From the IMG/VR virus record IMGVR_UViG_3300020450_001021, positions 20,641-84,640 of that record: 64,000 nt of DNA, one strand, 5' to 3'. The stretch is from a virus. Positions 1 to 64,000 of the stretch are shown piece after piece (within the stretch, counting starts at the first letter, position 1; each line of letters begins with the position of its first letter). A program made the position numbers and the translations under genes. The notes under the pieces are model-generated. The model worked only from the letters and a program-made list of their open reading frames with translations, made no database searches and was not told where the DNA came from.

Positions 1-32
1 AACGTGACCATTCTTTTTAAGAGTGAGAACCT

Positions 33-395
33 TCATAACTTTTGCAGTTCAGATAAACAGTATTGATCTACCATGACGGTATCCTTAGCATACTCTGGGT
101 ATCTACTCATGTATAGCATGAATGCTTTTAGTATAGACCAGTACTCAGATGATATTTTGTAAAATAATAAAGGGGTAGCCGCTTCACCAAAAACATTGTA
201 TATGATGATTAAGTGATTCAGTATCAAGTGAAGTTTTAATACTCCACTATTTAAATACGTCTTCAACAATCTCTTAAGATATTTAAATCGTTTGAGATCA
301 TCATAGAAATCCTCCTTCGTTACCGCTTGAGGATTATTATAATGTTTTATAGCAAAGAATAGATAATTGTCTTCATTCAATTCATCAAATTTCAT
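33..395 (-). CDS. conserved T4-like phage hypothetical protein (120 aa)
   Basis: Clean ORF, co-oriented and 7 nt downstream of the 195-aa gene; resembles a widespread T4-like hypothetical (FAIKHYNNP...DLKRFKYLKRLL) by recollection. Confidence 0.6.
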   Translation of the reverse strand: MKFDELNEDNYLFFAIKHYNNPQAVTKEDFYDDLKRFKYLKRLLKTYLNSGVLKLHLILNHLIIIYNVFGEAATPLLFYKISSEYWSILKAFMLYMSRYPEYAKDTVMVDQYCLSELQKL

Positions 396-402
396 TTACA
401 TA

Positions 403-990
403 TTAAGCGATACTTAGTGTTTTGTCTGTGCCAGAACCACCTGCTCCACGTACGTCGCCAGTAGCGATAGTAACGTCAGCAACTTGTGCTCCTTTATCTT
501 TGATAGTAGAACTACCTGCTAGAGTAATGGATTGTGCTCCAATACTTAGAGTTTCTGTTTGTGATGGAACAGTGAAATCAAACTCTAAACGGTTTAATCC
601 TGTACCACGTGCATAGGTTGCAGTAACTGCACCTGTTGTAGATCCTGTAACAACCAGTGTAGGGTTGGAAACAGCAACATCAACAAGTTCGTTATATACC
701 ACAACAACAGTACCAGTGTCACCTTGTGAAAGAGATTCTTGCTCAAAGAATACTCCAGTAATATTTGCAGCACCAAGACCTTCAGTAGTTGATGCACCAC
801 CTGCTAGACCACCAATAGAAACTAAGATTTCATCCCAGAATCTTGCAGTGTTTTTGTCGCTACCTTTGTAGTGACGTAGAACCCATCCTTGCTCAGTTGC
901 AAAGCAATCCTCAGCAAGACCGTTCTTATTTACGTTGTCGAGATATTTGGGTTTCGACTCGTCTGATGTAGTTTTTCCCCAGAGAGGCAT
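403..990 (-). CDS. putative virion structural protein, Ig-like beta-rich C-terminus
   Basis: MPLWG N-terminus typical of cyanomyovirus virion proteins; G/T/V-rich beta-strand C-terminal half; GGAG RBS and late promoter upstream. Confidence 0.5.
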   Translation of the reverse strand: MPLWGKTTSDESKPKYLDNVNKNGLAEDCFATEQGWVLRHYKGSDKNTARFWDEILVSIGGLAGGASTTEGLGAANITGVFFEQESLSQGDTGTVVVVYNELVDVAVSNPTLVVTGSTTGAVTATYARGTGLNRLEFDFTVPSQTETLSIGAQSITLAGSSTIKDKGAQVADVTIATGDVRGAGGSGTDKTLSIA

Positions 991-1029
991 TGATTTACTC
1001 CGTAATTATACAAAATTAATTTCTGTAGA

Positions 1030-1037
1030 TATTTATA
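1030..1037 (-). promoter_or_regulatory. T4-type late (gp55) promoter TATAAATA
   Basis: Exact TATAAATA on - strand about 40 nt upstream of the ATG at 990. Confidence 0.75.
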
Positions 1038-1061
1038 AAAAATAGGAGGGTCACCCCTCCT
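1037..1061 (-). terminator. intrinsic terminator
   Basis: AGGAGGG-GTGA-CCCTCCT hairpin (GNRA loop) followed by ATTTTTT, just after the 64-aa ORF. Confidence 0.8.
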
Positions 1062-1072
1062 GTTGCTAGTAA

Positions 1073-1267
1073 CTAGCGTGTTTTTAATGCACCTTTAACT
1101 GCTTCTAATAGTTTATCATCTGCGGTAGTTTTGGTCAACTTAACTGCCTTCTCCAGAACTATGATACAAATGTCGATGAGTTTCTCACCTAACTCTGCGT
1201 CATCTGGAATCTTATTTACTGCATCTGATACTATTTTTTTAGCAAAAGGTAATAGAAATGATAACAT
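1073..1267 (-). CDS. small amphipathic helical hypothetical protein (64 aa), late
   Basis: ORF between a late promoter (1291-1298) and a terminator. Confidence 0.6.
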   Translation of the reverse strand: MLSFLLPFAKKIVSDAVNKIPDDAELGEKLIDICIIVLEKAVKLTKTTADDKLLEAVKGALKTR

Positions 1268-1289
1268 GATCTAAAAAATAAAGTCATTT

Positions 1290-2456
1290 CTATTTATAAC
1301 CCATTTTCTTTTTTTTCTTTCCGTACCCTTCATACATCTTTTCCACTCTCTCTTTGTAACGTGCTCTAAGTTCATCCAAATGATCTCTTAGTTGCTCATT
1401 AACTCCGTCAGCATATTTCATACCTTTCTGCTTTTTCTTTTGATGTACGTGTCCTGTATCAACCTTATCAACCTTTTCCTCTTCCTTAACACAGTTTGGT
1501 ACTTCTTTACCACCTTTTTTCTTTGTACCTTTTGCTTTGTACCCATCCCAACAAGTAGATGCACCAACGTTTTTACGTGCTTGTTTTAAACCCTCTACAT
1601 TAAGTGTCTTAGGATAGTCCTTGTCACCTTTCTTTGCAGGTTTCTCTCCTCTCTTTCTCTTTGCATGGATATTATCCCAGAGACCTTTCTTACCTTCTTC
1701 TACATTAGATGGTGTACCGTCACCATGCTCAAGTACTTTACCATCTTCATCTTTCTGATGATGTTCTTTCTTAAGACCTTTCTTCTTTGCCATCGCTTTT
1801 TTGATAGCTTTATCTCTGGATCCAAAATACTCATCCTTACCAGATTCTATTTTACCATCACCATCATGGTCTTTGGTTGCCATTTTTTCATCAAGAACTT
1901 CTTCCTTAACTGCTTTATTAGCACCTTTAAGTTTCTTGTTCTTGTCAAATACCTGATCCATAGGGTCAGTATTGTCTTTAATTTGTGGTGAAACTTCCAC
2001 AAACTTAGATGTTTTCTCTGATAATTCAGATCTCCAATTTGAATACATTTTTTCTTCGGTACTCCTATGATTATTATTTAGCATTTCTTCAATGCCTTTG
2101 TCTTTGTCAGTTTTTGGTATATAATTACCCTCTTTCCACATGTCATACTCAGATCCACGTGCCATATCTTTAGTAAATTGTCTGAATCTATCAGTTCCTA
2201 CTAGACGATGTTTTGCACTTCTACCTTGACCTTTACCTAGTCCATTATATTTATTAGCAATGTTTACTTCAGTAATGTCTTGTGCCCATGCTCTAAACAT
2301 ATCACCATCATCAGTGACAGCAATAACATAATTAGGACCACGACGATGAACTTTACCTACCTTATCTCCATATTGGACATAAGATCCTTCTTCAAATAGA
2401 TTTCCGTGTCTATAATGAGTACGTTTTGCCTCACTATTAAAGTTAGAAAATTTCAA
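1290..2456 (-). CDS. Lys/Glu-rich modular protein, probable internal head protein
   Basis: TTG start overlapping the previous TGA; small N-terminal beta domain (VGKVHRRGPNYVIAVT..MFRAW), then short basic modules separated by L/V-x-E motifs; DHDGDG loop. Confidence 0.5.
   Translation of the reverse strand: MKFSNFNSEAKRTHYRHGNLFEEGSYVQYGDKVGKVHRRGPNYVIAVTDDGDMFRAWAQDITEVNIANKYNGLGKGQGRSAKHRLVGTDRFRQFTKDMARGSEYDMWKEGNYIPKTDKDKGIEEMLNNNHRSTEEKMYSNWRSELSEKTSKFVEVSPQIKDNTDPMDQVFDKNKKLKGANKAVKEEVLDEKMATKDHDGDGKIESGKDEYFGSRDKAIKKAMAKKKGLKKEHHQKDEDGKVLEHGDGTPSNVEEGKKGLWDNIHAKRKRGEKPAKKGDKDYPKTLNVEGLKQARKNVGASTCWDGYKAKGTKKKGGKEVPNCVKEEEKVDKVDTGHVHQKKKQKGMKYADGVNEQLRDHLDELRARYKERVEKMYEGYGKKKKKMGYK
1291..1298 (-). 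promoter_or_regulatory. late promoter TATAAATA
   Basis: Exact motif overlapping the end of the 388-aa gene, 24 nt upstream of the ATG at 1267. Confidence 0.7.
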
Positions 2457-3589
2457 ATTTCTTGATTATTCCTTCCCTCTATATATGCTTCTGGAAATAT
2501 ACCACCCCTGACACCACTTACGGTATCAGTCATGTATCTTACTGATCTGGTAGATTCTCCTCTTCTAGCACCAAGAACAGGTCTATAACCTGTCCTATCT
2601 AATTGATTAATATTATTTCTATGTACGTTTTTACTATTAAATGATATGATTAGTAATGCTCTACTACTTACATTTTTCTTTGGTCTTGTTCTAGAGATAG
2701 TAACATTACCTTGCATGAAGTGAGTACAACTATTATGCCCTACATTACCACTATCATAATCAGGACCAAATATTGCTTTACTTTTTAATTCTTTCTTGTC
2801 AATTTTTCTTGAGAAGGATTGATTTTTAAAGTCATCTGTATTTTTACTAGCAATTACTTTTCTAAAATCTTCTACTTCTGAATCATTATGTATGTTACTA
2901 CCTGCAGCAATTGATATACCAGAGTATTGTTGAAACTGTTTAGGACTAGTACCTTTTTTATGTGATATAAAACATAGTTCATTTAGATCTTTATCTATAC
3001 CAACAAAATCTGCATGCTTTCCAGTTTCACCTGGTATAAATCCAATAATATTTTTATAAACATTGTTTGGTTTAAGAATAATATCTACTGGTGATTCGTT
3101 TCCTAATTTGTATATGTTTTGATTGATATGATATAGTATACCATGCTCTTCAGATGTATCTGGTGATCTATTTTTATATCTTTTTGACCATTTTTTCTCA
3201 TCCATTAATGGATTAGTATATCGTAAAGATCTAAATGCATTAATGTTTTTATATTTTACTATAATATAGTATGTTATCTTATCCTTAGTAAATTGTACAT
3301 GTCCCATACCAGATAAATTACTATTAACTAGGTGTTTAGGATTCATTTTTGATTTAGAAAGAGCAGTATATATCTGTTGCATCAAATCATATCTACTAGA
3401 ATTAGATACAAATTTAAAAGTAATTGTAGTTTTATATTCTTTTTTATTATACTTCTTAGATGTCCCTTTATTATAGTAAATAGTATACTCTCTTGCAGGT
3501 AACTTACTATTAAAAACACTCCGAACCTCATCAATAGAAGAGTTCAAAGTGTTTATTTTTTCTTCAGTTTTTTTGGTAGCAGTTACCAT
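2453..3589 (-). CDS. hypothetical protein with possible PD-(D/E)xK-like nuclease domain
   Basis: Basic 378-aa ORF with HADFVG...ISHK...FQQYSG pattern; ATAAATA late-type motif at 3603-3609. Confidence 0.4.
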   Translation of the reverse strand: MVTATKKTEEKINTLNSSIDEVRSVFNSKLPAREYTIYYNKGTSKKYNKKEYKTTITFKFVSNSSRYDLMQQIYTALSKSKMNPKHLVNSNLSGMGHVQFTKDKITYYIIVKYKNINAFRSLRYTNPLMDEKKWSKRYKNRSPDTSEEHGILYHINQNIYKLGNESPVDIILKPNNVYKNIIGFIPGETGKHADFVGIDKDLNELCFISHKKGTSPKQFQQYSGISIAAGSNIHNDSEVEDFRKVIASKNTDDFKNQSFSRKIDKKELKSKAIFGPDYDSGNVGHNSCTHFMQGNVTISRTRPKKNVSSRALLIISFNSKNVHRNNINQLDRTGYRPVLGARRGESTRSVRYMTDTVSGVRGGIFPEAYIEGRNNQEI

Positions 3590-3605
3590 GACCTTTTATT
3601 TTTAT

Positions 3606-3818
3606 TTATCTTCGGATCTCTCCTCCTTCATGTCCATGTGCAATACCAAGTTCATGCATTCTAGCATGTTCTTTTATTTGATCCTTAAGATCTTTACCAC
3701 CTCTACCAAAGGTAGTGTAGATACCATACCCTAGAAGTGCAAGCACACATACTCCTATGAATACTAAGAAGGCAGCACCCCCTTGTAAATTAGCATGTGG
3801 TATTAATGTCATTAACAT
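3606..3818 (-). CDS. psbN: PsbN-like single-TM protein with His-rich tail
   Basis: TM helix ending GYGIYTTFG then LKDQIKEH, matching the PsbN pattern GY.IY.AFG...L.D...EH. Confidence 0.65.
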   Translation of the reverse strand: MLMTLIPHANLQGGAAFLVFIGVCVLALLGYGIYTTFGRGGKDLKDQIKEHARMHELGIAHGHEGGEIRR

Positions 3819-4222
3819 TAGCGGTCACCTCTCTTTCTTTTCTCTGATTTATCTATAGAAAAACTACCACCAGGATATCTTTTCTCTAGTTTTTTAACAT
3901 TGCCTTTTACTACATCATCAAACTCTACTTCTAATGCAATACACGCTTGTGCTACGTACCACATAACGTCACCCAACTCAATAATAAGATGTTCTCTATT
4001 GTCGTTGTTCCAAGGTTTGCCTTGAAATACCATCTTCTTAACGATCTCCAAAAACTCACCACTTTCAGCAGCAAGACCAACACCAGCAGTGGTAAGACGT
4101 TCAATATTGGCACCTTGTCTGTCAAGATCACCCAAACGTTCAGCAAGATCGACAAAATTCTTACTGGAATCGGATGTGACACCATCCACGAATAGAAGAT
4201 ACTTATCAAAATCTATTGTCAT
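3818..4222 (-). CDS. mazG: MazG-like nucleotide pyrophosphohydrolase
   Basis: GLAAESGEFLEIVKK and ELGDVMWY motifs; usual position after g41 in cyanomyoviruses. Confidence 0.92.
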   Translation of the reverse strand: MTIDFDKYLLFVDGVTSDSSKNFVDLAERLGDLDRQGANIERLTTAGVGLAAESGEFLEIVKKMVFQGKPWNNDNREHLIIELGDVMWYVAQACIALEVEFDDVVKGNVKKLEKRYPGGSFSIDKSEKRKRGDR

Positions 4223-5619
4223 ACTTTTAAGTTTTTAAACTTTTGAAATTTAGATAGAATACTCGGTTTAACTTCATCAGAACTAACCTTTGTAATAACT
4301 GTTGTACTAATAGGTTGTTCTATGATGTCATCTTGAGCACTTTGTTCTACATCATACAGCTTCATTTTAGATCTGTCAACCCCTACAGCAAAACGTTTAT
4401 TCATAGTAGGATCGTTGTATCTATTCTTTAACTGTTTGACTAAAATTTGTCCTAGTTGTTCTGATTCCTCAGTAGAAATAAGAGCGAACATAAAATCAGC
4501 AGTTGCAGGAAGACCAAATGATTCAGAGGTATCGGTAAGATCAACATCACTACTACCGTAACCACTACGAGTAGTTTGAGTTGCACTAATAATCGGAACA
4601 TTCGTCTCGACAGCGAGACCTCGAAGTTCTTCAGCAATTGCTTTAACATAAGTATAGGAGTTAACAACAGCACCTTTAAATCTTTGTGATGCACAGATAT
4701 TTAGATAGTCAACGAATATAAGATCAGGTTTAAAACTTGTTTTTAATGTTAGTTCATTTAGTAATGCCTTAAAATGTCCTACATGTGCAGATGCAGTAGG
4801 GTATTCTTTAATGATTAACTTTCCTTGTGTTTTTTTCATTAACTTATTTACCTTACTCTCAAATATTTGCTTAGGTAAATCAGCAATCTCTTGTATATTA
4901 ACACCCAATAAGTTAGCATCTATTCTCTCTGCAATCTTTTCTTCAGACATTTCACAAGTAATATACAATACATTCTTACCTTGTAGTAATGTTGCTGCAG
5001 CAACGTGACACATGAATAAAGATTTACCAACACCTGTACCTGCAAGTGCTACATTCAATGTTTTATTTGATAATCCACCCTTAGTAATCTTATTGAACAT
5101 AGTAAGATCAAAAGGTATCTTCTCTTCTATTTTATTATAGAATTCAAATCTTTCTTTATAGTTAGAAAAGTAATCATGACCTATACGATTATCAAATGAA
5201 ACAGCAATAGCATCTGAAAGTATAGATGGTATAGCACCTTTATCTTTTTTAGGATCTTTACCATCTGCTATTTGTATACTCTCTAATAATGACAGATATA
5301 TTGCTCTATTTCTACACCATTCTTCTGTAGAATCTACTAACCATTTTTGATCTAGTTTTTCATTAGTAACTTTATCAATAGATTCAAGAGAAGATTTAAA
5401 CTGTTGATCAGTTAAACTACTACTGTTCTGTAAATCAATTGCTAATGATTCTTTAGTAGGACATTTCTCATACTTATCAATAAAATTTGATATCAATCCA
5501 AATAATAATTTATTAGGTTCTTCTTCAAAGTATTCTTTCTTTAGATATGGAAATGCCTGACGACGAAATTGATCATTCGTCACCAAGTTATTCAATATTG
5601 TAAATTCAAGTGAGTTCAT
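4219..5619 (-). CDS. 41: replicative DNA helicase gp41
   Basis: Walker A AGTGVGKS, IFVDYLNI, SATQTTRSG, QLKNRY motifs. Confidence 0.96.
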   Translation of the reverse strand: MNSLEFTILNNLVTNDQFRRQAFPYLKKEYFEEEPNKLLFGLISNFIDKYEKCPTKESLAIDLQNSSSLTDQQFKSSLESIDKVTNEKLDQKWLVDSTEEWCRNRAIYLSLLESIQIADGKDPKKDKGAIPSILSDAIAVSFDNRIGHDYFSNYKERFEFYNKIEEKIPFDLTMFNKITKGGLSNKTLNVALAGTGVGKSLFMCHVAAATLLQGKNVLYITCEMSEEKIAERIDANLLGVNIQEIADLPKQIFESKVNKLMKKTQGKLIIKEYPTASAHVGHFKALLNELTLKTSFKPDLIFVDYLNICASQRFKGAVVNSYTYVKAIAEELRGLAVETNVPIISATQTTRSGYGSSDVDLTDTSESFGLPATADFMFALISTEESEQLGQILVKQLKNRYNDPTMNKRFAVGVDRSKMKLYDVEQSAQDDIIEQPISTTVITKVSSDEVKPSILSKFQKFKNLKV

Positions 5620-6149
5620 TAAATGTAATTAAGGTAGGTGCTAAAGATATATTTGTCCTCCGATATAGTAGGTTGACCTTGGTGTGGAACCATCCATAAT
5701 GGAGGAAATATTATTCCTCTTCCCCTCTTTGGTTTTAGTTTCTTATTGATGCCTAGAAAGTTGGTCTCTCCACCCTCTTCAACATCATTTAAATACACTA
5801 AAAATGCTAAGAATCTTTTTGCAGAAGCATGATCTCCTACATCTACATGAGGTGCAAATTGATCTTCAGTATTTTTATAATACTTTTTGATTCTAGCAAA
5901 CTCCCAAGAGAATTTCTGTGGTAACCATTGTTCACAACCAACCGTTTTAACATACTTATCCAAGAATGGAGCAACTCTCCATATCATTAGTTCCATCATT
6001 GATTCTTCAAATTCAATCTGATGAAATCTAGGTTTATTATCGTTGTTTTTAAATTCTGGTTTACCTTTGTTAAAGTAATCTATTAGTTCTTGACAGTATT
6101 CATCATCAAATATGTCATACACTCTAATAAAATCTTCAACTGTCTTCAT
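5619..6149 (-). CDS. 2OG-Fe(II) oxygenase
   Basis: HVD...YLNDVEEGGET...PH..K jelly-roll motifs. Confidence 0.88.
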   Translation of the reverse strand: MKTVEDFIRVYDIFDDEYCQELIDYFNKGKPEFKNNDNKPRFHQIEFEESMMELMIWRVAPFLDKYVKTVGCEQWLPQKFSWEFARIKKYYKNTEDQFAPHVDVGDHASAKRFLAFLVYLNDVEEGGETNFLGINKKLKPKRGRGIIFPPLWMVPHQGQPTISEDKYIFSTYLNYI

Positions 6150-7159
6150 TGGTCATACTTAAATTCTTTAGAAGCAACTTCATCTAGTGCTTGCATTATT
6201 TCTTTCGTGAAATATTTGTTAGGATCGGCAAGAATAGCAGAAGGATAAACGGAAGATTCGCCAACAATAATCCTGTTACCTTTACGTTGGAAGATTCCAT
6301 GCTTCTCACCCAATTCCAATAACCCATAATATTCGTCCAGTCCCCTTGAGTCAAAAAATAATCGTGTTGCAATTTGAGTGTTCTCCTTTGTTAAACGTGA
6401 TTTGTATGTTTTAACCTTTATAATATTACCAATAATCTCTCTACTACTATCCTTTTCTTTTGACTTTGTTAGAGTCATAATAGTAGATGCTGCATATTTT
6501 AAACCACTACCACCACCCATATCAGTTGGGTCTCCATAAGGATTCATCGTTTTATATGTATGATTTGTCACTATCATAGGTATTTTTAACTTACCTAATT
6601 TACTAGTGATAATTCTAAACACAGATTTAATTGTCTGTGATTTAGTCATGTCTCTAACTTGTTTATCATCCATTGCATCTTGTAATTCTTTTTGAGATGC
6701 AAGCATACCAAGAGAATCTAATATGATTAGAAGTGGTTTCCTATCTTTCTCATTTGTTTTAAGAAGATTATCAAGAATACGTATCATTTGAGTACGAAAT
6801 TCTTCAATGGTATCTATTGGAAAATGCCATACCCTAGAAGGATCTAGACCACGATCTTTAAATAAATCTGGTGTTGCAGCTGCCTCACTATCAAAGTAAA
6901 ATACTGCACCATCAGGGTGATCATTAAGAAAAGTACTAGCAATACCTATAGCATAAAAAGTTTTACCTGTTGCTTGTTCACCTGCTATAGCAGTTACTCT
7001 ATTGTTTGGTATACCACCATAAATACTGCCACTTAATTGTGCATTTAATATGTAAGAACCTGTACCTATAAACCCTTGTTTATCACCAGACGTTGACTCT
7101 GATACAAGTTTTGCATAATCATTTTGTGCTTCTTTAGCAAGTGTGTCAAAAATACTCAT
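6146..7159 (-). CDS. uvsX: RecA-like recombinase UvsX
   Basis: AGEQATGKT, FDSE, DSLGML, MGGGSGLKYAAS. Confidence 0.95.
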   Translation of the reverse strand: MSIFDTLAKEAQNDYAKLVSESTSGDKQGFIGTGSYILNAQLSGSIYGGIPNNRVTAIAGEQATGKTFYAIGIASTFLNDHPDGAVFYFDSEAAATPDLFKDRGLDPSRVWHFPIDTIEEFRTQMIRILDNLLKTNEKDRKPLLIILDSLGMLASQKELQDAMDDKQVRDMTKSQTIKSVFRIITSKLGKLKIPMIVTNHTYKTMNPYGDPTDMGGGSGLKYAASTIMTLTKSKEKDSSREIIGNIIKVKTYKSRLTKENTQIATRLFFDSRGLDEYYGLLELGEKHGIFQRKGNRIIVGESSVYPSAILADPNKYFTKEIMQALDEVASKEFKYDQ

Positions 7160-9675
7160 ACGAATAAAAACTCCAAATTACTTTCTTTTTTTGTTTTCCA
7201 TCCTATTACATCAAGGATGTTTTTAAGAGGTGTGATAAATGATTTTTCAAATTGTGTTTTGTAATCTATTTGATCACTTACCTTTGGTATTTCTCTAGGA
7301 AATTGTTGAATGAATGACATAACATTTTGTCCTAGTACATTAGGTTCTTTCAAGTATACATACTTGATTTTCTCACCCTCTTGAATAATAGGATATTTAT
7401 GTGTCAACCTATTAATTTTAAGTTGATGATTATACAAGAGTGCTCCTCTTACATGAATAGGACAACTTTTCTTATACAGAGTAACAGGATCTGACCATTT
7501 TGTCAACCCATTCACACTCCTAGGAAATGATATATCCTCAGGTGGCATACTATAAAACTCTGCTCTAAAATCATCTATAAATTTTATAAGATCTTCATTC
7601 TCTTGTGTCATTATAATATTAAGAGCATCTTTAATCATCTTTCTACATGGTGCAGGTGTAGATGATTTAATTGCTTCAATACCCATCATCTTTAACTTTG
7701 CTTCTTCATATCTAACACCTTCACTATCCCATACATTAAGAATGTATCTCTTCTTAGCAGTCCATATACCTTTATCGGCAATGTTCTCCCTTTTCATAAC
7801 CATTTTTTGATCATACGCAGATACGTACGTCGCCAACTCCTGATAACAGGTGTCAATGTACGGTTCCAATTTGTCTTGGCAGATCTTATCCAATATGGAA
7901 ACAATCTTTGTTTTGTCACTAGACCTATCACTAAAAAATTTATCAACAAGAGGTCCAAGGTTAAGATAGATTGAGTCGGTGTCAGATGCAATGACATAAT
8001 CTTCTCCTTCTGTTTTGAGAACTTTATTAAGATACTCATTCATCTTATTTTCTATCCAACGAATAGAAACTTGACCAGATAAGGTTATTGCTTCAGCGTT
8101 TACTACTTTATAATATCTAAAGTATTGATTACCGATAGCACCATAGGCAGAGTTAAGAGAAATCTTCTTTGCCATTTGAATATTATTACAACGAGTTATT
8201 TCTTTATCCAATTCTTCAGTTGGATTCTTTTCGTACTGTTGTTTTGCTTGTATCATTTTCTTTTTAAAAATGACACGTTCATCATAATACTTTTGCATTA
8301 GTTCTGGTAAGAACCCCCTTTGTGTGGTGTCATATAAAGCACCATTAGCACAAACAGTTGTATTATCTAAATCACTAAAATCTATTTCCTTATCTAATAT
8401 TCTATCTACAGTTGCTGATGAATGTCTATTGGGCATCAATGTCTCAGGTGAGATATTGTATTGCATTATAAGATGTGGGTATAGTGAATTTAAATCAAAG
8501 TTAACTACCCAATCATATAATCCTGGTTTTGGTTCCTTTACATATGCACCTGCATACTGAGTATTTTTATCTGACCTTTCTATTGGTGGAATTACTATAC
8601 CTTTCTTTTTAAGAAAATTGTATATAATACTATCCCATGTACGTACTTGAGAATATACATCATCATAGTTAACTTTAGCATCATATGCCATAGTTAAAAC
8701 TAATTCAATTAATTTCATCTTGTCTTCCAGACGGTCAACAAGTTCTACGTCATGTATATTATATTCTACAAATTTTTGCCAATCATTATTATAAAATTCT
8801 TTGAAAGTATCATACTCTGTATGTTCAAGTTTCTTTTGACCTAACTCTTGCTGTGCTATGTAATCTAACCTGTAAGATTCTTGTGCTTTATATGTAAATT
8901 TCTTATAAAGATCAAGATAATCTAAGACACTTAGACCAATAATATCATAGTATATATGATTCCTACCTCGTATCTCTATCTCTTTTTCATACACTCTGTT
9001 CCATGGAGACATAGATCTTTGATGTTTAGAAGATAAAACTCTTTCTATTCTTCTACACATATACGGTATATCAAATAATTTTACATTCCATCCTGTAATA
9101 ATATCTGGAGTATTCTCTGCCCACCATGCTAAGAAATCTTTAAACATATCTGCTTCATTCCAGAAGACACGGTACTCAGTATCCTTAGGAGTAAACTCTC
9201 TAGTACCCCATGTAATAATTTTCTTAGTAGTAAAATCTTTTATAGAAAAACACAAAATTTCCTCTGAGGTCTCGGCAACATTTGGAAAACCGTTCTCAGA
9301 GGTTGTCTCTATATCAAGAGTGTATATTTTTAATTGTGATGGATCATATTCCATCTGTTCCTGTGGGAACTTAGAACTTATAAACTGATATAAGAATCTA
9401 TCATTACCATATATTTTAAAATTATCAACATACTTATACTCATCAATAAATTCTCTAGCATCTTTAACACCAGAAAATTTTATCTCTTTAACATAATGAC
9501 CTTCTAAGGTTTTGTAATTTGTCTTTTCATTGCATCTAGCATACAAAACTGGAGAGAAACTTTCTTTATATTGAACACGTTTACCGTCTTCATAACCAAT
9601 ATAAAATATTTTATCTCCAGAGAGATATACGTTGCTATAAAAATTCGGATGTCTCTGGGACTTCTTCTTCATCAT
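7156..9675 (-). CDS. 43: family B DNA polymerase gp43
   Basis: Exo LDIETT; pol FDLNSLYPH, KISLNSAYG, SDTDS, KKRY. Confidence 0.97.
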   Translation of the reverse strand: MMKKKSQRHPNFYSNVYLSGDKIFYIGYEDGKRVQYKESFSPVLYARCNEKTNYKTLEGHYVKEIKFSGVKDAREFIDEYKYVDNFKIYGNDRFLYQFISSKFPQEQMEYDPSQLKIYTLDIETTSENGFPNVAETSEEILCFSIKDFTTKKIITWGTREFTPKDTEYRVFWNEADMFKDFLAWWAENTPDIITGWNVKLFDIPYMCRRIERVLSSKHQRSMSPWNRVYEKEIEIRGRNHIYYDIIGLSVLDYLDLYKKFTYKAQESYRLDYIAQQELGQKKLEHTEYDTFKEFYNNDWQKFVEYNIHDVELVDRLEDKMKLIELVLTMAYDAKVNYDDVYSQVRTWDSIIYNFLKKKGIVIPPIERSDKNTQYAGAYVKEPKPGLYDWVVNFDLNSLYPHLIMQYNISPETLMPNRHSSATVDRILDKEIDFSDLDNTTVCANGALYDTTQRGFLPELMQKYYDERVIFKKKMIQAKQQYEKNPTEELDKEITRCNNIQMAKKISLNSAYGAIGNQYFRYYKVVNAEAITLSGQVSIRWIENKMNEYLNKVLKTEGEDYVIASDTDSIYLNLGPLVDKFFSDRSSDKTKIVSILDKICQDKLEPYIDTCYQELATYVSAYDQKMVMKRENIADKGIWTAKKRYILNVWDSEGVRYEEAKLKMMGIEAIKSSTPAPCRKMIKDALNIIMTQENEDLIKFIDDFRAEFYSMPPEDISFPRSVNGLTKWSDPVTLYKKSCPIHVRGALLYNHQLKINRLTHKYPIIQEGEKIKYVYLKEPNVLGQNVMSFIQQFPREIPKVSDQIDYKTQFEKSFITPLKNILDVIGWKTKKESNLEFLFV

Positions 9676-9919
9676 CTTGTGGTGGGACTGTCAATTTATA
9701 TTTTTCCAGAAGATCTGGATCAGGATCTACAATTGTAGCAATAAAATCAGAATAAAGCAAGACGTTTCTTTGACCGCCATATTTTGGGAATGATTCTAGG
9801 TTTCCATTTACTATTTCCATTGGATCTGCAAGGAAACAAGACGGTTCCATTTCCATCTCTTGTATATAAGAGATGACATAAGCACCATTCTTAAGTAGTA
9901 GGAGTTTTACTGTTTCCAT
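9635..9919 (-). CDS. small Sm-like/beta-barrel hypothetical protein
   Basis: Likely start METVKLLLLKNG at 9919; same K-hydrophobic-K-x-G N-terminal pattern as its neighbours. Confidence 0.55.
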   Translation of the reverse strand: METVKLLLLKNGAYVISYIQEMEMEPSCFLADPMEIVNGNLESFPKYGGQRNVLLYSDFIATIVDPDPDLLEKYKLTVPPQDDEEEVPETSEFL

Positions 9920-10253
9920 CTGTCTCTTCAATGTTGTGTTTTGCCATGTAATCTGTTTTGATCTTATCAACAGGTTCGTATATTGTTACTACCCAATCAG
10001 ATGGTATAACAAATTCTTGCTGTTGAGACATTGGTGCCCAATGTGTATATGAAACTTGGAATTTTGTTTTAGGTGTGGGATCTTGACCCTCAACTAATAA
10101 TTCTGCTTCTTCAACTTCTTTTGTTTGAAGTTGCATTACATATGGATTCTTAAGATGATATGCAATAATGCCTTTATTATCTTTATCAATAATTTCTTGT
10201 GCATCACTGATGACATCTTCTCCAGATTTCATCAAAATAACTTTAACGGTCAT
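9891..10253 (-). CDS. Sm-like hypothetical protein (paralogue A)
   Basis: MTVKVILMKSGEDVISD...W.P...DWVVTIYEP. Confidence 0.65.
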   Translation of the reverse strand: MTVKVILMKSGEDVISDAQEIIDKDNKGIIAYHLKNPYVMQLQTKEVEEAELLVEGQDPTPKTKFQVSYTHWAPMSQQQEFVIPSDWVVTIYEPVDKIKTDYMAKHNIEETDGNSKTPTT

Positions 10254-10960
10254 AGCGATAAATTACGATCCTCTATTGTTCTAATGTATTTGGATAATTT
10301 GTCGAGGTATCCACGGTTTCTTAACTCTTTAAACACTAGGTTTTCCAGAGCAAACTCTCCACCTCTTTGAATTGCAGATCCTCTCATAGTTCTAATCTTC
10401 TCTTTGAGTTTGTTTAGAACAGTGATGTCATCTGCTTGAGTATCTATTAGATCATCAATCCTCTCCATCATATCACGAACTTTCTGTTTTAGCAAGGGGT
10501 CGGAAAAGTCCACGTATTGTTTACGTGGTTCTTGTATCCACCAATTGTTAAGAACTGAGTAAGTGCCTTGATTTCTAGGAGTTGGATCACTGATATCTTG
10601 TGCATATAGTTCTACTGGTTGACCATAGAGTGTTACATCATGTGTTAATGCCCACAATCTTTTTTTATCTCTAAGGAAATCATCTAAGAAATCTGTTTGA
10701 CAAGCAGCTATCTCATCCTTATCTACCACCAAATGCAGGTCTAGATCAGAATATTCTGTATAATTATAGTTGGCATTACCACCCACTAGAATTATATCTT
10801 GTATTGCATTTTGGGGGATCTTAGCAAACTCTGCCCAGATGTATCCTATTTCGAGTAGTTTATCTCGAACTTCAGTTCTCAATGTAAGTCCGTCCCAGAA
10901 CTTTACATTGAGATCCTCATGATACATTAGGGTTAACCTAAGATCTTGAAAGGACTTCAC
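10250..10960 (-). CDS. Pol-beta superfamily nucleotidyltransferase
   Basis: LVGGNA-x7-SDLDLH motif plus a third acidic residue in VELY; GTG start; ATAAATA at 10982-10988. Confidence 0.8.
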   Translation of the reverse strand: MKSFQDLRLTLMYHEDLNVKFWDGLTLRTEVRDKLLEIGYIWAEFAKIPQNAIQDIILVGGNANYNYTEYSDLDLHLVVDKDEIAACQTDFLDDFLRDKKRLWALTHDVTLYGQPVELYAQDISDPTPRNQGTYSVLNNWWIQEPRKQYVDFSDPLLKQKVRDMMERIDDLIDTQADDITVLNKLKEKIRTMRGSAIQRGGEFALENLVFKELRNRGYLDKLSKYIRTIEDRNLSL

Positions 10961-10976
10961 GGAAGTAAATTACTTT

Positions 10977-11363
10977 TTAGTTATTTATCGTGTCCGTAAT
11001 GCTAAGGTTAGGTTCAGTAACCTCATCACCACCAAATACTGCCTTACCTTCTTCAGATGGTTTCATAGTTTGACCATATGCTTCCAGTACAGCAAGAATA
11101 GGTTCTACTATTGATACGACCCAATCTGGATTGACAGCAATCTCTTCATCTATAGTAAGAGGTTGCCATCGTTCAAGGAGAATCCTACCATTGTATATTT
11201 GATTTCTCTCAGGAACATCAGGTACTAGTTCTTTTTCGATCTTTACCTGATATGCATGAGTGAAGATGAATGCTTGTCTAGTTTTGGTTTCTTTTTCTTG
11301 AACCTCTTGGACATCAGCAATGATATCTTCACCTGATTTTAATTTAACAACTTTAATAGTCAT
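10977..11363 (-). CDS. Sm-like hypothetical protein (paralogue B)
   Basis: MTIKVVKLKSGEDIIAD...W.P...DWVVSIVEP; CTAAATA at 11385-11391. Confidence 0.65.
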   Translation of the reverse strand: MTIKVVKLKSGEDIIADVQEVQEKETKTRQAFIFTHAYQVKIEKELVPDVPERNQIYNGRILLERWQPLTIDEEIAVNPDWVVSIVEPILAVLEAYGQTMKPSEEGKAVFGGDEVTEPNLSITDTINN

Positions 11364-11387
11364 AATATAATGTTACAGACACTCTAT

Positions 11388-11819
11388 TTAGATGTAATCT
11401 TTTCGTTGATGATGCTCAGGTATTACCTTACCTAATTCAATAGTAAGTAATCCATCCTCTAAAGATACTGATCTAATTTCAGTATCATCAGCAAGTGTCC
11501 AAGATCTATTAAAATCTCTTTGTGCTAATCCTTGATGAAAATATTCATTATTTGTATCTTTATTTACTTTCTTTCCTTCTACGTATAGTTTACCATGTTC
11601 TGTATAAACATTAACTTCATCTTTTTTAAATCCTGCCAATGCTACTTCTAATCTAGATTCATGATTGTTTAATTGAATAAGATTATATGGAGGGTAGTTG
11701 TTTGTAGTAGGAAATTGCCAGAAATTTTCTAAGTAATTATCGAATCCTATACTGTTCTTTGTAATCTTTTCCATTAATTCTGGAAGATCTGAAACAGTGT
11801 ATCTTTGAATGTTAGACAT
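11388..11819 (-). CDS. hsp20: small heat-shock protein Hsp20
   Basis: NYPPYN, LEVALAGF, HQGLAQRDFNRSW, LEDGLLTI (IbpA-like); AAGGAG RBS. Confidence 0.93.
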   Translation of the reverse strand: MSNIQRYTVSDLPELMEKITKNSIGFDNYLENFWQFPTTNNYPPYNLIQLNNHESRLEVALAGFKKDEVNVYTEHGKLYVEGKKVNKDTNNEYFHQGLAQRDFNRSWTLADDTEIRSVSLEDGLLTIELGKVIPEHHQRKDYI

Positions 11820-11850
11820 AATTCTCCTTTAAAAGCGAGTGTAACGTTTT

Positions 11851-11881
11851 GTGATCCCCGAAGGCAATCACTGTTATTTAT
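11851..11881 (-). promoter_or_regulatory. late promoter plus 5' C(UUCG)G hairpin of the hsp20 leader
   Basis: ATAAATA (11875-11881) directly followed by GTGATTGCC-TTCG-GGGATCAC. Confidence 0.65.
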
Positions 11882-11954
11882 TTGGGTGTCTATACTTTAC
11901 CCGAACACTATGGGTGGTACTATCCGTATTAATACCTTTTTAATCCTTTTATGA

Positions 11955-11962
11955 TATAAATA
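11955..11962 (+). promoter_or_regulatory. late promoter TATAAATA for the + strand genes
   Basis: Exact motif 21 nt before the ATG at 11984. Confidence 0.75.
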
Positions 11963-11983
11963 AAACAAGAAACATTTGTTAAC

Positions 11984-12481
11984 ATGATCAAAAAAGTATT
12001 GTTACTTGGTATGTTTTTGATGATATCTCCTGCATCAGCAGAGATAGTACATAAAATGAGTTCTAGTGTACAATTGACAGTAGATTCAGCCGCAAGTCAG
12101 GCTACTCGCTTAGGATCAAGTTATACCGTTAGTGGAAATAATTTGAAAGTAAGTGATGGTGGATCTTTTGGTGGACTAGGAACGTTAACCTCAGGTACAG
12201 CAGTTGGTTATACACCGTCAGCTATGGAAGTAAACACTGTAGGCTCAGCATTTAGCTACTCGGAAACCTATATTGAAGGGGACGATGTAACTTCATCTTC
12301 TACCGTATCAGGAGGAGTCGTTGCTGCATTACCATTACTTGGTAGTACAACTACAACATCTGGAGGAGTAGCAGGTACACTAGCTGGTACTATCACATCT
12401 GCTGGTGTGACTACGATTACAGGTGGAGGAGCTGGTACATCAGCTACTGGACAATTTGTGTCTGAATTGACAATAAAATGA
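11984..12481 (+). CDS. secreted Gly/Ser/Thr-rich beta protein
   Basis: Sec signal peptide MIKKVLLLGMFLMISPASA|E (A-x-A); mature part has no Cys and ends in a beta strand, FVSELTIK. Confidence 0.7.
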   Translation: MIKKVLLLGMFLMISPASAEIVHKMSSSVQLTVDSAASQATRLGSSYTVSGNNLKVSDGGSFGGLGTLTSGTAVGYTPSAMEVNTVGSAFSYSETYIEGDDVTSSSTVSGGVVAALPLLGSTTTTSGGVAGTLAGTITSAGVTTITGGGAGTSATGQFVSELTIK

Positions 12482-12532
12482 TAAATGACTTTCTTGACAA
12501 CTTGGCAGCACATCAATACCAAAAAATCAACC

Positions 12533-12982
12533 ATGAGCAAGATGAAACTTGCTATGGTTGTGGTTGCGAGTGCCCTTGTGAATGTCCCGACTGTGATGTC
12601 TGTTCCTGTTGTGCCTAATTTTACACAAGGCAGTATGAATAGTCACACAGAGACCACCAGTACTATAACTGAGACGATAAATAGCATGGATTATTCGACA
12701 GGTTTTACCTATTCGATTTCTGGGCACGGTATCCAAGTTAAAGAAGATGGTGCATTGACACCATCTGATACTACAAGTGCAACTAATACTATAAACGGTG
12801 TGAATTCACAATGGACAAATTTAGATTTGACAACAAAACCAGAAATACATTTATCTACACCTGGAGGAAGTTTTTCCGTAGTAGAAAGTTATTCTGGAGC
12901 TGGGTTGAGGAACCATACAGTAATACAAAGAACAACAACTATAACAAGCGTAACAGACACAACAAGTATATTTCAACAATAA
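12533..12982 (+). CDS. secreted Thr-rich beta protein
   Basis: Signal-like MSKMKLAMVVVASALVNVPTVMS then VPVVPNFTQGS; start could be 12485, 12533 or 12542. Confidence 0.7.
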   Translation: MSKMKLAMVVVASALVNVPTVMSVPVVPNFTQGSMNSHTETTSTITETINSMDYSTGFTYSISGHGIQVKEDGALTPSDTTSATNTINGVNSQWTNLDLTTKPEIHLSTPGGSFSVVESYSGAGLRNHTVIQRTTTITSVTDTTSIFQQ

Positions 12983-13812
12983 CAATATTAACAACAAGTT
13001 TGTGTGCTAATTCCATACCATTACGTGCAGAGACGGTGGGAGGAGTTAGTGCAACAGCATCGCCAATAGCAAACAGTTCTGGAAGTGTCACAAACCAAGC
13101 TATACAGGTGCTTCAAGGACCGTATATAACTAATACTTATGGTGGTGGTATACAATGCCAAGGACCTACCATGAATGTAACACCGTTTGTAACAGGAGGA
13201 GTAACATTCAAAAAACCATTTGAACGATACTATGATGATCCCGTTTATAATGTGCATGATGCTGATGATGACGGGCAGATTGACAATCCTGGTGAAATTT
13301 TATATTTTGTACCTACTAGAACTGGACAGACAGATAACTATAATTTATCGTTAGGTGTATCTGCTACATGGTCTAAACCATTAGATCCAGAACTACAAGA
13401 ACTATGTAAAAATGCTGCAAATATACAAATGGCAGCAGTTCAACAGAACACCGCCAATAAACGCCTTGACTTTGAAATAGCCAGATTAAAAAATTGTGGA
13501 GAATTGATGAAAGCTGGTATAATTTTTAAACCAAATACTAAGTACGCCAAGGTATGTGAGGATGTTATGCTTACAAATCCTCCAGGTGTAGTAGCAGAGC
13601 ACACACACGTATTATCTAACGTGGTTTCAAAGGAGGAAGACCTTTCTTCTTCCGATACTCATTCATACGAACAAGATCACGAGAAGGACGTTGAGGGGTC
13701 TTCCCGACGCTGGTTTGAATTTTGGAAATCATCTTCTTCACAGCAGGTTTTACTACCCTCAAAATCAAATCAGCAAGGGGCTTCGCTAATAAAGCCGATG
13801 TCGCTGCCGTAG
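12811..13812 (+). CDS. exported protein with beta-hairpin, DxDxDG loop and Cys-containing helical region; start uncertain
   Basis: Signal-like NKYISTITILTTSLCANSIPLRA|E, DADDDGQID loop, YNLSLGVSATWSKPLD strand, four Cys in the mature part; last ~65 codons overlap the convergent gene. Confidence 0.65.
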   Translation: MDKFRFDNKTRNTFIYTWRKFFRSRKLFWSWVEEPYSNTKNNNYNKRNRHNKYISTITILTTSLCANSIPLRAETVGGVSATASPIANSSGSVTNQAIQVLQGPYITNTYGGGIQCQGPTMNVTPFVTGGVTFKKPFERYYDDPVYNVHDADDDGQIDNPGEILYFVPTRTGQTDNYNLSLGVSATWSKPLDPELQELCKNAANIQMAAVQQNTANKRLDFEIARLKNCGELMKAGIIFKPNTKYAKVCEDVMLTNPPGVVAEHTHVLSNVVSKEEDLSSSDTHSYEQDHEKDVEGSSRRWFEFWKSSSSQQVLLPSKSNQQGASLIKPMSLP

Positions 13813-14371
13813 CAGCTATTACTGCTGTAGTTGATGCTACCTGAGTGCTTGGTAGATACTGTTCAACTGGTGGTATGTCAGTATATAATGTCACACAAAT
13901 TTTTGCTCCACCAGGATTTTGAGGATTAATTCTTAACTCATGTCCTGATACTTTTTCTTTTTGGTTTGTTGCTATATCTCCTACTCTTAATGCATTAGGT
14001 CCTGGACATGGTGGATCTCCCTCTACCTTAGGTGTCTCAGGAACTTTTGTTTCTGGTACTGATGGTGGTGCTACCACTGGTAATTGTTGACTCTGTGTTA
14101 TTAACAGTTGCTCAGGTTCATAGTTCATAGCATTAAAACTAGGAACACCTGCATCACAAAATGTTCTAACAGTGCTTGAGTCGTCTTTAATTATCTTATT
14201 ATTTCTATCACTAAACTCATGTGCTTCTACACAACCAGGTACATTTACAATAGGTGTACCAATCTCTACAGTAACTGGTTGATATGGTACAAAAGCATGA
14301 GGAGTAGGGAACGTGTATACATTGACATCACGAACCCTAATATTGTTTATTCCTATCCCACTAATAGGCAC
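13616..14371 (-). CDS. Pro-rich protein with four Cys and a C-terminal hydrophobic anchor
   Basis: GTG start overlapping the previous stop; VASTTAVIAATAATSALLA followed by a basic tail. Confidence 0.65.
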   Translation of the reverse strand: MPISGIGINNIRVRDVNVYTFPTPHAFVPYQPVTVEIGTPIVNVPGCVEAHEFSDRNNKIIKDDSSTVRTFCDAGVPSFNAMNYEPEQLLITQSQQLPVVAPPSVPETKVPETPKVEGDPPCPGPNALRVGDIATNQKEKVSGHELRINPQNPGGAKICVTLYTDIPPVEQYLPSTQVASTTAVIAATAATSALLAKPLADLILRVVKPAVKKMISKIQTSVGKTPQRPSRDLVRMNEYRKKKGLPPLKPR

Positions 14372-14580
14372 TAGAAAGAAGGAATTTCAAGACCCTTATC
14401 AGGTTCTATTGATGGTGATGGTAGTGATGGCATCACTCCACTTCCAATAGAACCCAGTGCTTTCTCTTTAATAGATTCTATGATTGCATCCTTACGTACA
14501 TAAACGTAACCAGCAGTGCCAACAACGGTAAGAGATACAACAGCAGACGTAATAGCGAGTACATTAATTAATTTTTGCAT
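14371..14580 (-). CDS. small single-TM protein with Pro-rich tail
   Basis: MQKLINVLAITSAVVSLTVVGTAGYVYV-RK; probable start 14580. Confidence 0.65.
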   Translation of the reverse strand: MQKLINVLAITSAVVSLTVVGTAGYVYVRKDAIIESIKEKALGSIGSGVMPSLPSPSIEPDKGLEIPSF

Positions 14581-14584
14581 GATT

Positions 14585-14980
14585 TTACTTTGAATCAGGG
14601 ACAATTTTGACAGGACCTTGTTCGATCCTTATGGTTTGTGCAGGTGCAGTTTCAGATGCTTTAGCAATAAGAAACTCCATATCTTTTTTAGATATGTTAG
14701 CACTACTGTCTGCACCATTCTTTTTCTTACCTCCAGCGGACACACCAAAGGTAGCTAAAGTTCCTGTAAAAACTGAAGCTATGAAAGTTGGATCAATTCT
14801 CTCTCCTCTCTCGTAACCTGGTATTTTAACGTAGTTCAAAGTTAAAATTCCTGCGGACCACACAAGGACTATCACTCTTATGAGTGTTGCTAGGTATTGA
14901 AGTTGCTCTTCTTTATCGTCAACTTTCTCTTTAATTTTACTAAAGAGACCTTTACTTTCCTCCTTCTTTATTTCTGCCAT
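14585..14980 (-). CDS. two-TM membrane protein
   Basis: Hydrophobic segments YLATLIRVIVLVWSAGILTLNYV and IDPTFIASVFTGTLATFGV; charged termini. Confidence 0.7.
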   Translation of the reverse strand: MAEIKKEESKGLFSKIKEKVDDKEEQLQYLATLIRVIVLVWSAGILTLNYVKIPGYERGERIDPTFIASVFTGTLATFGVSAGGKKKNGADSSANISKKDMEFLIAKASETAPAQTIRIEQGPVKIVPDSK

Positions 14981-14999
14981 GGTACATTAATATCTGTAT

Positions 15000-15007
15000 T
15001 ATTTATA
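15000..15007 (-). promoter_or_regulatory. late promoter TATAAATA
   Basis: Exact motif overlapping the regA stop, 20 nt upstream of the ATG at 14980. Confidence 0.75.
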
Positions 15008-15434
15008 CAGTTGCTGTTGCTGTTTTCTTTTTACCTATATTATATTTTGATTCTAATTCCCATTCACCTTTCTCTTTATAGGCGAGGACTTTAATTTGAT
15101 TTAATGGAGCAATATCTACAATTACATCATCTTTAACTAATGTAACTAAACCCCAATCTGATAGTAACTGAGCAATCCTATTACGACGTTGAACATCATT
15201 CTGTGTCAGGTTTGCTGTCTTACCATCAAGAGCAAATAATTCTTTAAAATGTACTATGTAATATCTACCTTGCTTGTGTAGTATATGACAAGATTGATAT
15301 AATTTCTTTTCTTTGCGAGAAGCAACACCTATCCTAGATAATGTTTCTCTTACTTTTAGAAAGTCATCTGGTTGAGAAAGTTTCACCTCCACCATACTAT
15401 CACGAGTCCACTGAACTTCAGCTACTTGGGACAT
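15003..15434 (-). CDS. regA: translational repressor RegA
   Basis: DDFLKVRETLSRIG, LYQSCHILHKQGRYYIVHFKELF; GGAGG RBS before the ATG at 15434; follows g62. Confidence 0.96.
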   Translation of the reverse strand: MSQVAEVQWTRDSMVEVKLSQPDDFLKVRETLSRIGVASRKEKKLYQSCHILHKQGRYYIVHFKELFALDGKTANLTQNDVQRRNRIAQLLSDWGLVTLVKDDVIVDIAPLNQIKVLAYKEKGEWELESKYNIGKKKTATATV

Positions 15435-15825
15435 TTTTTCCTCCACGGTTTAATTTCGATTTCAAGTGATCAAGTTGATCTTTATTTAGGATTTTAAGGA
15501 TTGCTTGTGCTTTCTCAGTACTATAGTTATAGTAACTTTTGATTGTCTCCAGATCCTCTAACTTCACTTTCTTCTCCCAAGGAGAAAAACGCTTTCTTTT
15601 CCTAACCGTATTTATATAAAAATCGTATTGAAGTTTGTTTGGAAGGTCATAATATATGTTCATCTCATTTGCCAGTAATACTGTATCATAATGAGATGCC
15701 ATGCATTTAGTGATTACCCATGCAGGATATTCCTTTTCCCAACTGGGATCTTCACTATCTAATAGGTTTTGCTTTGTCTCGTTGATGCTCTTCAAATAGT
15801 CCGCTAAGGGATGCCTGTTGTTCAT
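15418..15825 (-). CDS. 62: clamp loader small subunit gp62
   Basis: YLKSIN..K, ANEMN, LQYDFYIN.VRKRKRFSPW; upstream of regA. Confidence 0.92.
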   Translation of the reverse strand: MNNRHPLADYLKSINETKQNLLDSEDPSWEKEYPAWVITKCMASHYDTVLLANEMNIYYDLPNKLQYDFYINTVRKRKRFSPWEKKVKLEDLETIKSYYNYSTEKAQAILKILNKDQLDHLKSKLNRGGKNVPSS

Positions 15826-16621
15826 AATTTAATAAGAGAAGTTCTTTACGTTTCTTTTGGTTTGCTGTATAATTTCCAGTTGATCTCATAGTATAGGTTA
15901 GATCCCAATCCTTCTGATACCAATTTGGAAATCTTTCTTTTATATACAAATCTGAATTATATGTTATCATGCATTTTTGTTCCGATGCACATGCTTGAGC
16001 AGTAAACCATTCATGATCAAATGATTTATGCATATCACCTTTATTACCATACAAGTTATCTTTAATTGCATATGGTGGATCTAGAAATACAAAATCGTCT
16101 TTACCATAAAGCATTTCTTCATAGGAATGGTTAGTAATTCTCCATCCTCTAATCAATTCACCAAGAGCAGGTAGTTTATCTATGCCCCTAAAGGTAAAGT
16201 TCTGCCTAGATGCTTGCTTACTAAATGAACTATTAGCAGTTAGACCACTAAAAGAACATTTATTTGCCACATAGAAATTAAATCCTGATTCGTATATATC
16301 ATTGTTTAATTTATCTTTAGCATTATCAAATGCTATTCTATGTGCATCGTCGCTTTCACCGAGTTCTGTCTTTAATTCCCTTAGATCATCACATAACTGC
16401 TGTCCATGGTCTCTGAGCGTCATCCAGAAGGCATACAGAGGGTAATAGAGATCGTTTACCCATATATCTGTATTAGGATAAGTTTGAGTGACATACAATG
16501 CCATAGAACCACCACCTAAAAATGGTTCTCTATATCTTTCTATCTTAGGTAAGTGCTTTGACAAGAACTTAATTGCTCTTGATTTTCCACCAGGATATCT
16601 TAGAGGTGTAGTATACTTCAT
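15755..16621 (-). CDS. dam: DNA adenine methyltransferase (D12/Dam class)
   Basis: LRYPGGKS, EPFLGGGS, VNDL, FLDPPY; ATG at 16621 overlaps the upstream TGA. Confidence 0.9.
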   Translation of the reverse strand: MKYTTPLRYPGGKSRAIKFLSKHLPKIERYREPFLGGGSMALYVTQTYPNTDIWVNDLYYPLYAFWMTLRDHGQQLCDDLRELKTELGESDDAHRIAFDNAKDKLNNDIYESGFNFYVANKCSFSGLTANSSFSKQASRQNFTFRGIDKLPALGELIRGWRITNHSYEEMLYGKDDFVFLDPPYAIKDNLYGNKGDMHKSFDHEWFTAQACASEQKCMITYNSDLYIKERFPNWYQKDWDLTYTMRSTGNYTANQKKRKELLLLNYEQQASLSGLFEEHQRDKAKPIR

Positions 16622-16779
16622 TGCCAACAACCTCGGTCTTGTTTTGGATAGTAAACTTCTACATATGAATCACATCGAGGACAGTGTAGATTTGTCACAA
16701 AAGAATATTCCTCTGTAATATCTCTACAGTCATTGTCTCCACCCCAAATGAGTTCTGTATCACAGTGCCAACATTTCAT
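16618..16779 (-). CDS. 53-aa zinc-ribbon micro-protein (not in ORF track)
   Basis: Hand-translated MKCWHCDTELIWGGDNDCRDITEEYSFVTNLHCPRCDSYVEVYYPKQDRGCWQ; two CxxC; ATGA overlaps at both ends. Confidence 0.8.
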   Translation of the reverse strand: MKCWHCDTELIWGGDNDCRDITEEYSFVTNLHCPRCDSYVEVYYPKQDRGCWQ

Positions 16780-17015
16780 TGTAGTATAGGCATATTACTA
16801 TAAGGACTTTCATCTCTTGGGATAAAAGATTCAGTAAGAGTTTCTACAAGTAAATTTATATCAGCAGAGATAGCATCGTTTGTATCTGCCATCCTACGAT
16901 AACCAGAACCAACATAGATCTGACCTACAAATACAGATACAGTTGCTGCACCCCAGAACAAATAATAAAATCTGGATTTTACTTGTGCTCTCAGTTTTTC
17001 ACGTTTATTTGTCAT
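16776..17015 (-). CDS. small single-TM hypothetical protein
   Basis: Basic N-terminus then FYYLFWGAATVSVFVGQIYVG; ATGA-coupled. Confidence 0.65.
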   Translation of the reverse strand: MTNKREKLRAQVKSRFYYLFWGAATVSVFVGQIYVGSGYRRMADTNDAISADINLLVETLTESFIPRDESPYSNMPILQ

Positions 17016-17644
17016 AATAAAAATTTTGATTTAGTTTTACTTGTTGATGCTAATGTGTTTATTAACTCATCCCATTTATCTGCCTGTACATATGAAAAAC
17101 CAATAGTGGTTCTTAATTTGTCAGTTGAATTATTAGGAGAAGCACCTCTGTGTTGCCAATTAGAAGGAATTAAAACTCCTCTATTAGGTAGATATGAGTA
17201 ACGATAATACTTATCATTATTATAACATATAAATTCTCCACCCCATTCTTGATTCCATTCCATATTGGTAAAAAGAACAAAAGTCCATACCCAATCTTGT
17301 ATAAAATCTTTATGAAAGGTAGAGATTTGACCAAAGGTTTGACCATTTACATGAATCTTACATAATCTAATATCTTTCTTGATATGCTTTTGTATCTTCA
17401 TCTTAATGATAGTAGCAGCTTCTAAGAACTGTTGCTTATCATGTTCCCATTTCATTCCCCAACAAAGATTGTCTTTATATGTGACTCTACTTTTTTCAGG
17501 TCCTACCCACATAGTAGGTGGTTTACTGTCAAGAGAATATGATGAATTACATAGTGCCCATTCACCATAATACATCTCATCATCTAATCCAAAGAAACAA
17601 GATAATGGAAGTACTTCATCATTATAATAAATTGGTACATTCAT
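17012..17644 (-). CDS. 2OG-Fe(II) oxygenase
   Basis: NGQT...FHKD, W..EWGGEF, QHRG...R motifs. Confidence 0.82.
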   Translation of the reverse strand: MNVPIYYNDEVLPLSCFFGLDDEMYYGEWALCNSSYSLDSKPPTMWVGPEKSRVTYKDNLCWGMKWEHDKQQFLEAATIIKMKIQKHIKKDIRLCKIHVNGQTFGQISTFHKDFIQDWVWTFVLFTNMEWNQEWGGEFICYNNDKYYRYSYLPNRGVLIPSNWQHRGASPNNSTDKLRTTIGFSYVQADKWDELINTLASTSKTKSKFLL

Positions 17645-17823
17645 TTAGAAGATTTTCTAAACCACGCTCTATACAAACCAAATGATGTTGATAATATTAC
17701 TATTATCGCTATTGATACTGGTAATGTAATATGTGGGTCAGCATTAAAATGTGGAATAATAGCATTACATTTTGTCCATGTACCAGGTAGTGTATACACT
17801 GGTGGACAAGATAAAAAGATCAT
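17641..17823 (-). CDS. small TM protein, degenerate PsbN-like
   Basis: IIPH + TM helix ending FGLYRAWF, like the 3606-3818 protein, but without the acidic/His tail. Confidence 0.45.
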   Translation of the reverse strand: MIFLSCPPVYTLPGTWTKCNAIIPHFNADPHITLPVSIAIIVILSTSFGLYRAWFRKSSK

Positions 17824-17829
17824 AATTGA

Positions 17830-18327
17830 TTATACCCAATTTGGTTTTCTGGATTCGTCACGAAGATAATTAGATGCAACCCAAGGTTTGCTGCCAATGT
17901 AATTCTTGTAAGCAGTAAAAGTGTCAATGCTTGTGTCATGTTTATACTTATCAGGCATTGCCCTAGTAAATGATGTAGGTGAAGGACAATCTGGAAAGAT
18001 GATGTCAGCACATTCTATAGTATACTGACAACTATGTGTCTTACCATATCGGTGTGTGTACTCTGCACATAAAGCAAGTCCGTGGTCAATTAACCAACGG
18101 AAGTTTGTCTGTGCCCAAATTGTACATGGGTGGTTACGAAATGCACCCTTATCTGTTTTGTATGGTGTGCCATCTACTTTAGGTAGAACACCAAAACCAT
18201 GACCCCACTTTTCTGATGCTACAATAGATAACATTTGACATGTTTCTAATGGCATCTTGACAATGTGTTTGTCGGGTAGAACCTGTGCAGATGCAACAGG
18301 GTCTGGATCAGTAACAAAAATATTCAT
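17830..18327 (-). CDS. pyrimidine-dimer DNA glycosylase (DenV-like family)
   Basis: MNIF..D.DP..SA...DKHIVKM.LE..QMLS, NHPC..W, EY..RYGK.H. Confidence 0.75.
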   Translation of the reverse strand: MNIFVTDPDPVASAQVLPDKHIVKMPLETCQMLSIVASEKWGHGFGVLPKVDGTPYKTDKGAFRNHPCTIWAQTNFRWLIDHGLALCAEYTHRYGKTHSCQYTIECADIIFPDCPSPTSFTRAMPDKYKHDTSIDTFTAYKNYIGSKPWVASNYLRDESRKPNWV

Positions 18328-18338
18328 AAGAAATTACA

Positions 18339-18485
18339 TTATGTTTTAGGTGTAATTTGTCTACAAATTAAATAAGGAGAAACCATTTTGCATTGCAATG
18401 CTTTATCTTGTCGTAATGACACTATAATAATAGTTAGTTGAACTATTATTGTTATAGGAATAGCATACTTGAATACTTTCTTCAT
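18339..18485 (-). CDS. 48-aa membrane micro-protein (not in ORF track)
   Basis: Hand-translated MKKVFKYAIPITIIVQLTIIIVSLRQDKALQCKMVSPYLICRQITPKT; fills the intergenic gap. Confidence 0.6.
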   Translation of the reverse strand: MKKVFKYAIPITIIVQLTIIIVSLRQDKALQCKMVSPYLICRQITPKT

Positions 18486-18506
18486 GGTATCATTCTAGCA
18501 TCAATA

Positions 18507-18803
18507 CTATTCAAAGTCAATGCCAACTTCATCCTTTTGATCTCTATCTAAATCAGGAAGATGTGGTTCTACCCAGTGTTCTTTATTGTCAATGCCAGCA
18601 GCATCTACATATCTCATGATGTGCTGATCTACTTGACGAAATATATCATGTAGATTTAAATCCATGCGAATGTCATGTGCAATTTCTGCTACTTGCTTTT
18701 CATCTAAACAATGATCTGGATGCAGAAGATCACAACAAGGAATTCTTCTTTCAATCAACTCATTTAAGTTGATTCTAATTTCGTAATCTTGGTATACGGG
18801 CAT
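18507..18803 (-). CDS. acidic His-rich hypothetical protein (98 aa)
   Basis: Clean co-oriented ORF; PCCDLLHPDHC cluster. Confidence 0.6.
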   Translation of the reverse strand: MPVYQDYEIRINLNELIERRIPCCDLLHPDHCLDEKQVAEIAHDIRMDLNLHDIFRQVDQHIMRYVDAAGIDNKEHWVEPHLPDLDRDQKDEVGIDFE

Positions 18804-18828
18804 AATAATAAGAAACTTATTTTATATA

Positions 18829-19350
18829 TTAAAGAATACGTTCTAATCCATCTAATATATCAGAAGCAGTTATACTTTTCTTTGAAGGGGATACATTAGA
18901 TGCTAGTATTTTATAATCTCCATTTTCAAATTTAACTTTTGCTGCAGGTGATTTGTCAGTAAAGTATAATCTTTTTTCTACAGTATCCCAATCAGTATAA
19001 CCAAGAGTCATATTCTCAGTATCTACTAGGAACATATATTCAAATGTTTTATCTACTGTTTTGTTTTCACTTTGAAAATTTTTAAGAGTAATGGTTTTAG
19101 TTGAACCATTCTTGTTAAACATTTTAAGTGTTCCTTTCATTTCATAATGTGTTTGATCTTCTCCAAGAAAATCAACTCCATCCATATGATCTCCAACATA
19201 TTTTACTTGTCCATCACTCCACTTAGCAAATGATTTCTCTTGTAAGTATGTTCTAAAGGTCTTGAAAGTGTTTGATTTCATTTCTTTAGTATTAGTTGCA
19301 TTAACACAACCAAAGAACTCTTCAAGGTTTACACGTGAGATATCAATCAT
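18829..19350 (-). CDS. putative PD-(D/E)xK endonuclease
   Basis: DGVDF-x7-YEMKG matches the D...ExK catalytic pattern. Confidence 0.5.
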   Translation of the reverse strand: MIDISRVNLEEFFGCVNATNTKEMKSNTFKTFRTYLQEKSFAKWSDGQVKYVGDHMDGVDFLGEDQTHYEMKGTLKMFNKNGSTKTITLKNFQSENKTVDKTFEYMFLVDTENMTLGYTDWDTVEKRLYFTDKSPAAKVKFENGDYKILASNVSPSKKSITASDILDGLERIL

Positions 19351-19531
19351 CTATTAACTCCAAATCTTCTATTTGATCTGCAGTAACTTCATGGTCTGCA
19401 ATACGATACCAGTGTTTTGATATTCCCATAGCATCAGGTCTTACTCCTAGATATTCAAATTCATCACATTGGTTTTCACGTAACCATGCTTGTAAACGTT
19501 TATGCATTAATTCTTCTCTGCTAATTTTCAT
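19343..19531 (-). CDS. hypothetical protein (62 aa)
   Basis: GGAG RBS and ATG supplied by the 20-bp repeat; overlaps the next gene. Confidence 0.65.
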   Translation of the reverse strand: MKISREELMHKRLQAWLRENQCDEFEYLGVRPDAMGISKHWYRIADHEVTADQIEDLELIDD

Positions 19532-19547
19532 TTAAATTCACACTCCA
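19528..19547. repeat. 20-bp direct repeat, copy 1 (TGGAGTGTGAATTTAAATGA on - strand)
   Basis: Identical to 20125-20144. Confidence 0.9.
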
Positions 19548-20128
19548 TTAGTATATTCTCTTGGTACAGAGAAATAAGGTTTATTATCTCTGTGTAATAT
19601 ATTATTATTATGATCTACCAATTCTAAATTTGAAATATGATTATTAGATCGGTTTTTATCTTTATGATTTACTTCGTAGGCAGGATTCCAATTCTTAAAC
19701 CATGCTTCTGCCATTAAACGATGAACTAATTTACCTTCATACATTGCATATCCTTGTTCATTTAAATAAAAATTAACGGTTGTATCTTGAGTTGATCTTT
19801 TTTTTATTCTCCCATCAAAATAGTATATGTAATTACCAACCATTCTCATGTGAGGTCTACATTCAGAATATGGTGGTTTTACTTTACCATTATTCAATAA
19901 CCACATTAACCACTGTTTAACTGGTAACCTTGCTTTCGTTGGGAGTTTACCTTTTTCAAAATCTTTTCTAAGCATTGATTTCACACTATCATATGCTCTT
20001 TCAGTATAATCTTGTGCAAGAGGAATTCCTTGCAAATAATTTTCAAAAGTATATACCTTAATACCTTTTGTAACTTTTTTATAGATTTCTATTTCAAATC
20101 TATTGTAACCCCTTTTCTTTTTTCTCAT
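19538..20128 (-). CDS. free-standing HNH homing endonuclease
   Basis: LVHRLMAEAW...VNHKDKNRSNNHISNLE motif; ATGA overlap with the g44 stop. Confidence 0.85.
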   Translation of the reverse strand: MRKKKRGYNRFEIEIYKKVTKGIKVYTFENYLQGIPLAQDYTERAYDSVKSMLRKDFEKGKLPTKARLPVKQWLMWLLNNGKVKPPYSECRPHMRMVGNYIYYFDGRIKKRSTQDTTVNFYLNEQGYAMYEGKLVHRLMAEAWFKNWNPAYEVNHKDKNRSNNHISNLELVDHNNNILHRDNKPYFSVPREYTNGV

Positions 20129-20144
20129 TTAAATTCACACTCCA
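20125..20144. repeat. 20-bp direct repeat, copy 2 (3' end of g44)
   Basis: Identical to 19528-19547. Confidence 0.9.
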
Positions 20145-21066
20145 CCATTATTTCAGTCAATGCTGCTAGTAGATTTATTTCTTGGTCAGCAGCAAATGCT
20201 GATTGATATTGATACTTAGCAATAATCAATACTGCCTGTGGAATAGTTGCAGGTACTAGGTAAGTATATAAACTATCATAGATTGATCTAAAGATATGAG
20301 ATGGTTCATTATCTAAATTAGAAGCAACCCATTTCTTTACTGTAGTAAATTCTTGTTTCTTAAGTGATTCAGTTAATTGATTAAATTTAATTTCATTCAA
20401 ACTTGATAATATACCACTGTCTATAGTACCACCTATAGCATAACGTTGACACTCATTTAATGTTCTTCTCCAATCAGGAAAGAATTTAAGTATTAACTGT
20501 GGTAATACTTTCTCATCAAAATCAATATCTTCTTTATTTAAAATGTATTTTAAACGTTCAAAGAATTTTGATGCTACCATCTTTTTATCAGCAGAGGGTA
20601 TTGTAAAATCTATTACAGTACATCTAGAATGTAATGGTTCTAAAATTTTATTCTTATAGTTACATGTAAATATAAATCTACAATTACCATGAAATTTTTC
20701 TATGTTTGCTCTTAATGCAAGTTGTACATCATTACCAGTATTGTCTGCTTCATCTACTATAACAACTTTATGTTGTGAATCAGAAGACAAAGATACAGTA
20801 GAAGCAAAGTTAGCAACCTTATTTCTAACTGTGTCAAGATAACGTCCTTCATCAGAACCATTGATAATAATATAATCAACTTTTAATTGTTCACATAGTG
20901 CTCTAGCAACAGTTGTTTTACCAATACCTGCTGTGCCATGTAAAAGCATATTAGATATTTGACCTGTTGCTAGAAACGATTTAAATTGATTCTTAATCGT
21001 ATCAGGTAAAATACAATCTTCAATTTTCTTTGGTCGGTATTTTTCGACCCATACAAAATCAGTCAT
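20125..21066 (-). CDS. 44: clamp loader large subunit gp44
   Basis: WVEKYRP, GTAGIGKTT, IVDEAD, PLHSRC; likely start MTDF at 21066. Confidence 0.96.
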   Translation of the reverse strand: MTDFVWVEKYRPKKIEDCILPDTIKNQFKSFLATGQISNMLLHGTAGIGKTTVARALCEQLKVDYIIINGSDEGRYLDTVRNKVANFASTVSLSSDSQHKVVIVDEADNTGNDVQLALRANIEKFHGNCRFIFTCNYKNKILEPLHSRCTVIDFTIPSADKKMVASKFFERLKYILNKEDIDFDEKVLPQLILKFFPDWRRTLNECQRYAIGGTIDSGILSSLNEIKFNQLTESLKKQEFTTVKKWVASNLDNEPSHIFRSIYDSLYTYLVPATIPQAVLIIAKYQYQSAFAADQEINLLAALTEIMVECEFK

Positions 21067-21259
21067 TGTTAATAATATAAGTGGGTGGTGTGTGATGATC
21101 GTTCCAATGACGAATATTGCCACCAACAATAAAACAGTTAGTAATTACTAGTTGAAGGAAGATAAGAGTTCTTATCATTGCAACATAATCTGCTTCTCTA
21201 TTAGATTTACCAGATTTGTCACCTAATGCTTTTGCCCATACCCTCCATATCTTTCTCAC
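21059..21259 (-). CDS. small membrane hypothetical protein (66 aa)
   Basis: WRVWAKALG.K...EAD.VA.IRT + TM + NIRHW; GTG start coupled to the upstream TGA. Confidence 0.7.
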   Translation of the reverse strand: MRKIWRVWAKALGDKSGKSNREADYVAMIRTLIFLQLVITNCFIVGGNIRHWNDHHTPPTYIINND

Positions 21260-21327
21260 TTTTTAAACACTCCCAAACTTCTTAATATAAAAATAGTAAT
21301 TACTGTCCAAAAAATTATATACCACAT
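21256..21327 (-). CDS. 23-aa hydrophobic micro-peptide (not in ORF track)
   Basis: MWYIIFWTVITIFILRSLGVFKK; TAATG overlap with g45 and GTGA overlap with the next gene. Confidence 0.7.
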   Translation of the reverse strand: MWYIIFWTVITIFILRSLGVFKK

Positions 21328-21989
21328 TATCCAAAAGTAGAGTCAGGTTCTAGTGCTATGTAATACTCTAACTTCAATGAGTTATTACAAAAACGAGCAA
21401 CTCTTTCACTAATCTCAACATCATATGTACCTGGTATTATCTTTATGTTTTCTATTTTAAAGTTAAATTTAAATGGAATTTCAGATTCTCCAACTTCATA
21501 AGATACTGCATTAGAAGTATCGTTCTCTTTATCCTTAACAACTAAACAAACTTCACCACCTTCTGATTCTAAACATAAATCTGGTAATTGATATACACGT
21601 GCACCTTTCATCAAATGTGATAATGTTTCATTAGTAAACTGAAAACTAAATTGATGTTCTGGTAATTGTATATCTTTCTCTGGTGGTTTAGCAATTACAT
21701 CAGGATCAGCAAAGAAATACTTTACTTTAGATCTACCATTTTTAATAGTCATATATGACTGGTTATCAAAATTGATAGAAGGATTATGGAATAAAGAAAC
21801 CCCACCTAAGAATTGCCCTAGATCATATATGGCAAATGGGATAGGAAAATCTTCATTAATCTCTGCCTTAGCAAAGATGTTGTTAGTTACAGAGATAGTA
21901 CTAATTGTACTACCACCTTTAAAATAAATTGAGTTGTTTACTGATTGAAAGTTCTTGAGAATTTCTTTTGTTTCTTCAGATAGTTGCAT
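21327..21989 (-). CDS. 45: sliding clamp gp45
   Basis: LS..T..ILKNF..VN.SI, FAIYDL..FL, YYIALEPDS; upstream of g44. Confidence 0.95.
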   Translation of the reverse strand: MQLSEETKEILKNFQSVNNSIYFKGGSTISTISVTNNIFAKAEINEDFPIPFAIYDLGQFLGGVSLFHNPSINFDNQSYMTIKNGRSKVKYFFADPDVIAKPPEKDIQLPEHQFSFQFTNETLSHLMKGARVYQLPDLCLESEGGEVCLVVKDKENDTSNAVSYEVGESEIPFKFNFKIENIKIIPGTYDVEISERVARFCNNSLKLEYYIALEPDSTFG

Positions 21990-21991
21990 AA

Positions 21992-24106
<2,115 letters not shown>

Positions 24107-24129
24107 TGTTTTTTCTTAATTATGAATTC

Positions 24130-24184
24130 ATTATAAAAGATAAATGTGGTATTTTCTACCACTTGTGTGACAGTTTATCAACTG
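24130..24184 (-). promoter_or_regulatory. early-type promoter: palindrome + hairpin + TATAAT
   Basis: CAGTT-N4-AACTG (24171-24184), GTGGTA-N5-TACCAC (24146-24162), TATAAT (24130-24135). Confidence 0.65.
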
Positions 24185-24185
24185 G

Positions 24186-26432
24186 TTATGCTACCATGTC
24201 GATAAATGATGATAACACTTTTTTATTAGTGTTTTTGTTCTTTAAATTCTTTTTGAATGCAGAACGTATTTGTGCTTTAGTAGCATTTTCTTTCACTTCA
24301 AAAGATTCACTGGCATTTAAATTGTTTGAGGCAAGACCATAAAGAATACTATAACCTGTTGGTTTTAGGATTGCTGATCTTATCTTACTCCATGACTTTT
24401 TATCTTTCTCTGTATACATTTCATCTTCTTTATACTGGTAATGAAATCTACTTACCTCACCAGATTGTAATAGACGAATACCTATTATATTAACATTAGG
24501 AAAATTATCTTGCAAATTTTGTAACAATGTTTGTGTTATACTGCTTTTCCAGTTCCACTCATTACAAGCATTATATACTCTACCAATCTTTCTATCACGT
24601 ATTTGACAACGATTATGTAAACTAACTCTACCCCATACCTTCTCATCACTATAATATGAATCTACCTTATTAACACGTCCGATAGAACATGACTCACCAT
24701 CAGTTAGTAATACTGTATTTAATTTAGTAACTTGATGTTTTTTAAAGAAGTCAGGTATTAAAGTACGTAAAGAAATTATACACTCATTTAAAGGAGTACC
24801 TGATAAGTTTAATCCATATGGAACATATTCAGAATAACCATACTGTATTGAATGTGATAATTTAAATATTGCTTCACAATCTATTTCTAATTCTTTATTA
24901 CTTCTATTAGATGATAAGAAGTTTAGAAGACGGAAAGAAGGATGACAGTATATGGTATTCTCTACCATTTTTTGTATCTCTTTTAATCCTATTCTAGAAT
25001 CTTCAGATCTGTTTTGCCACTCAGGTGCAGAGTCATTTGTAAATCCATAAACTTCAAAAGGTATATTAACTTTCTTACAGAACCATACTAGATTTAGTAA
25101 TTGTTTTACTGTGTCATTTATAACATGGTGCATAGATCCAGACCAATCTAATATAAAGATTAGTCCATGATTCTTACCCTCTGGTAAAATAGTTACCTTC
25201 TTGAAAAGATCCTCGTTGAATTTGTACGTATGGAGTTTCTTTGTGTCCAGTACTCCAGTCCTAGAAGTAGCAGCACGAGCGTAAGCATCTGCAGATTTTC
25301 TACATTCAAATTCCTTAACAAGATAATTGACTCCCTTACTAGATTCCTTTTTATATTTTAGATACTTTTCTTTAAATTGTCCATCAAGATTACGATATGT
25401 AAACGTATCATCAGTTGAATAGTTATATCTAACTTTCTCGTCACTCACTTCTCTCCACCATTTTTGTACATAATTACTAAGACGTTTTGAATCAACTAAA
25501 ATATCATCCATATTTAACTCTGGAAAATCTAGATATATTGTTTCTCTTGCTTCTTCATTAATTAATTGCTGTTGATTTGTGTCAAAAGATTCTTGTGTTT
25601 GTGATGTAAACTCATCAGGTATATCATTTGAATATCTGCCACCTTCATTAGAATGAGTTAGTGGTTCTTCATTACTATCAGTATCTTCAGATGATTCTTG
25701 TTTTGCCTGAGTGTCATCACCATCACCATCAACAGATTGACCTTGATTATTTTCTTCTTTTAAATCATGGTCTTCATCTTTTGATACGTTCTCAACATAC
25801 ACTGGTTCAGAATCTTCATTATCACTATTTTTATTTTCTTTATTTGGATGAACTGATATCTCCTTTAAGTTCATATTCAATTCTTGTGTCTCTTTAAGGT
25901 TGTTGTATATACGAAGACATAATTCTAAAACTTCTTCAAAAGTTTCTAGACCTTTACAAATATTAACTACAGTTTGTTCATCTTCAGTAAAAGGAATAAT
26001 TTCAAATGAACCTAATTTAAAATATAAATTGATACGATCAATAAAAGCAAACTCATCAAAATCTTTACCATCTATTTCAAAGAAATCTTTTACATGTAAT
26101 TCTTTATATCCCTTATAGAAACTTTTTGATAAACCACCATATCTTCTTTTCATTAACTTTTCAATACGTGCATCCTCTATTACATTTACAAATGAAGGAG
26201 GAATATCTTTATACTTATCTTTCTTCCATTCTTCTACTGGAGTATATAATGCATGTCCTACTTCATGTCCTACGAGCATATCATATACATTTTCTGATAC
26301 ATCCCACATAGGAAGAGTCAATACTCTTGTTTCTACATTGAAACATGCTGTTGGTACTTGCTTATGTTCTACTATGAGATTCTCAGTAGCAAGAAGTTTA
26401 GCAAGATTGTCTTTGACCTCTAAGTTTTTCAT
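24186..26432 (-). CDS. HEXXH metallopeptidase-like + acidic linker + VWA-domain protein
   Basis: HEVGH...NVIEDARIE, acidic linker, MIDAS motif LDWSGSM, GTPL, LTDGES. Confidence 0.85.
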   Translation of the reverse strand: MKNLEVKDNLAKLLATENLIVEHKQVPTACFNVETRVLTLPMWDVSENVYDMLVGHEVGHALYTPVEEWKKDKYKDIPPSFVNVIEDARIEKLMKRRYGGLSKSFYKGYKELHVKDFFEIDGKDFDEFAFIDRINLYFKLGSFEIIPFTEDEQTVVNICKGLETFEEVLELCLRIYNNLKETQELNMNLKEISVHPNKENKNSDNEDSEPVYVENVSKDEDHDLKEENNQGQSVDGDGDDTQAKQESSEDTDSNEEPLTHSNEGGRYSNDIPDEFTSQTQESFDTNQQQLINEEARETIYLDFPELNMDDILVDSKRLSNYVQKWWREVSDEKVRYNYSTDDTFTYRNLDGQFKEKYLKYKKESSKGVNYLVKEFECRKSADAYARAATSRTGVLDTKKLHTYKFNEDLFKKVTILPEGKNHGLIFILDWSGSMHHVINDTVKQLLNLVWFCKKVNIPFEVYGFTNDSAPEWQNRSEDSRIGLKEIQKMVENTIYCHPSFRLLNFLSSNRSNKELEIDCEAIFKLSHSIQYGYSEYVPYGLNLSGTPLNECIISLRTLIPDFFKKHQVTKLNTVLLTDGESCSIGRVNKVDSYYSDEKVWGRVSLHNRCQIRDRKIGRVYNACNEWNWKSSITQTLLQNLQDNFPNVNIIGIRLLQSGEVSRFHYQYKEDEMYTEKDKKSWSKIRSAILKPTGYSILYGLASNNLNASESFEVKENATKAQIRSAFKKNLKNKNTNKKVLSSFIDMVA

Positions 26433-26605
26433 GAGTGTTCCATTAATATATTTCTATTATAATAAGAAACCCTCCGCTTGGGAGGGTTGAGTAGACGGTT
26501 TATCAACTGTCTACGTCTTTTTTTAGCAGCACGTAATGCTTGAGGTTTCAAGGTACGTTTCTGTTCTTTTTTAGAGTGATGTTGCCAGTTCGGAAGTTGT
26601 GCCAT
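26429..26605 (-). CDS. 58-aa basic micro-protein (not in ORF track)
   Basis: Hand-translated MAQLPNWQHHSKKEQKRTLKPQALRAAKKRRRQLINRLLNPPKRRVSYYNRNILMEHS; ATGA overlap with the VWA gene. Confidence 0.65.
   Translation of the reverse strand: MAQLPNWQHHSKKEQKRTLKPQALRAAKKRRRQLINRLLNPPKRRVSYYNRNILMEHS
26456..26514 (-). promoter_or_regulatory. early-type promoter: palindrome + hairpin + TATAAT
   Basis: GTAGACAGTT-GATA-AACCGTCTAC (26491-26514), AACCCTCC-N5-GGAGGGTT (26468-26488), TATAAT (26456-26461). Confidence 0.65.
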
Positions 26606-28322
26606 CGTACTGTTTAGGTTTAGAAAAATTCTTGTATTTCTTGAATTCTATCACATTATTAAACTTATCTACTATCTGTTCACCTTTATGTGAGATAACA
26701 AACACATTATTACCATCAGTAATATTGTATAGTATTCTCATAAAGTCCTGTGTACCATTACTATCTAAAGAACTATCAAAAATTTCGTCAAGAATAAGGA
26801 TATTTGTATTAACTGAATTTTTTAATTTAGCAATCTCTCTCCATGTGAAAAGAAGTGCTAGATCAATTCTCATCTTCTCTCCTTCTGAGAAAGAAGCGTA
26901 AGAGAAATCATCTCTAAATCTAGATTTAATTGTTTCATTAAACATCTCATCAAGATTAAAGTTGACATAAAACTCTAACTTCTGAAGGTATTTATTAATA
27001 AGATCATTCATTACAGGTAAGTACTTTCTAATGATAGATGATTTAACACCTCCGTCTTTTAAAAATTCTGACACCATTTTTAAATCTTCTTGTTTAGTAA
27101 GTACTTCTTTTTTTAAAGATTCTTTTTCTCTACCTTGTCCTATTATTTTTAATAACTTACTTTTTTCTTTATCAACTGAATCATCATTAGTTTTTATAGA
27201 TTCAATTTCTTTCTGTATCTCTTTAATTTTCTTGTTCTTCCAGTTTATATCACTCAATAATTGTTTTATTTTTATTTGAGATTCTTTAATTAATGTGTGT
27301 ATACTATTTCTTTCTGATAATTTTTTATTTAACTTTGTATGTTCACTATTAATTTGATCTAATGCTTCATTTAGTTTAGAAAGTTTACTCTCATCAGTAG
27401 TTACCATCTCATCACGTAAAGTTTCTTTTATAATTTGATGACATGTAGGACAACTTGTATTGTTACTAAAGAATTTAATTTCTTTCTTTAAATCTTTCAT
27501 CTTACTATTAAAAGTAACTTTAAAATCCCTTAACTTTTGTATTCTATCAGTTGGATCTTCAGTTTCTTCTAATTCATATGTTAAACTATCAACTTCTCTC
27601 ATATCAAGTTCTAAAGATTCTTCAGACCTTTCTATATCTTGCCTTAATGTTTCTATGGATTCATTCCAATGTGATACATTACTTTGACTTTGTTTTTTTA
27701 AATCCTCTATTAGTGTTTTTTGTACCCGTACTTTATCTTTTAGTAAATACATTGTATTTTCTACATCCATTACCTCTTCTTTATTAACTTTAATTCTCTC
27801 TTTTAATATCAAATTCATAGTAGAGAATATTCTTATATCAAGTATATCTTCTATAACATCTCTTCTGCCTGGTGCAGATAACTGCATGAATGGCACAAAC
27901 GTACTTGATCCTAACACAACTATTTGTGTAAAAGATTTATAATTCATTTTTAAAACGTTTTGTTCTAACCATTTTTGTTGATCATTAATTGCAGATTCCT
28001 GATCTAACAAACCATTATTTTTATAGATCTCAAATACATTTGGTTTTATACCTCTAATTATTTTCCATGTTATCTTTCCAATTATAAATTCTAACTCTAC
28101 CTTACAGTCACTACAGTTAGTAGTATTTACTAATTGATTTTTATTAATTTTACGAAATGGTTTACTAAACAAAGAAAAACATAGTGCATCTAAAATAGTA
28201 GATTTACCTGCACCGTTCTCTCCTACGATCAATGTTCTGTTATGACCATTAAGATTTACTTCAGTAAAGTTATTTCCTGTGCTCAAGAAATTTTTCCATT
28301 TTATAGATTTAAATTCAATCAT
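26571..28322 (-). CDS. 46: recombination endonuclease subunit gp46 (Rad50/SbcC-like)
   Basis: GENGAGKS, CPTC zinc hook, FSEGEKMRIDLALLF, ILDEIFD. Confidence 0.96.
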   Translation of the reverse strand: MIEFKSIKWKNFLSTGNNFTEVNLNGHNRTLIVGENGAGKSTILDALCFSLFSKPFRKINKNQLVNTTNCSDCKVELEFIIGKITWKIIRGIKPNVFEIYKNNGLLDQESAINDQQKWLEQNVLKMNYKSFTQIVVLGSSTFVPFMQLSAPGRRDVIEDILDIRIFSTMNLILKERIKVNKEEVMDVENTMYLLKDKVRVQKTLIEDLKKQSQSNVSHWNESIETLRQDIERSEESLELDMREVDSLTYELEETEDPTDRIQKLRDFKVTFNSKMKDLKKEIKFFSNNTSCPTCHQIIKETLRDEMVTTDESKLSKLNEALDQINSEHTKLNKKLSERNSIHTLIKESQIKIKQLLSDINWKNKKIKEIQKEIESIKTNDDSVDKEKSKLLKIIGQGREKESLKKEVLTKQEDLKMVSEFLKDGGVKSSIIRKYLPVMNDLINKYLQKLEFYVNFNLDEMFNETIKSRFRDDFSYASFSEGEKMRIDLALLFTWREIAKLKNSVNTNILILDEIFDSSLDSNGTQDFMRILYNITDGNNVFVISHKGEQIVDKFNNVIEFKKYKNFSKPKQYDGTTSELATSL

Positions 28323-28573
28323 GCTTTGGGTGGAATAATAATGTCATCAGGGGTAACTACACAATAAGTATATCCATGCTCTTCACATATTTGCATAGCA
28401 AGTTCATCTTCTACTTCTATAATTTTCATCTCAGGATAATCTTCTGCCATTAATAAATTAGCATGTCTAATAGCATCCTCTTCATCTTCAAAAAGATATA
28501 GAACATTATTTTTCCCAACGTTGGGTGCATATGCTCCTTCATCTTCTTTACCTGCAACTGTCAATAAAAACAT
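28319..28573 (-). CDS. acidic hypothetical protein (84 aa)
   Basis: Coupled between g47 and g46; EGAYA..LYLFE..EDA.R...DIIIPP. Confidence 0.7.
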   Translation of the reverse strand: MFLLTVAGKEDEGAYAPNVGKNNVLYLFEDEEDAIRHANLLMAEDYPEMKIIEVEDELAMQICEEHGYTYCVVTPDDIIIPPKA

Positions 28574-29610
28574 TATTCTAATTGAATTGATTCTGCGTAT
28601 ATAGAATTGACAATTGATTTTAAATTGTCTTTGTTAGAGTAATCAAGGTGATCAATGTACTTTTCTAAGTATGTTAAAGTACCTTCTATTTCAATATCTC
28701 CAGTTTCTGGAACAAATTGAACTGTATTATCAATAATTTTTAAATCATGTATTCCTATATTATAGAGTCGATCTATCAAATTGTCAAACTCATAGTAGTT
28801 ATCTTTCTTCTCAACTATTAGTTTAATAAACTTGTCTTTATACTTTTCAACATTTATAGTTGCATAATTTGTAGTAGAATCATTATAGAATATTTTCTCA
28901 AACATATAGTAAGGATTTTCTATAAATTTAATTCTTTTAGTTTTTGTGTTGTATAAATGAAATCCTCTTTTTTCAGAGTAATCATTCCAGTACGTTTGAT
29001 ATGGATTACCAAGATAAGTTATATTACCATTAGATGATCTAGTATGAAAATGACCAGAGTAAACCTTTTTAAACTTATCAAATTTTTCAATACTTAAACC
29101 ATGATCCATAACAAAACCTTTATGTGCCTCAAATCCTTTAAATTCTAAATGACCCATACATATCTGTGCTTTAGTATTGTCTATCTCTTCAAAACTTTCC
29201 AACTCATTATCAATACATATCCAAGGAAGAAAACATATATCTAAACCTTCTATATTAAGAGTAATTGCTTTTTCTATACATTCAACATTATCATAGTGAT
29301 TCATAAGTAAATCAACTGTGTTAATGTTTAATGTGTTTTTATAATAGGCAGTATGGTTACCGACTAAAGAATATATTTTAATACCCATGTCAGAAAGAAC
29401 ATCAAAGTACTTTTCTTTTGCCCAGTTTAATGACCAAAAATCTATTTGTTTTCTATTGTCAAAAGTATCTCCTAGATCTAACAAAGTTTTAATTTTATTT
29501 TCTTTTAAAGTAGGAAAGAATATATCATTATAAAATTTTTCCATATAGTCATGGAACACTTGACTACCTTTACGTAATCCAAAGTGTTGATCAGTTATAA
29601 TTCCTATCAT
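28573..29610 (-). CDS. 47: recombination endonuclease subunit gp47 (Mre11/SbcD-like)
   Basis: TDQHFG, LGDTFD, VGNH, MGHLE, SGHFH metallophosphoesterase motifs. Confidence 0.96.
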   Translation of the reverse strand: MIGIITDQHFGLRKGSQVFHDYMEKFYNDIFFPTLKENKIKTLLDLGDTFDNRKQIDFWSLNWAKEKYFDVLSDMGIKIYSLVGNHTAYYKNTLNINTVDLLMNHYDNVECIEKAITLNIEGLDICFLPWICIDNELESFEEIDNTKAQICMGHLEFKGFEAHKGFVMDHGLSIEKFDKFKKVYSGHFHTRSSNGNITYLGNPYQTYWNDYSEKRGFHLYNTKTKRIKFIENPYYMFEKIFYNDSTTNYATINVEKYKDKFIKLIVEKKDNYYEFDNLIDRLYNIGIHDLKIIDNTVQFVPETGDIEIEGTLTYLEKYIDHLDYSNKDNLKSIVNSIYAESIQLE

Positions 29611-29690
29611 ATTATTGGTTTACTAAGATTTTTATAAAGAATATATGCACAATAGCATAAACTAAACACAAAGAAAATTTTCTCAATCAT
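29607..29690 (-). CDS. 27-aa hydrophobic micro-peptide (not in ORF track)
   Basis: MIEKIFFVFSLCYCAYILYKNLSKPII; ATGA overlaps with both the g55 stop and the g47 start. Confidence 0.65.
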   Translation of the reverse strand: MIEKIFFVFSLCYCAYILYKNLSKPII

Positions 29691-30151
29691 TGCCTATACC
29701 TCTGTTCAAGTGATGTCTTAATACCTTCATACTCTGCTTTGTTTCCATAAGCATCAGCAGAAAATAGTTCGTTATGTCCTGACTTCTCTATAATTTTAGT
29801 TTTTATATCTACTTGTTTCTTTTCCTTTTGTATCCTACGTAAGAATGCATAGTAAATTATCTGTGTGAAGTATGCAAAAGGATTTCTAGATTTATTAGGA
29901 TCAAAGTTATCAATGTATGTAATACAGTTCTCTATGCCATCACCTATCATGTCATCTTTAAACATATAGTTGACAAAATTAGGTTTATATGATAAATGTT
30001 GTGCTATCTTTAAAAAACATGACCCTATGTATTCACCTACAGGAGGTTTCTTCAGTCCTTTTAACTTAGCAATCTCTACATTATCTTTGTATTCGATGAT
30101 TGCTGCTAAGAACTCTTTATTGTTAACGTAATGTTCCTTACTTTTAGGCAT
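29687..30151 (-). CDS. 55: late-transcription sigma factor gp55
   Basis: HYVNNKEFL, DMIGDGIENC, NPFAYFTQI..AFLRRIQKEKKQ. Confidence 0.95.
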   Translation of the reverse strand: MPKSKEHYVNNKEFLAAIIEYKDNVEIAKLKGLKKPPVGEYIGSCFLKIAQHLSYKPNFVNYMFKDDMIGDGIENCITYIDNFDPNKSRNPFAYFTQIIYYAFLRRIQKEKKQVDIKTKIIEKSGHNELFSADAYGNKAEYEGIKTSLEQRYRQ

Positions 30152-30177
30152 TAAATGTATCTATCCCAGATGTGTCT

Positions 30178-30206
30178 ATCATAACATATTTTTAGGGACT
30201 TGACAA
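30178..30206 (-). promoter_or_regulatory. sigma70-type promoter for g55
   Basis: TTGTCA-N17-TATGAT with TGn extended -10. Confidence 0.65.
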
Positions 30207-30228
30207 GTGGTTGTAATACGTGTATAAT
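30200..30228 (+). promoter_or_regulatory. consensus sigma70 promoter firing antisense
   Basis: Perfect TTGACA-N17-TATAAT with no credible + strand ORF downstream. Confidence 0.75.
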
Positions 30229-30255
30229 AACTGTGTCAACGGTTAAGGGATAATA

Positions 30256-30720
30256 CTAAGCTTTATCTGGATCTTCTTTTTTAAATTCTATACGAAAAAC
30301 TGTTTCAAGGTACTCTCTCGCTATATCTACTGATCCAATTAATCCAGTTTCTTCATTTAATGGAATACGACCTCTTGTTCTCCCTTTAATAACAGGAGGT
30401 CTTTTTGTTTGTGATTTTATTTTTTGATACTTCTCTGCTTCTTGTAATTTATTTAATGTAGTTTCATAGAACTGAGCAACGAAAGAACTCATTTCTTTTA
30501 TACACAATATATCTTCTCCATACAATGTAAAGGTATTCTCATGAGATACTTTCATCCAAGGTTTTATCTTTACACCTGACATAAGACCAGGAATGTCTAT
30601 TTCTTCAACACAAATTGGATTCTCAATAGTAAGAATGTCTTCCTCAGGATATGCTTCCTTTACAAAGCATAGGATCTCTTCCTCTGATTTAAATTTAATA
30701 CTAGCGTAAAATGAATCCAT
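30256..30720 (-). CDS. conserved cyanophage hypothetical protein (Sm-like N-terminus)
   Basis: FYASIKFKSEEEILC...NP...KPWM; usual position between uvsW and g55. Confidence 0.65.
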   Translation of the reverse strand: MDSFYASIKFKSEEEILCFVKEAYPEEDILTIENPICVEEIDIPGLMSGVKIKPWMKVSHENTFTLYGEDILCIKEMSSFVAQFYETTLNKLQEAEKYQKIKSQTKRPPVIKGRTRGRIPLNEETGLIGSVDIAREYLETVFRIEFKKEDPDKA

Positions 30721-30722
30721 GT

Positions 30723-32189
30723 TTACTGTTTGAGTTTTATCTTAATAAGTTCATAGTCGAAATTTTCTTGATTGTATATTTTTACCCTTTCAAATAAGTG
30801 ATGTAATGTGTAGTTAGGGTTTCTCCCATCATTTGTAGTATCATCAGCAATGTCATAGAGCACTGCTTTCTTTTTATTATCACCTTTCCTTAGTACTCTA
30901 CCTATTGACTGAAGATTTCGTACTCTGGATTTTGAGGGCGACGCAAAGATGATGTTATGTAATCTTTTAATATTAATACCAGTACTAAAAGTCCCATACG
31001 AAGCAACGATAATTGCATTTGTTTCATTTTCAGTAATACTCCTTACTTCTTCACGGTCTTGAGTCGCTACACCCCCATGAACAAAGAATACCTTACGTTC
31101 ATTGGATGCAGAACTATTTATCAAATTGTAAAGTGGTTCTCCGTGTTTTTCTACGTAGTTGAATAGCACTAGTGTATTTCCATCAAGATCTAATGTGAGG
31201 TTTTTGATAAAGTTATTTCTTCTTTCGTGAGTTACTATCCATTCTATTTCGTCTTGATAAGTTTCAAATTTAGTATGTGGATGTTTTAATGTAATAATTT
31301 TTATTTTTAATCTAGATAAATGTCCTTGTTTAATTAATTCATTAGTATTAGTTACTTTATCATGAGGTCCGAATAGTCCTTCTAGTACTAATTTATTTGT
31401 TTTACTACCATCTAATGTACCAGTAAATCCTATACGATACTTAGCATGATGTAATTTAGTAAGTAAATCCGTCAGTGACTTTGCTTTAAAGAGATGTGCT
31501 TCATCTCCTATAACAGCAGTAAATGGTTCAAACCATACTTTACTTTGTTTATATACTGATTGCCATGTAGTTATAGTAACTGGTTTATCTGATACTTTCT
31601 CATGACCTGCATATATTCTATGTACATAATCATCTACACACCATCCATAGGAAAAGAAATCTTTATATAATTGTTCTACTAAGGATGTAGTAGGAACAAC
31701 TATCAATACTTTCTGTTTAGTATCAAATAAAAATCTAACAATAGAATATATCATTAGTGATTTACCTGATCCTGTAGGTGATACTATTAACTTTCTTCTT
31801 TTACGTAATGCTTCGTAGATAGCAGTGTATTGATAATCTCTTATTTTTAGTGAAGTAAACTTATCAACATACCTTTTTACTCCATCGGAAGATATAAGTT
31901 CATCCTCTGAATCAGGCATACCAAAATGTTTATTATCAATATATTCATACTGATAACCTCTCTCATCACAAAAGGTTTCAATATACTCTCTTAAACCTGC
32001 ATATATTTGACCAGTTGCAGGCGAAAATAATCTTATCTTACCATCCCAGTATCTTTTTCTATAGGAATCCATGAACTTTGCTTCTGGCACATCAAATGTG
32101 AAGTGATCAGATAATTCATATCCTATATGGGGTGGTACTTTTAGTTGAAGGTATACTTCGTTTTTCTTTTTAATAAGAACATCACTCAT
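30723..32189 (-). CDS. uvsW: RNA-DNA/DNA helicase UvsW
   Basis: SPTGSGKS, GDEAH, GFTGT, QSIGRVLR. Confidence 0.96.
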   Translation of the reverse strand: MSDVLIKKKNEVYLQLKVPPHIGYELSDHFTFDVPEAKFMDSYRKRYWDGKIRLFSPATGQIYAGLREYIETFCDERGYQYEYIDNKHFGMPDSEDELISSDGVKRYVDKFTSLKIRDYQYTAIYEALRKRRKLIVSPTGSGKSLMIYSIVRFLFDTKQKVLIVVPTTSLVEQLYKDFFSYGWCVDDYVHRIYAGHEKVSDKPVTITTWQSVYKQSKVWFEPFTAVIGDEAHLFKAKSLTDLLTKLHHAKYRIGFTGTLDGSKTNKLVLEGLFGPHDKVTNTNELIKQGHLSRLKIKIITLKHPHTKFETYQDEIEWIVTHERRNNFIKNLTLDLDGNTLVLFNYVEKHGEPLYNLINSSASNERKVFFVHGGVATQDREEVRSITENETNAIIVASYGTFSTGINIKRLHNIIFASPSKSRVRNLQSIGRVLRKGDNKKKAVLYDIADDTTNDGRNPNYTLHHLFERVKIYNQENFDYELIKIKLKQ

Positions 32190-32595
32190 CTAACCCCTTT
32201 GTATATTTCATCCAATCAATTGCATTCTTTATTTGGAATGAACGATTGTTAATATTATTTAGTATCTCTTTGAGCGTTTTTTCATACGTATCGTATAGGT
32301 CTAACCGACCCTGTGCCTTATTTAAATCTTCATCTGCATTGAGATATATGGGAACTTCATTCTTCATAATTTTTACATCAGGGCATAGATCTTCTCTCCC
32401 CATATAAAAACTATACTTCTCTTTATAAAGTTTATGGAATGCATACAGTGCTTCTTTTTTAAGTAGTTGATATCTCAGATATTTGTCCAACCACTTGGAA
32501 TGTAGCATGGGTATTTTACGTGATTCATCAAACAAATCATCACCCATTGCAGCGTCTTTACGCCACTCATTCATAAATTTTTCATTGACATTCAT
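32182..32595 (-). CDS. uvsY: recombination mediator UvsY
   Basis: ESRKIPMLHSKW...YL.ADEDL...RSFQIKNAIDW; adjacent to uvsW. Confidence 0.9.
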   Translation of the reverse strand: MNVNEKFMNEWRKDAAMGDDLFDESRKIPMLHSKWLDKYLRYQLLKKEALYAFHKLYKEKYSFYMGREDLCPDVKIMKNEVPIYLNADEDLNKAQGRLDLYDTYEKTLKEILNNINNRSFQIKNAIDWMKYTKGLDE

Positions 32596-33122
32596 AATGT
32601 TAGTTCTTTGTCATTCTTGTCTAGTAATTTAAAATAGGTATACTTAAAGGTAACATCTGCAGTTAAATACTGTATGTCATTAGTGTCTACACTAAATGGT
32701 AAACTTGTTAGTCCTACAGGAAATGCATCATACAATTTAACTACAGTTTGAGTATTGAAACTACTGTTTAATATTTTAAGAGTAAGATCCAATCTTTCAA
32801 CGTCTGCACCTTGATGTTTTTTCTCCAACATTGCATTGGCAAACTCTCTCCACTGACCTGCTTTTTGGGGATAAGTTATACCAGTCATCCAATTATGGAT
32901 AATAGAGTAATTTCTCATGTCCTCATCAATTAGGAAAGTTACAGAAAAGTCCTCATAATTTAACTTGTCACCTGCTAGTTGAAAGTCATTATAGATGGTT
33001 GCTTGCTGTGGTCCTCCCATTGATATACCAGGTATATTTGCTGCATTGCATTGGAACGATACTTCTTTAAAGAAAGGTATGTCCAATTGAAATGCTACTG
33101 GTGCTAGAAAGTTATTGCTCAC
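32592..33122 (-). CDS. 3: tail tube terminator/completion protein gp3
   Basis: NFLAP..F, ANIPGI, GDKLNY..F...FLIDE...NY, DAFP..L; between g23 and uvsY; CTAAATA at 33147-33153. Confidence 0.85.
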   Translation of the reverse strand: MSNNFLAPVAFQLDIPFFKEVSFQCNAANIPGISMGGPQQATIYNDFQLAGDKLNYEDFSVTFLIDEDMRNYSIIHNWMTGITYPQKAGQWREFANAMLEKKHQGADVERLDLTLKILNSSFNTQTVVKLYDAFPVGLTSLPFSVDTNDIQYLTADVTFKYTYFKLLDKNDKELTL

Positions 33123-33157
33123 AATAAATACGGAGTCCTCCCATATTATTTAGACAT

Positions 33158-33187
33158 AAAAAAAGAGACCCCTTAAGGTCTCTTTTT
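33158..33187 (-). terminator. intrinsic terminator after g23 (possibly bidirectional)
   Basis: AAAAAGAGACC-TTAAGG-GGTCTCTTTTTTT. Confidence 0.88.
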
Positions 33188-33204
33188 AAAATATGTAATC
33201 CGAA

Positions 33205-34650
33205 TTACATTAAGTTTGCAACAGATACTCTTCTGTAGTAAACGTTTGTACTTAGGTTACCAGCTGCCTGTGGATCAGAGTTTGTAAGAGTTGAATCAAA
33301 TCCTTTAGCAAATGGATTAAGAACTACGCCATAACGTGTCTTAAACCCGATGCGTGGTTGGAAGTCGTCTTGTCCGACGCTACGTACCATCTGTAGAGGC
33401 ACATAAGGACAATAGAACAGACCAGCATCATAAGGAGATGAACCCTTGTATCCGATAACATAGTACTGATTACCTGAGTTACCTGAGGATGCTGTACCAC
33501 CACGAGTGATAGTTGCATATGGGTCAATGTAAACTCTGTATCTACCGTTAAGGATACCAGCGAAGGTATTTCCTGTCTCATCAACCGCTAAACGGTTGTT
33601 ACCTTCGATTGCAGGAGCGTAATCAAGAGCACCAGCCATTGCTAAAGCAGAAGCAACGTCAGCAGAGCACATAATCATGTTGCCCTTTCCACGACGAGTT
33701 TCTCTTGCAATTGCGTTTGCGTCTCTTTCGATCTGGAACATAAGTCCCTTGAATTTCTCAACAGACCAACGACCATTACTATCAACGTCTAAGTCAAATG
33801 TACCTGCAGTAGCGGTGTCATGCTGTGCACCACGTTTTGCTGACTTATAAATTGTACGAACAATCTCTCTGTTGATTTCAGCAAGGATTTCAGATGAGAG
33901 GATGTTTGCCAATTCTGACTCAGCATCAAGACCATGAATAGCACGAAGGTCTTGTGCTAATTCAATACTGTACTCTGCCTTTAGAGCTCTGGACTTAGCA
34001 GTAACCGAGATCTTCTCGATACTGAATCCCATCTCTCTGAAGTCAGGAGCAGAACCGTCACTATCTAATGCCTCAGAGTCCTGTGTGGACATTGGAGCAC
34101 CGTTGTCATAGTAACCTTGAACTGTTGATTCGTTAGAACCTGTAAATCCGTCGTTAAGAACAGCAGGGTTGTCACCTGTTGTTGTAGGACCTGCACCAGT
34201 AACGTCGTTAGCACCACCAGTACCTGACTGATTTGGGTTAACTTCGTTAAAGAATGTCTCAGCATTACCTGTGCCAGGACCGTCGTAACGTGCTCTCATT
34301 GCAAAGATTAGTCCAGTAGGACCACTCATTGGTTGAACACCAGCAAGGTCATAAGCAACCAAGTTAGGCATTGCACGTCTAATCAATGAGATTAGAACTG
34401 GGTCAAAACCTGCAACTGATTGGTCACCACCTGAACTAAAACCAGCAGCACCTGTACCACCTGGGTCTGTGTTCATTGTAGGAATCGCTTCAGAAAGTAT
34501 CTGGCGTTCCTGTCTAATTACTTTTTCTTGGTTCTCTAAGAGAATTGAGGTAACAGCTTTCTTATAGTTATCTGTGATTGGATCAAGATCACTATGGTCG
34601 AGAACTGGTGCCCATTTTTCTTGAAGAACCTTTGACATACCTAATGTCAT
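33205..34650 (-). CDS. 23: major capsid protein gp23
   Basis: EKWAP.L, FDPVLISLIRR, GVQPMSGPTGLIFAMR, KSRALKAEY, FYCPYVPL, GFKTRYG. Confidence 0.98.
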   Translation of the reverse strand: MTLGMSKVLQEKWAPVLDHSDLDPITDNYKKAVTSILLENQEKVIRQERQILSEAIPTMNTDPGGTGAAGFSSGGDQSVAGFDPVLISLIRRAMPNLVAYDLAGVQPMSGPTGLIFAMRARYDGPGTGNAETFFNEVNPNQSGTGGANDVTGAGPTTTGDNPAVLNDGFTGSNESTVQGYYDNGAPMSTQDSEALDSDGSAPDFREMGFSIEKISVTAKSRALKAEYSIELAQDLRAIHGLDAESELANILSSEILAEINREIVRTIYKSAKRGAQHDTATAGTFDLDVDSNGRWSVEKFKGLMFQIERDANAIARETRRGKGNMIMCSADVASALAMAGALDYAPAIEGNNRLAVDETGNTFAGILNGRYRVYIDPYATITRGGTASSGNSGNQYYVIGYKGSSPYDAGLFYCPYVPLQMVRSVGQDDFQPRIGFKTRYGVVLNPFAKGFDSTLTNSDPQAAGNLSTNVYYRRVSVANLM

Positions 34651-34687
34651 TTTTGTTTTTCTCCGTTAAAATTAGGGTTTTAATAAT

Positions 34688-35719
34688 TTACTGCCACTGT
34701 GAGATAGCATTGACATATGCTGCCATTGCACCTTCTGCAGGTGCTGCTACTTCTCCAGTTGCTACATCTTCCTTAGGAGCAGAAACCTTTTCCTTGGGGA
34801 AATAGTTTTCCTTAAGGGTTGCAAGCTTCTCCTTAAAGGACTCTTCAGATTCATACTCAACTGACTCAGCAAGTGAAGCGAGCTTCTCTGCCTGTGTTTG
34901 AGCTAAACCTTTAGATACTTCGGCAATTAATGATTCACGAGTACGTGAATTAATTGTTCCGTTTAGTGAGACGTTCTTATCAATTTGCTCATTGAGCTTC
35001 TCTTCCATTTCATCAAGTTTGTTAGTCATCTCATCGAGAACATCATATTTTTCCTCAGGGATTGATACATAATTTTCTTCAAAAAGTTTCTTCATGCCAT
35101 CCATGAAGGAACCATACATTTCTAGTTTGATGCCATTGTGGATTTCGAGTTCATTCTCTTTCTTCCACTCTTCGGCAACATAAGCAAGGAACTTGTCTAC
35201 TTTTTCGCTGAGTTCTTCTTTAAACTCATCTACTTGTTTAACTAGTTCTTGCTCAAATACTGTTTCTAATCTTTTCTTCTGTTCAGCAATTTTTGCTTTT
35301 ACAGCAGTTTCAAAGATAGTTTTTGTTTTTGCTTTAAACTCTTCGGATAATTCTTCGCCTGTTAGAAGTGCTTTAACATCGTCATCGACATTAATTTCTT
35401 CTTCAACGATTTCTCCGTCTACTTCTGTTTCTTCCGCTTTGGTGATACCTGCAGGTTTTCCATCTGGTGCACCAGCGTTTTTGTTAACAGCGTTTCCTTT
35501 TATTTGTGATGTGCCTTTGTTGGCAATCTTGGATGAATTGTCATCCTGTTTATAATTTTGGTTGGTAGGACCTCCCAAATCTTCAATCGAAGCATCTTGC
35601 GGTGCAGGGACGGAAACTTTTTCCATACCATCTGCTTTGCCAGCACCATCAGTGACTTGGCGTTCGGAGAGATTCTCTTCGACGAATGTTTCAAATTTCT
35701 GGTCAACTGATGCTGACAT
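34688..35719 (-). CDS. 22: prohead core scaffold gp22
   Basis: Acidic coiled coil, LSEEFK.K...IFE.AV, YV.EEW..EN; TATAAATA at 35759-35766. Confidence 0.93.
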   Translation of the reverse strand: MSASVDQKFETFVEENLSERQVTDGAGKADGMEKVSVPAPQDASIEDLGGPTNQNYKQDDNSSKIANKGTSQIKGNAVNKNAGAPDGKPAGITKAEETEVDGEIVEEEINVDDDVKALLTGEELSEEFKAKTKTIFETAVKAKIAEQKKRLETVFEQELVKQVDEFKEELSEKVDKFLAYVAEEWKKENELEIHNGIKLEMYGSFMDGMKKLFEENYVSIPEEKYDVLDEMTNKLDEMEEKLNEQIDKNVSLNGTINSRTRESLIAEVSKGLAQTQAEKLASLAESVEYESEESFKEKLATLKENYFPKEKVSAPKEDVATGEVAAPAEGAMAAYVNAISQWQ

Positions 35720-35768
35720 ATTGATACTCCTTGTAAATAATCTTACTTATTCTGAATTTATTTATAAA

Positions 35769-36413
35769 TTACAGTCCTTTGAGGAACTGTTTAAATGCGG
35801 AAACTTTCCGTTCCTGCAAATTATATAGGGTAGCAGCATCAATTCCTTTCTTTATAGAGGAAATTTCTTGCTCTTTCAGTAACCCATTATCCCAAACCCA
35901 TTCTTTTCCTTCCATGATACCTTCTACAAAAGCATCAGGGGCAGATGGATCTGCAACAATATCAGCAGCAGTTGCTAACTGATAGTCATCACGAACGTAG
36001 TTTGCACCACCCATTTCTCTTAGAGAACCAACTCCTCTAGAAGAAACACCTAATGATACACCCTCACCGAGTAAAGATTTTGCAATCTGACCCATTGGTG
36101 TATCTAAAATTTTCGCTTTACCAATATAATTGTTTCCTTCTCTTACGAGTGATTCAATTTTATGTGAAGCTCTATCCAAATTAACCGTAGGTCCTTCTGG
36201 ATGTCCTAGTTCACCTAAAGCACGATTCTTAGAAATGTTTTGTTCAGTATATCTACCAACTTCTCTCTCAAGAATATCAATAGGATACACTCTACCATTT
36301 CTATTTTTAATTTCACCTTGCAAAAATACACCTTGAATGTAATGGTTTTTTGTACCATTATTATCCTCGGTTAGAAATTTTACTTCCTCTATTTGTTCAG
36401 TTATTAGTTTCAT
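35769..36413 (-). CDS. 21: prohead protease gp21
   Basis: MKLITE start, NRNGRVY, ALGELGHP, GVSSRG.GS, D.VADPSAPDA. Confidence 0.96.
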   Translation of the reverse strand: MKLITEQIEEVKFLTEDNNGTKNHYIQGVFLQGEIKNRNGRVYPIDILEREVGRYTEQNISKNRALGELGHPEGPTVNLDRASHKIESLVREGNNYIGKAKILDTPMGQIAKSLLGEGVSLGVSSRGVGSLREMGGANYVRDDYQLATAADIVADPSAPDAFVEGIMEGKEWVWDNGLLKEQEISSIKKGIDAATLYNLQERKVSAFKQFLKGL

Positions 36414-36645
36414 TGTCTTCTGGTGAAGGGGGTAACTGTTCATCACTAGCAACAGTTTCTGGAGATTCAGTTTCTACTTCATCTTCCTCAGGTTCAGATA
36501 AATGACTAAACATATCTGCACCAACTTTCTCTTTTTCAAGAGTCAGTATTTCTGCTGCTTTGTTCATAATGACATCTTTAACCGCATCGGATGCATCTGC
36601 AAGATGATCCTTCATAATCATGTCAACGATTTTGGTTGTTTCCAT
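36397..36645 (-). CDS. small acidic prohead core protein (gp67-like)
   Basis: Position between g20 and g21; helical N-terminus with acidic tail; CTAAATA at 36662-36668. Confidence 0.6.
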   Translation of the reverse strand: METTKIVDMIMKDHLADASDAVKDVIMNKAAEILTLEKEKVGADMFSHLSEPEEDEVETESPETVASDEQLPPSPEDNETNN

Positions 36646-36660
36646 ACTAAAACCTCAGTT

Positions 36661-38265
36661 TTATTTAGCGTTTTTATTGCTAGGTGGTAACGGTGGTTGT
36701 TTCATTTGATCAATTTGTGCCTTTTGCATTTCTTGTTCTAGATCTGCTGTCTCTTGTTCTTGACCTAATTGTGCAACTGGATCCATTACTAGACCTTGCT
36801 TTATCTCACTATTTATCTGCTTACGCATTTCAGATATTTCTTGTTCTGTAAACTGTAGTAACTGACGCATAACATAATCTTGTGAGAAGTATTTTCCAAC
36901 ATAAAGATCAAGTTCATTTAAAACTTCCATCTTTTTCTGGAGCATTTCTAAATCTTTTAATTCAGAAAAATGATTATCATACAAATAATCATACTGAATA
37001 TGCTCTTTCATGTCTTCCCAATCATCAGGTGTAATAACACCTTTTAAAATTAATTGGGTTCTTAATAGGTCATGAAAAAGATCAGAAAACTTCTTACGGA
37101 GACGACCTACAAATTTAGTAAATTTAATTTCATCTCTATTAATCTCCTCTGACTTACCAAGGTCAAATGATTTGTCACTCTCTAATCTTGATGGTGGTAC
37201 ATTTAATGCTTTGTATAACTGTGATTGGAAATACTTGATATCTGTAAGTTCACCTAAGTTTTGTCCACCAGGTAAAGTTGTGATTTCAGTTCCTCTACCA
37301 CCTTCCCTACGTGGTAACCAGAAATCTTCAAGCATACTCATATGTTTTTTGTCGTCACGAATTTCGCCAGTATTTGAATCGTATACTAACTTATTTCTGT
37401 AACGAGACATAACATCACGAAGATATTGTTCCGCTTTTATTTTTGGAAGATTACCAACATCAATGTAAAATATTCTTCTTTCTGGTGCACGTGATAATCT
37501 GTATATTACAATACTATCTTCAAGCATTCTTAACTGATTAAGATACTTAATTGCTTTATGTAAGTGACTTAATACTATATTTTTACCTTGATCTTTTACA
37601 CCAGATGTAATATATGATATAGCATCATTTGAAATTTTAATGCCTTGATTAGTATTGTTTACACCTTTCTCATTATAAATGTAAAATTCTGTAGTTTTAC
37701 CGTAGTCATATTTCATGAACTGATCGGCATTGATAGGTGGTTTTTCTACAATACGAAGTTTCTTTATTTTTAGTGGATCAATCCAACGTAACTCTAATAT
37801 ACCCTTACTTGGATCTTCTAAATCTACCACTTTATGATAAAACATTCTACCATCAATAAACCATCTTCTGAATATTTGATGAGCACCTTTGTCTACATCT
37901 AATAATTTCTTTATATGATCAAACTCGTCTCTAATACTTTTCTTTATTGATGATGATGCCTGTAAATTAGATAGTTCAAGTTCTACAGGACTATCATCTT
38001 TATCAGATACAATTGCTTCATTTGTAATATCTTCGATAGCACTATCAACCTCAGGTTGCAGTGCCATCTGTCTATAACGACGTATTAAATTTATCTCGTC
38101 TCTTTTTTTCGAGTCATCAAGATCCACATAATGACCAAACCACCCACCAAAAGGAGTAATGGTGGATGTTGCGTCATTATCTACTGGAGGTACTGGAGAA
38201 GCAGCACCTTTTGCTTTAAGTTTGGGGTCTTTATCTTTTATAGAGAACCCAAATAAAGTTGCCAT
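36661..38265 (-). CDS. 20: portal protein gp20
   Basis: LFGFSI, YRLSRAPERRIFYIDVGNLPK.KAEQY, EDFWLPRREGGRGTEITTLPG. Confidence 0.98.
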   Translation of the reverse strand: MATLFGFSIKDKDPKLKAKGAASPVPPVDNDATSTITPFGGWFGHYVDLDDSKKRDEINLIRRYRQMALQPEVDSAIEDITNEAIVSDKDDSPVELELSNLQASSSIKKSIRDEFDHIKKLLDVDKGAHQIFRRWFIDGRMFYHKVVDLEDPSKGILELRWIDPLKIKKLRIVEKPPINADQFMKYDYGKTTEFYIYNEKGVNNTNQGIKISNDAISYITSGVKDQGKNIVLSHLHKAIKYLNQLRMLEDSIVIYRLSRAPERRIFYIDVGNLPKIKAEQYLRDVMSRYRNKLVYDSNTGEIRDDKKHMSMLEDFWLPRREGGRGTEITTLPGGQNLGELTDIKYFQSQLYKALNVPPSRLESDKSFDLGKSEEINRDEIKFTKFVGRLRKKFSDLFHDLLRTQLILKGVITPDDWEDMKEHIQYDYLYDNHFSELKDLEMLQKKMEVLNELDLYVGKYFSQDYVMRQLLQFTEQEISEMRKQINSEIKQGLVMDPVAQLGQEQETADLEQEMQKAQIDQMKQPPLPPSNKNAK

Positions 38266-38293
38266 AATTAAATTTTATTTACCGTGCTACTAT

Positions 38294-38929
38294 TTAGTTG
38301 GTTTGAGAACCGACTACTTGAGAAGATAAAAATCCAGATTCAGTTGAATTAGGACTCTTTCTACCTGGTGCATTAGCATCAAGGTATTGATACTGAAACT
38401 CAACATCAAATTCTTCTAGAGCATCGTTACTATCAAAGGCAACATTAATTGCACCAACTGAAGTTGGCCATGCACCTACAAGTTTGTAAACTCTAAGAAT
38501 CTTATTCTTGTCTGATCCACCAGTTTGACCTGCTTGACCTACAGAATCTTTAGATAATTGTCTTACATAAAGATCTTGAAATAGATTCTCAAATCCACCT
38601 GTAACACCTATGTTCTCATCTACTTGGTTACCTAAGTTAACCCATGACTCAAATGCTGCTCTTAGATTAAAGTCAGCAGTGTTGTAGAAAGTAGCACTCC
38701 ATGCTTCAAATGTTCTGTCTCCAGGAATCTTAAGAAATCTTCCACGGAATGGAACTTCTATAAGTCCTTGTGAATGTGTAGGCAATGAAGTAGATCTACA
38801 TAAGAACTGTCCTTGTTCTTTTAAGGATACTCTATCACCTGTACCACTAGGGAAGTTGATATCAACTTCATACAGGTTAGGTCTTACTCCACCATTGAGC
38901 CTAGATTTAAATTCTATTATGTTAGGCAT
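38294..38929 (-). CDS. 19: tail tube protein gp19
   Basis: GG.RPNLY, PFRGR..KIPGDRTF..W, AWPT.V, EEF.VEFQY. Confidence 0.95.
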   Translation of the reverse strand: MPNIIEFKSRLNGGVRPNLYEVDINFPSGTGDRVSLKEQGQFLCRSTSLPTHSQGLIEVPFRGRFLKIPGDRTFEAWSATFYNTADFNLRAAFESWVNLGNQVDENIGVTGGFENLFQDLYVRQLSKDSVGQAGQTGGSDKNKILRVYKLVGAWPTSVGAINVAFDSNDALEEFDVEFQYQYLDANAPGRKSPNSTESGFLSSQVVGSQTN

Positions 38930-38954
38930 TGTTTGTTATTAACTCCTTTGTGTT

Positions 38955-41696
38955 TTAACTAGCGACTACTTCAGAGAAACTGATACCAGTTCTTGTAGCA
39001 ACAAATGTCAATGTAATAAAGTTGATAGAACGTGTTGGCTGAATGTAAATATCAGCAACGAACTCGTTATTATCTATAACAGCAGATGTGTTATTTGATC
39101 CATCACACACAACTAAGAAATCGGTAATACCTCTTCTTGATTGAACATTACGTAAGAATGGTTCAATAATACCTTTAAACACATTTCTTGTGATCTCATC
39201 ATTGAGTTCAAATAGTTGTGCTTTAGCAGCTTCTTCAATTGCTTTTTCAACAACAATGAAGAGACGACGAACGTTGATTCTATCAAATGCACTAGGTGTG
39301 CTAAGTGCTGTCTTGTCACCAAATAGAACTGCACCTTGACCAGGAAATGTACTGATTGGGTTAACTCTATTTGCATAAAGTTCATCTCTATCTGTCTTAG
39401 TAGGATTCCATGCAAGTTTTGCAAGGTTCCTAATAGCACCTCTAGAGAAACCTGCTGGTGAGAACCATGGTTCCTGTCTGATTGCTGTATCTGCAACTAA
39501 TCCTGCAACGTCTGAGTTACATGGAACGTAGCAATACTTTTGATTCCATCTGTCATAAACATACTTGTAGTTACAATCAAGAACTAAGTATGAACTACTT
39601 GCAACACTGCCAAAGAAATCTTTAACATTCTTAACGATGTCTTTGTTAGCAAGTGGAAGACCAGTAGAAGCAATAATGTTTCCTTTATGTGGAGATCCGA
39701 ATGCCATGCAATCCTTTCTCTCTGCAGCAATACCTGCAATGTAGTTTAGTTTTTCTCTTGTTGCTGTCTCAGTAGCAAGACCAGGACCCATTATAAGATA
39801 CTCAAGATTGATGCTATCAATCTCTCTAAACTCATCATATGCACCATTAAAATCAGCAGCTGAAAGATCCCATGCTCCACTTGCAAGTGATGTATAATCT
39901 GAACCTGCAGTTAGATCATAATTTTTAGAACCTACTGGTTCAAAATCTTGTGTTCTATTATTTGTTTCATAAATTGTATCACCTGCAAAAATGAATTTAC
40001 TTCCGTCTGCAAGAACATTCTTATAGTAGTTAATTCCACCTTGTGGTCCTCTACCATCAGATGCTTTTGATAGGTATGTAAATGATTCTATAACTGAATC
40101 TTTACTACCAGATACACTTCCATCTTCATCTACAACTGCAACGTGAACTGCATCTCTACCGTATGCATCGCCTGCATAAAACTCACCATCAGCAGTATTT
40201 ACTGGACGTGCAGCAACTGAGTTCCAAGTTAAATTAGAACCTTCATAAAGTTTTGCGTATGACCACCAAACTGATCCGTCATCTACAGATGCTACAGTAC
40301 CACTATTAGAACCAATAGTTAATGAATCTCCATTAGCAAAAAGTTGACCTGTAGTTGGGTTTTCTAAGTATACGTTACTTGCATTATCTACTATTACAAC
40401 GTGTACATAATGAGTTGTAGTACCACCAGAAGTTACCATTGAGTAATCAATGACCTTACCTTTTTTAGATCCTGATACTACAAAATCTCCAACATTAACA
40501 TTACTGATTGCTGAGTCCCCAGATGTAAGAGCAATAGATTGCCTAGGACCATTATCAACAATACAAACACGTAACCCATTACCCCATGAACCTGCACTCT
40601 TGGCAGCGAATAACCATCCTGTTGTGTTGTCGTTATATTGTGCATCATAGACCTCACTGTTTTCTATCTTAATTGGATCTGCAGAAACAACTGCTGTACC
40701 AACTGCTGTTGTACCTGGAATGGGAATTGTTGGAGAGATACCAACGAAGTTTGTGTAATCTCCAAAGTTTGTTACCGTAAATCCAGTAATAACTCCAGAA
40801 ACATTTACATCTGCTGTAGCAGCAAATCCTGTATTAGCAGCACCACCTGATACTGAAACGTTGTATGTTGCAGTTGGATCGTAATTTGTACCACCAGAAA
40901 CTAGTGTAATTGCCAATCCAGATGGATCACTAATGTCTATTGTAGGAGCAGATGTATATCCAGATCCACCAACAACTGCAATACCAGTAATAACACCATT
41001 TACTATTGTAGGAGTTACTGTAACGCCAGCAGAACTACCACCACCACCTGAGATTGATACAGTTGGATTTGAAGAATAACCAGAACCACCATCTGTAATA
41101 TTTAAATTACCAGTTAGTGCACCTGCATTAACGTTAGCAAGTGATGCTGTTGCTGTTGCTGTATCACCTTGGGCAACTGTTGCTTGTCCTGTAACACCGA
41201 CATCACCAAATGTGACAGTTGGTTGTGAACTGTATCCAGAACCTGAGTTTGTTATAACAACTTGTGATACTCTACCATTAGCATCTAAAACTGCAGTACC
41301 TGCAGCATTAGATCCTCCTCCACCACTGAATGATACGGAAGGTGCAGAAACATATTTACCATTAGTTGTAGGGTTATTAATAGTTATTGATGAAACACTT
41401 TGTCCTACACGTGCAACTGCATTTTTCAGTTGATCTGTATTTACTCTAGTTACGGATAGTGTTCCCCCGTAATTTAAATAGTTTGTTGCTGAGAGAAAGT
41501 ACTCCGAATTATTTGCTACGGGTTCACCAAATGCTTCTATAAGTCCAGCTTCTGAACTTACTGTAACAGGAGAACCTAATTCTCCTTTAGTAAAAGGTGC
41601 AGCAAATCCTGCAATATTATTAATTCCAATCTCAGCTCTGCCATTGGTTAAGTCGAGTTCCTTAACGACGACACCAGGTGAGCGTAAAGTTGCCAT
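38955..41696 (-). CDS. 18: tail sheath protein gp18 with about 240-aa insertion
   Basis: SPGVVVKE.D, PWFSPAG..RG, GDKT....SAFDRINVRRLF, PTRSINFITLTFVA. Confidence 0.96.
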   Translation of the reverse strand: MATLRSPGVVVKELDLTNGRAEIGINNIAGFAAPFTKGELGSPVTVSSEAGLIEAFGEPVANNSEYFLSATNYLNYGGTLSVTRVNTDQLKNAVARVGQSVSSITINNPTTNGKYVSAPSVSFSGGGGSNAAGTAVLDANGRVSQVVITNSGSGYSSQPTVTFGDVGVTGQATVAQGDTATATASLANVNAGALTGNLNITDGGSGYSSNPTVSISGGGGSSAGVTVTPTIVNGVITGIAVVGGSGYTSAPTIDISDPSGLAITLVSGGTNYDPTATYNVSVSGGAANTGFAATADVNVSGVITGFTVTNFGDYTNFVGISPTIPIPGTTAVGTAVVSADPIKIENSEVYDAQYNDNTTGWLFAAKSAGSWGNGLRVCIVDNGPRQSIALTSGDSAISNVNVGDFVVSGSKKGKVIDYSMVTSGGTTTHYVHVVIVDNASNVYLENPTTGQLFANGDSLTIGSNSGTVASVDDGSVWWSYAKLYEGSNLTWNSVAARPVNTADGEFYAGDAYGRDAVHVAVVDEDGSVSGSKDSVIESFTYLSKASDGRGPQGGINYYKNVLADGSKFIFAGDTIYETNNRTQDFEPVGSKNYDLTAGSDYTSLASGAWDLSAADFNGAYDEFREIDSINLEYLIMGPGLATETATREKLNYIAGIAAERKDCMAFGSPHKGNIIASTGLPLANKDIVKNVKDFFGSVASSSYLVLDCNYKYVYDRWNQKYCYVPCNSDVAGLVADTAIRQEPWFSPAGFSRGAIRNLAKLAWNPTKTDRDELYANRVNPISTFPGQGAVLFGDKTALSTPSAFDRINVRRLFIVVEKAIEEAAKAQLFELNDEITRNVFKGIIEPFLRNVQSRRGITDFLVVCDGSNNTSAVIDNNEFVADIYIQPTRSINFITLTFVATRTGISFSEVVAS

Positions 41697-41781
41697 TTGT
41701 ATCTCCTGAGGTGATTAGTCATATATCTGCAAATATTTATTATTTTCTACTTTTTCATTGGGGAAACAATGCATGAACACA

Positions 41782-42024
41782 TTACCAATCAGGATAATCT
41801 GCTAGGTATGGAGGTAAAGGTCTAGGTCTATTTTTCTTCTTTCTTTTAGATGTTATTCTTTTAATTGTACAGGTCTTACATTCATATGAATATGCTGAAG
41901 GATATCCTTTTCTACTTTTACGAGTAAGATAGAAATCTTCTATCAAATTTTTTCTTGTATTACATACCCTACAAACTCTTTCTTTGAATAAGACCTTATC
42001 TAGACCAAATCCAAACTCATCCAT
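41782..42024 (-). CDS. small zinc-finger protein
   Basis: CRVC...FY...YECKTC, basic tail ending DYPDW. Confidence 0.7.
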   Translation of the reverse strand: MDEFGFGLDKVLFKERVCRVCNTRKNLIEDFYLTRKSRKGYPSAYSYECKTCTIKRITSKRKKKNRPRPLPPYLADYPDW

Positions 42025-43724
42025 TACCTATACTCCCACAAAGAACTTAGTTCACCATACTCATCTCTAGGACTTTCACCTTCATACCATCCTTTGTTAT
42101 CTGCAACCACCCATACATTACCTTCTTGATCTTTTTCTTTTTCATATGTACCTAGACCATCATCAATAAAACCAAATGGTGCCATGTCTTGTTCTATTTG
42201 ATTCTTTTGTTCTTCATAAATTCTACTTCTTATATCATTATCAGTCATCTCTTTGAAATAATCCTGAGCAACTAACCATCCAAAAATAACAAGACACATT
42301 GCTAAGTCATCATGACAACCATCATCAGCTTCAAACGATTGTCTTTTTTGAATAAAAGTAGTAAGTTCAGCAATAATATCATAGTCATTAATTAAAACTT
42401 TATCTGTCTCTACTAACTGTTTAAGGTTTGAGCATCCTATTTTCTTAACTGTAGTACTCATCTTAACACCTAACTGTGTCTTAGTACCAGAGAATCCTTG
42501 TCCTACAACCTGACCTGCACGTCCTCTCATAGCACACATAAGCACGTTCTCATTCTCAAGATCGTACTGTAGTATAGATGCTACTTGATCTCCAATATCA
42601 TTTACCTCACATAGAATGTATGCTTGATTATACTGTACTGAAATTTGATTTATGATATTAGGAAATACCATAGGTTTAACTTCGTTATTCTTATAGATAC
42701 CAACAATTTTATAAGGTACAGTTGTTATATCATATAATATAAATGCTGAGTAATCATTATTAACACCACGAGATACATCAACAGTCATTAAATATTCATG
42801 TTTTTCCTGAGGTCTTTCGTATATTTTTAAACCACCACTTGTATGTAAAGGTTCATCATATGACAGTGATCTTAATTTAGCTGCCGAAATTAATGTATCA
42901 ACAGATCCTAAAAACTCACACTCAAATTCTTGAGTGAACTGTCGTTCAGATGTGTTGGCAATAGTTTGTTCTTTCCACTTCTCGTCTCTGCCAGGTACCT
43001 GACTCCAATGTACTTCTGTAGTCGTATACTCATTTCTACCAAGTTCGGCATCATGCCATAACTTGTAGAACATATTCATTCCGTTGGGGGTGGAAATGAT
43101 GATGACTTTGGTTGACTTACCAGATGATATAGTAGGATAAACACTGGCAAAGAACTGCTCTGCAATATGATTAGGTATGAACGCAAATTCATCCAAGAAG
43201 ATGATGTTAAATGACATACCTCGGACAGCAGATGCTGAAGTAGAAGAAGCGAGAATCTTGGATCCATTTTCTAACTCCATACTACCTTTGTTCCATGCTA
43301 TGATTCCTTGCTGTAACCAAGTAGGTAGATTCTCATATGCTAATTGTAATCTTCCAAGCAATTCCCTAGCAGTAGGTGCTTTGTTTGCAAGAATACCTAT
43401 GTTGACGTTATCATTAAAGATAGCGTAGTGCATAAGATATGCCACAACAGTGGTTGACTTACCTGTCTGTCTTGGTAGTTTTGCTATATTAAATCTATGT
43501 GCATGAAAAGATTTAACCATTTCCTCTTGAAAATCATAGAGATTAAATGGTACTAAACCTTCATCAAGAGAAACAATTTGAATATAATTTTTTGCAAAAT
43601 ATACTGGATCTCCTTTACATTTCAAATACTCTTGTATTTGTGCCTCTGTAAAATTAATAGGGACGTTTGCCCTTTTAAGATTAGGATTACCTAAGTATAT
43701 TTCTCCCTGAGTAAGACGTGCCAT
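42024..43724 (-). CDS. 17: terminase large subunit gp17
   Basis: YLGNPNLK, PRQTGKST, FLDEFAF, STPNG, VDVSRG, HDDLAM; start at 43724 inferred from the TAATG overlap. Confidence 0.97.
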   Translation of the reverse strand: MARLTQGEIYLGNPNLKRANVPINFTEAQIQEYLKCKGDPVYFAKNYIQIVSLDEGLVPFNLYDFQEEMVKSFHAHRFNIAKLPRQTGKSTTVVAYLMHYAIFNDNVNIGILANKAPTARELLGRLQLAYENLPTWLQQGIIAWNKGSMELENGSKILASSTSASAVRGMSFNIIFLDEFAFIPNHIAEQFFASVYPTISSGKSTKVIIISTPNGMNMFYKLWHDAELGRNEYTTTEVHWSQVPGRDEKWKEQTIANTSERQFTQEFECEFLGSVDTLISAAKLRSLSYDEPLHTSGGLKIYERPQEKHEYLMTVDVSRGVNNDYSAFILYDITTVPYKIVGIYKNNEVKPMVFPNIINQISVQYNQAYILCEVNDIGDQVASILQYDLENENVLMCAMRGRAGQVVGQGFSGTKTQLGVKMSTTVKKIGCSNLKQLVETDKVLINDYDIIAELTTFIQKRQSFEADDGCHDDLAMCLVIFGWLVAQDYFKEMTDNDIRSRIYEEQKNQIEQDMAPFGFIDDGLGTYEKEKDQEGNVWVVADNKGWYEGESPRDEYGELSSLWEYR

Positions 43725-43879
43725 TAATCTATACCCCATTTAGGTGGGTTATCAGGGCAGTACATTCCTGGTAATAATGTTTTCAAAGGCATAAAGCACC
43801 CACATAGTTTACATTGTTTTGTTGCTTGCTTAAAATGTTCACATTGCTCACATATAGCAAACTTCTCAGCAGAAGTCAT
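43724..43879 (-). CDS. 51-aa Cys-rich micro-protein (not in ORF track)
   Basis: Hand-translated MTSAEKFAICEQCEHFKQATKQCKLCGCFMPLKTLLPGMYCPDNPPKWGID; CxxC..CxxCGC..CP..KW. Confidence 0.8.
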   Translation of the reverse strand: MTSAEKFAICEQCEHFKQATKQCKLCGCFMPLKTLLPGMYCPDNPPKWGID

Positions 43880-43894
43880 AATAAATTATATAGT

Positions 43895-44281
43895 TTAACA
43901 GTCCCACTTTCTAAGTGATTTGTTGATTCTGCTATCTGGATCGCTTGCTGTCTTCTTACTTGTTAACTTCTTTTTCATTCCTTTCATCCTTGCACAAAAT
44001 GAAGATCTTCTTTTATTACCTTTCTTTTTAGTTGGTGCTTTTAAGTCAGAACCAGGATTCTCTTTCTCATAAGATTTTCTCCCTTTCTCATTTAAACCAC
44101 CTTCTTTATTCTTACCAGATTTCTTTGTCCATGCAGCACCTTCTTTTACAAGAAGACCGTCATCTCTAACTTTCATACCTTCTGGTATTGGTTTGCACTT
44201 TTGTTCATCCCTACAATAGTAGTTACCTTCACCACAGGATTTCTCCTCTAAAGATATGCAGTATTGTTTAAAACTTTTCAT
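43895..44281 (-). CDS. highly basic conserved phage protein, candidate internal head protein
   Basis: MKSFKQY..LEE leader, 3-Cys module, then GGLNEKGR..RR.SFCARM.G..SRINKSLRKW.C. Confidence 0.65.
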   Translation of the reverse strand: MKSFKQYCISLEEKSCGEGNYYCRDEQKCKPIPEGMKVRDDGLLVKEGAAWTKKSGKNKEGGLNEKGRKSYEKENPGSDLKAPTKKKGNKRRSSFCARMKGMKKKLTSKKTASDPDSRINKSLRKWDC

Positions 44282-44282
44282 G

Positions 44283-44552
44283 TTATGCTTGGAATGCTAC
44301 ACCAGATGCCCAAACGCTTGATGACCCTCCTGCCAACAAAGTTTGATCACTTTCTTTTTTTATAGTTATTCTTTCTCCTGCACCAATATACACTTCAGAT
44401 GCTGCTGAATAATTTGAAGTACCTGCTGGTGTGGATGTAATTTTTACTGCTGCGTTTCCAGTATTAAGAACAGAAACCAAGACGCTGCTAGAGACATTAC
44501 TAGCTCCTGTCTGAATATCTACTGCAGTTGTTAATGGTTTAACGATGAACAT
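44283..44552 (-). CDS. small beta-rich hypothetical (possible virion) protein
   Basis: 89-aa ORF with its own CTAAATA at 44570-44576. Confidence 0.55.
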   Translation of the reverse strand: MFIVKPLTTAVDIQTGASNVSSSVLVSVLNTGNAAVKITSTPAGTSNYSAASEVYIGAGERITIKKESDQTLLAGGSSSVWASGVAFQA

Positions 44553-44568
44553 TTTACTGAAGTTTCTT

Positions 44569-44982
44569 TTATTTAGTATCTTTTAGACCTTGTTTCAACA
44601 GTTTCGACAATTCTGCTGTAGATCCAACAAACAAAGCATTGTTATTTGTAACTTTGTTTTTCTTAGGACCTTCTTCAAGATCTTGCATTTTCTTTTGTAA
44701 ATCTATTAGTTTTTCTGTAGCGTCAGAAACACTCTTAACTAATTGACCTGCAACCTCAAATGCTCTAGGGTGATCAGTGTTATTAGCGACATCTATAATA
44801 CCTGCTAATGCTTCCTGACCTTTTTCTATAACATCATATAGTTGACCACGTGAATATTCATAATCTTTTTTGACATCTTTGTCAATATTAATATCACGTT
44901 CCTTTTTTTTGAGTTTAGGTTTCTCAGGGGGAAGAACCTCTGCTGCTACATCTAAACTCTTTTCAATACCACTTGTGTCCAT
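44569..44982 (-). CDS. 16: terminase small subunit gp16
   Basis: DYEYSR..L, HPRAFEV.GQL, NNALFVGST.EL. Confidence 0.93.
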   Translation of the reverse strand: MDTSGIEKSLDVAAEVLPPEKPKLKKKERDINIDKDVKKDYEYSRGQLYDVIEKGQEALAGIIDVANNTDHPRAFEVAGQLVKSVSDATEKLIDLQKKMQDLEEGPKKNKVTNNNALFVGSTAELSKLLKQGLKDTK

Positions 44983-45791
44983 TATACATCCTCAAAGAAA
45001 CTAGCAGTTTCATTGAAACCAAAGTCATCACCAGGCACTAGAAGTGAATCATCAATAGCATCAATAACATTATCAGCATTCTTATCTATCTTTGCCTTAG
45101 GTGTAACCTCATACTTACGGTAACGTCCTGGTGATTCAATATTAGTATCACTATACTCTTTAGTGATTGCTTTCTTAATGAATCCAACATCAGTTGTAGG
45201 ACCATAAATATAGGTCTTAACTATGAAATCTAATGTCCATATAATAGTTCTTCTATCAGAAAAATCACCATCATAGTCATCTACAAATGATACATTGTTT
45301 AATATAATAGGAATATCTTTAATTATATTTGCTTCTTCTACTAATTTTATTGATAGATTAAATGATGGTTGAAAAGTTGGTAGTATTTGTTCTACGATTT
45401 GAAGTGAATCTTCTTGAGTTCTTGTGATTACACTCAATTCAAATCCTAGATTATATGGAACTGGTACAAAGGTTTTCTTTACTCCTTTAGTTGCGTCTCC
45501 ACCAGTAGTAGTATAATTAATTGGACTTTGTTTTCTACCAGAATCATATGAAATACCATTCATTTCAAATGACATACGAGGTAGAGATATAGCATTAGGT
45601 CTACCAAGTTCTGGTTGTTCAGTCAACCTTGCTAAAAATTTTGATCTAGGACCATATGCCAAGGGAACTTTCATTCTCTGGTATGTGGTATTGTCATCAT
45701 TGTATCTACGAATTTCTAGGTTATTGAATAGTGTACCAAAACCAATAACTGTCTTTCGTATTATTTGATCGTAATTGTAAGTTCCTAGCAT
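44982..45791 (-). CDS. 15: tail sheath stabiliser gp15
   Basis: FGTLFN, VPLAYGP..KFL, LPRMSFE, PVPY, QIVEQILP.FQP, YIYGP. Confidence 0.94.
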   Translation of the reverse strand: MLGTYNYDQIIRKTVIGFGTLFNNLEIRRYNDDNTTYQRMKVPLAYGPRSKFLARLTEQPELGRPNAISLPRMSFEMNGISYDSGRKQSPINYTTTGGDATKGVKKTFVPVPYNLGFELSVITRTQEDSLQIVEQILPTFQPSFNLSIKLVEEANIIKDIPIILNNVSFVDDYDGDFSDRRTIIWTLDFIVKTYIYGPTTDVGFIKKAITKEYSDTNIESPGRYRKYEVTPKAKIDKNADNVIDAIDDSLLVPGDDFGFNETASFFEDV

Positions 45792-45793
45792 AA

Positions 45794-46660
45794 TTAACTC
45801 CTATTGCCAAATTCGCCAAACGGATTAAACTCAGTAAAATCAAGAAGGTTATCACCTAATGTCTCGAAATCTAAGTTATCTGCATAAGCGTCCTTAATGT
45901 TAAGTTCATCGAATGTAGTTATATTTATAGAAAAACCAGAACTACCTCCTGTAAGTGTTTCACCAGTTTGAAACTCTCCATTAAATGCTCTTAGTTCTAC
46001 CCATGATTCATTTTGATTCCAGAAGTTAACTTTAGCAGTAGTACCAGTAATACTACCAGTTACTTCCTCACCAATAGTAGGTGATCCAGTGATACTATCA
46101 TAATAGTATTTAATAACAAATCCTTCATCTACCTGACTATCAAGTATACCGTCAGCACCAGCAGTTTCTCCACTGTACTGGAACAATTCACATTTAAGTT
46201 TATATGTATATAACTTACCAAACTGATAGAAAGGATCCTCATGCTCTACAAACTTAATTTCAAATAAATTAGCAGATAATGGGAAAAATATTAAATCTCC
46301 TTCCTGTGGTCTACTTCCTACTTCTATATTTTCTGCACCAGTCATTGAGTATGCAACAAAATCTTCATACATACCACGTGATATTACTAGATTTATTTCA
46401 TCACTGGATTGAATACCAAACTTAGTTAGAAAATCTCCATTACCTTCAAAACCTCCAAAATTTTCAAGATATGCAGATAGTATATAACTATCATTAAACT
46501 CTGATATAATTTCATCATTCAATATAGTATCCTTTCTTACTAGTTTTCTAGGAATATAAACTATATCTAATCCAAACATCTTTAAATGTTCGTCTACTAG
46601 ATTCTGTTGAAGAATCTGTTCATTTCTAGTTCCATGTGTAAAGTATGTATTCTTAGCCAT
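45794..46660 (-). CDS. 14: neck protein gp14
   Basis: N.YF, YIPR, L.KFG, RP.EGDLI.FP, FEIKFVE...FYQ.G, NPFG. Confidence 0.94.
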   Translation of the reverse strand: MAKNTYFTHGTRNEQILQQNLVDEHLKMFGLDIVYIPRKLVRKDTILNDEIISEFNDSYILSAYLENFGGFEGNGDFLTKFGIQSSDEINLVISRGMYEDFVAYSMTGAENIEVGSRPQEGDLIFFPLSANLFEIKFVEHEDPFYQFGKLYTYKLKCELFQYSGETAGADGILDSQVDEGFVIKYYYDSITGSPTIGEEVTGSITGTTAKVNFWNQNESWVELRAFNGEFQTGETLTGGSSGFSINITTFDELNIKDAYADNLDFETLGDNLLDFTEFNPFGEFGNRS

Positions 46661-47707
46661 TTATCCTATTTCCCAGTTAGGTGGAAGTTCATACTTACTA
46701 ATTATTTCATCTTCAATTTTTAATACTTCAGTATTACCATCATCATATAACTCTCTACCATTCATTGTAATACCGCCAGGTAACTGTGCTCCTTTAAATT
46801 TAATAAGATTCTGTCCCCACTGTCTTTTTATAAGTGCAGTAGTATATTTCTTTAAGAAAGGATCATTATAAACCTCAGTGTATGTTTGAGGATCTAACAA
46901 TCTATGACAGTCAATGATTAAATAAGATCCCTCATCTAACATCAATCTATCAGTGTCAATGTATAAACGATCAGCACGTCTATTAAATCTATAAGGTATG
47001 AATGCTCCATTATTTAAGACCATATCTAGTGTTTCAAGATATGTCTTAGTCATAAAATAAGAAAGAATATCAACTGAACCAAACTGATACAAATCGTTTA
47101 GGAACAACTGATATTCTAATCCAAATAAATTACTTCTTATATTACTTCCCTTAACACCAAACACTCTGTTAATACCTAACACTTGAGGTGGTATCTGTAA
47201 AAAGTTATCTCTTTCTTCCCACTCTGTTTGCTCTTGTACACCTGTGATTTCTATCTTAGCATTACCACTACCACCTGTAAAAGTAATTTCATCTTCAACA
47301 AGATAATTTGTACCAGCAGCATTCACCTCTACTTCTGTTATCTTACCGTCTTTTGCAGTAATATCAAAAGTAGCACTTGTTCCTGTACCACCAGTATAAG
47401 CAGCAGCACCAGTAGTGTATCCACTAGTACCCTCTTCCACTATCTTGACAGTTAGTACTGCACCTGTAGCGGTTCCTAATAATTGTTCTTGATCTAATCC
47501 TCTAAACTTAGCAACATCAGACGCTGTAAGTTTATGCTTTAAGAACATCCTTTCGACACCATCGAAGTGACGTTCTTGAAACAATTGGATAGCATCGTCT
47601 ATTAGGTCATCAATCTGATCATCATCAACATTGATTTCCAATACGGGTGCACCTAATCTTCTTAGACAATAATCTTTTAATTCTGCTTTCGTAGTCGGTT
47701 GTGCCAT
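46661..47707 (-). CDS. 13: neck protein gp13 with inserted beta domain
   Basis: YCLRRLGAPVLEINVDDDQ, ALIKRQWGQNL.KF.G.QLPGG; CTAAATA at 47736-47742. Confidence 0.95.
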   Translation of the reverse strand: MAQPTTKAELKDYCLRRLGAPVLEINVDDDQIDDLIDDAIQLFQERHFDGVERMFLKHKLTASDVAKFRGLDQEQLLGTATGAVLTVKIVEEGTSGYTTGAAAYTGGTGTSATFDITAKDGKITEVEVNAAGTNYLVEDEITFTGGSGNAKIEITGVQEQTEWEERDNFLQIPPQVLGINRVFGVKGSNIRSNLFGLEYQLFLNDLYQFGSVDILSYFMTKTYLETLDMVLNNGAFIPYRFNRRADRLYIDTDRLMLDEGSYLIIDCHRLLDPQTYTEVYNDPFLKKYTTALIKRQWGQNLIKFKGAQLPGGITMNGRELYDDGNTEVLKIEDEIISKYELPPNWEIG

Positions 47708-47756
47708 TTAATCCAGACATAACATTCCTCTACTATATTTAGCAGACCGCCAAGTT

Positions 47757-48035
47757 TTATTGAATTACGCTTGCAGTACTGTTAGTTGGAGCATTTGCAG
47801 GTGGAACCATTCCGTCTGCTGGTGGTGGTGTTGGTGTAGTGTCTGCTATGCTAGTAACTTCACCTGCTGTAGGGGAATTTTCTTGTTGTTGTGCTAACTC
47901 TAATGCTTGTACTGCACCTGTTAATTTGAAGTATTCTTCTTTTTTAAGATTTAACTCTTGGTCTAATTCTTTTATCTTTGCAACAACTTCTTCTAGTTGT
48001 TTTTTGAATTGCTCAATCATTTCGTTCTGAGTCAT
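47757..48035 (-). CDS. small coiled-coil hypothetical protein, late
   Basis: Heptad N-terminus ending LTGAVQALE, Pro/Thr tail; TATAAATA at 48058-48065. Confidence 0.65.
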   Translation of the reverse strand: MTQNEMIEQFKKQLEEVVAKIKELDQELNLKKEEYFKLTGAVQALELAQQQENSPTAGEVTSIADTTPTPPPADGMVPPANAPTNSTASVIQ

Positions 48036-48070
48036 AGTTTTGAAGTAACGACGTATTTATTTATAAGGGT

Positions 48071-48727
48071 TTACCAAGTGAATGTATTGAAAGTAAATCT
48101 TGGATATTTAGTTGTCCAATCATCCTTTTTCCAATAAGCACAATGAAATAATGCTGATTCATAAAATATATATTGATTATACTTATGATATTGAGTGTGG
48201 TATACCTCCCATTCACTTGGATCTGAATCAAGAATTTCTATATGTCTATAGTTTGCTAATGCTGTATACTCTTCTCCAGTTTTTTTATGTCTAAAAAAAG
48301 ATGTTCCAGAAACATTGTTGGATAATTCATTGTCAAAATTTAAAGGACATATACCTGCATAATGAAAATAATCAACATGTGGTTGATATAAATCTATTTT
48401 ATTATATGTTTGTAAAGATATTACAGGAGCAAACCCATCATGAGAAGTTCTATGATCTCCCATAAACTCATTTCTTAATAGATTAGTTAACTGTAATACT
48501 TGTTGCTCGTTCCATGCAAAATAATGAATAAAACCAGGATTTCTAGGTGTCTCAGGATCTTTAAAATATTTGCAGTTTAAAGCATACTCTCTTATTTTAT
48601 CTGGATATACAAAAAAATCAGGTATGATTACTATTCTAGAATTAGTATTACCTATCTGAATTATATTAGGTTCAATTCTATCTCTTATTTTAAAAGCATT
48701 TGGATCAATTATTTCCACCAAATCCAC
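48071..48727 (-). CDS. 2OG-Fe(II) oxygenase-like protein
   Basis: DFF..PD.IR, PHVD, GTSFFRH, YN....Y....FH...R. Confidence 0.75.
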   Translation of the reverse strand: MDLVEIIDPNAFKIRDRIEPNIIQIGNTNSRIVIIPDFFVYPDKIREYALNCKYFKDPETPRNPGFIHYFAWNEQQVLQLTNLLRNEFMGDHRTSHDGFAPVISLQTYNKIDLYQPHVDYFHYAGICPLNFDNELSNNVSGTSFFRHKKTGEEYTALANYRHIEILDSDPSEWEVYHTQYHKYNQYIFYESALFHCAYWKKDDWTTKYPRFTFNTFTW

Positions 48728-49287
48728 CCCGTTAGTATATACTTATGTTCAGTTTGAGATATTTCTCCTTTATGTAAATGAGTATATGCTGCAGGAAATA
48801 TTAAAGTTTTTCCTTTTACTGGTTTAGTAGTAACATCTTGATGATAAAACATTGTTCCACCACCATCTGTAAGATCATTTAAATATGTCATATAGACCAT
48901 AGCACGATCACATGCATTCATTTGTGCACCATCAATATGCCATTTGTGATATCCTTCAGTAGGTTTATACCATTGTATTTGAGGTAGATGTCTAGATGTA
49001 AACATACCTCCATACTCAAAGAATTTATATCTCTGTAAGTATTGATCTATAAAACCATTAAGTTCTGCTTGAAACTCTGGCCACCTATACTTCTCAGGAG
49101 GTCCTAACTTATCACAATCATTTAACCAAAAATCAGTGCTTGCTTTTATTTCTGGTCTTGCTTGACCCATAGCACCTGATTGACCTGCAAATGTTAAACC
49201 TCTATTATGAGCATCATTAAATAACTGTAATAACGAATCACAAAGAGTAACATCTTTTAGTTGATACTCATCTATAAATGTAGTCAT
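48709..49287 (-). CDS. 2OG-Fe(II) oxygenase
   Basis: WHID, MTYLND...GGT, FPA..TH.H.G...KYI.TGW. Confidence 0.9.
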   Translation of the reverse strand: MTTFIDEYQLKDVTLCDSLLQLFNDAHNRGLTFAGQSGAMGQARPEIKASTDFWLNDCDKLGPPEKYRWPEFQAELNGFIDQYLQRYKFFEYGGMFTSRHLPQIQWYKPTEGYHKWHIDGAQMNACDRAMVYMTYLNDLTDGGGTMFYHQDVTTKPVKGKTLIFPAAYTHLHKGEISQTEHKYILTGWIWWK

Positions 49288-49961
49288 AAAACTCCTATCG
49301 CTCTGTAAATACCGTAATCTTTTTTAGGAACAGATGATGATTCTGTTACGTCACCTGCAATACTTATTCTAACATCATTTCCTTCATAAGTTGTGGTTTG
49401 GTGTGGTATGTAATTTGGAAATAACGTTATGGTACCAATTTCGTTTGGAACTTCAATAATTTGTTTAGTATCGAACGGGTTATGGTATATAGTACTGGTA
49501 TTTTCTGTTTCTATGGTAATGTGAAATCCATATAATATGTCTTCATTCATACCATGAGAATGAAAATTTATCTTTTGCCCATTTCTCATGACGTTAAACC
49601 ATGATTGTGCATAAAGATGACTATGCCAGTTGTTTTTAGTTATCTTGCATATGTCTTCCATATATTCTAGCACAGCTTGCCTAATTCTTTCAACAAACGG
49701 GTGTTCAAAATCAAATACACTGAAATATGGAAACCTAGCAGTTATTGAATTATTTCCTAATCCTGTATTACCATCACCTATACCTTCCATATGATGTGTG
49801 TGTTTTTTTAATATTTCAGTTTCTTTTTCTAAAAGATAGTATTTAATTTCACGACACTCTCCTATAGTAAAACAAGGACCTGAAAGAATAACAAACCTAT
49901 AGTTAGGAACAAAAGGATTGTTAGGTTTTTTAGTTACGAATTCCCAAACTGTTTTTTTCAT
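49284..49961 (-). CDS. 2OG-Fe(II) oxygenase-like protein (HxH type)
   Basis: SWFN...FHSH, LFP...PH......RISI; ATGA-coupled start at 49961. Confidence 0.78.
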   Translation of the reverse strand: MKKTVWEFVTKKPNNPFVPNYRFVILSGPCFTIGECREIKYYLLEKETEILKKHTHHMEGIGDGNTGLGNNSITARFPYFSVFDFEHPFVERIRQAVLEYMEDICKITKNNWHSHLYAQSWFNVMRNGQKINFHSHGMNEDILYGFHITIETENTSTIYHNPFDTKQIIEVPNEIGTITLFPNYIPHQTTTYEGNDVRISIAGDVTESSSVPKKDYGIYRAIGVL

Positions 49962-51643
49962 TTTTCTAATACCAATATTTGTAGACCATTCCACCAGTCG
50001 TTTTCATCTTCTGGTATTGTGGTTAAAATCTTTCTCTGCCATATCATTTTTAAATCATGTTTTTTTATAAGTTCTTCCATAGAAGTAACAACACCCTCAA
50101 AGTTAGCATCATCTAAAATAAGTATAAATTTATCTGCAAATAAATCTATAATTGCATCTAGATTTTCATATTGTTCCCAATATTCATGACCTGCATCATA
50201 AAAAATAACATTGGGTTTATCACATATATCTCTAGGTGTTAACGTTCGTATATCTTTCTCTACAAATGACCATCTAGGATCATTAAATTTAGATAAGAAA
50301 TCTTTTCGAGGATTTTGTATTGTAGGAAAGAATATCTCTTCTCTCATAGGTTTGATATCAGCATTAGAAAAATTATCAACTGCCATAGCACGTATGGGAT
50401 TATTATCAGTGGCAGCATAAAAAGTTGCACCTGTATAGGTTCCCAATTCTAAGTAGACAGAATCATTATAAGAACATAAATTATTTAAAAAATGTTTTAT
50501 TTTATTAGATGTTAAACCTGCAATGAATTGTTTACTTTCATCAAAATAACTTTCATGCTTTGCTCCTTTGTCTATGGCATCTAATACTCTACGAACATAT
50601 TCATCTAATGTTCTCTCTTCTTTTTTAAATCTAGATTCTACCACAGTATTACAATAACCACAATCCCAACAATCAAATTTACATGTTTTAATTTTAACTC
50701 TCCATAAATCAATAGGTCTCTCTGCTAATGAAACATCTTCAATGTACTCAGTAAACTCAGGAAATAACATTTCTTCATTAGCATCCCATCTTTTAATAAT
50801 GTCCATAGATTCTAATAAACGCATGGGATTTTCTCTTCCATGCATCTTGAATACATCAATACCAAGTTCGTTCATTTCTTCCCAATCTTCTTTCCATGGA
50901 GGTAAATTAGCTGCCTTTAAAGAAGTTGCAGGATCTCTTTCATCCCATGCAGAACAAGAAACTCTACTGATACTATCATGAAAATATTGTGGATTATCTG
51001 GAGTTCTATTAGCATTATATTGATAATGTTCTGTCATTATAGGACAACCACCCCAACATCCTTCATTAGTTAACATAGAAAACATAACTGGTTTTCCAAT
51101 TGATGCACAATATTCTTTTGCTTGCTTTAAACGTCTTAATTGATCATGATCTCTCATAAGATCACGGTCTAAATTTATATAATAGAAACCTGCTTTTGCT
51201 AATTCTATAACTTCATTTGCTTTAGTTACTTCTCTAAGTATTGTATTCTTTACCTTTAATTCTGGAAACTCTTTTTGTATTTGACCAGTCAACATCCATG
51301 AGGTATGTGGAAGAGTAACTATTCTAATACCTGTTTCATATAAACCTGCAAAATTTTTAATCCATTCATTTAAATTGTTTTGTGTAGGTAAAACCCATAT
51401 ACTATTAAATGTTGCTGATAATGGTATACCTGTTTGTTGAGAAATATATCCTGCATTCCAAGTAGTATTACGTATATCTCCACGAAAAACATCACCCATC
51501 GCATCCTGTAAAAAAGGAGGCATACGACAAGTGAAGTATAGATCGTATATTAAATGTTTATACTTTTTAAGAAAAGGTATGAAGTTTTCTTCTACTGTTT
51601 CTTCGGGTAATTTAGGATTAATTGGAAGAGAGAAATTCACCAT
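49958..51643 (-). CDS. peptidase-U32-family (Fe-S) domain fused to class I SAM methyltransferase
   Basis: N-terminal part: INLDRDL, NEGCWGGCP, SC, FKMHGRE, CKFDCWDCGYC. C-terminal part: YLELGTYTGAT, AVDNF, IFYDAGH, LILDD. Confidence 0.7.
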   Translation of the reverse strand: MVNFSLPINPKLPEETVEENFIPFLKKYKHLIYDLYFTCRMPPFLQDAMGDVFRGDIRNTTWNAGYISQQTGIPLSATFNSIWVLPTQNNLNEWIKNFAGLYETGIRIVTLPHTSWMLTGQIQKEFPELKVKNTILREVTKANEVIELAKAGFYYINLDRDLMRDHDQLRRLKQAKEYCASIGKPVMFSMLTNEGCWGGCPIMTEHYQYNANRTPDNPQYFHDSISRVSCSAWDERDPATSLKAANLPPWKEDWEEMNELGIDVFKMHGRENPMRLLESMDIIKRWDANEEMLFPEFTEYIEDVSLAERPIDLWRVKIKTCKFDCWDCGYCNTVVESRFKKEERTLDEYVRRVLDAIDKGAKHESYFDESKQFIAGLTSNKIKHFLNNLCSYNDSVYLELGTYTGATFYAATDNNPIRAMAVDNFSNADIKPMREEIFFPTIQNPRKDFLSKFNDPRWSFVEKDIRTLTPRDICDKPNVIFYDAGHEYWEQYENLDAIIDLFADKFILILDDANFEGVVTSMEELIKKHDLKMIWQRKILTTIPEDENDWWNGLQILVLEK

Positions 51644-51893
51644 ACTTTTCAACGACTACATTAATAAATGCTTGCTCATTACCATTAGCAATCATATTTT
51701 TATTTGCTCTAGCAAGTTCTAATACTTTTTCTTCATTCACTAGACCTTCATCATTTGCATGATATTTTACAGCACATTCATAATGAATAATAGGTGCCAT
51801 GATAAGTGATCTCCTATTTGGTTCATAAGTTCCATCACCCTCTGTAAAATTTATTTGATCTATGGGTATGTAATTTGGATTACTTGATGTCAC
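51618..51893 (-). CDS. hypothetical protein (91 aa)
   Basis: Overlaps both neighbours within the operon. Confidence 0.55.
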   Translation of the reverse strand: MTSSNPNYIPIDQINFTEGDGTYEPNRRSLIMAPIIHYECAVKYHANDEGLVNEEKVLELARANKNMIANGNEQAFINVVVEKYGEFLSSN

Positions 51894-52701
51894 CTTTTTC
51901 CCCCTCTAGTTTTAGTTTTTCTTGAAGTTCTGGTTGTAATTTTGCCACCATTTCATTACTAGTCATAAACTTATTTAGTTCGGGTTGCAATTCGACATTT
52001 AATTTATCCAAACCACCTTGTATCATTGTAGAATATCTTACAGCAATTTTTAATGCTTCTACTTGATCTTCTTCTGGCATTAAAGCAATAGAATCCATAT
52101 TACCAGATGAGATTCTACCGTAAGATATAATATCTAAGGCAGATTGTTTTCCCATTCTAGCAATCCAATAATTTCTTTCTTCTTGATCATTGAACTCAAG
52201 AAAATGAGTTAGATCTTCTTCTTGTTTTACATATTGTTTTACAATTTTTAAGAAACTATCCATCTCTACTTGAGATTGTCTATACTTTCTTTTCCAAATT
52301 GTTACATCATATTCTACTTTACTTGCTTCACACGCTTGTAATTCTTTTTTAAGATCATCAGTTTCATTTTCCATGTCTCTCATGATCATTTTTAACTGGA
52401 TCTGTGCTTTACGTAAACTGTGTTTAATTTCAATATAAGCATGATATCTAGTTTCTAATTCCAGTATTGCCTGTCTACACTTTCTCCATGGTGTGAGTTG
52501 TGTATCAGTAACAAAATGTTGACATTGGTATGGGGTCATACCACTATTCATATGAAGTGAACCTTCAAGGATCTTCCAATCCAATTCACTTATATCAAAT
52601 TCGTCGATATAATCTTTACTTAGTTGTATATCCTTTACGGAATTATGTACAACGTTAGTGTCAATGTTTAGATACTTCGATATTTCAGAAGTTGAACTCA
52701 T
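51880..52701 (-). CDS. helical coiled-coil hypothetical protein associated with the fibre module
   Basis: 273 aa; GMTPYQ...TPWR..RQA.LELE.R, YW..RMGKQ.A.D....GRI..GN. Confidence 0.65.
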   Translation of the reverse strand: MSSTSEISKYLNIDTNVVHNSVKDIQLSKDYIDEFDISELDWKILEGSLHMNSGMTPYQCQHFVTDTQLTPWRKCRQAILELETRYHAYIEIKHSLRKAQIQLKMIMRDMENETDDLKKELQACEASKVEYDVTIWKRKYRQSQVEMDSFLKIVKQYVKQEEDLTHFLEFNDQEERNYWIARMGKQSALDIISYGRISSGNMDSIALMPEEDQVEALKIAVRYSTMIQGGLDKLNVELQPELNKFMTSNEMVAKLQPELQEKLKLEGEKGDIK

Positions 52702-53539
52702 TCGCTTTTACCTCATATTCAGATTTACGTTCCCAATCAATAGTAGATAGGGTTCTGCCTAACTCAATTGCCTGTGATGTTGGCATCATGACACTGAGAT
52801 AGTCCTCATATAAGATATTTATATCCTTTATAGAAGTGCTATTTTTAAATTCTTTTTTTATTTTTTGCATCGAAACAAGCATTGTGGATAACTTGTCTTG
52901 ATATGCTTCTGCTTTTTGAAGTATTTTGTTTGCTAATGCTGTTTTATCTTCACTTCTTTCTGTTGCTAAGTAATCTAAAAATGGAGTTACACTACCGTTA
53001 GCACCATTATTAGTTAACCATTCTCTTGCTTCATGTTTTTGTATCTCCCATGATGCAGATTCCAATTCACATGTATCTCTCATTGCAATGAATCTTTTTT
53101 GAAATTCATCTTCAATGATTTCTTTAGCAAACGCTTTCATAAAAGTCAACACATGTTCTTTAATAGTCATACTACCTACAGTAGAATTCATATCAATAGG
53201 AACTTTTTGTGCTGTAGTTTCTGGGTACTGATCAATAACTTCTTGCCTTTCATTTCCAGTTAATCCAGGTCCTTCAAGTCCACTAATTTCCCATAACTTA
53301 GCAGTATCTCTAACCTCAGAAAATAAAGTTGATCCTAACTCTGCTGTATCTTTTTCTATTTCTATATACTTTCCATTCCAAAGTTTAGAATGTATTCCAT
53401 ACATTTCTGCAGATACTTGAATACATGAAATATTATGTAAATCATATAATTCTTTGTAAACGAACCTATCATCATAGGCGTTTTCCTCCATGAATAATTG
53501 AGGATCTAAAAGTGATTGTTTAATAATTAAATATTTCAT
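52685..53539 (-). CDS. putative tail-fibre assembly chaperone
   Basis: E..SW..Q..EA..W...TP.L..LA..R...LA.KI..KA..Y pattern seen in fibre-associated chaperones (recollection); directly downstream of a fibre gene. Confidence 0.5.
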   Translation of the reverse strand: MKYLIIKQSLLDPQLFMEENAYDDRFVYKELYDLHNISCIQVSAEMYGIHSKLWNGKYIEIEKDTAELGSTLFSEVRDTAKLWEISGLEGPGLTGNERQEVIDQYPETTAQKVPIDMNSTVGSMTIKEHVLTFMKAFAKEIIEDEFQKRFIAMRDTCELESASWEIQKHEAREWLTNNGANGSVTPFLDYLATERSEDKTALANKILQKAEAYQDKLSTMLVSMQKIKKEFKNSTSIKDINILYEDYLSVMMPTSQAIELGRTLSTIDWERKSEYEVKANEFNF

Positions 53540-53540
53540 T

Positions 53541-55613
53541 TTATGTGTTACGTGTAACAGTTACTGCACCTGCAGCAGAGGAACATGCAGCAGATGATTG
53601 ACCATAATGTCCTTTTGGTCTTGTTGCAAATCCCATAGTAGTTATGGAATCATTTGAATAATCCCATTTTTCTGTGTGGTTATTCTGTTGACCATTAAAG
53701 TCACCTAATTTATAACCCCAGTCCTGACCCATTTCCATATTTTCTTCACCAGCAGCTCTAGATCTATTGTAGTTTGAAATGGCAGCACCATCACTACCTC
53801 TAACTTTTCTTAAAGGTGTAGTAACGTTATTACTTGTACCTATGTAGAAATGTCCCCACTTAGTAGGTAATGCCTTACACCACCCTCTATTGTTGCCAGC
53901 AAATCCTTGGTTAGACCAACTATCATTACTATGCTGTAAATATTTCTGACTGCTGTTTCTCCATGCAAAATATGATCTAGTTTCCATTCCACAACCTGCA
54001 ACGAAATCACCACCATCACCAGAGTTACTAGTGGTATACATAATTTCTGTTGCAAAATGTAATTTATTTGTATCTGAGTTACCACCACCTGTTATATAAC
54101 CTGCTTGTTCTTTTTGTGCTGTAGCACATCCACAGTCGTTTCTACCTACGTTCATTTGCCATCCACCAGTTACATTATATCCCATAACGTTTTTAGGATC
54201 ATCTCCTTCATACCCATATGAGTATTGAGAAAATCTACCATCACCTTGGTTTCTACAAATACCAGTGTGTAAGTTATAACTTGATGTATGTGATGAATTA
54301 CCTTGATATGAGTTTACAGTTCCGTGAATATATCCATTAAAATCAGACCATGTGCCATCACAATAAGATGCTGCCCTATCAACTTGTTCTCCAGTATACA
54401 TGGTAGTATCATTATGATGCCATGTTTTATTCATGGATCTCCATGGTTGAGAACCTTTATATCCTCCAGAAATATATCCATGTGTAATTAAACTTCTATA
54501 CCTCCAACTATCTACTCCTGTAGATGCTGCTACTTGACCTGGATACTGCCAGAAAGCACCATTACTGCCATCAGATACGAGATAAGAACCTCTAGTAATA
54601 TTACTTTGAGCAGGTAAACCTGACGCTTCTTGACCATTGACATAGTATTTTCCTGTTACGTTTATATCACCAGAAACTTGAATTCTATATGATCCACTGG
54701 GTAGTACGTTTACTCCTAAACATCCATAACGCATATGGATTTGATCTCTATAAGAAGTACCATCATTATTTCTAGTAGAGAACGAAATATATCCTGGATT
54801 AGGAAGAAATCTTATATATGCAGCACCTATACTACTGTTTAATCTTGGGAAATAATTATTATCGGAAGAGTTTGATGAAGTTGGATATGTAACTGTATTA
54901 TAGTTACTGACGTTCATACCAATACCACCACCATCCCAAGTCACACCACCTTCAGAAACCCACATCTGCATATTAACTTCCCCAGTACCACCACCATTAC
55001 TACCAGATGGTAATGTCATTCTAAACTGAGTAGTGGTATGTGCACCAGTCAGATGGAGCATTGTTCTTGGGTTAGTAGTACGAATACCAACTGCACCACC
55101 AAAAGTTGTTGTTAAAATATTTGTATTACCACTATTCCTAACAAACCAATAATTTTCATTATCTCCTTTATTAGGACCATCATAACCCATGTACATACTA
55201 CCTGTACCTGTGTTAGATGCATCCTCATAAAAATGTATTGAAGCTGGTGTGGTCTGAAGTTTTTTATTTGTTAATGCTATTTCTCCAGTAACACACAAAT
55301 CTTTATCAGTTGTATTTGCGTTCTGACCAATTTGAACTTGACCGTTATATCTTGCTAAATCTACTCGTCCACCTGCATCAACATTAATACTAGGAACACC
55401 AGAAACATCATTAACTGAGAATATCGTTCCTGTTGTTGTATTGTTTACACTAAATAACTGACCAGATGAACCTTTAAATTCTACAGTATTATCATCTAGT
55501 ACCCTTAATTTTACAGGGTTATTACCAGAACCTACAAAGCTAATTTCTGGATACGTACCTGTACCAGCACCTCTTTGGGGAGTTATTAAAATGTCCTTAT
55601 CGGAATTTGCCAT
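53541..55613 (-). CDS. tail fibre/receptor-binding protein with Kelch-like C-terminal repeats
   Basis: GQLFSV..GTIFSVNDVSG.P attachment-type N-terminus, VGI.TT.P...LH fibre repeats, C-terminal GYISGG/GYIHG/GYITGG/GYKLG repeats. Confidence 0.7.
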   Translation of the reverse strand: MANSDKDILITPQRGAGTGTYPEISFVGSGNNPVKLRVLDDNTVEFKGSSGQLFSVNNTTTGTIFSVNDVSGVPSINVDAGGRVDLARYNGQVQIGQNANTTDKDLCVTGEIALTNKKLQTTPASIHFYEDASNTGTGSMYMGYDGPNKGDNENYWFVRNSGNTNILTTTFGGAVGIRTTNPRTMLHLTGAHTTTQFRMTLPSGSNGGGTGEVNMQMWVSEGGVTWDGGGIGMNVSNYNTVTYPTSSNSSDNNYFPRLNSSIGAAYIRFLPNPGYISFSTRNNDGTSYRDQIHMRYGCLGVNVLPSGSYRIQVSGDINVTGKYYVNGQEASGLPAQSNITRGSYLVSDGSNGAFWQYPGQVAASTGVDSWRYRSLITHGYISGGYKGSQPWRSMNKTWHHNDTTMYTGEQVDRAASYCDGTWSDFNGYIHGTVNSYQGNSSHTSSYNLHTGICRNQGDGRFSQYSYGYEGDDPKNVMGYNVTGGWQMNVGRNDCGCATAQKEQAGYITGGGNSDTNKLHFATEIMYTTSNSGDGGDFVAGCGMETRSYFAWRNSSQKYLQHSNDSWSNQGFAGNNRGWCKALPTKWGHFYIGTSNNVTTPLRKVRGSDGAAISNYNRSRAAGEENMEMGQDWGYKLGDFNGQQNNHTEKWDYSNDSITTMGFATRPKGHYGQSSAACSSAAGAVTVTRNT

Positions 55614-55628
55614 TTTTAGCTTTTCTTA

Positions 55629-55636
55629 TATTTATA
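55629..55636 (-). promoter_or_regulatory. late promoter TATAAATA heading the 8-gene operon
   Basis: Exact motif 16 nt upstream of the ATG at 55613. Confidence 0.75.
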
Positions 55637-55637
55637 A

Positions 55638-56408
55638 TTAATAACCATAATTACTTTCACCTTCGTCAAGACCGTAACGTCTCTTAAACACTTCCCAATT
55701 GTGTTTAATTTCATCTACAGATAAAACTTTTTCATAAATTCTAGCAATAGTGATGAAAGGACCATTAGTAGAAGTACCTTGCATAACACCAGCATATCCA
55801 GTACCTACTCGTACTCTACCTGCTTGTCTGTAAGAATTAGTTCCACCATTGGCTCTTACTACATAAGTTCCTACATTCTTACCATTAAATCTATTTTGTC
55901 CCTGACCTGGATTAGGACCAGGTAATGTTGATGTCCATTGAGTCCATGCAGAATCTTGCCAAGCTGTTTGTGTATTTGAATAATCATAACTACCACCTGT
56001 AGCACCACCTCTGTAGTGACTTAGGTTTTCACCTGTTTCGTAAGTACAAGCAAACTCATTTTGATAACTTGTACCACCTTGGTATGAAACTTTTTCAAAA
56101 ATAGTGTCTCGCTCATTAACAGCATCACCAGATCTCCAAACTATTAGTTCAAGAGTTGCTCCACCTCCAGTCCAGAATTTCTTACCATCAGCTTCAGATG
56201 ATTGCCAGTATCCACTATTATTAAATTGAAAACATGGAACACCATTTTTTGTAGTAAAGGGTGTTTGAGTTCCATTATTATCCATTACAATTTTATTAGC
56301 AAGATCAAACCATTTTGATCCACTGCCTGGATAAGATTTAGGATTACCTGCATCTAAGTAAAAACAAAGACCGTCAGATATACAATTTTGTCCTGTATGT
56401 AATGCCAT
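55638..56408 (-). CDS. LamG/concanavalin-A-like virion protein
   Basis: DGL..YLDAGN..SYPGSG..W.DL N-terminus and RIY...LS..EI..N....RYG C-terminus. Confidence 0.8.
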   Translation of the reverse strand: MALHTGQNCISDGLCFYLDAGNPKSYPGSGSKWFDLANKIVMDNNGTQTPFTTKNGVPCFQFNNSGYWQSSEADGKKFWTGGGATLELIVWRSGDAVNERDTIFEKVSYQGGTSYQNEFACTYETGENLSHYRGGATGGSYDYSNTQTAWQDSAWTQWTSTLPGPNPGQGQNRFNGKNVGTYVVRANGGTNSYRQAGRVRVGTGYAGVMQGTSTNGPFITIARIYEKVLSVDEIKHNWEVFKRRYGLDEGESNYGY

Positions 56409-59400
56409 TAGTTTCCTTTGTCGTACTCCACCTCTAGTTTATCTATATCTTTTCTTTCCGCTTGTATAAAGTAGAAAGCATCACCACCACCTGTAATAAC
56501 TTTATTATCACGTAAATCCTTAACCCAAACTGTTCTTGACATTCCACCAATTGCAGTTAATTGAACTGTGATTGTACTCATATCAACTAATTCAGTCCAG
56601 TAATCTGGAAGTTTAATAACTCCATTTCTTACACGTCCTCTTACATATACTGCATGTTCAGGACCTTCAAGTGAACCATGACGTAGTTCATGATTCTCTT
56701 TTGTTGGGTGATCAATAACAAATGATTTACTTACTGCACCTAAGGATCCATTTACATAGAATTGGTAACTAGTATTTGTACTACTTTGGTTAACAGCAAC
56801 ACGTCTAGAATCATCTAGAACCAGTGTACTTACATTACTACCTGCTTTGAAATGCCACTTACGTCCAGTTTCAACTCTATCAACAATATCACCAGGTGAT
56901 GTACCATTACCATAATGACCTGCAGAGTTAACATATGCTAATCTGTAACCTATGACAGTGGATCCGTGAAGATGTTGAATAGCGGAATGACCACCTGTTT
57001 CACCTCTAATACGAAGAGCTGTACTACTATTTGCTCTTAATAAGAATTCACTTTCTTTATCATTAAATACTTGGAATACTGCAGTTCCAAAGTTTTGAGT
57101 GTAAACACCAAATATCTGTGCTTCAGCAGTACCATTTGTAGTAGAGAATCTTGCGTTCCAACTAGAACCACTACCTCTAAACTGTATACCACCAGCGAAA
57201 GTAATAAACTTATTACTTTGTGTGAATGATATTTGATTATCATTTGTGGTATTAATGGTTAACGTACCAGTTAAAGTTCCACCAGTAATCGGTAAGTTTC
57301 CGTTAGCAGTACCATTCAATGCTGCTGTAATAGTACCAGCAGAGAAGTTACCAGATGCATCACGAATAACACCAGTGTTTACTACATTTGAACTATTAAA
57401 TGTTATGTTACCTGCATGCCATATATTGTTACCATTTACCTGTGCACTATTTGCTCGTAAGTTAATAGTACCTGTACCTATGCTACTAGATCCACCAGTA
57501 AATTCAATTCTAGAATCAAAATCTACATTGTTACTTGATGTATTAGCATCAATATATGCAGTAGCAGCAACATCAGTGTTACCTAATTGTAAGTAAGGAT
57601 TACTACTACCATCAACTCCAAGAGTTGCCTTAGTTCTAGAATAAGTTGTCTCTTTTGAAATACTCCAATCAGTTAAATCATAGTATTCTGCAGGTGCAGT
57701 AGCAGTACCAACTTTCTTAATAGAATCTGATAAGTTACCAGATATTAGTTCAACTGTAAGAATTGTCCAAGGATTTTCAACCTTTCTTTCAAATGTTAAT
57801 AGAGCATTTCCACCAGGTGCTGTTACAGTACCAGTGTTATGTGTTGGAGGAGTTGTTCCTAAACTATAAGAACCAGTTATAGTGTTTGTTACGTTGTATA
57901 TGTTATGACCATATACGATTCTTTCGTTTCTATTTGCTGTTGCGTTTGCAACCCACTCAGTATTATTTTCAACATACTGAACTCCAGTTAGATAATTAGC
58001 AGGATCAAGATTAATTCTTCTACTAATAATTCTTATAGTACCTTCGTTAACATTGTTAGCGGTATATAGATTATATTGTCTACCACCTACACCTGGTTGA
58101 GTGTCAATTTGATCTATAACTTCTTGAGTTAGGTTATATCCCTCAAAATAGAGATCATAATGACCACCATTATTTGCTTGGAAATTAGGATCAGGAACGG
58201 TTACTGTAATCTTCTCATTAAATGCCTTTTCTCCTAATTGCTCAGGTATTCTTCTATCAGATAATGCTCCTTCATTAACGTTGAGAGCGTTACCCCACCA
58301 ACGACCACCATAGTTACATAATAGATCAGCGTTTAATCCAGATCCTTTTCCATGGTTTCCATCATGCCACACCTTACGCCATGTTGACCATACATTACCA
58401 GTAGAAGAACCACTTCCAAGTATTGCAAGAGTTGCTGTAATAACTGCAGGCGTTGTTATCTGTCTTGTATTTTGTGTGCCAAAATGTTCATAAGGTAAAT
58501 CTGCAATAAATGTACCTGATGCATTACCATCTTCGTTATAACCATAACCACCGTCTATTAAAGTAATAGAAGATAAAGATCCACCAGAAACAACTATATT
58601 TGCTTTTAAACCATAACCTTCACCACCACTTAGTAGTATGTTATTATATGTTCCATTTACATAACCAGCACCTGCATTGGTAATACTTAATGATGCAACA
58701 AAGTTAGGACCACTATTTCTAATGTAAATGTTATTATTATCTGTCTGTGCTATCTGCCCTAAAGCACCTCCTGAGAAGTCCGTAGAAGACCCTGAGCGAC
58801 GTGTTGTAAGCACACTATGATATAAACCACCATCACTAAGGAATTGGTTTGCATTATAACCTTGACTATTACTCTTCCATGAAAGAATTAAACCTTCAGC
58901 AAAGTTTTCTGGGTTAAAGATAGAAGTTCTTGTATCAGAAGAATTTAACAAGGTAGCTGTGGCAGCGTTACCTGTAATATTAATACTATAATCTCCACTC
59001 AATCTATCTGATGATAAAAGACCAGATTGAATGTTATCTGCATTAGTGAAGAAACTAGAATCTCTAGTGTCAAGTGTGTCAGCATCAAGACCAGAACCTT
59101 GACCAGTTCTTAATGTTGTAGCACCATTAGCACCAAATGTAAATTGATCCTTACGTAATCTAATAACACCTAAGTTACCAAAATCATTAGCAGCAACTGT
59201 AAGATCATCAACTCTATTAATATCAATTACAGAATCACCAAAGATCTTAGGTACAGTTGCAAGAATACCTTTTAAACTAGCAGATACAGTTGGAGAAGTT
59301 CCAATTGAAGTTGGTATAGGAGTTATATTGAAATCTGCAGTATAATTATTACCACCATCAGTAATAGTAACAAATCTAACAGCACCATCTTTAGTAACTG

Positions 59401-62400
59401 ATGTTGCTGTAGCGTCTACACCACCTCCACCTACAAATTCAACTAAAGGAGTATTTGTTCCTAATCCTGTACCACCATCAATCATATGAACAGCAGTAAC
59501 TGCCCCACCATTTACTATTGCAACTGCCTTAATATTATTAAGGAATTGTGGATTTTGTGGATCTGTCCAGTTATCTTTAAATGTAACTGTAGGAGGTGTT
59601 GTATATCCAGTACCACCTGCAGTAACATTAACTTTACTTACAGTACCATTTGCAATATTAAATGATCCTTTAAGACCTGATGCTGATGCACCACCACCTA
59701 ACATTAAAACATCAGTGTATGTTCCTGTATTATATCCTTCACCACCATCAACAATTTGAATTTGTTTGATGTAATCACTTGCAGTGTTGTTTGAACCTAA
59801 TTGAATTGGTGAATCTTCTGCAATTCTTTGTGATGCCATTGCAGGAGCAAATAATGAGTCACCTCTTAAATAAGTTAGTGAGTTTGCAGGATATGCAGAC
59901 GATACATTACCGAGACGTGCAACGTTAATAACACCTGTTGTAATAAATGAAGCATCAATTGTAGATGATGTTAACTGAACCCAGTTATTAGGATTAGAAG
60001 CAGAAGTGTTAATAACATCTGTTAACTGAATTGTTATTGCAGTTGGAGTTGTTTTATCATCAATAGTGTCAGTAGCAAGTGCCTTTATTGAGTTTAATAT
60101 ATCAACTTCTAATCTAGATCTGACAACTGAAGTAAGAACAGCATTAGAACCTGTTGAGGTATTAATTGTAATTGTGCTACCAGCAGTTGATGGTGCAGTG
60201 AAATATCCTGATCCATTATTGTTTAGAGTTACACCAGTAATCTGCCCACCATTAACAGTAATAGTACCAGTCGCTTGTGTACCACCACCGCCAGGTGCTG
60301 AAATTGTAATTGTATCTCCAGTTAAATATCCTGTACCACCATTGTTAACAATAATTTGTTTTACACGACCAGTAGTAAATGATGTTACTTGACCTTGTGA
60401 TCCAGTACCTGTAGAAAGTACAATATCACTAGTAGAAAATACGTGGTTTGATGCAGGAACAAATTCAAGAATCTGACTTTCTAAGTCATTGTTCATAATG
60501 TAAGAAATTGTATTGTCATTCTGAATAACAATATCACCAGCAAGAGGACCTTCAAGTGCATATCTTGCTGCAGCATCTGCAACCGTAAAGATATTAAATG
60601 GTCTTAATGCAGGTAACTGGTCAATATTAATACGACCAGAAGCATCTAACTGAACAAGAGCATTAGGTGTTGGAACAGTAGAATATGTACGTCCTAAGTA
60701 TTGACCTAACTGGTTAGAGATATAATCTTTAACTGCTTTCTGTGTTGGTAGTAATGAATCTTGAGCACCTGATCCACCTAATTCTAGAGCACCTAAAGTA
60801 TTATCTGGAGAGAATCCTGTGATAACAACGTTGTTACCTTTAATCTTCAAGAATTCAACTTCAGAAATTGTAACAGTACCACCAAATGTGATATTACCAG
60901 TTCTGTTTTCTACCTTAGCAAAGTATCCAATCTTAAAGTCACCAAGTTCGTCAGTACCTGAGGAGTAAACACGACCATTTAGTTGTGATACCTGTTCAAA
61001 ATCTCCAGTATCATCTGAACCTCTAGTACCACCATTTTGAGGTAGTGCATTATAATTATTACCAGATCCAGAAAATTCCCATGTATGAGATGAGGAGTTA
61101 CAAATAGATGGTCTAATTATATCAATTTTATGATCAATTAATTTATTTTTATTTGTTGCATTAATAGTAAAGAATCCATCATCCCTAACTGTCGTTGAAG
61201 GCATAGGAGATGTTACAGATGGATTATCAATTATCTCATCAAATAAAGTATTTAAAGTTGTTAATGCATTTTGAACATTAGTACAATCACCATTAGTATA
61301 TTCAGTTCCAGTACTGACATCATGTGTAATGGTATTGTCTACATATGGAATTTCATCTGTCCATTGTGCTACGTAATAATTAGCATTTGATTCAGCAGTA
61401 GTTAGTGTAGTTCCTTTTAGTTTAAGTTGATTATTTACTGCTTTCTTTGATATTACTAACGCTTCGTCAAGAACTTCTTTAGTTGCTGCAACATATCCAA
61501 CAATATGTTGAATAGAAGTTCCACTTACATATAATTTAGCAGCATCCCAAGTAGAATCATTAGAATCATATTTAAGGTCTTGTGCCCATGCTTTAACTAT
61601 TTCCTCTGTATCACGAATACATTTATTTCTATCTTGATCTAAAGGATTAGATGTAGTTTGTAATGTTTTGAAGTATGCTTCTTCTGCAATATACCTAGCA
61701 TTATTTGTAAGTAAATCACATGCATCTGTATAGCGGTTGAAGTTACCCCTAACATTCATAGGTAGGTCTGCTTGTATTTCAGCAGTAATTGGTTTAGTAG
61801 GTGTTGCTGATATAGTATTCTCAATAAAGTATCTGGGGTTTTGACCAGATTGTAATTGTAATTCAAATCCACCAGGACTAATAATATAATGTTCTAGAGG
61901 TGCAGCACCAAGACCTGTAACATTAAACTTAGGAGTTCCTATATCAGTAAATGTTACATTTTCAATAATACCTTTATCAAAGTCATATGCCTCATCTCTT
62001 ACACCTGTTGATCTTAATGCAAAAGTACCAAAGTTAGATGCTGAGTTAGTTAATGATGCATAACCACCACTTTCTACAATAGCACCATCTTGTGTAAAGA
62101 TACAGAATACAGACACCAACTGTGTATAACCATCATTGATAACTCTATATCCAGTACCACCAAATGAGATAATCGTGAATGCAGCAGCAACCATCGACTT
62201 ACCTTGTGGAGGTAAATTAGGACGTTTTACGTTTGGTGAAGCACACTTAGCACCATCAATTTCACAACCATTACCACCAAGGAATGAAATTACAGAAGCA
62301 TTAAAGATATAAGGTGATACTTCAATAATAGGTAGATCATCAAATGCATGACCTACAGTAAAGAATTTATTATTACTATCAAGGAAATATGATGATGCAT

Positions 62401-64000
62401 AAGATGTGTCAGGAATTGTTCTTCCATTAATCCTATCAATAACAATATTCCATAAAGTAAATATTGAGTTACTTACATTATCACATGCTCTACTTCTATT
62501 AGCATCATATGTATTTGAAATTGTATTATCATTGAATACATCTATAGTTGTGCTAAATTGTGATAGACCATTTGGATCTGTAAATTCACTACCTGTTCCA
62601 GTAATTATATAACTATTATTACCTCCAAATAGACCAACTGTATCACTAAATGCAATACCTTCTAATCTATCATTAGAACCATAACCAAATTCAACATTCC
62701 ATGTCCTTCCTTTATCTTGAGATGATAATATTGTGTTGTTTGCAGTTCCACTACCTGATTGGAATCTCAAATCCATCCAGAATCTATTTCCATCATGAAC
62801 TAATCTAAATGGTATCCTATTTTGGTTTGCAGAACCTGGTGTGCTCTCGCCATATTCCCATTGTGCATGACCAGCTGACTCTGTTAGAGTAGCGTGACTC
62901 ATATTATCATTCGTTATTGCTGTAGTAACAATAGTGTTTAAGGTTACTATTGAGTTAATAACATCAGTACATGCTGTGGTTGGACTTTCAGGACCATTCT
63001 TAATAATACCGTTTACATCACCTGATAAGAATGTATGAACATAATTACCACCTGCTATCAATGAATCAGCTTGTGCACTAACAAAAGTATGAGCATAAGA
63101 ACTCGTGCTTATACCAACAAATAGTTTGACTTGTGTAGTGTTGGTATCAACTACAGGAATACTTGTATCAAATGCTCTGTCTCTCTTCTTACTTACTCCA
63201 CCACCAGGCGAAGATACGAATGTATGAATATAACTACCACCTGATAGAACTTGTGCTCTGTTAACAGAGTTATTTGTTGCACCAACAAATGTATGAGTGT
63301 ATCCACCACCACTTATTACAGCACCTGATGTTGCACTATCAAATCTATGCTCAGATGTGTCAGATGAAGTACCAACATTAATTGTGATAGAAGTTTTTGT
63401 TGTATCTGTAATAGTAACTGGAACATCATATGCAGCGTCAGGAGTACCTGCATTTGCTCCTGTTCCACTTGCACGAGGATATGACTTAGCAGTATTAAAG
63501 TTATCTAAACCACACTTAAATGATATTGAATTAGCAGCTAACTTAATATTTGTACCAACTTTAAGATCATGCTTACCAATCTCTAGTGTCATTACACCAG
63601 TAGATGGTGTATATTCACCAGCAGTAGGAGTGAATGTTACAAGTGGAGAAGTACCAACATCAAGATCAAATGTAAATGTAGTTACGTTCTCTAGTTGTAC
63701 ATACTTACCAGCAATCGGATCACTAGAACGTGGATACTGCTTAGTTGCAGTATTGTTGTCCATTGTACAAGTGAATGATAATGCATTTTCATCAAGTTTT
63801 ACATAATCATCAGTTGTTAATTGGTGTGCACTAGCAAATGTTAAAGTTAATTTACCAGTAGCAGGATCATATGCAGCATCGCTAGGAGTTAAACCAGTAG
63901 CAGCTTGGAATGTATGAGGATAATCACCACCTGATATAACAGCAGCAGTAGAAGTTCCACCTGACCATGTATGAACATAATTACCACCTGTTACAACAGC
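56408..64000 (-). CDS. giant tail fibre/structural protein (5'-truncated by the window, >2500 aa) with C-terminal chaperone-like domain
   Basis: Frame stays open from 63763 to 64000 (checked by hand); GGxYxHTF and GxGY..P.V repeats, GSGLDAD.LD fibre motif twice, terminal KSF.IDHP..L.HGSLEGPE...LPDYW domain. Confidence 0.85.
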   Translation of the reverse strand, partial: AVVTGGNYVHTWSGGTSTAAVISGGDYPHTFQAATGLTPSDAAYDPATGKLTLTFASAHQLTTDDYVKLDENALSFTCTMDNNTATKQYPRSSDPIAGKYVQLENVTTFTFDLDVGTSPLVTFTPTAGEYTPSTGVMTLEIGKHDLKVGTNIKLAANSISFKCGLDNFNTAKSYPRASGTGANAGTPDAAYDVPVTITDTTKTSITINVGTSSDTSEHRFDSATSGAVISGGGYTHTFVGATNNSVNRAQVLSGGSYIHTFVSSPGGGVSKKRDRAFDTSIPVVDTNTTQVKLFVGISTSSYAHTFVSAQADSLIAGGNYVHTFLSGDVNGIIKNGPESPTTACTDVINSIVTLNTIVTTAITNDNMSHATLTESAGHAQWEYGESTPGSANQNRIPFRLVHDGNRFWMDLRFQSGSGTANNTILSSQDKGRTWNVEFGYGSNDRLEGIAFSDTVGLFGGNNSYIITGTGSEFTDPNGLSQFSTTIDVFNDNTISNTYDANRSRACDNVSNSIFTLWNIVIDRINGRTIPDTSYASSYFLDSNNKFFTVGHAFDDLPIIEVSPYIFNASVISFLGGNGCEIDGAKCASPNVKRPNLPPQGKSMVAAAFTIISFGGTGYRVINDGYTQLVSVFCIFTQDGAIVESGGYASLTNSASNFGTFALRSTGVRDEAYDFDKGIIENVTFTDIGTPKFNVTGLGAAPLEHYIISPGGFELQLQSGQNPRYFIENTISATPTKPITAEIQADLPMNVRGNFNRYTDACDLLTNNARYIAEEAYFKTLQTTSNPLDQDRNKCIRDTEEIVKAWAQDLKYDSNDSTWDAAKLYVSGTSIQHIVGYVAATKEVLDEALVISKKAVNNQLKLKGTTLTTAESNANYYVAQWTDEIPYVDNTITHDVSTGTEYTNGDCTNVQNALTTLNTLFDEIIDNPSVTSPMPSTTVRDDGFFTINATNKNKLIDHKIDIIRPSICNSSSHTWEFSGSGNNYNALPQNGGTRGSDDTGDFEQVSQLNGRVYSSGTDELGDFKIGYFAKVENRTGNITFGGTVTISEVEFLKIKGNNVVITGFSPDNTLGALELGGSGAQDSLLPTQKAVKDYISNQLGQYLGRTYSTVPTPNALVQLDASGRINIDQLPALRPFNIFTVADAAARYALEGPLAGDIVIQNDNTISYIMNNDLESQILEFVPASNHVFSTSDIVLSTGTGSQGQVTSFTTGRVKQIIVNNGGTGYLTGDTITISAPGGGGTQATGTITVNGGQITGVTLNNNGSGYFTAPSTAGSTITINTSTGSNAVLTSVVRSRLEVDILNSIKALATDTIDDKTTPTAITIQLTDVINTSASNPNNWVQLTSSTIDASFITTGVINVARLGNVSSAYPANSLTYLRGDSLFAPAMASQRIAEDSPIQLGSNNTASDYIKQIQIVDGGEGYNTGTYTDVLMLGGGASASGLKGSFNIANGTVSKVNVTAGGTGYTTPPTVTFKDNWTDPQNPQFLNNIKAVAIVNGGAVTAVHMIDGGTGLGTNTPLVEFVGGGGVDATATSVTKDGAVRFVTITDGGNNYTADFNITPIPTSIGTSPTVSASLKGILATVPKIFGDSVIDINRVDDLTVAANDFGNLGVIRLRKDQFTFGANGATTLRTGQGSGLDADTLDTRDSSFFTNADNIQSGLLSSDRLSGDYSINITGNAATATLLNSSDTRTSIFNPENFAEGLILSWKSNSQGYNANQFLSDGGLYHSVLTTRRSGSSTDFSGGALGQIAQTDNNNIYIRNSGPNFVASLSITNAGAGYVNGTYNNILLSGGEGYGLKANIVVSGGSLSSITLIDGGYGYNEDGNASGTFIADLPYEHFGTQNTRQITTPAVITATLAILGSGSSTGNVWSTWRKVWHDGNHGKGSGLNADLLCNYGGRWWGNALNVNEGALSDRRIPEQLGEKAFNEKITVTVPDPNFQANNGGHYDLYFEGYNLTQEVIDQIDTQPGVGGRQYNLYTANNVNEGTIRIISRRINLDPANYLTGVQYVENNTEWVANATANRNERIVYGHNIYNVTNTITGSYSLGTTPPTHNTGTVTAPGGNALLTFERKVENPWTILTVELISGNLSDSIKKVGTATAPAEYYDLTDWSISKETTYSRTKATLGVDGSSNPYLQLGNTDVAATAYIDANTSSNNVDFDSRIEFTGGSSSIGTGTINLRANSAQVNGNNIWHAGNITFNSSNVVNTGVIRDASGNFSAGTITAALNGTANGNLPITGGTLTGTLTINTTNDNQISFTQSNKFITFAGGIQFRGSGSSWNARFSTTNGTAEAQIFGVYTQNFGTAVFQVFNDKESEFLLRANSSTALRIRGETGGHSAIQHLHGSTVIGYRLAYVNSAGHYGNGTSPGDIVDRVETGRKWHFKAGSNVSTLVLDDSRRVAVNQSSTNTSYQFYVNGSLGAVSKSFVIDHPTKENHELRHGSLEGPEHAVYVRGRVRNGVIKLPDYWTELVDMSTITVQLTAIGGMSRTVWVKDLRDNKVITGGGDAFYFIQAERKDIDKLEVEYDKGN

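Follow-up and report, generated by a model that had tools for sequence, protein, structure and literature searches.

In the current study we examined a cassette of six genes (O1 to O6) within a 64,000-nucleotide stretch of viral DNA, hereafter the window, and consider that there is an even chance that this module constitutes a non-canonical late lysis or envelope-disruption system, which would replace or complete the holin-endolysin-spanin set. On the present data no better candidate is available for the machinery by which these abundant, marine cyanophages lyse ocean cyanobacteria. Non-canonical lysis was one of three uses suggested by a sequence-only reading of the window, and is the one which the new evidence fits best, because a counterpart of the module lies in the presumed lysis slot of the T7 map, its promoters are of a late type and it is absent from lysozyme-carrying cyanomyoviruses.

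As that reading had described, the six ORFs converge between regA (PF01818, 3.8e-44) and hsp20 (PF00011, 4e-16), and among ORFs of at least 90 aa, O1 to O3 are the only plus-strand genes that are not nested within a longer minus-strand ORF, consistent with their being the sole credible genes on that strand. The features of the locus are as follows (window coordinates; export is predicted):

11955-11962, plus strand: late-promoter-like TATAAATA, exact match, 22 nt 5' of the O1 ATG
11984-12481, plus strand: O1, ORF of 165 aa, exported, Cys-free and G/S/T/A-rich; T4-GC 237; phrog_564
12485/12533-12982, plus strand: O2, ORF with likely start at 12533, exported; DUF6322; T4-GC 236; phrog_650
12811-12982, plus strand: O2/O3 dual-coding stretch, the O3 ATG and basic leader lying in the -1 frame of O2
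12811-13812, plus strand: O3, exported, four invariant Cys; T4-GC 235; phrog_848/1755; Syn9 gp165
Within O3: basic leader and signal peptide to ~13029; conserved mature domain, 13030-~13620; variable tail to 13809
13616-13812, both strands: convergent overlap of the O3 tail and O4, the O4 part being its membrane anchor and basic tail
13616-14371, minus strand: O4, 251 aa, Pro-rich; T4-GC 234; phrog_570; Syn9 gp164
14371-14580/14604, minus strand: O5, small N-anchored protein, likely ATG at 14580 (69 aa); T4-GC 414; phrog_568
14585-14980, minus strand: O6, two-helix membrane protein with charged ends; DUF6450; T4-GC 218; phrog_2714; Syn9 gp161
15000-15007, minus strand: late-promoter-like TATAAATA, exact match, 20 nt 5' of the O6 ATG, overlapping the regA stop codon

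The gene layout was therefore borne out at the level of the ORFs, but O3 is not a simple downstream gene, since its ATG is located 172 nt inside O2. The 3' tail of O3 also overlaps the 3' end of O4 by 197 nt, and by 200-270 nt in long-tailed O3 variants at related loci. The description of the individual products was sustained by hydropathy and cleavage-site statistics, which underlie all export and anchor predictions for O1 to O6 and which assign cleavable signal peptides to three proteins and membrane anchors to the other three, in agreement with the claim that these products are aimed at the envelope and not at the virion. O1 and O2 are the two Cys-free, G/S/T-rich exported proteins, with hydrophobic N-termini followed by A-x-A; O3 is, in its structure model, the exported protein with a beta-hairpin and a Cys-bearing helix; O4 is the C-anchored, Pro-rich protein (four Cys, 12.4% Pro); O5 carries an N-terminal anchor; and O6 (131 aa in the window) is the 2-TM protein, whose two hydrophobic segments are strong (KD 2.21) and moderate (KD 1.53), respectively.

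Each half of the cassette possesses its own exact late-promoter octamer, as previously noted. By itself the octamer is no commoner in the window than expected (10 occurrences versus 11.8). At a distance of 12-45 nt ahead of the gene, however, the core TAAATA is present in 49 of 58 distinct upstream regions for O1 and in 26 of 37 for O6, compared with 1.7% of random windows; the corresponding values for the other genes are 2/66 (O2), 1/64 (O3), 0/67 (O4) and 5/46 (O5). In the text of PMC2984593 the cyanomyovirus late motif is given as NATAAATA. The conserved position of TAAATA leads us to predict that the module is transcribed from late-type promoters, and O6, O5 and O4 probably share one transcript, since these genes abut or overlap by 1-4 nt.

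Judged by orthology, the module is the 'hypothetical cluster' of T4-like cyanophages described by Sullivan 2010 (PMC3037559); the cluster was thus already in print, of which the sequence-only reading was unaware. Products PHM1_198 to PHM1_192 of P-HM1 are orthologous to O1-O6 (T4-GC 237, 236, 235, 234, 414 and 218; 41-87% identity), and Syn9 gp161-gp167 follow the same gene order, likewise between regA and hsp20. The main text of PMC3037559 places the cluster in 15 of 16 cyanomyoviruses, S-PM2 being the exception, and this absence was confirmed here for O2, O3, O4 and O6. Beyond that main text, the present analysis contributes the prediction that the products are exported or membrane-bound, the counterpart in podoviruses, the overlap of O2 with O3, a model of O3 and the pattern of lysozyme occurrence.

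The claim that the six genes form a conserved unit is upheld by 80 IMG/VR loci, in nearly all of which O2, O3 and O4 lie next to one another (O2 in 78, O4 in 76); all six genes occur in 32, many of these 80 loci being truncated. O1 was found in 68 of the 80, missing only where the locus begins too near O3, and O5 in 52. In complete Kyanoviridae genomes O2 (PF19847), O3, O4 and O6 (PF20048) are jointly present in three of eight and jointly absent from the remaining five. The surroundings vary: hsp20 flanks 4/80 loci and regA 2/80, P-HM1 carries hli genes instead, and O6 is often 1-3 kb distant from the rest of the module. T4-GC 219, probably the phrog_605 membrane protein found in 25 related loci, is absent from the window's record. 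In some phages the module locus also holds an autotransporter-like outer-membrane gene.

O1 and O2 are composed of 55% and 42% G+S+T+A, respectively, and position -1 of the cleavage site is Ala in 33 of 39 O1 and 53 of 61 O2 sequences, before a conserved mature end. Their profiles align by hhalign with a probability of 80.6% (E 1.3e-5 over 56 columns), suggesting that O1 is a distant paralogue of O2. O1 is confined to myoviruses; podoviruses possess O2 alone of this pair. O2 belongs to Pfam DUF6322 (PF19847; 127.4 bits versus a gathering cut-off of 30.6, E 3.4e-37) and matches phrog_650 at 5.6e-52. Neither protein contains repeats, and a profile search of solved chains returned no sequence match to solved proteins for either, pilins and amyloid subunits included.

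In every one of the 72 myovirus and 67 podovirus loci examined, O3 begins within O2 and is read in its -1 frame; in the window, the last 172 nt of O2 double as O3 leader code. This frame is open over a median of 193 or 354 nt, versus 35 nt for the +1 frame, and is thus kept open much more than chance would allow. O3 itself is 66-98% identical across the 80 IMG/VR loci, with 27 columns invariant between myo- and podoviruses. The size of the family (564 clusters), together with this conservation, argues for a selected function. All 27 loci with homologues that came from MAGs, single-cell genomes and one isolate assembly were on contigs of phage-like character.

An AlphaFold2 monomer model of O3 from a deep alignment (pLDDT 75.7) consists of a long amphipathic beta-hairpin (strands 52-72 and 89-110) and a 42-residue helix (119-160); mature residues 1-30, the most conserved part, are disordered in it. 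When four copies were modelled, a score of 0.54 was obtained in three of three runs, against 0.00 for the best of three controls. This mark is reached by 20 of 30 one-chain-pair solved proteins and by 1 of 23 single-chain ones, the calibration set having been run with two copies and O3 with four copies and a custom alignment. Contacts agree between runs by at least 80%, partner pLDDT is at least 62, and strand 45-53 of one copy is paired to strand 108-117 of its neighbour, with one copy contacting two neighbours. On this model the hairpins of adjacent copies would pair along their edges, as they do in rings and barrels, and O3 behaves in the models like an oligomeric outer-membrane channel subunit, its outer-membrane location being inferred from amphipathicity. 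Against solved folds, the top Foldseek rows for the O3 model were the FlgH ring, toxin pore stems, MspA and TraT, all with E of at least 0.1 and TM below 0.2; the FlgH row was 8z5n_1 (probability 0.77, E 0.11). VIA-align matched the helix alone (Z ~5), and hairpin, 42-residue helix and Cys loops together matched no solved chain as a whole.

O4, O5 and O6 look like inner-membrane anchors. O4 starts with a small Cys-containing domain and ends with a hydrophobic segment followed by a basic tail; its N-part carries a net charge of -6 to -14 and its C-tail +12 to +16, and an N-out/C-in topology is predicted. It adjoins O3 in 76 of the 80 loci, in seven of which it is inverted and shares the strand of O3. 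O5 is a membrane-anchored peptide of 69-77 aa, usually ending in Pro-Phe, and is absent from the podoviruses examined; it matched no Pfam family, and its only NCBIfam row was at chance level, far under the cut-off. The 'plasmid stability' label that O5 bears in phrog_568 and in GenBank product names was rejected, no partition, toxin-antitoxin, resolvase or recombinase domain having been found in Pfam or NCBIfam. O6 belongs to Pfam DUF6450 (PF20048; 113.3 bits versus a gathering cut-off of 25) and looks holin-like, being a small protein with one or more membrane helices, a charged C-terminal end and a late-type promoter, features that are generic and not specific to holins.

T7-like cyanopodoviruses encode a compact set of O4-, O6-, O2- and O3-like genes, flanked by the genes for the tail fibre and the small terminase, in a slot which we take to hold the lysis genes gp17.5 and 18.5/18.7 in the T7 map. 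The O6 counterpart matches DUF6450 (7.2e-33, 112.7 bits), the O4-like gene aligns with O4 over the anchor (hhalign 92%, E 6.4e-7), and a small ORF with the motif D-x-T-F-[IVL]-A-S lies between the O4-like and O2-like genes in 61 of 61 podovirus loci. According to the text of Sullivan 2005 (PMC1079782), P-SSP7 lacks T7 genes 3.5, 17.5 and 18.5, and ORFs at those positions may substitute for them.

The marine module carriers P-SSP3, S-RIP2, Syn9 and P-HM1 yielded no match to Phage_lysozyme, Amidase_2, M23, M15_4 or Amidase_3 (0/4 each) and none above the cut-off to SLT, for which Syn9 has one sub-threshold match. All five Kyanoviridae without the module (S-PM2, S-CAM7, ACG-2014f, S-CREM1 and S-SRM01) carry the S-PM2-type (T4-lysozyme-type) lysozyme, a complementarity drawn from ten mutually related genomes picked via searches and from counts that ignore phylogeny. 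The S-PM2 lysin adjoins small ORFs and a 'lipoprotein precursor'. Module and lysozyme are not strictly exclusive, since DSL-LC03 has both; the location of its module, only 1.8 kb away from an endolysin gene, speaks for a link with lysis. The earlier remark that the window lacks a recognisable canonical holin, endolysin or spanin was checked against three endolysin families over the 84.6-kb record (~45% complete by CheckV). O1-O6 contain no muralytic domain recognisable in Pfam and NCBIfam (E up to 1) or, for O1-O4, in solved-chain profile searches, and the module alone therefore does not account for breach of the cell wall.

The proposal of a trans-envelope machine stands in so far as the products are envelope-targeted and form a conserved unit, with O3 channel-like in models and O4-O6 anchor-like; a surface filament or cell aggregation, the use also suggested for it, is unsupported because O1 and O2 match no solved protein by sequence and podoviruses lack O1. 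If the module serves lysis, two late transcripts, O1-O2-O3 and O6-O5-O4, would be produced, and translation of O3 from an ATG inside O2 would couple its synthesis to that of O2. O1, O2 and O3 would be exported by Sec via their signal peptides, whose A-x-A sites are seen in the sequence and whose cleavage is predicted. Copies of O3, stabilised by two disulfides, would line up laterally to close a ring in which the amphipathic hairpin bases make up an outer-membrane barrel and the 42-residue helices a collar in the periplasm. The assembly may be tethered to the inner membrane by O4 (Pro-rich spacer, N-out/C-in) and O5 (N-in, ending in Pro-Phe), and O6, with two helices and charged ends, may act in a holin-like manner to set the timing. 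Speaking against lysis are the acidic tip of the O3 hairpin, whose passage across a bilayer would come at a high cost, the lack of a muralytic domain, the missing hallmarks of spanins in O2 and O3 (see below) and the absence of a solved fold that matches the O3 model. A bolder version, in which marine T4-like and T7-like cyanophages share a new kind of lysis machine that dispenses with a classical endolysin (O3 ring, O2/O1 joining, O4 tether, DUF6450 trigger), is put forward only tentatively and seems to us rather doubtful; the O3 start in the -1 frame of O2 would then have been kept across two unrelated phage families. Were it true, the genes behind a large share of the viral killing of Prochlorococcus and Synechococcus would have been named.

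Two-component spanins (lambda Rz/Rz1, P2 LysB/LysC, T7 gp18.5/18.7) are encoded by overlapped gene pairs, and O2/O3 resemble them as two exported proteins from genes overlapping in different frames, with Cys pairs and a long helix, a predicted action on periplasm and outer membrane, and podovirus genes that adjoin terminase in the presumed T7 lysis region. In contrast to spanins, O3 lies in the -1 and not the +1 frame, O2 has a cleavable signal peptide and no N-terminal anchor, a beta-hairpin ring is predicted for O3 in place of a short Pro-rich lipoprotein, and there is no similarity of sequence or fold. O2 was consequently rejected as an i-spanin (uncleaved N-terminal anchor, periplasmic coiled coil), having a short hydrophobic core and then a conserved A-x-A before the mature end. 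O3 was rejected as an o-spanin (a lipoprotein with an invariant lipobox Cys), there being no conserved lipobox and the Cys in the signal region of the window's O3 being missing from most homologues. Like small holins and pinholins (T7 gp17.5, phage 21 S21), O6 is a short protein (98-157 aa) with one or two membrane helices, charged ends and a late-type promoter, with a small-xxx-small pattern in its conserved second helix, and its podovirus copy adjoins the tail fibre gene; unlike known holins, it falls in no Pfam or NCBIfam holin family and matches DUF6450 only. The amphipathic hairpin of O3 and its modelled edge-to-edge pairing, the lateral strand-pairing by which ring formers self-assemble, recall the FlgH L-ring, CsgG, secretins (pIV), MspA and the stems of beta-pore toxins, although the matches of O3 to such proteins are not significant and it has no lipid anchor.

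The module could alternatively mediate superinfection exclusion or receptor masking, in the manner of TraT, T5 Llp or Cor, with an O3 ring (with O1 and O2) in the outer membrane blocking adsorption or DNA entry or, in a variant, keeping progeny off cell debris. Envelope targeting, the restriction of the genes to phages, the autotransporter-like gene at some loci and a weak Foldseek row to decameric TraT (E 1.5, not significant) are in line with this, but exclusion genes are usually early, so that late-type promoters and a late-gene position in podoviruses suit it poorly, and it accounts neither for the absence of the module from lysozyme-carrying cyanomyoviruses nor for a holin-like O6; we regard it as unlikely. 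No less unlikely is a small secretion or assembly system analogous to curli (CsgG with CsgA/B) or the filamentous-phage secretin, in which O3 would be an outer-membrane channel releasing or polymerising O1 and O2 on the cell surface. The order O1-O2-O3 behind one promoter, the apparently paralogous, Cys-free O1 and O2 with their signal peptides, the modelled self-association of O3 and its conserved, disordered residues 1-30, as if partner-binding, would suit such a system. It is countered by the lack of repeats and of pilin or amyloid matches in O1 and O2, by podoviruses having O2 only and by the lysozyme pattern, which it leaves unexplained, and a filament has no obvious use late in a lytic cycle.

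That the six proteins are ordinary virion or assembly components is the least probable of the readings weighed. Late promoters and the position of the podovirus genes among structural and packaging genes would be expected of such components, but predicted cleavable signal peptides and membrane anchors would not; moreover, the Syn9 record attaches a 'structural virion protein' note to gp23 and not to gp161-gp167, and the main text of PMC3037559 speaks of a hypothetical cluster and leaves it out of the virion proteins listed there. Very improbable, too, is a selfish cassette that contributes nothing to infection and relies on its 'plasmid stability' gene to move, mobility of the cluster having been proposed in the main text of Sullivan 2010 (PMC3037559). 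The differing flanks, the seven inverted copies of O4 and the often distant O6 agree with movement, but O5 is a small anchored peptide in which partition, toxin and recombinase domains are all lacking, the cassette is not regularly accompanied by a recombinase or homing nuclease, and O3 is highly conserved. Mobility and function of the cassette are, in any event, mutually compatible.

The window derives from a virus record of 84.6 kb in IMG/VR with a completeness of approximately 45% (CheckV), and the virus is a T4-like cyanomyovirus whose closest named relative is P-HM1, with approximately 82% nucleotide identity across part of the region. The sequence-only reading had described three plus-strand ORFs facing three minus-strand ORFs beside hsp20 and regA, and this layout was confirmed: the six ORFs, termed O1 to O6, are flanked by hsp20 (PF00011) and regA (PF01818), and O1-O3 are the only plus-strand ORFs of at least 90 aa in the 64-kb window which lie outside any longer minus-strand ORF. 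To this description we add that O3 starts 172 nt within O2. The six ORFs are as follows.

11984-12481, plus strand: O1, a Cys-free protein with a signal peptide predicted from sequence
12485/12533-12982, plus strand: O2 (DUF6322, PF19847), likewise Cys-free with a predicted signal peptide
12811-13812, plus strand: O3, predicted to be exported
13616-14371, minus strand: O4, with a single hydrophobic segment
14371-14580/14604, minus strand: O5 (phrog_568), a short N-anchored peptide, the C-terminus of which is Pro-Phe in most cases
14585-14980, minus strand: O6 (DUF6450, PF20048), with two hydrophobic helices, one strong and one moderate, and charged ends

Between positions 13616 and 13812 the 3' tail of O3 (plus strand) overlaps the membrane anchor and basic tail of O4 (minus strand) by 197 nt. 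For other O3 variants with long tails the overlap with O4 amounts to 200-270 nt, and most O3 genes end near the O4 stop; a common motif near the end of the long tails may be a mere mirror of the conserved O4 anchor on the opposite strand.

The cluster has already been published, without an assigned function, by Sullivan et al. 2010, and the P-HM1 orthologues of O1-O6 are annotated as T4-GC 237, 236, 235, 234, 414 ('plasmid stability') and 218. The layout of Syn9 is identical, in that regA (gp160) is followed by gp161-gp167 and then by hsp20 (gp168). In the published literature searched, DUF6322 and DUF6450 are named in no paper, and no literature was found on the function of the cluster, including searches for Syn9 gp165, P-SSP7 gp45-48 and cyanophage holins, spanins, lysis cassettes or signal peptides.

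Eighty IMG/VR loci were collected by means of O3 from at least 591 confirmed matches, and the presence of the other genes was scored by tblastn. Matches were obtained for O1 in 68, O2 in 78, O4 in 76, O5 in 52 and O6 in 44 of the 80 loci, while all six genes were present in 32; the loci devoid of a match to O1, O2 or O4 are those ending too near O3. Across this collection the genes keep together. The median distance between O3 and O4 is 86 nt, and in seven of the 80 loci (L006, L014, L016, L018, L021, L028 and L062) O4 lies on the same strand as O3. As the inverted O4 directly follows O3 in these seven loci, co-transcription with O1-O3 is expected, and the arrangement argues that O4 functionally belongs with O3.

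Relatives of O3 occur in 438 phage records, all named cyanophage or marine virus, and in the representative library the family falls into 564 clusters at 50% identity. Cellular homologues were sought in a scan of prokaryote contigs (185,579 species), which returned 27 loci, 25 of these being contigs of metagenome-assembled genomes (MAGs) or single cells and the others a contig of 423 nt and one from an isolate assembly that is as large as a phage genome would be (188 kb); the two prokaryote-filed loci with ORFs listed, L190 and L191, have the gene order of a T7-like cyanopodovirus. The family is taken to be phage-only. For O3 the protein atlas returned just viral clusters of the O3 family itself, and for O4 no usable match. 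Among the 27 loci, cyanophage contigs with this module are filed under public MAGs labelled Formosa, Euryarchaeota, Bacteroidetes, Chloroflexota, Saccharibacteria and others, and the 188-kb contig under an isolate assembly of Nonlabens; faulty binning, contamination or infection of the single cells is the likely cause.

Synechococcus-type myoviruses carry extra genes between O5 and O6 (for example L019 4181-4774, L039 4075-4533, L069 3147-4670 and, in DSL-LC03, L084 6162-7811). These include a staphylococcal-nuclease homologue (PF00565) in 54 loci, a phrog_605 membrane protein, probably T4-GC 219, in 25 loci, genes whose translations look plastocyanin-like by eye and, in two phages, a protein of approximately 510-550 aa which the DSL-LC03 annotation calls an autotransporter outer-membrane beta-barrel protein. 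The nuclease, the phrog_605 protein and the autotransporter-like protein were not found in the record from which the window derives.

A compact version of the module is present in T7-like cyanopodoviruses. In P-SSP3 and S-RIP2 a relative of O3 (28-32% identity) is located in the interval from the tail fibre gene to that of the small terminase and is preceded on the same strand by an O4-like gene, whose Pro-rich product has the same anchor as O4 (hhalign 92%, E 6.4e-7), by a DUF6450 counterpart of O6 (7.2e-33) and by an O2-like gene (phrog_650 at 6.3e-35), while O1 and O5 are absent from the podoviruses. This gene order is kept in 80 further IMG/VR podovirus loci, where the O4-like and O2-like genes occur together in 61 and a small ORF with the DUF6450 motif lies between them in all 61. 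The corresponding slot in T7 holds the holin gp17.5 and, just past gene 18, the spanins 18.5 and 18.7. The ORFs inserted between podovirus O3 and the small terminase were also read by eye for a candidate endolysin; none looked lysin-like, and they resemble HNH nuclease, 2OG-oxygenase-like and small basic proteins. Sullivan et al. 2005 (PMC1079782) describe P-SSP7 as lacking T7 genes 3.5, 17.5 and 18.5, for which hypothetical ORFs at homologous positions may substitute. An additional small podovirus ORF of 52-54 aa (phrog_2738) lies directly 3' of O3 (L191 6457-6621; L190 5347-5505), and in the P-SSP3 record (L082, approximately 4470-4627) this ORF and O3 form a single fused reading frame.

O3 occupies the -1 frame of O2 in the myoviruses and equally in the podoviruses (67 of 67 loci). 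All 72 myovirus loci retain its ATG, which in each is formed from the last base of the codon preceding an invariant O2 Trp and the TG of the Trp codon itself; that preceding codon is ACA in 32, TCA in 31 and CAA in nine loci, its final base always being A. The -1 frame at the O2 3' end has a median open length of 193 nt among myoviruses (n = 73) and of 354 nt among podoviruses (n = 66), compared to 35 nt for the +1 frame and 57-66 nt for genes with shuffled synonymous codons. For 85% of the myovirus and 62% of the podovirus loci, no more than 5% of shuffles match or exceed the observed open length. Within the overlap it is the O2 frame that is conserved (70% mean pairwise identity), whereas the O3 leader is poorly conserved (39%) yet basic, with a net charge of +8.3, and is followed by a hydrophobic core, an A-x-A site and the conserved mature end. 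In locus L036 O3 is detached from O2 and has its own ordinary short signal peptide, as do many distant members of the family, which suggests that mature O3 is an exported protein and that the long leader would either result from the overlap as a by-product or regulate it. Fusion of O2 to O3 by a -1 ribosomal frameshift was considered less likely than separate initiation because the ATG is invariant despite the variable borrowed codon, and because of L036 and the ordinary signal peptides. In some podovirus loci there is no ATG, GTG or TTG near the O3 signal peptide, and for these a far-upstream start or a frameshift is possible. The O2/O3 pair illustrates cleanly how a long dual-coding stretch has been conserved in two families of phages.

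Each half of the cluster had been credited with its own late promoter on the basis of TATAAATA, which by itself is not enriched in the AT-rich window (10 found versus 11.8 expected). The reported late motif of cyanomyoviruses is NATAAATA (PMC2984593). The core TAAATA precedes O1 by 12-45 nt in 49 of 58 regions and O6 by this distance in 26 of 37, as against 0 to 5 regions each for O2, O3, O4 and O5 and 1.7% of random windows. Since the core is conserved before O1 and O6, and since O6, O5 and O4 abut, two late operons are likely.

O1 and O2 are probably distant paralogues, judging from profile comparison (hhalign 80.6%, E 1.3e-5). In O4 the hydrophobic segment separates an acidic N-terminal part (-6 to -14) from a tail that is basic (+12 to +16), so that the positive-inside rule predicts an N-out/C-in orientation; the first Cys pair of O4 is invariant. 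O3 has 27 columns invariant across myo- and podoviruses, four Cys included. Its invariant myovirus residues D177, H190 and H192 were examined as those of a LAS-type metallopeptidase, which was rejected as the His pair is missing in podoviruses. No muralytic or other named domain was detected in any of O1-O6, and sequence searches of O1-O4 against solved structures gave chance-level rows only (E 0.25-1.6).

A shallow alignment at first gave a poor model of O3 (pLDDT 57.5), and little weight is placed on the fold search made with that model. With a deep alignment of 66 rows, the AlphaFold2 monomer (pLDDT 75.7) comprises a disordered stretch (residues 1-23), a hairpin (strands 52-72 and 89-110) and a helix (119-160). 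Hydrophobic and polar residues alternate at the base of the hairpin (about 46-59 and 102-114), and its distal part and acidic tip are deleted in podoviruses; the tip, at mature residues of about 73-88 (nt about 13250-13295), is conserved in myoviruses and is a D-x-D-x-D-G-x-x-D-N-P-G loop which resembles calcium-binding loops. Modelled in four copies, O3 reached 0.54 in three of three runs versus 0.00 for the best of three controls, a mark attained by 20 of 30 proteins solved as one-chain pairs and by one of 23 solved single chains, although this run, unlike the calibration set, used a custom alignment and four copies. Contact agreement between runs was at least 80% and partner pLDDT at least 62. 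Strand 45-53 pairs with strand 108-117 of the next copy, the helices pack side by side and one copy contacts two neighbours, so that the modelled geometry would be that of a ring or barrel. O3 matches no solved fold: Foldseek against solved structures gave only weak rows (FlgH ring, toxin pore stems, MspA and TraT, E of at least 0.1), and VIA-align matched the helix and nothing else. In BFVD the relatives found were all from cyanophages and uncharacterised.

Six endolysin families were searched in four complete module-bearing genomes (P-SSP3, S-RIP2, Syn9 and P-HM1): Phage_lysozyme, Amidase_2, M23, M15_4 and Amidase_3 were each found in none of the four, and SLT gave a sub-threshold match in Syn9 only. 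S-PM2 is a cyanomyovirus in which the cluster is missing. One of its ORFs, annotated 'putative lysin', matches Phage_lysozyme (1.1e-22) and has as neighbours a 'lipoprotein precursor' and small ORFs, all of which bear T4-GC numbers between 846 and 858; a lysin of this type occurs in 65 'Synechococcus phage' records. Module genes and lysin were compared in eight genomes, a small search-selected sample in which counts ignore relatedness.

Table. Presence of module genes O2, O3, O4 and O6 and of a lysozyme-type lysin.
Syn9: all four present; lysin, no
P-HM1: all four present; lysin, no
DSL-LC03 (freshwater): all four present; lysin, yes, gene start 1.8 kb from the module
S-PM2: all four absent; lysin, yes
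ACG-2014f: all four absent; lysin, yes
S-CREM1: all four absent; lysin, yes
S-SRM01: all four absent; lysin, yes
S-CAM7: all absent save an O3-like fragment of 19.5 bits, interrupted by an in-frame stop; lysin, yes

This pattern is as would be expected were the module and the classical lysin cassette alternative solutions to one task. The S-CAM7 fragment (NC_031927 31575-31790) may be what is left of a module since lost. The T4 r genes are described as missing from cyanomyoviruses (PMC2984593). In passages of PMC9860041, lysozyme is mentioned only as a gene colour in a figure legend.

We give an even chance to the reading that the module is a predicted non-canonical late lysis or envelope-disruption system, in which O6 would be the holin-like part, O4 and O5 would act as inner-membrane tethers and O3 would be the exported ring former, joined by O2 (and O1). 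The main gap of this reading is that nothing in the module explains peptidoglycan cutting. The same exported and anchored products might instead serve superinfection exclusion or receptor masking, which we regard as unlikely, or a small secretion or surface-assembly system, akin to the envelope or secretion apparatus of the sequence-only reading, which we rate as unlikely too and, if anything, slightly more so. That the genes form a mobile cassette without a role, to which the variable flanks would point (hsp20 is found in four and regA in two of the 80 loci), is very improbable in our estimation. Least probable of the named readings is that they encode virion components; in the Syn9 record none of gp161-gp167 bears the note 'structural virion protein', which gp23 there does. 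What remains of our expectation falls to some other, not yet conceived function.

No phototrophs of the sea are as abundant as Prochlorococcus and Synechococcus, whose lysis by T4-like and T7-like cyanophages drives the release of carbon and nutrients. In the portions of the literature examined, no lysis genes of either phage group are named. A defined candidate module renders the lysis question testable by deletion in cultured cyanophages, and its genes would serve as late-infection markers in metatranscriptomes.

Elsewhere in the window, two paralogous DUF6561 ORFs, one of which is also weakly Sm-like, lie beside hsp20 on the minus strand (9891-10253 and 10977-11363) with a nucleotidyltransferase-like ORF between them. 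A very large minus-strand ORF at 56408-63763 encodes 2451 aa from its first ATG, and its frame is still open at the end of the window.
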